32,000 nt of DNA from Conchiformibius steedae. GTDB taxonomy: Bacteria; Pseudomonadota; Gammaproteobacteria; Burkholderiales; Neisseriaceae. Below are positions 1 to 32,000 of this stretch, piece by piece. The position numbers and the translations under genes were made by a program. Every line of letters starts with the position of its first letter. The stretch's first letter is position 1. Where the stretch lies: positions 254,868 to 286,867 of the forward strand of contig NZ_CP059563.1 in assembly GCF_014054725.1 (NCBI RefSeq). The letters run 5' to 3'. The notes under the pieces were generated by a model. The model saw only the letters and a list, made by a program, of their open reading frames with translations. It was not told the DNA's origin and searched no databases.

Positions 1-547
1 ATAATAAAAAATCCTTGGAAAACAAATTTGACCGCCCTTACCCGTAGGCGCAGACGGAATGATTTGGCAAAGGGGCACAGCCTCTGTGCCGCAGTGGTGC
101 GCGTATCGGCAAAATACGCGCCTGTATTTTCAAAAATACGGGGTAGATTTTGTCTTGCCCCAAACATTCGGAATAAGCAATCGGCGTACCACTTGCCCAA
201 CCGTACCGCCACCCGCCCACAGCCCGAAAGGAAGCTTTCCTTATTAAACCCTACAACAAGCAGGGAAGGGCTGTTGATAAATTTTTACCGACTTCGCAGT
301 TTAACACCGAAGCGGCAAGCCCATCAATACGCTTAACATTTGCCACGTCCTTTGCCATGCACTGTTTTGAGCAAAATAACCATTTAATAAATTATGAAGA
401 AATAGATTTTATCCGCCGTTATGTAATCGTTGCTACAATAGCCGTGCATCAGTCAAACCGATGGGCTTTTTCAGTAAAGCGGATTATGTATCCCCTAAAG
501 TCCGCCGCCGCTTTAGGGTAAGAAAACGAGTGGCAAAAGGAATTTTT

Positions 548-1540
548 ATGAGCATCATAGCGATTACTTCAGGCGAGCCTGCGGGCATTGGTCCTGATAT
601 TTGTTTGGCATTGGCAGGGGAAAATCTGCCCTGTCGTGTCGTTGTACTGGGCGACAGGAATTTGTTGGCACAACGGGCGAAGCAGTTGGGGCGCGATGTG
701 CGCTTGTGGGATTTTGATGCCAACACACCAGCACCTGCGGGGACATTGGAAGTGCTGCATATTCCGTTAAACGTGCCTTGCCAAGCGGGTACACTCAATC
801 CGCACAACAGCAGCTATGTCTTGAAGCTGTTGGACACGGCTTATCAGGGTATTCACACGGGTTTGTTTGCGGGCATGGTTACTGCGCCTTTGCACAAGGG
901 CGTGATTAACGATGCGAAATTGGGGGGATTTTTTAGCGGACACACGGAATATTTGGCGGAAAAAGCGGGGGTGGGGCAGGTAGTGATGATGTTGGCAGGT
1001 GGGGGACTGCGGGTGGCATTGCTCACCACCCATTTGCCTTTAAAAGATGTGGCAGCGCAGATTACACAGCAGCGTATTGTAGATGTGGCGCGTATTCTGC
1101 ATGGCGATTTGCGGGATAAATTTGGGATTGCCTCGCCACGGATTTTGTTGGCGGGACTGAATCCGCACGCGGGCGAAAACGGGCATTTGGGGCGCGAGGA
1201 ATTGGAAGAAATGTTGCCTGCTTTACAGCAATTGCAGGGCGAGGGCATGGACATTCGCGGTCCGTATCCCGCCGATACGCTGTTTCAGCCGTTTTTATTA
1301 AACGATGCCGATGCAGTGCTGGCTGCGTATCACGACCAAGGTTTGCCTGTGTTGAAATATGCTTCTTTTGGACGTGGGGTCAATATTACGCTGGGACTGC
1401 CGTTTGTGCGTACTTCGGTGGACCACGGCACGGCGTTGGATTTGGCGGGAACGGGCAAAGCCGATGCGGGCAGTTTGCTGGAAGCGGTAACGGTGGCGCA
1501 GCAAATGTGCGCAGCGCAAGCAGCAGGACAAAATACCTAG
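548..1540 (+). CDS. pdxA: 4-hydroxythreonine-4-phosphate dehydrogenase (PdxA)
   Basis: ORF 461..1540. The internal ATG at 548 gives the N-terminus MSIIAITSGEPAGIGPD typical of PdxA. It also has the HTEYLA and NPHAGENG metal/substrate motifs and full family length (about 330 aa). Confidence 0.9.
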   Translation: MSIIAITSGEPAGIGPDICLALAGENLPCRVVVLGDRNLLAQRAKQLGRDVRLWDFDANTPAPAGTLEVLHIPLNVPCQAGTLNPHNSSYVLKLLDTAYQGIHTGLFAGMVTAPLHKGVINDAKLGGFFSGHTEYLAEKAGVGQVVMMLAGGGLRVALLTTHLPLKDVAAQITQQRIVDVARILHGDLRDKFGIASPRILLAGLNPHAGENGHLGREELEEMLPALQQLQGEGMDIRGPYPADTLFQPFLLNDADAVLAAYHDQGLPVLKYASFGRGVNITLGLPFVRTSVDHGTALDLAGTGKADAGSLLEAVTVAQQMCAAQAAGQNT

Positions 1541-2205
1541 TCTTTCCAAATCTGCTTTTCACGGCGCAGGTACACCTTATCGCTAAAGGTGCTTAAAAGC
1601 TGCGGGGCAAAAGCAATCAGCACGGCACACAATAAACCGCTTAAAAACGCTTCGCCCCACGCCAGCAGCAAAAACACGGGGAAATGCGGCGCGGGAACGG
1701 CGGGATTGAGCCATGCCAGTGCGCTTAATCCTGCGCCCGTAAGCAACAGCCCCGCCGCCGCGCCCAAAAAACCATACACAAAAATATAGGCAAACAAATT
1801 AGGCGGTAAGATTTTCTGCCCGATGCGGCGCAACAGCACGTTTACCGCACAGGCAGGCAAAACGGTAAACAGGGCGTTTATCGCCCATACGTTGAAAAAC
1901 GCTGCACCGTCCCGCGCCAGCCCAATCAGCAGCAAAAACGCACACGCCGCCAACCAAGCTGTCCTTGCCCCCAACATCAAACACGCCAAGTTTACCCCCA
2001 GCAAATGATAGGCAAAACCGTGATTGGGCAATTGTGTCTGCAAAAGCTGTGGCAACACCAGCACCGCCGCCGCTGCCAACAAAGTGCTTTGCCACGTATG
2101 CCAAACCTGCTGCGCTGCCCGCAGCGATACGGCACACACCAGCACAAACGGCAGCCACGCCGTTTGCCATATTGTTCCGTCAAACCATGCACTATGAAAA
2201 TTCAT
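1537..2205 (-). CDS. polytopic inner-membrane protein, function unknown (about 6 TM segments)
   Basis: The 301-aa ORF 1537..2442 overlaps the tRNA-Ser gene in its first 79 codons, so I trimmed it to the ATG at 2205 (MNFHSAWFDG...). The remaining 222 aa are hydrophobic throughout. Its stop overlaps the pdxA stop (convergent CTAG). Confidence 0.6.
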   Translation of the reverse strand: MNFHSAWFDGTIWQTAWLPFVLVCAVSLRAAQQVWHTWQSTLLAAAAVLVLPQLLQTQLPNHGFAYHLLGVNLACLMLGARTAWLAACAFLLLIGLARDGAAFFNVWAINALFTVLPACAVNVLLRRIGQKILPPNLFAYIFVYGFLGAAAGLLLTGAGLSALAWLNPAVPAPHFPVFLLLAWGEAFLSGLLCAVLIAFAPQLLSTFSDKVYLRREKQIWKD

Positions 2206-2282
2206 CTTGATTGCTTCCCTAATTGGGTTTGTACCTTGACTATAGCACACAAATACCCTTACAATGCCTGCTTTCCCCCTTT

Positions 2283-2373
2283 GGAGAGGTGGATGAGTGG
2301 TTGAAGTCGCACGCCTGGAAAGCGTGTATACGTGAATAGCGTATCGAGGGTTCGAATCCCTTCCTCTCCGCCA
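2283..2373 (+). tRNA. tRNA-Ser (anticodon GGA), class II with long variable arm, CCA encoded
   Basis: Acceptor stem GGAGAGG/CCTCTCC. Anticodon stem CACGC/GCGTG with loop CTGGAAA. Variable-arm stem ATACG/CGTAT. T-arm AGGG-TTCGAAT-CCCT. The 3' end is GCCA. Confidence 0.9.
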
Positions 2374-2380
2374 GTTTTTA

Positions 2381-2413
2381 CAAGCCCTTTGCACACGCAA
2401 AGGGCTTGTTTTG
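2381..2413 (+). terminator. rho-independent terminator after tRNA-Ser
   Basis: 12-bp perfect stem CAAGCCCTTTGC/GCAAAGGGCTTG with loop ACAC, followed by TTTTG. Confidence 0.6.
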
Positions 2414-2479
2414 TCTGCACAGCCGCAATGAATCGGGTACAATCTGCACCGTCTTTTTCAAATATATGGAGAACCCATT

Positions 2480-4015
2480 ATGTCCACTTGGTCTCACGGC
2501 TATGTCAGCGACATCGGCTATACCTACGGCTATTACCCCGAACTGAACCCGCTTCGCGCCCTTGTGCCGATGCTTCAGGAAGGCTTTGCCGTTCCCACCA
2601 TCAAAAACGCCTGCGAATTGGGCTTTGGTCAGGGCGTATCGCTCAACGCCCATGCTGCTGCAGGGACAGCACGTTGGTACGGTACGGATTTTAACCCCGC
2701 TCATGCTGCGTTTGCCCGCGATGTGGCACAACAATGCGGCAGCCAAGTGCTGATTGCCGATGATGATTTTGCCACATTTTGCAACCGTGATGATTTGCCC
2801 GAATTTGAATTTATCGGACTGCACGGTATTTGGTCGTGGATTTCGGATGAAAACCGCCGTGTGATTGTGGATTTTGTCCGCCGCAAACTGGCTGTGGGCG
2901 GAATTTTATACATCAGCTACAACACCCTGCCTGGCTGGTCGGCACACGCGCCCATCCGCCACCTGCTTGCCATGCACGACAACCACATTGCTTCCGCCGC
3001 CAACAGCCGCGCCCAAAATGTGAAAACCGCCCTTGACTTCGGCAGCCGCGTATTGGAACACAGTCCCGGACTGAAAAACAACACCCCCCATATCCTCAAC
3101 CGTTTAAACGAAATTGCCAAACACGACACCAGCTATCTGATTCACGAATACATGAACTACCACTGGCATCCCATGTATTATGCTGATTTGGAACAGTGGC
3201 TTGAACCTGCCAAAGTGGGTTTTGCCTGTTCCGCCAGCTATCTGGACGACTTCAATATGTGCCTGTTTAATCCCGAACAGCAAAAACTGATGGACGAAGT
3301 GGCAGGCACGCCTTTGGCTCAAACCGTTAAAGACTTTATTTTAAACAAACAGTTCCGCCGCGACTTGTGGGTAAAAGGCGCACGAAAACTCAATCACACC
3401 CAGCTTGCACAACAGCGCGGCAAACAACGCTTTGTGCTGACCACCCCGCGCGACAAAGTGGAAATGGGCATCAATAACTACATCAGCATCAATCTGATGC
3501 CAGAAGTGTTTGACCCGCTGTTGGATATCTTGAAAGACCACCAAGTGCACCGTGTCAGCGATTTGTGCGCCGCTTTGCAAGGCACATTAAACGAAACACA
3601 GGTTTTCTCATCACTTGCCCTGCTGCACGCCAAAAACGATGTGGCACTGGTTCAAGACGAAGCCGCTGTGGAAAGCGCACGCGCACGTTGTCGCGCCTTT
3701 AACCGCTATGTAATGGAATCTGCCCGTTACAACGGCGAGATTTATTATTTAACCAGCCCGCTGTCGGGTGGCGCAATGCATATGGGACGCATTGAGCTGC
3801 TGTTTGCTGCCGCTTATCAGCAAGGACTGCAGCAACCCGTACAATGGGCCGAATCGGTATGGCGTATTTTGCAAAGCTACGGTCAGGCAATGGTTAAAGA
3901 CGGCGAAACCCTGCAGGGTGAAGAAGCCAACCTTGCCGAATTAAACCGCTTGGCAGAAGAATTCGCCGCCAACCGCCTGACTACCCTGCAAGCACTGCAC
4001 ATGATTGAACAATAA
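2480..4015 (+). CDS. class I SAM-dependent methyltransferase with C-terminal 'methyltransferase regulatory domain'
   Basis: 511-aa ORF. The N-terminus (W.HGYV.DI.YT.G.Y.EL.P) and the LGFGQG SAM-binding loop match my memory of the predicted-methyltransferase/regulatory-domain family. The RBS-like GGAGAA lies upstream. Confidence 0.8.
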   Translation: MSTWSHGYVSDIGYTYGYYPELNPLRALVPMLQEGFAVPTIKNACELGFGQGVSLNAHAAAGTARWYGTDFNPAHAAFARDVAQQCGSQVLIADDDFATFCNRDDLPEFEFIGLHGIWSWISDENRRVIVDFVRRKLAVGGILYISYNTLPGWSAHAPIRHLLAMHDNHIASAANSRAQNVKTALDFGSRVLEHSPGLKNNTPHILNRLNEIAKHDTSYLIHEYMNYHWHPMYYADLEQWLEPAKVGFACSASYLDDFNMCLFNPEQQKLMDEVAGTPLAQTVKDFILNKQFRRDLWVKGARKLNHTQLAQQRGKQRFVLTTPRDKVEMGINNYISINLMPEVFDPLLDILKDHQVHRVSDLCAALQGTLNETQVFSSLALLHAKNDVALVQDEAAVESARARCRAFNRYVMESARYNGEIYYLTSPLSGGAMHMGRIELLFAAAYQQGLQQPVQWAESVWRILQSYGQAMVKDGETLQGEEANLAELNRLAEEFAANRLTTLQALHMIEQ

Positions 4016-4030
4016 ACTTGTTTGAACAAC

Positions 4031-4058
4031 ACACGCAAAGCCCATGCGCTTTGCGTGT
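4031..4058 (+). terminator. stem-loop between the methyltransferase gene and lspA (weak terminator or attenuator)
   Basis: 11-bp stem ACACGCAAAGC/GCTTTGCGTGT with a 6-nt loop. There is no T-tract after it, hence the low confidence. Confidence 0.3.
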
Positions 4059-4076
4059 TGCCCAAAAGGAATATGG

Positions 4077-4553
4077 ATGAAATACCTACCCTACTGGCTG
4101 ACCGCCTTTGTCGCCATTTTTCTTGACCAATTAAGCAAATACCTTATTTTAATTAATTTTGAAGACCACGAACGCCGCAACATCATTCCCAATTTTTTTG
4201 ATTTAACGCTGGTGTATAACCCTGGTGCTGCTTTCAGCTTTTTGGCCGATATGGGTGGCGCACAAAAATATATTTTTACCGTGCTGGCGTTTGTGATTAG
4301 CGGCTGGCTGGCGCGTTCCATCGTTAAAGGCGAATTCGGACGACTGGGCAACTGGGCGGCTGCCATGATTATCGGCGGCGCATTCGGCAATGTGATAGAC
4401 CGTTTTATTCACGGCAAAGTGGTCGATTTTTTACTGTTTTACTGGCAAAACTGGTACTACCCCGCTTTTAATATTGCCGACAGCTTTATCTGCGTGGGCG
4501 CAGCCTTACTGATTATTGAAAGCTTTACCCAAAAAAACCCCAAAAATACCTGA
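4077..4553 (+). CDS. lspA: lipoprotein signal peptidase II
   Basis: ATG at 4077 (MKYLPYWL...). LspA motifs are present: [22 protein letters not shown]. It has four hydrophobic segments. Confidence 0.9.
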
Positions 4554-4563
4554 AAGACACACC

Positions 4564-5499
4564 ATGTCCCAAGCAACCATTATTCTCGCCAACCCGCGCG
4601 GCTTTTGTGCAGGCGTGGACCGCGCCATCAGCATTGTTGAACGCGCCCTAGAAGAATACGGCGCACCCATTTATGTCCGCCACGAAGTTGTCCACAATAA
4701 ATTTGTGGTGGACAATCTACGCGAAAAAGGCGCAGTTTTTATTGAAGATTTGGCAGACGTCCCCGCAGGTGCAACCTTAATTTATTCTGCTCATGGCGTA
4801 TCCAAAGCCGTACAGGCAGAAGCCGCCGAACGCGGTTTCCGCGTATTTGATGCCACCTGCCCGCTGGTGACCAAAGTCCACAAAGAAGTCGCCCGCCTAG
4901 ACGAACAAGGCTATCAAATCATCATGATTGGACACGCAGGACACCCCGAAGTAGAAGGCACAATGGGACAGCTTTCCGCAGGCGCGATGCTGCTAGTGGA
5001 AACCGTTGATGATGTTGCCAAGCTCAATGTGCGCGACAGCGAAAAACTCGCCCACGTCAGCCAAACCACCTTATCGGTTGACGAAACCCGCGACATTATC
5101 GCCGCCTTAAAAACCCGTTTTCCCCACATCAAAAGCCCCCACAAAGAAGACATCTGCTACGCCACCACCAACCGTCAGGAAGCCGTGAAAGATTTGGCAA
5201 AACAATGTGATGTTGTCGTAGTCGTGGGTTCACCCAATTCGTCTAACAGCAACCGTTTGCGCGAAGTGGCGGCATTGCGCGGGGTAGATGCCTATATGGT
5301 GGATAATGCCTCGTTTTTGCAGGAAAGCTGGTTTACAGGCAAACAGTGCGTGGGCGTAACCGCAGGCGCGTCTGCACCTGAAGTGCTGGTTCAGGAAGTG
5401 ATTGCCCAAATTCAGGCTTGGGGCGCGCACACAGTCAGACAAAGCGGCGATGTGGAAGAAAGCATCGTGTTTGTGTTACCCAAAGAATTACGCAAGTAA
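4564..5499 (+). CDS. ispH: 4-hydroxy-3-methylbut-2-enyl diphosphate reductase
   Basis: ATG at 4564 ([22 protein letters not shown]...). The conserved Cys ligands are present (CAGV, ATCPLV, ICYAT). It shows the conserved lspA-ispH linkage. Confidence 0.95.
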
Positions 5500-5580
5500 A
5501 TCCCCGCCAAATCGGGTAAAGTGGCGTGTGAACCATGCAGGCGTGTGCCACAATAACCGTTTTTTACAGGAAAACACTTG

Positions 5581-5970
5581 ATGAAAAAACATTTGCTGAC
5601 CGCGCTGCTGGTGTGCGCCACCCTTCCCGCCTTGGCTGCGCCCAAAGACACGGTGGTACGCCACTTTACCGCTTTTAGCAGCGACGGTGAAAACGGCTGG
5701 CGTGCAGTTATTCGCAATAATCGTATAGAATTGGAAACCATTAAGGGCAATGAATACCACCGCCGCATTCCCGTCAAACGGCTGGCGTATGCCAAAGGCG
5801 TGGAATTTACCGGCAAAACCCGTTTTGGCGAAGTAACCTTAAACATCAACAGCCAACGTTGCCGCGACCACAACGGGCGCATGAACGAATTTACCGCCAA
5901 ACTGTATTATCGCGGCAAGGTGGTAAAAGGTTGTGCGGTACGCGGTGCTTACGGACACGCGCCCACCTGA
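5581..5970 (+). CDS. small secreted/periplasmic protein, unknown function
   Basis: MKKHLLTALLVCATLPALA/AP signal peptide. 129 aa with two Cys near the C-terminus. The 3' end overlaps the convergent nfi-like fragment by about 22 nt. Confidence 0.6.
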   Translation: MKKHLLTALLVCATLPALAAPKDTVVRHFTAFSSDGENGWRAVIRNNRIELETIKGNEYHRRIPVKRLAYAKGVEFTGKTRFGEVTLNINSQRCRDHNGRMNEFTAKLYYRGKVVKGCAVRGAYGHAPT

Positions 5971-6149
5971 CGGCTTAAACGGTCCACACGGGCAAGGATT
6001 TCGGGAATGCCCCCGTTGCCCGACAAATCCCGCACCCATTGTTTGGCATCTTCCAATGCCATGCCCGCAGCGGTTACATATAAAGGGCGTTGGCTACGCC
6101 CACGGTACACACAATAGACCTTATATGATAGCCCTAAATTTAAGGGGCT
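5949..6149 (-). pseudogene. endonuclease V-like gene, 3' fragment (split by the prophage)
   Basis: The minus-strand frame reads ...SPLNLGLSYKVYCVYRGRSQRPLYVTAAGMALEDAKQWVRDLSGNGGIPEILARVDRLSRQ*. This resembles the C-terminal endonuclease V motifs as I remember them (PL[YF][VI]..G..., [IL]PE..R.A[DH]). There is no start codon of its own at the homologous position. Confidence 0.6.
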
Positions 6150-6204
6150 GTAAAACAATCTGATTTTATCAAAGCCCCTATGTTTAACTAAATTTAGGGG
6201 CTTT
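6130..6204. repeat. target palindrome plus an element-borne near-copy
   Basis: The host palindrome AGCCCTAAATTTAAGGGGCT lies at 6130-6149. Inside the element's left end, CTAAATTTAGGGGCT (6188-6202) repeats host 6134-6149 with a 1-nt indel. It forms a 9-bp hairpin AAAGCCCCT (6171-6179) / AGGGGCTTT (6196-6204). Confidence 0.7.
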
Positions 6205-6208
6205 AGTT

Positions 6209-6433
6209 ATGTCTGTTCAAAAAGATTCTTTACCAAAACGGTTTGTAGTCGTTTTGCCAAATGTTGTACCCAATACCTTATTACTTGAATTCCGTTCCTT
6301 TGAAGCTCCCCATTTGGGGACAGTTGCACTTGTAGAAATCGATTGCCGACAAGATTGGCAAGAAACTCAAGAAGCAATGGAAGTGTTTATCAACACGGGC
6401 GTTTTGAATTTAAAGGGGCTGGTTTATGTCTGA
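6209..6433 (+). CDS. phage hypothetical protein (74 aa)
   Basis: AGGGG RBS 8 nt upstream. The stop overlaps the next start (ATGTCTGA). This is the first gene of the prophage. I recognise no motif. Confidence 0.55.
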   Translation: MSVQKDSLPKRFVVVLPNVVPNTLLLEFRSFEAPHLGTVALVEIDCRQDWQETQEAMEVFINTGVLNLKGLVYV

Positions 6434-6656
6434 AGTTTTAATTTTGAATCCTGTTGATGAAGATTTGAGCTTTGAACAAATTTTATTAGAAGAACAAATC
6501 ATGGGGCGATATCGCGTATATGCAGATGGCACAGTACAAAATGCTGATGAAGAAAAGCCATTTTCGTTTATGAGTGATGATTTCGTGATTGTTCGCGCAA
6601 TTGATGAAGAACACGCCTATGCGATTTGGCAAGATAAGAATAAGGGGGCTGCATAA
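6426..6656 (+). CDS. phage hypothetical acidic protein (76 aa)
   Basis: AAAGGGG RBS. Translationally coupled to both neighbours (TAATG overlap with rep). Confidence 0.55.
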   Translation: MSEVLILNPVDEDLSFEQILLEEQIMGRYRVYADGTVQNADEEKPFSFMSDDFVIVRAIDEEHAYAIWQDKNKGAA

Positions 6657-8068
6657 TGGGTTATGAAATCGTAAAAACCGAGAGCGGTAAATACACGCTC
6701 TACATAGACGGTTGTCATATCCACGATTACAGCCGCCGCCGTGATGCAGTTCGCCGTGTCCGCCAATTGCAGGAGCGTGGCGGAGCGGACGCACAAACAG
6801 ACAGCCGCGCAGCGGCGGCAGTTTGTGCGGTCGCGCAGCCCGCCCCCGCTAGTAACACGGGGGGAACGGATTGCGCGGGTCAGGTCAGCCAATCTTACAG
6901 CCATACCGTTATGGTGCGTGGCAAGGTCAAACACATTCCTTTAAGACGGGGTGTCGGTACAGCAGCACATATTGACACTTTAACCTTAACCATGCGCGAA
7001 GACGTATTTGCTGAAGAAGTCCAAGTGCATACGGACGAAACTAAAGCCACACTTGCAAAAAGTATTTCGCAAACTTTGCATACCCTAATGGGCTTTGGCA
7101 TTTACGAAGAACGCAACGGCATTAACGGCTATAAATATTCCTACCGTATGGGTACGGACAATGCCACTTACGGGATTGTCGCCTTTGGCGGCACCAATCA
7201 AAAAGGCAGTGTCATGATTTACTTTTACGGCGATGGTCTGACTGCCGCTAAAGACGGTTGGGAAACCCGTTTATATAACTGGCTGAGTGCATTTGCCCCG
7301 TATGCCACGATTACCCGCTGCGACCTTGCTCACGACTTTTTAGATGGCGGCTACACTCCCGACCAAGCCTATCAAGATTGGCTGGGTGGTGGTTATACCG
7401 CCAATAACCGCCGACCGCGAGCCCGTAAACATGGTTACGACTGGTTAGATGACCAACGCACAGGCAAAACCTTTTATGTCGGCACACCGCAAAGTTCACG
7501 ACTTTTGCGTGTGTATGAAAAAGGCTGCGAACAGGGCGATTATACAAGTCCATGGGTACGGGTGGAATTGCAGCTCCGTAACCGCGAAATCATTATCCCC
7601 CATGAAATCCTGCTTTATCCAGGCGAGTACCTGACGGGTACATATCCTGCATTGGCAGCATTATTTGCCCGATATACCCATGCACCTAAAAAAGTTGAAT
7701 ATATAAAAAAGTCCGTTGAAATCGGGCTGGAGCATTGTGTCCGTTATGCCAGTATGCAGGCATCAGGTACGGTAAATGCCCTTGAAGCATACGGGCTGGC
7801 AGACCATGAAATCGTCAAACTGCTTAAAGGCGGTAAAAAAAAGCTCCCCAAACGGTTGAGGGCTGACCGTTACGATTGCAACCATGCCGATGTTATCTAC
7901 CTGCATGAGCTGCTAGGCAAGCCCGATGTCGCAGTCAAAGACTATATGGACGGCTTATATCGCCAAGAGCAGGCGAGCAAACGCCAAGCATACTTTGACC
8001 GTTTGGAACAAGATGCCATGCAGCACCGCATGAGTGCAGATTATCAATCATTTGGACGAATGTTGTAG
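6656..8068 (+). CDS. rolling-circle replication initiation protein (Rep_trans / RstA / gpII-like)
   Basis: 470 aa. From about residue 105 (AHIDTLTLT...) to the C-terminus it resembles phage/plasmid Rep_trans initiators (CDLAHDF, TFYVGTPQSSRLLRVYEKG, VRVELQLR). It sits at the head of the inovirus module. The N-terminal 100 or so aa are an extra Arg/Ala-rich extension. Confidence 0.75.
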   Translation: MGYEIVKTESGKYTLYIDGCHIHDYSRRRDAVRRVRQLQERGGADAQTDSRAAAAVCAVAQPAPASNTGGTDCAGQVSQSYSHTVMVRGKVKHIPLRRGVGTAAHIDTLTLTMREDVFAEEVQVHTDETKATLAKSISQTLHTLMGFGIYEERNGINGYKYSYRMGTDNATYGIVAFGGTNQKGSVMIYFYGDGLTAAKDGWETRLYNWLSAFAPYATITRCDLAHDFLDGGYTPDQAYQDWLGGGYTANNRRPRARKHGYDWLDDQRTGKTFYVGTPQSSRLLRVYEKGCEQGDYTSPWVRVELQLRNREIIIPHEILLYPGEYLTGTYPALAALFARYTHAPKKVEYIKKSVEIGLEHCVRYASMQASGTVNALEAYGLADHEIVKLLKGGKKKLPKRLRADRYDCNHADVIYLHELLGKPDVAVKDYMDGLYRQEQASKRQAYFDRLEQDAMQHRMSADYQSFGRML

Positions 8069-8098
8069 ATTTATTAACCAACCTTAAGGAAACCTTCA

Positions 8099-8413
8099 AT
8101 GAGAACGTTTTTGCGTAAAGTCAAATGCAATAAAGGCGTAACCGATAACGGCATCGAGTACGACTATACCCGCATTCAAATTGAAATCCCCGTTTATGAC
8201 AAACAGGAAAAAGAGTTTGGCGTTGATGTGCTTGAATTGGAATACGGTCTTTATGAAGACTTTAAAAAACTGGAACACCTGCGCGGCAAATTGCCCGTTG
8301 CTGTTGATGTGGAATGGTATGCAGCCAAGAAAGGCAATGATGAAATCAATGTCGTCAGCCGTTTGGACGTGATACACGACAAACCCACACCCAAACTGCA
8401 ACAACCGAATTGA
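8099..8413 (+). CDS. phage protein in the gV position (candidate ssDNA-binding protein)
   Basis: 104 aa, immediately downstream of rep with RBS AAGGAAA. The function is assigned by position and size only. Confidence 0.45.
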   Translation: MRTFLRKVKCNKGVTDNGIEYDYTRIQIEIPVYDKQEKEFGVDVLELEYGLYEDFKKLEHLRGKLPVAVDVEWYAAKKGNDEINVVSRLDVIHDKPTPKLQQPN

Positions 8414-8487
8414 TGCAACTGTTTTGCGTTAAGGGCGGCGGCGCAAAAAGCCCCTTACCCAGCCGCCCATGAATAAGGATAGATTTC

Positions 8488-8874
8488 ATGTATAAAATTC
8501 AATCATATTTTCCATTGTATTATCATGGCGATATGCCTGTTTATGAATACATGGAATTTGAAACCGCTGAAGAAGCAAAAGAGTTTTTAGATAATTTGGA
8601 CGTACCGTTTGATTGGGACAGAAGGATTTTTACGCTTGATGATAATTTTCACACGGTTTATTTAGATGATGACTTACAAAAATACTACTACTTTCCCGAA
8701 GGCGATGTTTCTATTTATGGTGCTGAAAGTTATGAAGAAGCATGTGAGATGCTTGAAGATAATACATATTTAGACTTGGATAGTTTGACATCGTTAGGAT
8801 TGGAACCTGTGGAAGATGTTTATGGTCCATTTTGTTATAAAGATTTTTGCTTTCTTGATGAAAGTTATGAATAA
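8488..8874 (+). CDS. hyper-acidic Tyr-rich phage protein (moron), unknown function
   Basis: 128 aa with 33 D/E against 6 K/R and 16 Tyr, counted from the translation. The gene is visibly AT-rich compared with its neighbours. RBS AAGGATAG. It ends at a TAA lying inside the second copy of an 86-bp repeat. Confidence 0.7.
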   Translation: MYKIQSYFPLYYHGDMPVYEYMEFETAEEAKEFLDNLDVPFDWDRRIFTLDDNFHTVYLDDDLQKYYYFPEGDVSIYGAESYEEACEMLEDNTYLDLDSLTSLGLEPVEDVYGPFCYKDFCFLDESYE

Positions 8875-8944
8875 GCATGTGAGATGCTTGAAAATAATAC
8901 ATACTTAGACTTGGATATTTTGACATCGTTAGGATTGGAACCTG
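8724..8944 (+). repeat. 86-bp direct duplication (8724-8809 and 8859-8944), offset 135 bp, 4 mismatches
   Basis: Copy 1 is TGAAAGTTATGAAGAAGCATGTGAGATGCTTGAAGATAATACATATTTAGACTTGGATAGTTTGACATCGTTAGGATTGGAACCTG. Copy 2 differs at 4 positions, and one of these (GAA to TAA at 8872) creates the stop codon of the acidic ORF. Confidence 0.9.
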
Positions 8945-8959
8945 ATGATGATGTGTTTT

Positions 8960-8990
8960 AACGCGAACGGCAGCCGCGTTAATGTTTTTT
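8960..8990 (+). terminator. terminator-like hairpin after the acidic moron
   Basis: AACGCG/CGCGTT stem (8960-8965 / 8975-8980) followed by AATGTTTTTT. An alternative GGCAGC/GCTGCC pairing extends to 9000. Confidence 0.4.
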
Positions 8991-9019
8991 AAAAGCTGCC
9001 TTACATTATGGAGTGAATC

Positions 9020-9250
9020 ATGAAAATCATGAATATTGCTAAAAAGTACGCCCCGCGTATGAACCAAGCCAAACTTGCTGTTGGTGGCGGCCTGATTATG
9101 TTGGCAGCCGCAGCACAAGCTGAAGTGCCGCAAGAAGTAACCCAAGCATTAGGCACTGCCAAAACAGATGCCTTACAAGTAGGCGGCATGGTGCTCGGCA
9201 TCATTGTTGCCATCTTTGCCCTGATGATGATGCGCCGCGTATTGCGTTAA
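9020..9250 (+). CDS. major coat protein (pVIII-like) precursor
   Basis: 76 aa. Signal peptide ...LAAAAQA/EV. The 42-aa mature peptide has an acidic N-terminus, a hydrophobic core (GGMVLGIIVAIFALMMM) and a basic C-terminus (RRVLR). RBS GGAG. Confidence 0.8.
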   Translation: MKIMNIAKKYAPRMNQAKLAVGGGLIMLAAAAQAEVPQEVTQALGTAKTDALQVGGMVLGIIVAIFALMMMRRVLR

Positions 9251-9257
9251 TCAATAA

Positions 9258-9289
9258 GCGGGTATGCAGTGGTTCTGCTGTGTACCCGC
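9258..9289 (+). promoter_or_regulatory. stable stem-loop directly after the major coat gene (attenuator/terminator-like)
   Basis: GCGGGTA/TACCCGC outer stem with an inner GCAG/CTGC stem. No T-tract. Its position is analogous to the terminator after gVIII in Ff phages. Confidence 0.35.
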
Positions 9290-9308
9290 CCACATAAAGG
9301 GCAACAAA

Positions 9309-9614
9309 ATGGGATACCAAGTAGGAAATACCTGTTATGCGACAAAAGGCGCAGCCGAAAACGCCTATTTCAGTCAAGTTGCGCCTGTGATTCAGCAAAA
9401 CGGCAGATTGCTGCAACTGCAATACAACGGCAATCCCAAACATATTGACGGCGGTTGGACATTAAACGGGCGGACGGTATCAGCTAGTTTGCCACAATGC
9501 AGCCCCGCCGAAAACTTTAAAGACGGCGCACAAATCGGCTTTATGTTTCTGCTCGCAGCCATCGGACTATGGACGGTGTTCAACATTAAAACCATATTGG
9601 ACAAGTTCTCATGA
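9309..9614 (+). CDS. phage membrane-anchored protein (minor virion/assembly protein candidate)
   Basis: ATG at 9309 preceded by AAAGGG. 101 aa with a C-terminal TM segment (IGFMFLLAAIGLWTVF). The stop overlaps the next ATG (ATGA). Confidence 0.6.
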   Translation: MGYQVGNTCYATKGAAENAYFSQVAPVIQQNGRLLQLQYNGNPKHIDGGWTLNGRTVSASLPQCSPAENFKDGAQIGFMFLLAAIGLWTVFNIKTILDKFS

Positions 9615-9682
9615 TGGACTTTTACTTTTATTTAGGCTTTGGCTTTTGGGTTATGGTCGCTCTATTCCTTTTGAAATTATGA
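9611..9682 (+). CDS. 23-aa hydrophobic peptide (pVII/pIX-like minor coat candidate)
   Basis: Not in the ORF track because it is below the size cutoff. It reads MMDFYFYLGFGFWVMVALFLLKL*. ATGA overlaps occur at both ends (9611-9614 and 9679-9682), which is typical translational coupling in inoviruses. Confidence 0.5.
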   Translation: MMDFYFYLGFGFWVMVALFLLKL

Positions 9683-11538
9683 AAAAACTCTTGCTTGCTG
9701 CGTTATTGACTACTGCTCCACTCTGCCACGCCGAAAATGTTGCCCAAATCACGGGCGGAAACTATATCTTTGCCGATGCCCAAAATCAGCGGCTGATTTT
9801 TAACTTTGAACCATCTGTATTTGAGAATCGCACATGGGGTTTTGACGAGCCGAGCGACAACGCAACCACACAATTTACGGTAGCAGATATGCCCCTTAAA
9901 ACTCTGCATTCGTCAGAGTTTCATGCTTATGAGCGGGTAGCTGGCGGCGGTTATGCCATAGTTGCCACTTATAACCCGAAGCAACATCGGGCAATGTTGA
10001 TGCGCCCTGTCTATCGTCCCAATGTTAATGATGGCGAACGTGTACGGGTATGGCTGCCAGCAGTGGGCTGGATTGTACGGGTAGGCGGTACGGTGGCGCG
10101 CAGCGTGTTACCACCTATTATCACTAATTGTTTGGCAAGTACAAAATGTAAAACTGTTGCAGCTGTGGTTATACCTCATTTATGCGCTATCAATTATTGG
10201 GGTATAGGGCATTTTAAGGAAGGATTTTTACAAGAAATTGGCTTTCCTGAAAGTTTTTGCAAGACTGCCGAAGAAGAAGGCTACAAACCCGAACAGATAA
10301 CCAACCCCCAAACAGGCAAGCAGGGCAAAACGTATGTTAAAGAGTACCCTTATGTACTCAAAGGACATTGGGGTAAAACCAGACATAGCGATTGCGAACC
10401 CGGTCATGAAAAAGAGTGCGCCCCCGAATACCGTCAAATATTGATTGGTGCGAACAGTGCTGAACACGCCCGAAGCATTGCAAATGATATGTGTAAAAAA
10501 TTGGTGGGTACATCATACACAGGCATTGACCCTAACAATCATGATAACTATGGATTAACGGGTAAAGTAAAAAGTGCAGAGCTGAAAAAAGACGGAGACC
10601 TTTTAGGCTGTTCAACATTAGCAACAGATGATAACGGCGAAGATTTTATCGGACCGAGTTTTATTGTCAGGGTTTTAAGGGAAAATTATAAAGAAAAAAT
10701 CCAAATGGTTGATGTTGTGAATTTGGTATCAAAAGACTTTAAGAAAAACCCCACGCCCTACATGAACGACAAAGGTCAGGTAGGCAAAGACTTACGCAAA
10801 GCAATCAAACCAAAGGCAACCATTGAAAAGAAAGACGGTACTGGTGGAACAGTAACCGCATCAAGCCCGCCTTATCTTGACCCTAAAACAGGTAAATCCG
10901 TTCAAGACAATGTACGCATTACCGCAACACCCAGTAAAAAAGGCGACTTGCCGCCGCCATCATCAGGCGGAGCAGGAAACGGAGCGGGTGGCAGCCCATC
11001 ATCAGGCACAGGCGGCAGCGGTAATACAGGCATCAATAACGGCGGCGGCAGCGGAAACAGCGTAAGTGTAACCACCACACCCCGCCCCGACAAACAGTCT
11101 GAAGCTGTAACAGCAGGAAATAACAACCCCAACGGAACCAATCCCAAAGGGAGCGGCAGCAACGGACAGGGTACGGAGCAAGGCGGCAGCAGTTCGGGAG
11201 ACGGAGCAGCGGGCGGTGGTGGCAAAAAAGGAGATGGCGGCGGATTGGATTGTTCAGGCGAGCATCGTAACACCCTTGCTTGCGCCCAAATGGGCGAAGT
11301 TGATACAGAGCAGTCTTTTGAAGTGCCGACCACAACCATTGATAAGAAATTTGAAGCCGACAACTTTTTACCAACCGCAGGTTACTGTCCCAATCCCAAA
11401 CACGTTGTTATGTTGGGCCGCACCTACACCATTAGTTACAACTGGCTGTGCCAATTCGCCCAACAAATCCGTATGCTGATTATCGGGCTTGCCTATCTGA
11501 TGGCAGCTTATATTATTTTTGCGGGCAAAAAAGACTAA
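9679..11538 (+). CDS. pIII-like adsorption/minor coat protein
   Basis: ATG at 9679 gives the signal peptide MKKLLLAALLTTAPLCHA/EN. 619 aa. It has Cys-containing N-terminal domains, a long Gly/Ser/Asn/Thr low-complexity linker (about nt 10950-11245) and a C-terminal membrane anchor (MLIIGLAYLMAAYIIFAGKKD). Confidence 0.7.
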   Translation: MKKLLLAALLTTAPLCHAENVAQITGGNYIFADAQNQRLIFNFEPSVFENRTWGFDEPSDNATTQFTVADMPLKTLHSSEFHAYERVAGGGYAIVATYNPKQHRAMLMRPVYRPNVNDGERVRVWLPAVGWIVRVGGTVARSVLPPIITNCLASTKCKTVAAVVIPHLCAINYWGIGHFKEGFLQEIGFPESFCKTAEEEGYKPEQITNPQTGKQGKTYVKEYPYVLKGHWGKTRHSDCEPGHEKECAPEYRQILIGANSAEHARSIANDMCKKLVGTSYTGIDPNNHDNYGLTGKVKSAELKKDGDLLGCSTLATDDNGEDFIGPSFIVRVLRENYKEKIQMVDVVNLVSKDFKKNPTPYMNDKGQVGKDLRKAIKPKATIEKKDGTGGTVTASSPPYLDPKTGKSVQDNVRITATPSKKGDLPPPSSGGAGNGAGGSPSSGTGGSGNTGINNGGGSGNSVSVTTTPRPDKQSEAVTAGNNNPNGTNPKGSGSNGQGTEQGGSSSGDGAAGGGGKKGDGGGLDCSGEHRNTLACAQMGEVDTEQSFEVPTTTIDKKFEADNFLPTAGYCPNPKHVVMLGRTYTISYNWLCQFAQQIRMLIIGLAYLMAAYIIFAGKKD

Positions 11539-11613
11539 ACGGTTTCAACCCATGTTTATTTATGTCAGTAGCGTAACGACCTATCCCCCATCGGGATGGA
11601 GGAGGCAGAGAGA

Positions 11614-11653
11614 GGGGCATTTGCCTGACAGGGGCTAAATGCCCCTGTCGGGC
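11614..11653 (+). repeat. two mutually exclusive hairpins in the phage intergenic region
   Basis: GCCTGACAGGGGC (11623-11635) pairs with GCCCCTGTCGGGC (11641-11653): 13 bp, 1 mismatch, loop TAAAT. The alternative is GGGGCATTT (11614-11622) pairing with AAATGCCCC (11637-11645). Confidence 0.7.
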
Positions 11654-11686
11654 AAGCAACGTCCAGTGTAGCTGTGGCGTAGCCTT

Positions 11687-11876
11687 GTAATCCATCGGTC
11701 TGTTATCGGCGTCGCTTCGGGGCATGGTTGGATAGCAACGCAGTCAGCGCAAAGTAAAGGGGGAAGCTTTGTAAAGATTGCTTGCAATCTTTACGAATAC
11801 CCCCTTTACTTTGTGATGACGGAGTTGCCCAATCCATAAGCCCCGAAGCAGAGCCGATAACAGACCGATGGATTAC
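11687..11876 (+). repeat. 190-nt imperfect palindrome (long hairpin), candidate packaging signal / ssDNA origin structure
   Basis: Perfect 24-bp outer stem GTAATCCATCGGTCTGTTATCGGC (11687-11710) / GCCGATAACAGACCGATGGATTAC (11853-11876). Moving inward there are a 10-bp stem GCTTCGGGGC/GCCCCGAAGC, a 14-bp stem CAAAGTAAAGGGGG/CCCCCTTTACTTTG and an 11-bp apical stem GTAAAGATTGC/GCAATCTTTAC, separated by small internal loops. Confidence 0.85.
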
Positions 11877-11922
11877 TACAGCGGAACGGGTTTTTACCGC
11901 AACTGAAAGAAAAGGATTCAAC

Positions 11923-12207
11923 ATGAATTTTTTAATCAAAGCCTTTCAATCCTTGCTGGTTTGGGGTGTGTCAAAATTAATGTTGGCATTTGGTGTGTCT
12001 TTTGTTGCCTACAAAGGTTTGGAATTGTCGCTTAAAGCCATTAAGGGTTATGTGCAAAGCACAGTTTCAGGCATACCTGCCGATGCCTACAATCTAATGC
12101 TGATGGCAGGATTCGGACAGGCATTGGGGATTATATTTGGCGCATATGCCTTTAATGTGGCTTTAACGGCAAGTAACAAACTGGCAACAGGCGTATTGAA
12201 AAAATAA
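11923..12207 (+). CDS. pVI-like small membrane protein (DUF2523-like, precedes zot)
   Basis: ATG at 11923 with RBS AAAGGA. The ORF-track start at 11782 lies inside the palindrome and was rejected. 94 aa with two or three hydrophobic segments, in the conserved position upstream of the Zot-like gene. Confidence 0.65.
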   Translation: MNFLIKAFQSLLVWGVSKLMLAFGVSFVAYKGLELSLKAIKGYVQSTVSGIPADAYNLMLMAGFGQALGIIFGAYAFNVALTASNKLATGVLKK

Positions 12208-12233
12208 GTTTTTTGATGATTTAAGGGGCAATC

Positions 12234-13385
12234 ATGATTATTTTGCAAACGGGCGTACCGGGCAGCGGCAAAACTGCGAGTGTGGTCGCCATGTTAATGA
12301 ATGACGAAAGTTACACACATTTTACAGATAAAGACGGCGTTAAGAAGAAACGCCCTTTATTCGTAAACGGTATTAACGAATTACTTTTAGAGCACACACA
12401 ATTAGACGATGAACAAATCCGCGCACAACCTTTACAGGATTTTTTGCCCTATGGCTCGCTGGTTGTCATTGACGAAGTGCAGCGGTTAATGGGTGCACGT
12501 TCACCGGCAAGCAAAGTACCGCCTTATATTGAAGCTTTAGCCACACACCGCCATCATGGTTTGGATATTATCCTGATTACGCAACATCCAAGCTTTCTTG
12601 ACCCCTTTGTCCGCAAATTGGTACAGCGGCACATACATATCAGCATCAAAGCCGTTGGCAGGAAATTATACGAATGGAACGAATGTGTAGACCAGCCTGA
12701 CAGCCCCGTAAATATTGCAAGAGCGATTGAACGGCAGTTCAAGTTGCCAAAACAGGCTTTTGAACAATATAAATCAGCAGAAGTTCATACAAAGCCTAAA
12801 CGCAGGCTTCCCAAAAGCCTAATATTTCTGATTTTTTTATTGCCAATTTTGACGGTTTACGGATATTACACATTTTCACGTTTAAAAGATAAATATACAG
12901 GTAATGAACAAACACCGACAGAGCAGGCAGCATCAGCAGTTGTTGCAAGTGATACCGTAACCGATGCAGGGGGATTAGTTGATACACCTGCTACCACCAC
13001 AGGGCAATCATTAACCGCTGAAATGTTTGCCCCAACCATACCTGAAAAGCCCGAATCCAAACCATTATATGACGGTGTGCGGCAGGTAAGAACTTTTGAG
13101 CGTATTGCTGCTTGTGTGAAAGGCGGGCAAACAGGCTGCACCTGTTACAGCGACCAAGCGACCCCACTCATAGAGATTAGCAAATCTCAATGCTTGCAGT
13201 ATGTCAAAAACGGCTTGCCGTTTGACCCTTACCGTGAACCGCCGCAGGAATTACCACCGCAACAGGTAACAGAGCCGCAAACAGAAGCAGTACAAACAGG
13301 GCAACAAGTGCTAACCTTATCATCGGGCGAGCCTAAAATGCCGAAGTCGCAAGACTACCCTAAACGCTTACAGGATATCCAATGA
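12234..13385 (+). CDS. Zot / pI-family phage assembly ATPase
   Basis: N-terminal P-loop MIILQTGVPGSGKT. Walker B LVVIDEVQ. Central TM segment LIFLIFLLPILTVYGYYTF. Periplasmic C-terminal domain. 383 aa. Confidence 0.85.
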   Translation: MIILQTGVPGSGKTASVVAMLMNDESYTHFTDKDGVKKKRPLFVNGINELLLEHTQLDDEQIRAQPLQDFLPYGSLVVIDEVQRLMGARSPASKVPPYIEALATHRHHGLDIILITQHPSFLDPFVRKLVQRHIHISIKAVGRKLYEWNECVDQPDSPVNIARAIERQFKLPKQAFEQYKSAEVHTKPKRRLPKSLIFLIFLLPILTVYGYYTFSRLKDKYTGNEQTPTEQAASAVVASDTVTDAGGLVDTPATTTGQSLTAEMFAPTIPEKPESKPLYDGVRQVRTFERIAACVKGGQTGCTCYSDQATPLIEISKSQCLQYVKNGLPFDPYREPPQELPPQQVTEPQTEAVQTGQQVLTLSSGEPKMPKSQDYPKRLQDIQ

Positions 13386-13606
13386 ATTACAGCACAACGG
13401 AAATGGTTAGCCGCAAACTGGCAGCAGATGCAGGGTGGGCGGGTTTGTATCTGACCGCATACGCAGGATTGGCACTCTTGGCAGCTTATTTGCTGTTCAG
13501 TTATGTAGCAAGGAAAAAACCGAAATATGAAGCAATTAGCCTTATTGTAGCGGCGACTTTGCTAACCATGCTGGCGGTTTGCGTTAAGTATTTTGTAAGG
13601 GTATGA
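13382..13606 (+). CDS. small two-TM membrane protein (74 aa), unknown function
   Basis: ATGA overlap with the zot stop. Two hydrophobic helices are separated by RKKPKYE. Confidence 0.5.
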   Translation: MNYSTTEMVSRKLAADAGWAGLYLTAYAGLALLAAYLLFSYVARKKPKYEAISLIVAATLLTMLAVCVKYFVRV

Positions 13607-13630
13607 TGCGGGCTTTTTGGGGTATACTTA

Positions 13631-13813
13631 ATGGTTACTGATATTCCGCCTTTCATTTTATATTTATGGGGTAATTTGTTTCTCATTGTGGCACTTGTAA
13701 TTTTTTCATTGCCCTATCGTGAAACAAAAGCTGCATTGCAAGCACGCTCTTTTGCTTTAGTAAATGCTTTAGTAATAGCAGCGTTAATGTTTTTTGCATG
13801 TATAGATTTTTAG
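13631..13813 (+). CDS. small two-TM membrane protein (60 aa), unknown function
   Basis: Hydrophobic helices IPPFILYLWGNLFLIVALVIFSL and FALVNALVIAALMFFACI. The RBS is weak or absent, hence the modest confidence. Confidence 0.4.
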   Translation: MVTDIPPFILYLWGNLFLIVALVIFSLPYRETKAALQARSFALVNALVIAALMFFACIDF

Positions 13814-14015
13814 ATGAAGCCCTAGACTTAAAGCCATTTGTATCTACAGATGGCTTTGGGATTCGGGCTTTCTCGAAACCTGAATCAGGCTGCCCAGTTC
13901 GTACACAGCCCTGAATAGTCATATTGTGGGGGAGATTGAACGGGCAGCTTTATTGGTCTAAAAGATTGAATATCATCAGAGCCGCTTTGCAGGCTGTACT
14001 ATAAGGAAAATCACC
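13814..14015 (+). ncRNA. structured non-coding leader of the recombinase gene (candidate bridge/seek-type guide RNA locus, unproven)
   Basis: About 200 nt with no ORF. Hairpins: AAAGCCAT (13830-13837)/ATGGCTTT (13850-13857); GATTCGGG (13860-13867)/CCTGAATC (13879-13886); TCAGGCTG (13885-13892)/CAGCCCTGA (13906-13914). AGATTGAA is repeated directly at 13933 and 13963. It occupies the position where IS110-group elements encode their guide RNA. Confidence 0.25.
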
Positions 14016-14978
14016 TTGAATATAATCGGTTTGGACATTTCAAAAGACCATGTGGACTGTTATTTAAGGAAGAAAGACGGCAGAGAAGATTATTGCCGAA
14101 TCGGTAACGATATGGCGGGATTTTTGCTCTTGCATGAAAAAATCAAACAACACCGTATCCGAAAGTTGTTGGTGTGTATGGAAGCAACGGGCATTTATTA
14201 TGAGCAGTCTGCCAAGTATTTCAGCCGTTATTATAACGTGTGTGTAGTGAATCCTTTGAAAATTAAAGAACATGCCAAAAAAACGTTTGCCCGCACCAAA
14301 ACGGATAAGACCGACGCTAAACTTATTGCAGATTATGCTCGCCGTTATCATGACACGTTGCATGATTACCAGCCACCCAAATCAGAGCAGTACGAATTGG
14401 GTAAACTAAATGCACTGTTAAATCAGTTGAAAAAGCAGATTCAGCAACACCGCAATCAGTTACATTCAGCAAAGGACGATTATGTTGCGAATGTGCATAG
14501 TATGCTGATTCGGGAATTGGAGCGACATATGCGGCTGACGGTAGAGCGGATTGAACATGTGATTTGTTGCTCTGATTGGCATTGTCAGTACCGCAATTTG
14601 ATGACGATTCCCGGCATTGGCAAGGAAACTGCCGCAGTGCTAATTCAGCATTTGAGCAGTCGGAATTTTGCAACAGCCAATCAATTTGTGGCTTTCGCAG
14701 GTTTAAATCCGCAGATTGTCCGCTCAGGAACGAGTGTCTGCAAACCTGATAAATTAAGCAGGTTGGGACACAGGCATTTGAAACGTGCTTTGTTTATGCC
14801 CGCATTGGCTGCTGCTCGTAACGAATGCTTTAAAGGGTTTATTAAGCGTTTATTGGATAAAGGCAAAAAGAAAATGGTGGCACTGGTCGCGTTGATGCGA
14901 AAACTGGCAAAGATTGCTTACGGCATTTATAAGAACGGTAAACCATTCGATTGTAAGCTTTATCAAGCACCAGTCTGA
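14016..14978 (+). CDS. IS110/Piv-family DEDD recombinase (transposase)
   Basis: TTG start with an AAGGA RBS 7 nt upstream. The N-terminal DEDD-type domain has MNIIGLDISKD, VCMEATGIYY and KTDKTDAKLIADYA. The C-terminal domain has the helix-hairpin-helix LMTIPGIGKETAAVLI and the RSGTS serine motif. 320 aa. Confidence 0.85.
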   Translation: MNIIGLDISKDHVDCYLRKKDGREDYCRIGNDMAGFLLLHEKIKQHRIRKLLVCMEATGIYYEQSAKYFSRYYNVCVVNPLKIKEHAKKTFARTKTDKTDAKLIADYARRYHDTLHDYQPPKSEQYELGKLNALLNQLKKQIQQHRNQLHSAKDDYVANVHSMLIRELERHMRLTVERIEHVICCSDWHCQYRNLMTIPGIGKETAAVLIQHLSSRNFATANQFVAFAGLNPQIVRSGTSVCKPDKLSRLGHRHLKRALFMPALAAARNECFKGFIKRLLDKGKKKMVALVALMRKLAKIAYGIYKNGKPFDCKLYQAPV

Positions 14979-14992
14979 TTTTTAACATGAAA

Positions 14993-15021
14993 AACAAGTG
15001 CATTATTTGCACATACTTGTT
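14993..15021 (-). terminator. weak minus-strand terminator-like hairpin inside the element's right end
   Basis: AACAAGT (14993-14999)/ACTTGTT (15015-15021) stem. On the minus strand it is followed by TTTTT. It contains the TAA (15020-15022) that ends the truncated nfi-like ORF. Confidence 0.35.
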
Positions 15022-15028
15022 AAATTAC

Positions 15029-24744: not shown

Positions 24745-24779
24745 AAACCGCTTGAAAAAGATTTTCAAGCGGTTTTTTT
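24745..24779 (+). terminator. rho-independent terminator after rpmE
   Basis: AAACCGCTTGAAAA/TTTTCAAGCGGTTT stem followed by TTTTT. Confidence 0.8.
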
Positions 24780-24784
24780 ACAAC

Positions 24785-24817
24785 AAAAAATCGGAATTTT
24801 TACAAATTCCGATTTTT
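24785..24817 (-). terminator. rho-independent terminator after rplQ (minus strand; bidirectional shape)
   Basis: AAAAATCGGAATTT/AAATTCCGATTTTT hairpin with A/T runs on both sides. Confidence 0.7.
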
Positions 24818-24828
24818 CTATGCCTTAA

Positions 24829-25212
24829 TTATTCGGCAGCTTCAGCAGCAGGTGCGTTTTTCTCTACCAGCTCCACCAATGCCAAAGGCGCATTGTCGCC
24901 TTTGCGGAAGCCGTATTTCAAAATACGCACATAGCCGCCGTTGCGGTTGGCAAAACGTCCACCCAAATCGTCAAACAGCTTTACCACCACATCACGGTCG
25001 CGGGTGCGGTCAAACGCCAAACGGCGGTTGGCCAAAGACGGTTTTTTACCCAAGGTAATCAAGGGCTCAACCACACGACGCAACTCTTTGGCTTTAGGCA
25101 AAGTAGTAACAATGGTTTCATGAGTGAGCAAAGAATTTGCCATATTACGCAACATGGCAGCACGGTGGCTGCTGGTGCGGTTCAGTTTACGGTTACCATT
25201 ACGATGACGCAT
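24829..25212 (-). CDS. rplQ: 50S ribosomal protein L17
   Basis: [17 protein letters not shown]... is the canonical L17 N-terminus. It follows rpoA. Confidence 0.95.
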
Positions 25213-25238
25213 GTCATTATCCTTTAATCTTCAAACGC

Positions 25239-26222
25239 TTACGGCTTTTCCAAACCAGCGGGCGGCCATGCTTCCAGCTTCGAACCCAGTGTCAAACCTT
25301 TTGATGCCAACACTTCTTTGATTTCGTTCAAAGACTTGCGACCCAAATTCGGGGTTTTCAACAACTCGGTTTCGGTACGCTGAATCAAATCGCCGATGTA
25401 ATAAATGTCTTCGGCTTTCAGGCAGTTTGCCGAACGCACCGTCAGTTCCAAATCATCAACGGGACGCAGCAGCACAGGGTCAATCGGCGGTGCTTTTTCT
25501 TCTTCCACCTCAACTGGTGTGCCTTGCAAATCGGCAAAAATCGACATTTGGTCAATCAAAATCCGTGCTGCCGTGCGGACGGCTTCTTCGGGGTCAATCG
25601 CACCATTGGTTTCAATGTCGAGAATCAGGCTGTCCAAGTCGGTACGCTGTTCCACACGCGCTGCTTCTACATCAAAGCTCACACGGCTGATGGGCGAAAA
25701 GCTCGCATCCAATTGAATAGCACCGATTTTGGTGTGATCCTTACCTTGGCGGCGACCGGAAACGGGCTGATAACCACGTCCTTGTTCCACCTTGATTTCC
25801 ATGGCAATGCTGCCTTTATCCGCCAAATGGCAGATAACGTGGTCGGGATTGATGATTTCCACATCGTGCGGCAGCTCGATGTCGCCTGCACGCACCACGC
25901 CCGCGCCCGATTTGTTCAGGCTCACGGTAACATCAGTGCGCCCGTGCAAGCGGAAAACCACGCCCTTGATGTTCAGAAGGATGTCAACCACATCCTCCTG
26001 AACGCCTTCCAAAGTGGAATATTCGTGCAAAACGCCGTCAATGTTCACTTCGGTCGGGGCAAAGCCGTTCATAGATGACAGTAAGATACGACGCAAAGCA
26101 TTACCTAAAGTATGACCGAAACCGCGCTCAAAAGGCTGCATGGACACTTTGGCACGGGTAGCGGACAAAGTATCCACGTCAATCTGACGGGGTTTCAAAA
26201 ATTCGGAAGTGCTGTTTTGCAT
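25239..26222 (-). CDS. rpoA: DNA-directed RNA polymerase subunit alpha
   Basis: 327 aa. N-terminus ...LKPR...[19 protein letters not shown] and C-terminal domain [12 protein letters not shown]. Confidence 0.97.
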
Positions 26223-26247
26223 TTAACTGTCCCTCACTTCGCCGGCA

Positions 26248-26868
26248 TTATTTAGAGTAGAACTCTACCACCAGCTGTTCATTAATATCGCTGTACAACT
26301 CAGCGCGGTCGGGCATATTTTTGAATACGCCTTCCATTTTCGCCGCATCCACGCTTACCCAGCCCGGAAAGCCGATTTGACCGGCCAAGCCCAAGGCTTC
26401 TTGGATACGGACTTGTTTTTTCGCTTTTTCGCGCACGGCTACCACATCACCCGCTTTCACTTGGAAAGAAGGGATATTCACTACCTGACCGTTTACAACA
26501 ATCGCTTTGTGCGACACCAATTGGCGTGCTTCGGCGCGGGTAGAGGCAAAGCCCATGCGGTAAACCACATTGTCCAAGCGCGACTCCAGCAATTGCAGCA
26601 GCAATTCGCCGGTTGAGCCTTTACGGCGGTCGGCTTCGGCAAAATAACGGCGGAACTGACGTTCCAACACGCCGTAAATACGGCGGATTTTTTGTTTTTC
26701 GCGCAATTGCAGACCATAATCTGACAAACGCGGTTTTTTCGCGCCATGCTGACCGGGCGCAGATGCCATTTTGCACTTGGAATCCAAAGAGCGGCGTGCG
26801 CTTTTCAGATATAAATCAGTACCTTCACGGCGGGACAGTTTACATTTCGGTCCAATATAACGTGCCAT
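26248..26868 (-). CDS. rpsD: 30S ribosomal protein S4
   Basis: ATG at 26868 ([16 protein letters not shown]). Confidence 0.95.
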
Positions 26869-26881
26869 TCTCAATCACTCC

Positions 26882-27277
26882 TTAAATACGACGTTTTTTC
26901 GGCGGACGGCAGCCGTTGTGCGGCAGCGGGGTAACGTCGGTAATGCTGGTGATTTTGAAACCCAGCGCATTGAGCGCGCGCACGGAAGACTCACGACCCG
27001 GACCCGGACCTTTAATGCGTACTTCGAGGTTTTTCACGCCATATTCTTGGGCAACTTTACCAGCTGCTTCTGCCGCAACCTGTGCAGCAAACGGTGTACT
27101 TTTACGCGAACCTTTAAAACCGGCGCCGCCAGAGGTAGCCCAAGACAACGCATTGCCTTGACGGTCGGTAATGGTAATGATGGTATTGTTAAACGAAGCA
27201 TGAACATGCACAATACCTTCACTCACGGTTTTGCGTACTTTTTTGCGTACACGTGAGGCTGTGTTTGCTTTAGCCAT
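26882..27277 (-). CDS. rpsK: 30S ribosomal protein S11
   Basis: ATG at 27277 ([16 protein letters not shown]...[17 protein letters not shown]). Confidence 0.95.
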
Positions 27278-27295
27278 CAATTAATCCTTCAAAAA

Positions 27296-27658
27296 TTATT
27301 TTTTACCGGCAATCGCTTTGCGCGGACCTTTACGGGTACGGGCATTGGTACGGGTGCGCTGACCACGGCAAGGCAATCCGCGACGGTGGCGGAAGCCGCG
27401 ATAGCAGCCCATATCAATCAAGCGTTTGATGTTCATCGTTACTTCACGACGCAAATCGCCTTCCACTTCATATTTGGCAACTTGTTCGCGCAAAGCTTCT
27501 AATTGTGACTCGTCCAAATCTTTGACTTTGGTGCTGCCGACAACGCCTGCAGCTTCACAAATATTTTTCGCACGGGTCGAGCCGATACCGTAAATGGCTT
27601 GCAAGCCAATAACGATATGGGCATTGTTGGGGATATTTACCCCTGCAATACGGGCCAT
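27296..27658 (-). CDS. rpsM: 30S ribosomal protein S13
   Basis: [14 protein letters not shown]... is the canonical S13 N-terminus. Confidence 0.95.
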
Positions 27659-27711
27659 ATTTTTTCCTTAAGGGCAAAAAGTGCGCACTATATCACAAAA
27701 TCAGAGCAATA

Positions 27712-27825
27712 TCAGCCTTGACGTTGTTTGTGGCGCGGGTCGGTACAAATGACGCGGACTGTACGGTTACGGCGGATAACTTTGCAGTTGCGGCAAATGG
27801 GTTTTACGGAGGGTTGTACTCGCAT
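27712..27825 (-). CDS. rpmJ: 50S ribosomal protein L36
   Basis: Not in the ORF track (37 aa). The minus strand reads [37 protein letters not shown]. Confidence 0.9.
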
Positions 27826-27845
27826 AACATTTTCCTTCTACGGGA

Positions 27846-28064
27846 TTAGCGGGCACGGAACACAATGCGTGCCCGTGACAAATCATAAGGGGTCAGCTCC
27901 ACGGTAACCTTGTCGCCGGGGGAAATACGGATATAGTGCATCCGCATTTTGCCAGAAATATGTCCCAGCACGACATGTCCGTTTTCCAACTGGACTTTAA
28001 ATGTTGCATTGGGCAGAGTTTCCAGAATCTCGCCCTGCATTTGTATGGTATCTTCTTTAGCCAT
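27846..28064 (-). CDS. infA: translation initiation factor IF-1
   Basis: [30 protein letters not shown]... is canonical IF-1. It lies between secY and rpmJ. Confidence 0.95.
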
Positions 28065-28066
28065 AA

Positions 28067-29374
28067 TTATTTACGCAATGATTTTACATCGGGGCGCCGA
28101 ATCAGGTCGTCATATTGCTGGCTCATGCGGTAGGATGCCAATTGGTTGTTGAAATCCATGGTTACCACCACCAAAATCAGCAGCGACGTGCCGCCCAAAT
28201 AAAACGGAATGCCCAAACCTGTGGTTAAAAACTCGGGAATCAGACACACCACGGTAATATACAGCGCACCGTAGAATGTCAGTCGCAGAACCACTTTTTC
28301 CAAATAACGCGAGGTTTGCTCGCCTGGGCGGATGCTGGGCACAAACGCACCGCTTTTTTTCAGGTTTTCCGCCATTTCTTTGGGACTGAACGCCAATGCG
28401 GTATAAAAATAGCAGAAAAAGATGATGCTGGCTGCAAACAAAATAATGTATGCGGGCTGACCGTGTTGCAAAAATCCTGCCACGCGGTTTAACCAACCTG
28501 TCGGGTCGCTGCTGCCGAACCAGCCGGCAAACATTCCGGGGAACATGATGATACTGGACGCAAAAATCGGCGGAATCACGCCTGCCATATTCAGCTTGAA
28601 CGGCATGTGGTTGCCTTGTCCCGACATCACTTGGCGTTTGGCATAATGCACGGGTACTTTACGCAGTGCGCTTTCAAAAAATACCACGCCGTAAGTCAGC
28701 AACAATGCACCCGTTACCACGCCCACGGCAGTAATCGCGCTGATTGCACCTTCGGAAGTCAATTGCCACAGCTGGATAATACCTGACGGAATACCCGCCA
28801 CAATCCCCGCTGTAATCAGCAGTGAAATACCGTTGCCGATGCCGCGCTCGGTAATTTGTTCGCCCAACCACATCAAAAACATGGTTCCACCTACCAAACA
28901 GGTAATGGTGGACAGGAAAAATTCAAATTGACCGATTACCACCACATTTTGGCTGTACACAAAATTGGCGACACCGAAACTCTGCAGCGTTGCCAGCAGC
29001 ACCGTACCCATACGGGTGTATTTGGTGATGGTTTTACGCCCGGCATCGCCTTCCTTCTTCAATGCCTTAAGCGAAGGCACAATTTCTGCCGCCAACTGCA
29101 TCACAATCGAGGCGGAAATATACGGCATAATGCCAATGGCAAATACGCTGAAGCGTTCAAGCGAACCGCCTGAAAACATATTCAGCATACCGAAAATGCC
29201 TTGACCGCTGCCGTTTGACAGTTTTTCCGCCAAACTGGCAGCGTCCACACCGGGCACGGGAACGTGTGCACCGATGCGGAACACAATCAGCGCCCCAAGC
29301 AAAAACATCAGACGTTTGCGCAAATCTGGATTACTCAACAGACCGGCTGCCGATGAAGAAGGTTGCTTAGCCAC
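28067..29374 (-). CDS. secY: preprotein translocase subunit SecY
   Basis: 435 aa with 10 hydrophobic segments, in the conserved position after rplO. Confidence 0.95.
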
Positions 29375-29385
29375 TATCGGACGCC

Positions 29386-29820
29386 TTATTCTTCTACCTT
29401 GCCGCCGGCAGCTTCAATGGCGGCTTTCGCGCCTTTGGTCGCTTTAATGCCTTTAAGTGTAACGGCTTTGGTCAGTTCGCCAGAAGCAATAATTTTCACG
29501 TTTTGGGCATCTGCGGCTACCAAACCGGCCTGCTTCAGCACCAATACGTCAATTTCATTCACGGCAACCGCATTCAAAGCAGACAAACGCACTTCGGCAT
29601 TGAAAGCAGCAGTCAAAGATTTAAAACCGCGTTTGGGCAAACGGCGTTGCAAAGGCATTTGACCGCCTTCAAAACCCACTTTGTGGAAACCGCCTGCACG
29701 GCTTTTTTGACCTTTATGACCGCGACCACCAGTTTTACCCAAGCCGCTGCCGATACCGCGACCAACGCGGCGGGGGGCGTGTTTCGCACCTTCGGCAGGC
29801 TGAATCGTATTCAAAAACAT
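29386..29820 (-). CDS. rplO: 50S ribosomal protein L15
   Basis: [38 protein letters not shown]. Confidence 0.95.
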
Positions 29821-29822
29821 GA

Positions 29823-30008
29823 CTAAGCCTCCACTTTCAGCAGGTAGCTGATTTTGTTAATCATACCGCGGTTTTGCGGGGTATCCAACACCTCAACGGT
29901 GTGCTGGCGGCGGCGCAAGCCCAAGCCACGGGCACAAGCACGGTGCGACTCAATCGTACCAATCAAGCTGCGTACCAGTGTTACTTTGATTTTCTTTTGC
30001 TCACTCAT
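29823..30008 (-). CDS. rpmD: 50S ribosomal protein L30
   Basis: ATG at 30008 ([17 protein letters not shown]...). It overlaps the rpsE stop by 8 nt. Confidence 0.9.
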
Positions 30009-30519
30009 GGTTTGCTCCGAAAATTTCTTCAACCGTCAAACCGCGTTTGGCAGCGATTTCGGCAGGCGTGTACAACTTAGACAAACCGTCCAAAGTAGCA
30101 CGCACGATGTTGTAAGGGTTGGTTGAACCGTGTACTTTGGCAGAAATATTGTGTACGCCCAAAGCATCAAATACCAAACGCATCGGACCACCTGCTTTTA
30201 CACCACTACCTTCTTTGGCAGGCTGCATAAATACGCGGGTTGCACCGTGTTTACCAATCACTTCGTGATGAATCGTACCGTTTTTCAAAGGTACTTTAAT
30301 CATCGAACGGCGGGCTTGATCCATGGCTTTTTGTACGGCAACAGGCACTTCGCGGGATTTACCCTTGCCCATACCGATACGACCATCACCATCACCCACT
30401 ACGGTCAAAGCGGAAAACGCCATAATGCGACCGCCTTTAACCACTTTGGTTACGCGGTTTACGGCAACCATTTTTTCAATCAGGCCGTCGCCGCGTTCTT
30501 CTGTTTCATGTTTTGCCAT
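30001..30519 (-). CDS. rpsE: 30S ribosomal protein S5
   Basis: ATG at 30519 with a GGAG RBS ([31 protein letters not shown]). Confidence 0.95.
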
Positions 30520-30538
30520 TTTGGTCTCCACAATCTGA

Positions 30539-30892
30539 TTAGAAGCTCAAGCCGTTTTCACGGGCGGCTTCGGCCAATGCTTTTACGCGGCCGTGGTATT
30601 GAAAACCAGAACGGTCAAAAGCAACTTTCTCGATACCGGCAGCTTTGGCTTTTTCAGCAATGCGTTTGCCTACCAAAGCAGCGGCTTCCACATTACCGCC
30701 TGATTTCAGGCTGCCGCGCACTTCAGCTTCTACAGTAGAGGCAGAAGCCAATACTTTATCGCCTTCGGCACTGATAACTTGGGCATAAATATGGCTGTTG
30801 CTGCGGAACACGCACAAACGAACCATATTCAAACCTGCAATGCGCGCACGGGTTTTGCGTGCACGGCGCAGTCTTGCAACTTTTTTATTCAT
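30539..30892 (-). CDS. rplR: 50S ribosomal protein L18
   Basis: [18 protein letters not shown]... Confidence 0.95.
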
Positions 30893-30906
30893 GATTACAG
30901 CCTCAA

Positions 30907-31440
30907 TTATTTCTTCTTAGCTTCTTTCATGACCACCACCTCACCGACGTAGCGGACACCTTTGCCTTTGTAAGGCTCAGGCGGACGGAACGCACGGATT
31001 TCGGCGGCTGCCTGACCGACAACCTGTTTGTCCGCACCGCTCAATACAATCTCGGTTTGGGACGGGGTTTGAACGCTCACACCCGCAGGCATTTCATACT
31101 CAACGGGGTGGGAAAAGCCCAAAGAAAGATTCAATTTGCTGCCTTGAGCTTGGGCACGGTAGCCCACGCCGATTAATTGCAGCTTTTTCTCAAAGCCTTC
31201 CGATACGCCTTTTACCATATTGGCAACCAGCGCACGCACGGTGCCGGACATGGCACGGGCATGTTTGCTCTCATCGGCAGCGGCAAAAGTCAATACGCCG
31301 TTGTCGAGTTCAACTTTTACCGCACCGGTCAAAGGCAGCGACAAAGCACCGTTTTTACCTTTTACGGTCAAGGCATCTGTTCCGAAGTTTACTTCTACGC
31401 CAGCAGGAACAGTTACTGGATTTTTCGCTACGCGAGACAT
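30907..31440 (-). CDS. rplF: 50S ribosomal protein L6
   Basis: ATG at 31440 ([17 protein letters not shown]...). Confidence 0.95.
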
Positions 31441-31454
31441 CTGAAAACGCTCCT

Positions 31455-31847
31455 TTAGGCAACAATGCACAGCAGCTCGCCGCCGATACCGGCTGCGCGC
31501 GCTTTACGGTCAGTCATCACACCTTTAGACGTGCTGACAACGGCAATACCCAAACCGTTCATCACAGTGGGGATTTCGTCCGCGCCCTTGTAAACGCGCA
31601 AACCGGGACGCGATACACGCTTGATTTGCTCGATTACCGGACGGCCGGCATAGTATTTCAACTCAACCGACAACACCGGTTTAGCATCGGCGGAAACGGA
31701 AAAATCTTCGATATAACCTTCTTCTTTCAAAACTTTGGCAATTGCACATTTCAGTTTTGAAGAAGGCATAGCCACAGCCGCTTTGCTGGAACGTTGTGCG
31801 TTGCGGATACGGGTCAGCATATCGGAAATAGGATCATGCATACTCAT
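31455..31847 (-). CDS. rpsH: 30S ribosomal protein S8
   Basis: [18 protein letters not shown]... Confidence 0.95.
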
Positions 31848-31861
31848 TTTTTATACTCCCA

Positions 31862-32000
31862 TTACCAAGAGGCTTTGATAACACCCGGAATACCGCCGCG
31901 CATAGCGATTTCACGGATTTTGATGCGGCCCAAACCGAATTTGCGGAACACGCCGCGCGGACGACCAGTCAATGCACAACGGCGGCGCTGGCGCACAGGC
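31862..32000 (-). CDS. rpsN: 30S ribosomal protein S14 (3' part; the 5' end lies beyond the window)
   Basis: The minus strand ends ...KASW* (TTACCAAGAGGCTTT on the plus strand), with the [36 protein letters not shown] pattern upstream. Confidence 0.85.

Follow-up and report, generated by a model that had tools for sequence, protein, structure and literature searches.

A truncated, hyper-acidic accessory gene between ORF2 and the coat gene of a Conchiformibius filamentous prophage, with a possible SSB-like tip at its ancestral C-terminus

The window analysed here, that is, the whole stretch of 32,000 nucleotides of Conchiformibius steedae DNA, carries a prophage whose gene order and ORF sizes identify it as a filamentous one of the MDA/Nf type, with a Neisseriaceae (Conchiformibius-like) host. 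Searches of Pfam and PHROG gave, in order, Rep_trans, a 104-aa ORF2-like protein, Phage_Coat_B, TspB, DUF2523, Zot and an IS110-type transposase. The inovirus order of this type is thus present (Rep, 104-aa ORF2, ORF3 slot, coat, ORF5, TspB-like, DUF2523, Zot and IS110-type transposase), and the order and sizes of the ORFs are those of the MDA phage (Table I of PMC2212043). In the MDA phage, ORF3 (NMA1794, 67 aa) is flanked by ORF2 (104 aa) and by ORF4, the coat gene (PMC2212043). In the window, this variable "ORF3" slot lies between the ORF2/RstB-like gene (8099-8413, + strand), which has the length and position of MDA-phage ORF2 (PMC2212043), and the major coat protein gene (9020-9250, + strand; 76 aa; Pfam Phage_Coat_B, E 9e-17). 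It is occupied by an acidic, Tyr-rich ORF at 8488-8874 on the + strand, which as translated today encodes 128 aa. Compared by position and length, NMA1794 of the MDA phage and the Nf prophages shares with it the slot and the phage type but has 67 aa instead of 128.

The ORF2-like protein is presumed, from its position and from depositor annotation, to be the ssDNA-binding protein of the phage; relatives of it are labelled 'RstB protein' in two GenBank inoviruses. It has no acidic tail. Its single-sequence AF2 model reached a pLDDT of only 60 and gave no fold match with Foldseek, and a sequence search of the PDB was uninformative. In the intergenic region after ORF2, a GC-rich hairpin is found at 8433-8468 on the + strand (fold of 8414-8487: -24.8 kcal/mol, z -2.27). 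Because the same hairpin is present in a Conchiformibius kuhniae phage without the acidic gene, we assigned it to the phage backbone, outside the insertion described below. A Shine-Dalgarno-like AAGGA (8475-8479, + strand), read off the sequence, is placed 8 nt 5' of the ATG of the acidic ORF, and a consensus scan, which could miss a weak or non-canonical promoter, found no sigma-70-like promoter on the + strand in 8414-8487.

The 128-aa protein contains 33 D+E, 6 K+R and 16 Tyr residues, with a pI of 4.05 and a net charge of -27. The GC content of its gene is 32.3% (GC3 24.8%), compared with 49% for the whole window and 43-50% (GC3 39-55%) in the seven genes of the phage that run from Rep to the transposase. 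The residue counts and the GC content below that of the neighbours had both been pointed out in a first-pass annotation of the sequence, and both were borne out. AT-richness is also seen in the small ORF that precedes Rep (6426-6656; GC 37%, GC3 29%). In the AF2 model of the protein, residues 1-93 have a pLDDT of 80-91 and residues 94-128 one below 50; the former are predicted to form a folded core of two beta-beta-alpha modules and the latter to be disordered. The protein is best explained as cytoplasmic and hyper-acidic, with a disordered acidic C-terminal region. The C-terminus of the translated product is ...LDESYE.

Comparison with the C. kuhniae prophage (locus L007) showed that the acidic gene is absent there, the gap between ORF2 and the coat gene being 84 nt, while the ORF2 protein is 97% identical. 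Homology between the two sequences ends after ...GCCGCCCAT (8470) and restarts at about GTTAATGTTTTTT (8978-8990); the AT-rich cassette missing from L007 therefore spans approximately 8471-8977 on the + strand. Since a prophage with a 97%-identical ORF2 protein does without the gene, the comparison marks the acidic gene as a dispensable, accessory, moron-like insertion. The gene had been called a moron in the first-pass annotation, and this is supported by its insertion between two neighbours that follow each other directly in the C. kuhniae phage, by its deviant GC content and by the hot-spot nature of the slot, although we found no promoter belonging to the gene itself and its terminator is weak.

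That the slot is a hot-spot was seen in about 120 related loci, which hold many different fillings: the slot is empty or contains small hydrophobic peptides, pairs of basic proteins, or acidic proteins. Hydrophobic slot peptides are found in L013, L014, L016, L019 and L097. In other filamentous phages, the PfsE gene and the Ff gVII/gIX genes sit between the ssDNA-binding-protein gene and the coat gene. These encode hydrophobic membrane peptides of about 30 aa, whereas the window protein is soluble, acidic and 128 aa long. PfsE (PA0721) of the Pseudomonas phage Pf4 binds PilC and blocks superinfection (PMC8764522). If position is taken as the guide, the acidic protein could be a virion or assembly protein with the role of the small Ff gVII/gIX-type proteins between gV and gVIII. 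The protein has no hydrophobic segment, its maximal 19-residue hydropathy being 0.3 against 2.4-2.8 in the slot peptides of the relatives; its length is 128 aa and its net charge -27, and it is missing from the near-identical C. kuhniae phage. A virion or assembly role is thus effectively refuted, and we regard it as extremely improbable.

Among about 15 billion proteins, only one real homologue of the window protein was found, P0002, a protein of 117 aa with 48% identity encoded in the same slot of another phage (locus L006). A word-indexed search covering 5.8 billion proteins, run both with the single sequence and as a profile, returned only the protein itself and P0002. When 1.84 billion representatives were searched exhaustively with phmmer, the only addition was P0003, a protein of 486 aa with about seven repeats which share the motif Y-E-x-x-x-F-x-T-x-x-E-A-x-x-[FY]-L. 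No relatives were detected in the IMG/VR and JGI metagenome scans or by tblastn against GenBank phages, and tblastn against the approximately 120 related loci found a homologue of the window protein in none except L006. Between the window gene and that of P0002, pN is 0.36 and pS 0.79, from which we concluded that the acidic ORF is a real coding gene. With a dN of 0.50 against 0.17 for its neighbour, it evolves about three times faster.

The 3' part of the gene contains a direct repeat. Copy 1 (8721-8819, + strand) corresponds to residues ~79-111 and includes the helix ESYEEACEMLED; copy 2 (8856-8954, + strand) lies in the same reading frame, 135 nt from copy 1 start to start. The two copies of 99 nt are 92% identical, and their 86-nt core (8724-8809 and 8859-8944) differs by exactly four substitutions. 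One of these, G8737 to T8872, changes the codon GAA of copy 1 (8737-8739, E84) into a TAA (8872-8874, + strand), which is codon 129 and the present stop. The in-frame duplication of 86 bp with four substitutions, 135 bp apart and with GAA turned into TAA, is exactly as first annotated; its core length stood, its extent did not, as similarity runs over 99 nt, and the duplicated peptide is not formed by the "last 29 codons" but is internal (residues 80-107, 28 aa). Two further ORFs lie in other frames within the repeat (8666-8773 and 8816-8908); we did not accept them as coding, since no suitably spaced ribosome-binding site was seen on inspection. The origin of the unique stretch between the copies (8820-8855) was sought in the ancestral tail, the 3' flank and the region 5' of copy 1, and none of these beat shuffled controls in tests which used 8810-8858 and so took in the end of copy 1.

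Past the TAA, the reading frame continues as ACEMLENNTYLDLDILTSLGLEPDDDVF and ends at a TAA at 8959-8961. This untranslated in-frame remnant (8875-8961, + strand) contains DDDVF at 8944-8958. Its end, GATGATGT---GTTTTAA, aligns with the true 3' end of the homologous gene, GATGATGTACCGTTTTAA; equal scores were reached in 14 of 2,000 shuffles. Because the remnant is homologous at the DNA level to the end of the P0002 gene, we concluded, as judged from this alignment, that the TAA at 8872-8874 is a derived premature stop and that the ancestral gene extended to the TAA at 8959-8961 with the end ...DDDV(P)F. The history of the locus is accordingly a partial tandem duplication, in frame and 135 nt long, of the C-terminal segment, followed by the change of GAA to TAA in the second copy, which left a protein of 128 aa; the present product therefore lacks the ancestral tail. 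Duplication followed by truncation, as proposed from the sequence at first reading, thus holds, since the stop codon of P0002, the sole homologue, corresponds by DNA homology to 8959-8961.

Downstream, a terminator-like hairpin with a U-tract is found at 8958-8990 on the + strand, with an 8-bp stem (8958-8965/8975-8982), a 9-nt loop and then UGUUUUUU. The hairpin (8958-8982) overlaps the old stop codon. It was missed by the terminator scan because its loop exceeds 8 nt, and with -8.9 kcal/mol and a z of -0.83 it is no better than shuffles. The first-pass annotation had given the gene its own terminator-like hairpin at 8960-8990: the hairpin is there, with other coordinates for its stem, and it is weak. 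In L006 an equivalent hairpin lies 3' of the homologue, with one compensatory change of A-U to G-C, and the C. kuhniae phage, which lacks the acidic gene, has the U-tract too.

The repeat and the stop codon raise two explanations that concern the present allele. One is a programmed switch, in which read-through of the stop codon or repeat-mediated rearrangement toggles the C-terminal extension. The 99-nt repeats, 92% identical, could recombine; if the exchange took place downstream of the TAA, a tail-bearing protein of 112 aa would result. Such a deletion is one-way only, hence no switch; we noticed no slippery site at the stop and no structure that might stimulate read-through; and neither a GAA allele nor a single-copy allele occurs in the collection of 15 billion proteins, where the window protein forms a cluster of one member. 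We consider a switch very unlikely, and the switchable read-through extension of the first-pass annotation found no support. Five public read-set assemblies match the region at 100% identity, and the window at 100% over up to 9.7 kb. They confirm the sequence, as opposed to an assembly artefact, but being identical over such a length they represent the same clone and hence supply no independent alleles; the window allele was retrieved in clonal copies only.

The other explanation is that the gene is functionless in the lineage of the window: an acquired AT-rich gene in decay after duplication and a nonsense mutation, under no selection. The premature stop and the 3' remnant fit this, as do the absence of the gene from the sister phage of C. 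kuhniae and the extreme rarity of the family, of which about 15 billion proteins yielded two members. Another slot family shows comparable decay: all that L011 keeps is a 30-aa tail ORF behind three stop codons. Against it, the core (residues 1-93) is intact and modelled with confidence, and the Shine-Dalgarno-like sequence is kept. We consider complete loss of function unlikely, and it overlaps, without contradiction, with the tail-less allele in the explanation preferred below.

The composition of the protein first suggested an Ocr/ArdA-type DNA mimic, in which an acidic surface would imitate DNA and so block a defence that binds DNA, restriction-modification for instance. With 33 acidic and 6 basic residues in 128 aa and a pI of 4.05, the charge density is in agreement with this and lies in the range of Ocr; the gene is accessory and evolves fast, as conflict genes do (dN 0.50 against 0.17 for the neighbour). 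With Ocr (T7 gp0.3) and ArdA the protein shares its small size, its solubility, its extreme acidity and its origin in a mobile element, but there is no similarity of sequence or fold. No Pfam match was obtained at E up to 0.1 and none in PHROG or PADLOC; a profile sequence search of the PDB gave nothing below E 0.15 and no match to Ocr or ArdA. With the model, which is confident for residues 1-93 only, the best Foldseek match in the PDB had an E of 0.76 with TM at most 0.25, and Ocr and ArdA were absent among the 50 best matches listed; in BFVD the best E was 0.07, and TM was at most 0.37 across PDB and BFVD. As only the charge density is alike, the claim of an Ocr/ArdA-type protein was not sustained. 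Generic DNA mimicry also leaves unexplained why unrelated proteins of the slot share an [IV]PF C-terminus, and we judge it improbable.

This shared C-terminus points to a different function. The hexapeptide DDDIPF is the conserved C-terminal tip of bacterial SSB (SSB-Ct; PMC5872125), and the SSB-like phage protein Bas52_0087, which ends in FDDDIPF, carries an SSB-Ct (bioRxiv 10.64898/2026.04.29.721553). P0002 ends in DEDEDDVPF. Among 4,028 unique ORFs of 123 related loci, only 10 have an [ILV]PF C-terminus, and nine of these 10 are small acidic proteins of the slot between ORF2 and the coat gene. Three acidic slot families end in this way, family A in ...DEDDVPF, family B in ...YDDIPF and family D in ...AEF[IV]PF; they are similar in the tail alone and have otherwise no significant mutual similarity. 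Families A and D may be remote relatives (MPVYEYMEFETA against MPFYSYEEFEEA, pairwise E 0.005), and the independent occurrences are therefore perhaps two, not three. Against the SSB-tip reading, two further acidic slot families end otherwise, in ...SEFYPD and ...GYGSF.

The likeness to SSB-Ct consists of an acidic, disordered C-terminus ending D-D-[IV]-P-F-COOH in P0002, with a tip shared by two other slot families. A disordered acidic segment before the tip, like the SSB linker, is present in the window protein (AF2 pLDDT below 50 at residues 94-128). The D-D-D-[ILV]-P-F end itself does not occur in its translated product, and the untranslated remnant has DDDVF, without the conserved Pro. The protein differs from carriers of SSB-Ct in that it has no OB fold and, as translated, no tip altogether: it gave no SSB Pfam match, its predicted strand pairs are each followed by a helix, and no solved structure matched. 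We infer the SSB-tip reading from a motif of 5-6 residues only. The tail (DDDVF here, DDVPF in the homologue), which had been overlooked at first reading, resembles the SSB tip, and this resemblance offers a narrower hypothesis than DNA mimicry in general.

The position of the gene directly 3' of ORF2 would also suit a regulator of the phage ssDNA-binding protein, that is, an acidic ssDNA mimic which binds the ORF2/RstB-like protein and tunes the synthesis of the replicative form against the sequestration of progeny ssDNA. A small accessory gene directly 3' of rstB in a CTX-type filamentous element is known in the RstC antirepressor of the Vibrio RS1 satellite, which acts on the RstR repressor. 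The likeness to RstC is one of gene position, and no RstR-type link is visible in the window phage. In the phage of P0002 the gap between ORF2 and the acidic gene is only 3 nt, which suggests translational coupling. The acidic tail of SSB is described as folding back onto its own OB domain (PMC3936761), which also speaks for such a regulator. The 97%-identical ORF2 protein of the C. kuhniae phage works without the gene, and we regard a regulator of this kind as quite improbable.

We favour, at somewhat less than an even chance, the explanation that the acidic gene belongs to a family of SSB-tip decoys or adaptors in the ORF3 slot and is represented here by a tail-less allele. The ancestral tail would copy the C-terminal tip of bacterial SSB (DDDIPF), and the members of the family would be "SSB-tip" decoys or adaptors that stand alone. 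A cell with a filamentous phage is filled with ssDNA for generations and is not killed by it. During this chronic ssDNA production, the tail would fill the SSB-tip pocket of host SSB partners, for which Exo I, RecJ, RecQ, RecO, PriA and Pol III chi are candidates, and the partners would be diverted from, or recruited to, DNA coated by the tail-less ssDNA-binding protein encoded upstream. The allele in the window would be a tip-less version, attenuated or decaying, in which a deletion between the repeats downstream of the TAA might restore the 112-aa protein with its tail. A bolder proposal, which we think rather unlikely, is that the small acidic slot proteins, whose families are alike only in the tail, are stand-alone SSB-tip mimics, or "tail-only SSBs", that hijack or titrate the host SSB interactome, the window allele being switched off and open to restoration of its tail by such a deletion.

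For the window itself the result is more modest, namely an orphan accessory gene between duplication and decay. Interactions of SSB with its partners are already pursued as antibacterial targets (PMC5872125), and these small, easily synthesised proteins would, if the SSB-tip reading is true, be natural inhibitors of such interactions. In that case, recurrent SSB-tip proteins in a fixed slot would also provide a handle on how filamentous phages keep SSB-centred repair, recombination, SOS and SSB-sensing defence of the host quiet.

The filamentous prophage sits between ispH and uvrC. It carries a Rep_trans initiator gene (6656-8068), the gene of a 104-aa ORF2-like protein (8099-8413), the acidic ORF, and a Phage_Coat_B coat protein gene (9020-9250) followed by an ORF5-like gene. 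A TspB-like gene (9646-11538) comes next, then DUF2523 and Zot genes and, at the right end of the prophage, the gene of an IS110-type (IS110-family, DEDD) transposase (14016-14978, + strand). In the meningococcal MDA phage, ORF2, ORF3, ORF4 and ORF5 encode proteins of 104, 67, 77 and 102 aa, ORF6 encodes TspB and ORF8 Zot (PMC2212043); the gene order is the same in the window prophage and the gene sizes are nearly so, therefore the acidic gene fills the 'ORF3' slot between ORF2 and the coat gene. The IS110-family transposase is placed as piv/irg in the Neisseria Nf phages and presumably serves for integration. Two inoviruses from human saliva in GenBank have relatives of the 104-aa protein under the annotation 'RstB protein'; an ssDNA-binding fold was not confirmed for the 104-aa protein by AF2 (pLDDT 60, no fold match). 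A long low-complexity linker, rich in Gly, Ser and Asn, is part of the TspB-like adsorption protein (10750-11350); the DNA there shows a strong AT skew of 0.4-0.5 and a GC content raised to 53-58%.

The acidic ORF (8488-8874, + strand), with AAGGA 8 nt upstream of its ATG, encodes 128 aa including 33 D/E, 6 K/R, 16 Tyr and 10 Phe, with a pI of 4.05. As the first-pass annotation had reported, the GC content of the gene is clearly lower than that of its neighbours: GC is 32.3% and GC3 24.8%, the corresponding ranges being 42.5-50% and 39-55% for the seven phage genes that run from Rep to the transposase, and the window overall has 49% GC. A small ORF just 5' of Rep (6426-6656, + strand; 37% GC, GC3 29%) is likewise AT-rich; its 3' end overlaps the Rep start codon, and it encodes an acidic 76-aa protein with no family match and with a counterpart of 80 aa (20 D/E, 5 K/R) in the Conchiformibius kuhniae phage.

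The results of the comparison with the C. kuhniae DSM 17694 prophage showed that a region of about 8471-8977 is wholly absent there, the coat gene following just 84 nt after the gene of a 97%-identical 104-aa protein. The ORF2-like and Rep proteins were used to retrieve 123 related loci. In some of these the slot is empty (29-118 nt); in others it is filled by a hydrophobic peptide of 32-41 aa, by two basic proteins of about 55 aa each, or by one of several unrelated small acidic proteins. The slot is a hot-spot, and the acidic gene an accessory insertion into it. The earlier proposal that it is a moron gained support from two of the four features of such genes, namely insertion between otherwise adjacent genes and deviant composition; a consensus scan of 8414-8487 on the + strand found no promoter of its own, and its terminator is equivocal. 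The downstream hairpin is indeed present (8958-8965/8975-8982, with a 9-nt loop, followed by UGUUUUUU), but at -8.9 kcal/mol (z -0.83) it is no more stable than shuffled sequence. Directly 3' of the ORF2-like gene lies a GC-rich hairpin (8433-8468; fold of 8414-8487, z -2.27), which the cassette-free phage keeps with a single change, of G-C to G-U; the hairpin could be an attenuator, or a backbone origin or packaging element. Between the coat gene and ORF5, the C. kuhniae prophage has an inserted gene (5659-6093 of its locus) whose product of 144 aa is very basic (33 K/R) and has an N-terminal membrane segment; this interval is a second variable slot of phages of this type. Just 3' of ORF5, many related phages encode a 230-258-aa protein with one membrane segment and then a hyper-acidic region (L015 2852-3544, L017 3567-4343 and L097 4234-4965, for example; L015, L017 and L041, the three that were scored, have 63-72 D/E); nothing equivalent lies there in the window phage.

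A word-indexed search of 5.8 billion proteins matched the acidic protein just to itself; two more proteins came from an exhaustive search of 1.84 billion representatives. The first, P0002 (117 aa), shares 48% identity with the acidic protein across residues 1-98 (E 1.6e-12). Its gene has exactly the same place on a 1.3-kb contig, separated by 3 nt from the preceding gene of an ORF2 homologue (103 aa, 77% identity to the window ORF2); a rival explanation would make the acidic protein a regulator of ORF2. Comparison of the window gene with that of P0002 gave a pN of 0.36 and a pS of 0.79 (saturated), against 0.15 and 0.57 for ORF2; hence purifying selection acts on the acidic gene, which changes about three times faster than ORF2. 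The second, P0003 (486 aa, E 7e-5), shares a short motif only, repeated about seven times. P0003 is lysine-rich, has no Pfam match and consists of tandem modules, about seven in number and 60-70 aa long, each bearing Y-E-x-x-x-F-x-T-x-x-E-A-x-x-[FY]-L-D-x-L, which also occurs in module 1 of the window protein. The acidic gene is real but almost unique.

Residues 1-93 were modelled confidently (pLDDT 80-91; AF2, two-sequence alignment) as two strands, a helix, four strands and a helix, and residues 94-128 were disordered in the model. The product is cytoplasmic; its core is folded, and its tail region is disordered. The core seems to be one module present twice, since a weak similarity (E 0.008) links residues 7-36 with residues 68-91. 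No matching family, solved structure or predicted viral structure was found in Pfam, PHROG, PADLOC, PDB or by Foldseek against PDB and BFVD, which leaves the suggested Ocr/ArdA-type membership unsupported; a generic DNA mimic and a virion protein are rival explanations.

A direct repeat of 99 nt (8721-8819 and 8856-8954; 92% identical) is present, and its spacing of 135 nt keeps the copies in frame. The 86-nt core differs by four substitutions, so the duplication is not brand new, and one of them changes GAA (E84, 8737-8739) to TAA (codon 129, 8872-8874). These observations of the first-pass annotation were borne out, except that the repeat is longer than its 86 nt and that the duplicated peptide is internal (residues 80-107) and not the last 29 codons. 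Past the TAA the frame reads ACEMLENNTYLDLDILTSLGLEPDDDVF up to the TAA at 8959-8961. This untranslated remnant ends in ...LEPDDDVF and P0002 in ...DADEDEDDVPF; at the DNA level, 8947-8961 (GATGATGT---GTTTTAA) aligns with the real 3' end of P0002 (GATGATGTACCGTTTTAA) at a score matched by 14 of 2000 shuffles. This homology supports the earlier reading of duplication followed by truncation. Copy 1 directly continues the conserved block YYYFPE that precedes it, and copy 2 runs straight into the conserved tail; the ancestral gene was therefore single-copy, with a product of about 112 aa ending in DDDVF, and the stop codon at 8872-8874 is a derived truncation. The ancestral tail was DDDV(P)F, and the product is made today without it. 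A 135-nt in-frame unit (99 nt duplicated plus 36 nt) was later inserted, and the nonsense change arose in the second copy; alignment against shuffled controls did not trace the source of the 36 nt. In other frames, the two copies give ORFs of 35 and 30 aa (8666-8773 and 8816-8908, + strand) finishing in a near-same peptide, ...KHVRCLKIIH[IT]; they are probably spurious, because no convincing ribosome-binding site was seen.

Five public read-set assemblies, identical to the window across their full lengths (up to 9.7 kb), show no difference in the repeat region, which rules out an assembly artefact; they are of the same clone and uninformative on allelic variation. Recombination between the repeats 3' of the TAA could possibly regenerate a 112-aa tail-bearing protein, but this single-copy recombinant was not observed. 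Neither it nor a GAA allele occurs in the protein collection searched (the cluster has a single member), and read-through or a switchable extension, that is, the rival of a programmed switch, found no support.

Bacterial SSB has a conserved C-terminal tip, D-D-D-I-P-F, on which many genome-maintenance proteins dock (PMC5872125, PMC10018359). This resemblance of the tail is a lead absent from the first-pass annotation. Among 4028 unique ORFs of at least 28 aa on both strands of the 123 loci, just 10 end in [ILV]PF, and nine of these encode small acidic proteins within the ORF2-to-coat slot, belonging to three families. Family A is P0002 (...DEDDVPF), with the window protein as sole relative. 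Family B (62 aa, 26 D/E, 4 K/R; ...NYDDIPF) occurs in four loci and as MFC2566876.1 in a Haemophilus parainfluenzae MAG at NCBI, and family D (49 aa, 20 D/E, 0 K/R; MPFYSYEEFEEAVGEIDDDEMVDDFHTWEELQEEYPDGVFDEDAEFIPF) occurs in seven loci, in L097 directly 5' of the coat gene. Pairwise, the families show no significant similarity beyond the tail, except that the window protein matches family D over 12 N-terminal residues (E 0.005), so that families A and D may be distant relatives. Two more acidic slot families end otherwise, in ...SEFYPD and ...GYGSF. In one viral contig (L011 1876-2079, the same as L049 and L059), the 5' half of the family B gene has three in-frame stop codons and only a 30-aa tail ORF remains, which shows decay parallel to that of the window gene.

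Our literature search found no publication linking the SSB tip to filamentous phages. Phage SSB-like proteins with the tip are known, such as Bas52_0087, but these have OB folds, unlike the acidic protein. We infer that the tail lets the acidic family serve as decoy or adaptor for those host proteins that dock on SSB; such a role would fit a phage that chronically makes ssDNA coated by its own tail-less binding protein. A tail decoy could blunt RecO/RecFOR-dependent RecA loading and the recruitment of nucleases and helicases; alternatively, the tail could recruit replication factors. The window allele would be attenuated or decaying, plain decay being a rival explanation. The object in the window is a truncated orphan accessory gene, and it is the convergent SSB-tip motif in the slot that deserves follow-up.

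What the first reader, a model, noticed from the sequence alone, without database searches (positions are those of the whole stretch)
13814..15028. Filamentous phage whose integration module is an IS110-family DEDD recombinase with a 200-nt structured leader: possible RNA-guided (bridge/seek RNA) phage integration
The last gene of the prophage is an IS110/Piv-type recombinase, not a tyrosine/XerCD-dependent system. The junctions show IS110 hallmarks: no long target duplication, a CT-containing core, and a palindromic target.

Established knowledge:
- IS110-family enzymes such as IS621 choose both donor and target through a bispecific guide RNA encoded in the non-coding end next to the recombinase ORF.
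- Neisseria Nf/MDA phages carry pivNM/irg-type IS110 genes.

Here the only sizeable non-coding stretch next to the ORF (13814-14015) folds into at least three hairpins and contains a direct AGATTGAA repeat.

It also contains two short matches to the chromosomal target. AGCCCTAGACTTAA (13818-13831) matches 12 of 14 positions of AGCCCTAAATTTAA (6130-6143). GGCTGT (13992-13997) is the reverse complement of ACAGCC, which lies just right of the crossover.

I could not find convincing donor guides by eye, so the guide-RNA idea is a hypothesis. If it holds, the whole 8.9-kb phage replicative form would act as the 'IS circle' donor. That would make this a programmable phage integration system, which I do not know to have been described.
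Basis: partly seen in the sequence, partly recalled or inferred. Interest (0 to 1): 0.8.

Follow-up and report, generated by a model that had tools for sequence, protein, structure and literature searches.

The report
Bridge-RNA-guided integration of a filamentous phage
The 150 bases in front of this filamentous prophage's IS110-type recombinase gene encode a bridge-type guide RNA whose loops match the phage's own ends and the chromosomal insertion site, so the phage appears to choose its integration site by RNA base-pairing.

Summary
The window is from Conchiformibius steedae. An 8,930-bp Nf/MDA-like filamentous prophage splits the endonuclease V gene (nfi). Its last gene, 14016-14978, is an intact IS110/Piv-type DEDD recombinase.

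An empty nfi site from a metagenome places the real crossovers at CT 6120-6121 and CT 15050-15051.

With the corrected junctions, the leader (about 13887-14015) has IS621-like bridge-RNA anatomy:
- RTG GGGGGAG (13928-13934) is the exact complement of CT+CCCCC in the right flank.
- LDG AUAUCAUCA (13970-13978) equals the phage right end ATATCAT+C.
- RDG UAUAAG (14000-14005) complements CT+TATA at the phage left end.
- LTG matches the left flank at only 4 of 7 positions.

Related Neisseriaceae prophages support this:
- In 13 of them the RTG tracks the right flank, across 11 different pentamers (0 of 100,000 permutations).
- The LDG tracks seven right-end variants, counting three circular virome genomes.
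- 16 of 20 stem pairs show compensatory changes.

No RNA or recombination data exist. I found no paper linking bridge RNAs to filamentous phages.

The parts
5949..6119 (-). C-terminal part of the split endonuclease V (nfi) gene. Its last 7 nt on the + strand, 6113-6119 AATAGAC, are the left target (LT).
   Evidence: Pfam hit and ORF. Alignment to the uninterrupted nfi genes L006 and L007.
6120..6121 (+). CT core at the left junction (attL).
   Evidence: Alignment A1 of the empty site to both flanks. The same CT lies at the left end of 9 related prophages.
6122..6129 (+). Phage left end and right donor (RD), TATATGAT. Bases 6124-6129 (TATGAT) form the -10 half of the junction promoter.
   Evidence: Complementary to RDG 14000-14005. 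The LE start is conserved in L020 and in Nf1 primers (PMC7058167). Spacing to the -35 box was counted on the joined sequence.
6130..6149 (+). Left-end hairpin AGCCC-TAAATTTAA-GGGGCT.
   Evidence: Sequence. Equivalent hairpins follow the LE start in relatives.
6209..13813 (+). Filamentous-phage genes, all on the + strand: two small ORFs, Rep_trans 6656-8068, coat B 9020-9250, TspB-like 9646-11538, DUF2523 11782-12207, Zot 12234-13385, and two small membrane ORFs.
   Evidence: Homologues occur in the same order in relatives.
13816..13871 (+). Long hairpin upstream of the guide RNA. It is either the terminator of the phage operon or the 5' stem-loop of the bridge RNA; which one is undetermined.
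   Evidence: MFE fold. Nearly identical in C. kuhniae L020, and terminator-like hairpins lie at the same place in Neisseria.
13868..14018 (+). Bridge-RNA gene, as the full-length hit of covariance model R1. The structured core is 13887-14015.
   Evidence: cmsearch gives 127.7 bits, E 1e-25, with one hit per related prophage, always directly 5' of the recombinase.
13887..13950 (+). Target-binding loop module. The closing stem pairs 13887-13900 with 13938-13950. The 5' loop is 13901-13913, the distal hairpin is 13914-13925, and the 3' loop is 13926-13937.
   Evidence: RNAalifold and pair counts: helix 1 has 13 pairs, 11 of them with compensatory changes.
13904..13912 (+). Left target guide (LTG) CACAGCC+CU, in the same sense as the target top strand.
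   Evidence: Position defined by alignment to relatives whose LTG matches LT at 5-7 of 7 positions. Here it matches only 4 of 7 plus the CT core.
13928..13934 (+). Right target guide (RTG) GGGGGAG, the reverse complement of CT+CCCCC (15050-15056).
   Evidence: Matches 7 of 7. The same column is the exact complement of the right flank in 11 of 13 loci, covering 11 different pentamers. Permutation test: 0 of 100,000.
13970..13978 (+). Left donor guide (LDG) AUAUCAU+CA, identical to the phage right end ATATCAT+C (15043-15050).
   Evidence: LDG equals LD in all 13 prophages and 3 circular genomes. Variants CTATCAT, ATATAAT, ATATTAT, ATACCAT and GTAGTAT change on both sides.
13980..13995 (+). Distal hairpin of the donor-binding loop (AGCC...GGCU).
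   Evidence: Conserved helix 3.
14000..14005 (+). Right donor guide (RDG) UAUAAG, the reverse complement of CT+TATA at the phage left end (6120-6125). It overlaps the ribosome-binding region of the recombinase gene.
   Evidence: the 9-nt window 13997-14005 matches the left end (CT core plus 7 nt of RD) at 7 of 9 positions here and at 6-8 of 9 in relatives.
14016..14978 (+). IS110/Piv-group DEDD recombinase, 320 aa and intact.
   Evidence: Pfam. Full-length homology to the ISCro4 (9t56, E 7e-48) and IS621 (8wt6, E 6e-47) bridge recombinases. D7, E56, D97, D100, S237 and S240 are invariant among 12 relatives.
15031..15036 (+). TTGACA in the right end, the -35 half of the junction promoter. It lies 17 nt from TATGAT once RE and LE are joined.
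   Evidence: Joined sequence. TTGAC- is conserved at a fixed distance from the core in relatives and in circular genomes.
15043..15051 (+). Phage right end and left donor (LD) ATATCAT, plus the CT core at the right junction (attR).
15052..15412 (-). N-terminal part of the split nfi gene. On the + strand, 15052-15056 (CCCCC) is the right target (RT).
   Evidence: Removing 8,930 bp restores the frame ...NMGE-VYCVYRG....

Best explanation
The prophage carries a complete IS621-type bridge-recombination module. The module is the recombinase gene (14016-14978) and, directly upstream on the same strand, a bridge-RNA gene of about 130-150 nt (13887-14015).

**Proposed mechanism**
- In the circular replicative form, the phage right and left ends are joined: ...TTGACAGCCAACATATCAT-CT-TATATGATAGCCC.... 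This junction is the donor site (attP).
[quoted passage not shown] - The target-binding loop pairs with the chromosome. [quoted passage not shown]
- The recombinase, by homology a tetramer with DEDD and Ser active sites, exchanges strands at the two CT cores. This inserts the whole 8.9-kb phage with no target duplication. Here the insertion inactivates nfi.
- Joining the ends also creates a sigma-70-type promoter (TTGACA, 17 nt, TATGAT) that reads into the phage genes. Integration splits that promoter.

**Shown here**
- The exact junctions and the CT cores.
- The guide complementarities.
- Covariation of guides with flanks and ends across relatives.
- Covariation-supported stems.
- Homology of the protein to the solved bridge recombinases.
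- The existence of circular phage genomes carrying the junction.

**Inferred**
- That the RNA is transcribed and binds the protein.
- That recombination depends on the RNA.
- That the junction promoter is active.

The nfi site looks like a half-matched secondary target: the RT side is perfect, but the LT side matches at 4 of 7 positions.
For: **Junctions**
- An empty-site alignment fixes attL and attR at CT 6120-6121 and CT 15050-15051. Excision would restore the nfi reading frame.

**Guides in the window**
- RTG matches 7 of 7.
- LDG matches 8 of 9; the only mismatch is the second core position.
- RDG UAUAAG is fully complementary to CT+TATA (6 of 6); counted over the 9-nt window used for all loci (core plus 7 nt of RD), 7 of 9 match.

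**Family evidence**
- In 13 related prophages the RTG column is the exact complement of the right flank in 11. The other 2 match 6 of 7. Cognate pairs average 4.9 of 5 and non-cognate pairs 1.5 of 5. No permutation in 100,000 reached the observed total.
- LDG equals the right end in every case, through seven different LD sequences.
- LTG matches LT at 5-7 of 7 positions in 9 relatives.
- One identical bridge RNA sits at two independent chromosomal loci that share the motif AGACGRC-CT-TTTCC.

**Structure**
- There are 20 consensus pairs, 16 with compensatory changes. Pairing is 94.6% against 77.5% in shuffles (0 of 500), and it collapses when the partners are slid by 1-3 columns.
- Covariance model R1 finds exactly one copy per prophage, always 5' of the recombinase.

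**Protein**
- Full-length homology to IS621 and ISCro4, with the DEDD and Ser residues conserved.

**Donor circle**
- Circular virome genomes OR148974.1, OR148976.1 and PP511607.1 contain the RE-LE junction as predicted.

**Match to the published IS621 rules**
- LTG and LDG pair with the bottom strand, RTG and RDG pair with the top strand, and the core is included in each pairing (PMC11208160).
- A bridge RNA works when supplied in trans, and multi-kb cargo is tolerated (PMC11208160; PMC11187229).
Against: - There is no transcript, binding or recombination evidence of any kind.
- No promoter-like site was found upstream of the RNA gene. The RNA gene is 7.7 kb from the junction promoter that drives bridge RNAs in ordinary IS110 elements.
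- In this window the LTG matches the left target at only 4 of 7 positions, with a mismatch at position -2. IS621 tolerates target mismatches poorly (PMC11208160).
- The strain's own attB is inferred, because the closest empty site is only 92% identical at protein level and reads GGCTTCCCCC.
- All 15 contigs carrying this recombinase show the same insertion, so mobility of this particular prophage is unproven.
- Rfam has no matching family.
- Many relatives are phylogenetically close. This inflates the raw counts, although the 11 different RT pentamers are independent events.
Confidence: 0.85

Rival explanations
1. The module is a genuine bridge-RNA system in the phage family, but this particular prophage is an off-target or dead-end insertion. 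It integrated at a half-matched site in nfi and is now fixed, because the poor LTG-LT pairing hampers excision and re-use.
For: LTG matches LT at 4 of 7 positions here, against 5-7 of 7 in relatives. Every contig with this recombinase has the same site. A perfect 14-nt target is not in the window, and by simple probability it is unlikely to exist in a genome of about 2 Mb.
Against: The recombinase ORF, all guides, both ends and both promoter halves are intact. The sampling of C. steedae is tiny. This reading concerns the state of this copy and is compatible with the main explanation.
Confidence: 0.3
2. Target choice is made by the protein alone, as in the classical view of Piv/IS110 transposases. 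The leader is only a 5' UTR and terminator region of the recombinase gene.
For: This was the accepted description of Nf phage integration before 2024 (Kawai 2005, as cited in PMC7058167). No transcript data exist, and no promoter was found.
Against: The recombinases are 46-53% identical to the window's, yet each lineage's flank is matched base for base by a 5-nt stretch of its own leader. The right-end variants are mirrored in the leader too. A UTR would not need four segments complementary to DNA several kb away.
Confidence: 0.04
3. The recombinase and leader are a small independent IS110 element that merely sits inside the phage. The phage integrates by some other route, such as host XerCD as in CTX-phi.
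For: IS110 elements do insert into phages. The phage collection holds IS110 hits in Stx and Wolbachia phages.
Against: The LDG matches the sequence that abuts chromosomal DNA at the prophage right end. The RDG matches the far left end 7.7 kb upstream, and there is no left-end-like donor sequence next to the RNA gene. Both prophage-chromosome junctions are CT cores. Circular virome genomes of 7.5-8.5 kb join exactly these ends.
Confidence: 0.03

Closest known systems
IS621 / ISCro4 bridge recombinase with bridge RNA (IS110 group; Durrant et al. 2024, Hiraizumi et al. 2024 and 2026)
   Same: - A DEDD and Ser recombinase of about 320-340 aa, with full-length homology at E about 1e-47.
- The ncRNA gene lies directly 5' of the ORF.
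- There are two loops. The left guides are in sense and the right guides are antisense, and each includes the CT core.
- CT cores lie at both ends, with no target duplication.
- The -35 box in RE and the -10 box in LE are joined only in the circle.
   Different: - About 7.7 kb of phage genes lie between the donor site (left-end tip) and the RNA gene. The junction promoter therefore reads into viral genes, not straight into the bridge RNA.
- The donor circle is a self-replicating viral replicative form, which always exists during infection, rather than a transient excision product.
- Protein identity is only about 30-35%.
- The RNA is not recognisable by sequence. Model R1 does not hit the 29-35% identical IS110 elements, and Rfam gives no hit.
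- The LTG seems effectively shorter, with 4-5 nt plus the core matched in many relatives.
Neisseria filamentous prophages Nf1-Nf4 / MDA-phi with pivNM/irg IS110 transposase (Kawai 2005; Bille 2005; Meyer 2016; PMC7058167)
   Same: - The same gene order, from Rep through coat B, TspB and Zot to the IS110 transposase as the last gene.
- The same end sequences: LE TATATGAT... and RE ...CAACATATCAT-CT, which equal the published Nf1 primers.
- Integration at a CT motif.
   Different: - The host genus is Conchiformibius.
- The target is a unique site inside nfi, not the dRS3 repeat ATTCCCRC-CT-RCGCGGRAAK.
- The recombinase is only 46-53% identical to the loci recovered from genomes.
- The literature describes the enzyme as a site-specific transposase or integrase and mentions no guide RNA.
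IS1111-group seekRNA elements (Siddiquee et al. 2024)
   Same: DEDD transposase family and an RNA-guided target choice.
   Different: There the RNA lies downstream of the gene, and the elements have long subterminal inverted repeats. Here the RE is only 71 nt and all guides are upstream.
Other inoviruses with IS110 transposases (Acinetobacter Af1, Thermus phiOH16/Zuza; PMC11209303, PMC11437467)
   Same: A filamentous phage with an IS110-family gene at one end, presumed to mediate integration.
   Different: These are distant proteins, about 29-32% identical for the Thermus phages. I did not examine them for guide RNAs.

Membership tests
IS110-group bridge RNA system (IS621 type) | Recombinase with a RuvC-like DEDD domain plus a Tnp domain carrying the catalytic Ser. 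| tested here: met
   PF01548 and PF02371 hits. Full-length alignment to 8wt6 and 9t56. D7, E56, D97, D100, S237 and S240 are invariant.
IS110-group bridge RNA system (IS621 type) | Structured ncRNA gene immediately 5' of the recombinase ORF on the same strand, with two loop modules closed by conserved stems. | tested here: met
   Alignment A3, RNAalifold and pair counts: 16 of 20 pairs are compensatory, with 0 of 500 shuffles reaching the observed value. There is one CM hit per locus.
IS110-group bridge RNA system (IS621 type) | RTG complementary to the top strand of core plus right target, covarying with the insertion site. | tested here: met
   Matches 7 of 7 in the window. Exact in 11 of 13 loci, and 0 of 100,000 permutations reach the observed total.
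IS110-group bridge RNA system (IS621 type) | LTG identical to the top strand of left target plus core (it pairs with the bottom strand). | tested here: inconclusive
   Relatives match at 5-7 of 7 positions plus the core C. The window matches at only 4 of 7 plus CT. Nf1-type leaders fit dRS3 only with a 1-nt register shift.
IS110-group bridge RNA system (IS621 type) | LDG and RDG match the element's own right and left ends (the donor). | tested here: met
   LDG equals LD in 16 of 16 sequences, through 7 LD variants. Over the 9-nt window (core plus 7 nt of RD), RDG matches at 6-8 of 9 positions.
IS110-group bridge RNA system (IS621 type) | CT core at both junctions, no target-site duplication, precise restoration of the target on excision. 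| tested here: met
   Empty-site alignment and the junction table.
IS110-group bridge RNA system (IS621 type) | [quoted passage not shown] | tested here: met
   Shown at sequence level only: TTGACA (15031-15036), 17 nt, TATGAT (6124-6129) in the joined ends. The -35 box is conserved in relatives and circular genomes. Promoter activity was not tested.
IS110-group bridge RNA system (IS621 type) | Bridge RNA encoded within the left end next to the donor site and transcribed directly from the junction promoter. | tested here: not met
   The RNA gene lies 7.7 kb downstream of the left-end tip, behind all the phage genes. No promoter of its own was found.
IS110-group bridge RNA system (IS621 type) | The RNA is expressed, binds the recombinase, and is required for recombination. 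| not testable with these tools
   Needs RNA-seq, binding assays and recombination assays.
IS1111-group seekRNA element | Long non-coding region and guide RNA downstream of the transposase gene, with long subterminal inverted repeats. | tested here: not met
   Only 71 nt lie between the stop codon and the core. All the guides are upstream.
Nf/MDA-type filamentous prophage (Inoviridae of Neisseriaceae) | Inovirus gene set (Rep_trans, coat B, TspB-like adsorption protein, DUF2523, Zot) with an IS110 transposase as the terminal gene. | tested here: met
   The recombinase matches circular Inovirus genomes from saliva at 47-53% identity.
Nf/MDA-type filamentous prophage (Inoviridae of Neisseriaceae) | Integration into the dRS3 repeat. 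| tested here: not met
   The target is a unique site within nfi. Commensal-Neisseria relatives use DUS-like terminators instead.

The most novel reading that the evidence does not exclude
Nf-type filamentous phages are natural RNA-programmable integrating viruses.

- A swappable cassette of bridge RNA plus recombinase sets both attP and attB by base-pairing.
- Lineages therefore retarget by changing a few loop bases or by exchanging the cassette. The window phage and the C. kuhniae phage share a backbone that is 72-94% identical, but their cassettes are only about 46% identical at protein level and carry different guides.
- The promoter formed at the joined ends acts as an episome-only switch for phage gene expression, and integration turns it off.
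Probability: 0.45. Interest if true: 0.8.

Novelty: new variant of a known kind. Interest (0 to 1): 0.62.

Why it matters
**An old question about Nf phages.** It would explain how Nf/MDA-type filamentous phages pick their integration sites. These phages include the meningococcal disease-associated phage. It would also explain why different lineages use different sites: dRS3 repeats, DUS-like terminators, or a unique gene here.

**A prediction rule.** For any such phage, reading the 5+2 nt RTG and the 7+2 nt LTG in the leader predicts the attachment site.

**A natural example of large cargo.** Bridge recombination here moves an 8-9 kb self-replicating cargo, with the guide RNA gene kilobases away from the donor site. 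That is relevant to engineering. It also provides a set of diverged natural recombinase and bridge-RNA pairs from human-associated bacteria.

**Limits.** Since 2024 it is the default expectation that IS110-family enzymes use such RNAs. A specialist would find this satisfying rather than astonishing.

Tried and rejected
- **Rfam.** I scanned the whole window at gathering thresholds and 13400-15300 at E up to 10. This gave only a tRNA at 2283-2370 and chance microRNA-level hits. Rfam 15 has no matching bridge-RNA family.
- **Protein search of IMG/VR with the recombinase.** No confirmed relatives.
- **Exact 14-mer search for the RE-LE junction (ATATCATCTTATAT) in viral contigs.** The pattern is AT-rich and hit more than 120 unrelated contigs, so it was uninformative. 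Circular inovirus genomes from the phage collection served the purpose instead.
- **My own first LTG candidate by eye.** AATAGTCAT at 13914-13922 matches 7 of 9 positions of the left target. I rejected it because the family alignment puts it in the distal hairpin, not in the guide column.
Both were tested and rejected (and alignment A3).
- **Promoter scan upstream of the RNA gene.** Nothing on the + strand.
- **Search of the window for the LTG+RTG-predicted perfect target CACAGCCCTCCCCC.** Only chance-level near-matches.
- **Model R1 against 29-35% identical IS110 elements.** No hits, so the RNA family is recognisable only within the Neisseriaceae phage clade.
- **Literature.** Five searches and several papers gave no link between bridge or seek RNAs and filamentous phages. 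The library is incomplete, so prior description elsewhere cannot be excluded.
Full report
**What is in the window**

The recombinase protein is 100% identical to an "IS110 family transposase" of Conchiformibius steedae DSM 2580. Between about 6.1 and 15.05 kb lies a filamentous prophage whose genes are all on the + strand:
- two small ORFs
- Rep_trans (6656-8068)
- coat protein B (9020-9250)
- a TspB-like adsorption protein (9646-11538)
- DUF2523 (11782-12207)
- Zot (12234-13385)
- two small membrane ORFs

The last gene is a 320-aa ORF at 14016-14978 with DEDD_Tnp_IS110 and Transposase_20 domains. The prophage interrupts an endonuclease V gene on the minus strand. The N-terminal part is at 15412-15052 and the C-terminal part is at 6119-5949.

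**Checking the observation**

The ORF, the 202-nt non-coding leader, its unusually stable fold (z = -3.87; 0 of 200 shuffles fold as well) and the AGATTGAA direct repeat (13933 and 13963) are all real.

I searched with a fused nfi protein and found an uninterrupted nfi gene at 92% identity (P0121, contig L006) and another at 74% (L007). Aligning these with both flanks shows the following:
- Chromosomal sequence runs up to ...CACAATAGAC-CT (6120-6121).
- It resumes at CT-CCCCCATATTG (15050-15051).
- Removing 8,930 bp restores the frame ...NMGE|VYCVYRG....
- The only sequence shared by the two junctions is CT.

The sites are therefore:
- attB = CACAATAGAC-CT-CCCCCATATTG. This is inferred for this strain, because L006 reads ATAGGCTTCCCCC.
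- attP = ...TTGACAGCCAACATATCAT-CT-TATATGATAGCCCTAAATTTAAGGGGCTGT....

Its "chromosomal" 14-mer at 6130-6143 is a hairpin in the phage left end. A 12/14 match of that kind turns up in 24 of 200 shuffles. Its GGCTGT is one arm of a hairpin that is conserved in almost all relatives. The real target is not palindromic.

**The guides, once the junctions are right**

The published rules for IS621 are as follows (PMC11208160):
- The left guides (LTG and LDG) pair with the bottom strand, so they read like the top strand.
- The right guides (RTG and RDG) pair with the top strand, so they are reverse complements.
- Each pairing includes the CT core.

In the leader:

| Guide | Coordinates | Sequence | Matches |
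|---|---|---|---|
| RTG | 13928-13934 | GGGGGAG | reverse complement of CT+CCCCC, 7 of 7 |
| LDG | 13970-13978 | AUAUCAUCA | phage right end ATATCAT+C (15043-15050), 8 of 9; only the second core base differs |
| RDG | 14000-14005 | UAUAAG | reverse complement of CT+TATA (6120-6125) |
| LTG | 13904-13912 | CACAGCC+CU | AATAGAC+CT at 4 of 7 positions plus the core |

The LTG position was defined by alignment to relatives.

**Related loci**

A scan of one genome per species gave 17 Neisseriaceae loci whose recombinases are 39-53% identical. They come from Neisseria, Kingella, Simonsiella, Uruburuella, Eikenella and C. kuhniae. The scan also returned many ordinary IS110 elements at 29-35% identity. 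Almost all the Neisseriaceae loci that are long enough carry Rep through Zot upstream, so they are filamentous prophages.

Their leaders align (A3) and share one architecture:
- a long closing stem;
- a 13-nt 5' loop of the form G-NN-LTG7-core2-N;
- a small distal hairpin;
- a 12-nt 3' loop of the form G-N-RTG5-AG-ANN;
- a conserved GAUUGA followed by LDG7+CA;
- an AGCC/GGCU hairpin;
- the RDG ending in UAAG-G;
- the start codon.

RNAalifold predicts 20 pairs, 16 of them with compensatory changes. On my pair count, 94.6% of cells are paired against 77.5% in shuffles (0 of 500). The signal drops to 24-45% when partners are slid by 1-3 columns. A covariance model built from A3 finds one full-length hit per prophage, always directly 5' of the recombinase. 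The window scores 127.7 bits. The model finds nothing in the distant IS110 elements.

**Covariation of guides with DNA**

- *RTG and right flank.* For 13 loci with a right junction, the RTG column is the exact reverse complement of CT plus 5 nt of flank in 11. The other two match 6 of 7: one has a homopolymer error in a MAG, and one (L019) has a G:U pair at the seventh position; L013 is counted among the 11 because its contig ends after 6 of the 7 positions, all of which match. Eleven different pentamers are involved: CCCCC, TGCCG, ACGAA, TTGTG, GAAAC, TTTCG, TTTCC, TTTGT, TTTTC, TTTTA and GCGCG. Cognate pairs match 4.9 of 5 positions and non-cognate pairs 1.5 of 5. None of 100,000 permutations reaches the observed total.
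- *LDG and right end.* The LDG equals the phage right end in every case. Whenever the end differs, the guide differs in the same way: CTATCAT in C. kuhniae and OR148976, ATATAAT in Kingella, ATATTAT in Eikenella, ATACCAT in an N. flavescens phage, and GTAGTAT in Dulem virus 50.
- *LTG and left flank.* The LTG matches the left flank at 5-7 of 7 positions in nine relatives. It changes with the flank: ACGAC against ACGGC against CTCGC against ACGTC.
- *One guide, two sites.* One identical bridge RNA occurs at two unrelated chromosomal loci (L210 and L216). Both have AGACGRC-CT-TTTCC.
- *Link to the published Nf1 target.* For the Nf1-type leader of N. gonorrhoeae and N. lactamica, the RTG CGCGUAG is the complement of CT-ACGCG, and the LTG loop reads AAUCCCGC. 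These are the two halves of the published Nf1 target, dRS3 ATTCCCRC-CT-RCGCGGRAAK (PMC7058167). The LTG fits only with a 1-nt register shift, which I cannot explain.

**The donor is the whole phage circle**

Three complete circular inovirus genomes from saliva viromes have the order Zot - bridge RNA - transposase - RE|LE - Rep. They are OR148974.1, OR148976.1 and PP511607.1, with recombinases 43-53% identical to the window's. In each, the joined sequence ...LD-CT-TATATAT... is exactly as predicted from the prophage ends and from its own LDG and RDG. These records annotate only a "transposase".

The right end carries a conserved TTGAC(A) at a fixed distance from the core. In the window, joining the ends gives TTGACA, 17 nt, TATGAT (15031-15036 and 6124-6129). 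This is the counterpart of the junction promoter of IS110 elements (PMC11208160). Here, however, it points into the phage genes rather than directly into the bridge RNA.

**The protein**

The protein aligns over its full length with the two structurally solved bridge recombinases, ISCro4 (9t56, E 7e-48) and IS621 (8wt6, E 6e-47). D7, E56, D97, D100, S237 and S240 are invariant among 12 relatives. At 320 aa it falls in the short IS492/IS621/Piv branch described in PMC11187229.

**How it most likely works**

1. In infected cells the replicative form permanently presents the RE-LE junction as the donor.
2. The recombinase and bridge RNA complex holds this junction through LDG and RDG, and holds a chromosomal site through LTG and RTG.
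3. The complex exchanges strands at the two CT cores. This inserts the entire phage without a duplication and splits the junction promoter.
4. The reverse reaction, or rolling-circle replication from the prophage, regenerates the circle.

Steps shown here:
- the junctions and cores;
- the four complementarities and their covariation;
- the RNA structure;
- the protein homology;
- the circular genomes.

Steps inferred:
- transcription and processing of the RNA. No promoter was found at 13300-14015. The hairpin at 13816-13871 may be a terminator or the RNA's 5' stem-loop;
- protein-RNA binding;
- RNA dependence of recombination;
- promoter activity.

The separation of the RNA gene from the donor site is not a mechanistic obstacle. 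IS621 bridge RNA works in trans and carries multi-kb cargo, and IS ends tolerate inserted cargo (PMC11187229).

**The weak point in this window**

The LTG fits the nfi left flank at only 4 of 7 positions, with a mismatch at position -2. IS621 tolerates such mismatches poorly. The predicted perfect target CACAGCC-CT-CCCCC is absent from the window. A 14-nt site of that kind is improbable in a 2-Mb genome. I therefore read the nfi insertion as a secondary site chosen mainly through the RT side. All 15 contigs with this recombinase have the same site, so this copy may be fixed.

**Comparison with what is known**

Three things are already known:
- Nf/MDA phages carry an IS110/pivNM transposase and integrate at a CT motif in dRS3 (Kawai 2005 and Meyer 2016, via PMC7058167).
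- Other inoviruses carry IS110 genes (PMC11209303, PMC11437467).
- IS110-family elements in general use bridge or seek RNAs (2024 papers). NCBI now names some of these proteins "IS110 family RNA-guided transposase".

I did not find any statement that filamentous phages encode a bridge RNA, or that their attachment sites are RNA-specified. I ran five full-text searches and read the key papers and a 2026 review. The library is incomplete, so this is absence of evidence only.

I class the finding as a new variant of a known kind. It is a bona fide IS621-type system by every testable feature except one. The exception is that the guide RNA is not in the left end next to the donor site. The element's "left end" has been expanded by a whole viral genome.

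**Verdict**

Interest is moderate to high. The finding gives a predictive, testable rule for attachment-site choice in a medically relevant phage family, and a natural case of bridge recombination moving an 8-9 kb replicon. It remains an expected extension of the 2024 discovery and is untested experimentally.

Noticed in passing
window 6120-15051 vs L020:2210-11004 (C. kuhniae): The two Conchiformibius phages share a backbone that is 72-94% identical at nucleotide level. From the bridge RNA onwards, identity falls to 43-69%, the recombinases are 46% identical at protein level, and all target guides differ. This looks like exchange or rapid retargeting of the bridge RNA and recombinase cassette.
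   Followed up: partly
L008:3532, L009:3235, L011:2804, L016:2678, L017:2463, L021:3304, L022:2684, L210:3514, L216:3467: Prophages of commensal Neisseria and Uruburuella sit at the 3' foot of DUS-like sequences (..TTTCAGACGRC-CT-TTTxx). In several loci these form inverted-repeat terminators, such as GTCGTCTGAAAATTTTCAGACGAC. This target class differs from the published dRS3 target.
   Followed up: partly
L018:2654-2804, L019:1950-2100: In the Nf1-type leader, the LTG loop AAUCCCGCAA fits the dRS3 left half ATTCCCGC only if it is shifted by 1 nt relative to the other family members. In that register it does not pair with the CT core.
   Followed up: no
window 13901-13907 and 6105-6111: The 7-mer GTACACA from the 5' loop of the target-binding module recurs in the left chromosomal flank, but 5 nt out of register with the core. 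This may be chance (about 0.01 post hoc) or an unusual extended pairing.
   Followed up: no
L031:9852-11136 (Eikenella MAG): [quoted passage not shown] No recognisable phage genes lie upstream, so it may be a decayed or non-phage version of the module.
   Followed up: no
L011:2804 and L011:3001: Two copies of the phage left end (CT-TATATATTGCGCTCCATCAGGGGCGCA) lie 197 nt apart upstream of one prophage. This suggests a remnant of an earlier insertion or a tandem event.
   Followed up: no
window 5949-6119 and 15052-15412 (- strand): The prophage inactivates the only visible endonuclease V (nfi) gene. All 15 public contigs carrying this recombinase have the same disrupted nfi.
   Followed up: partly
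window 6171-6204: A second strong hairpin, AAAGCCCCTA...TAGGGGCTTT, lies just before the first phage ORF and downstream of the junction promoter. Similar hairpins occur in the circular virome genomes. It may be an operator, an origin or a packaging signal.
   Followed up: no
window 2283-2370: A tRNA gene. It is the only Rfam hit in the window at gathering threshold.
   Followed up: no
all family members, RDG column (A3 columns 155-165): The RDG carries a conserved single mismatch to the phage left end at RD position +4, or +5 in the window. Its conservation suggests it is tolerated or functional.
   Followed up: no
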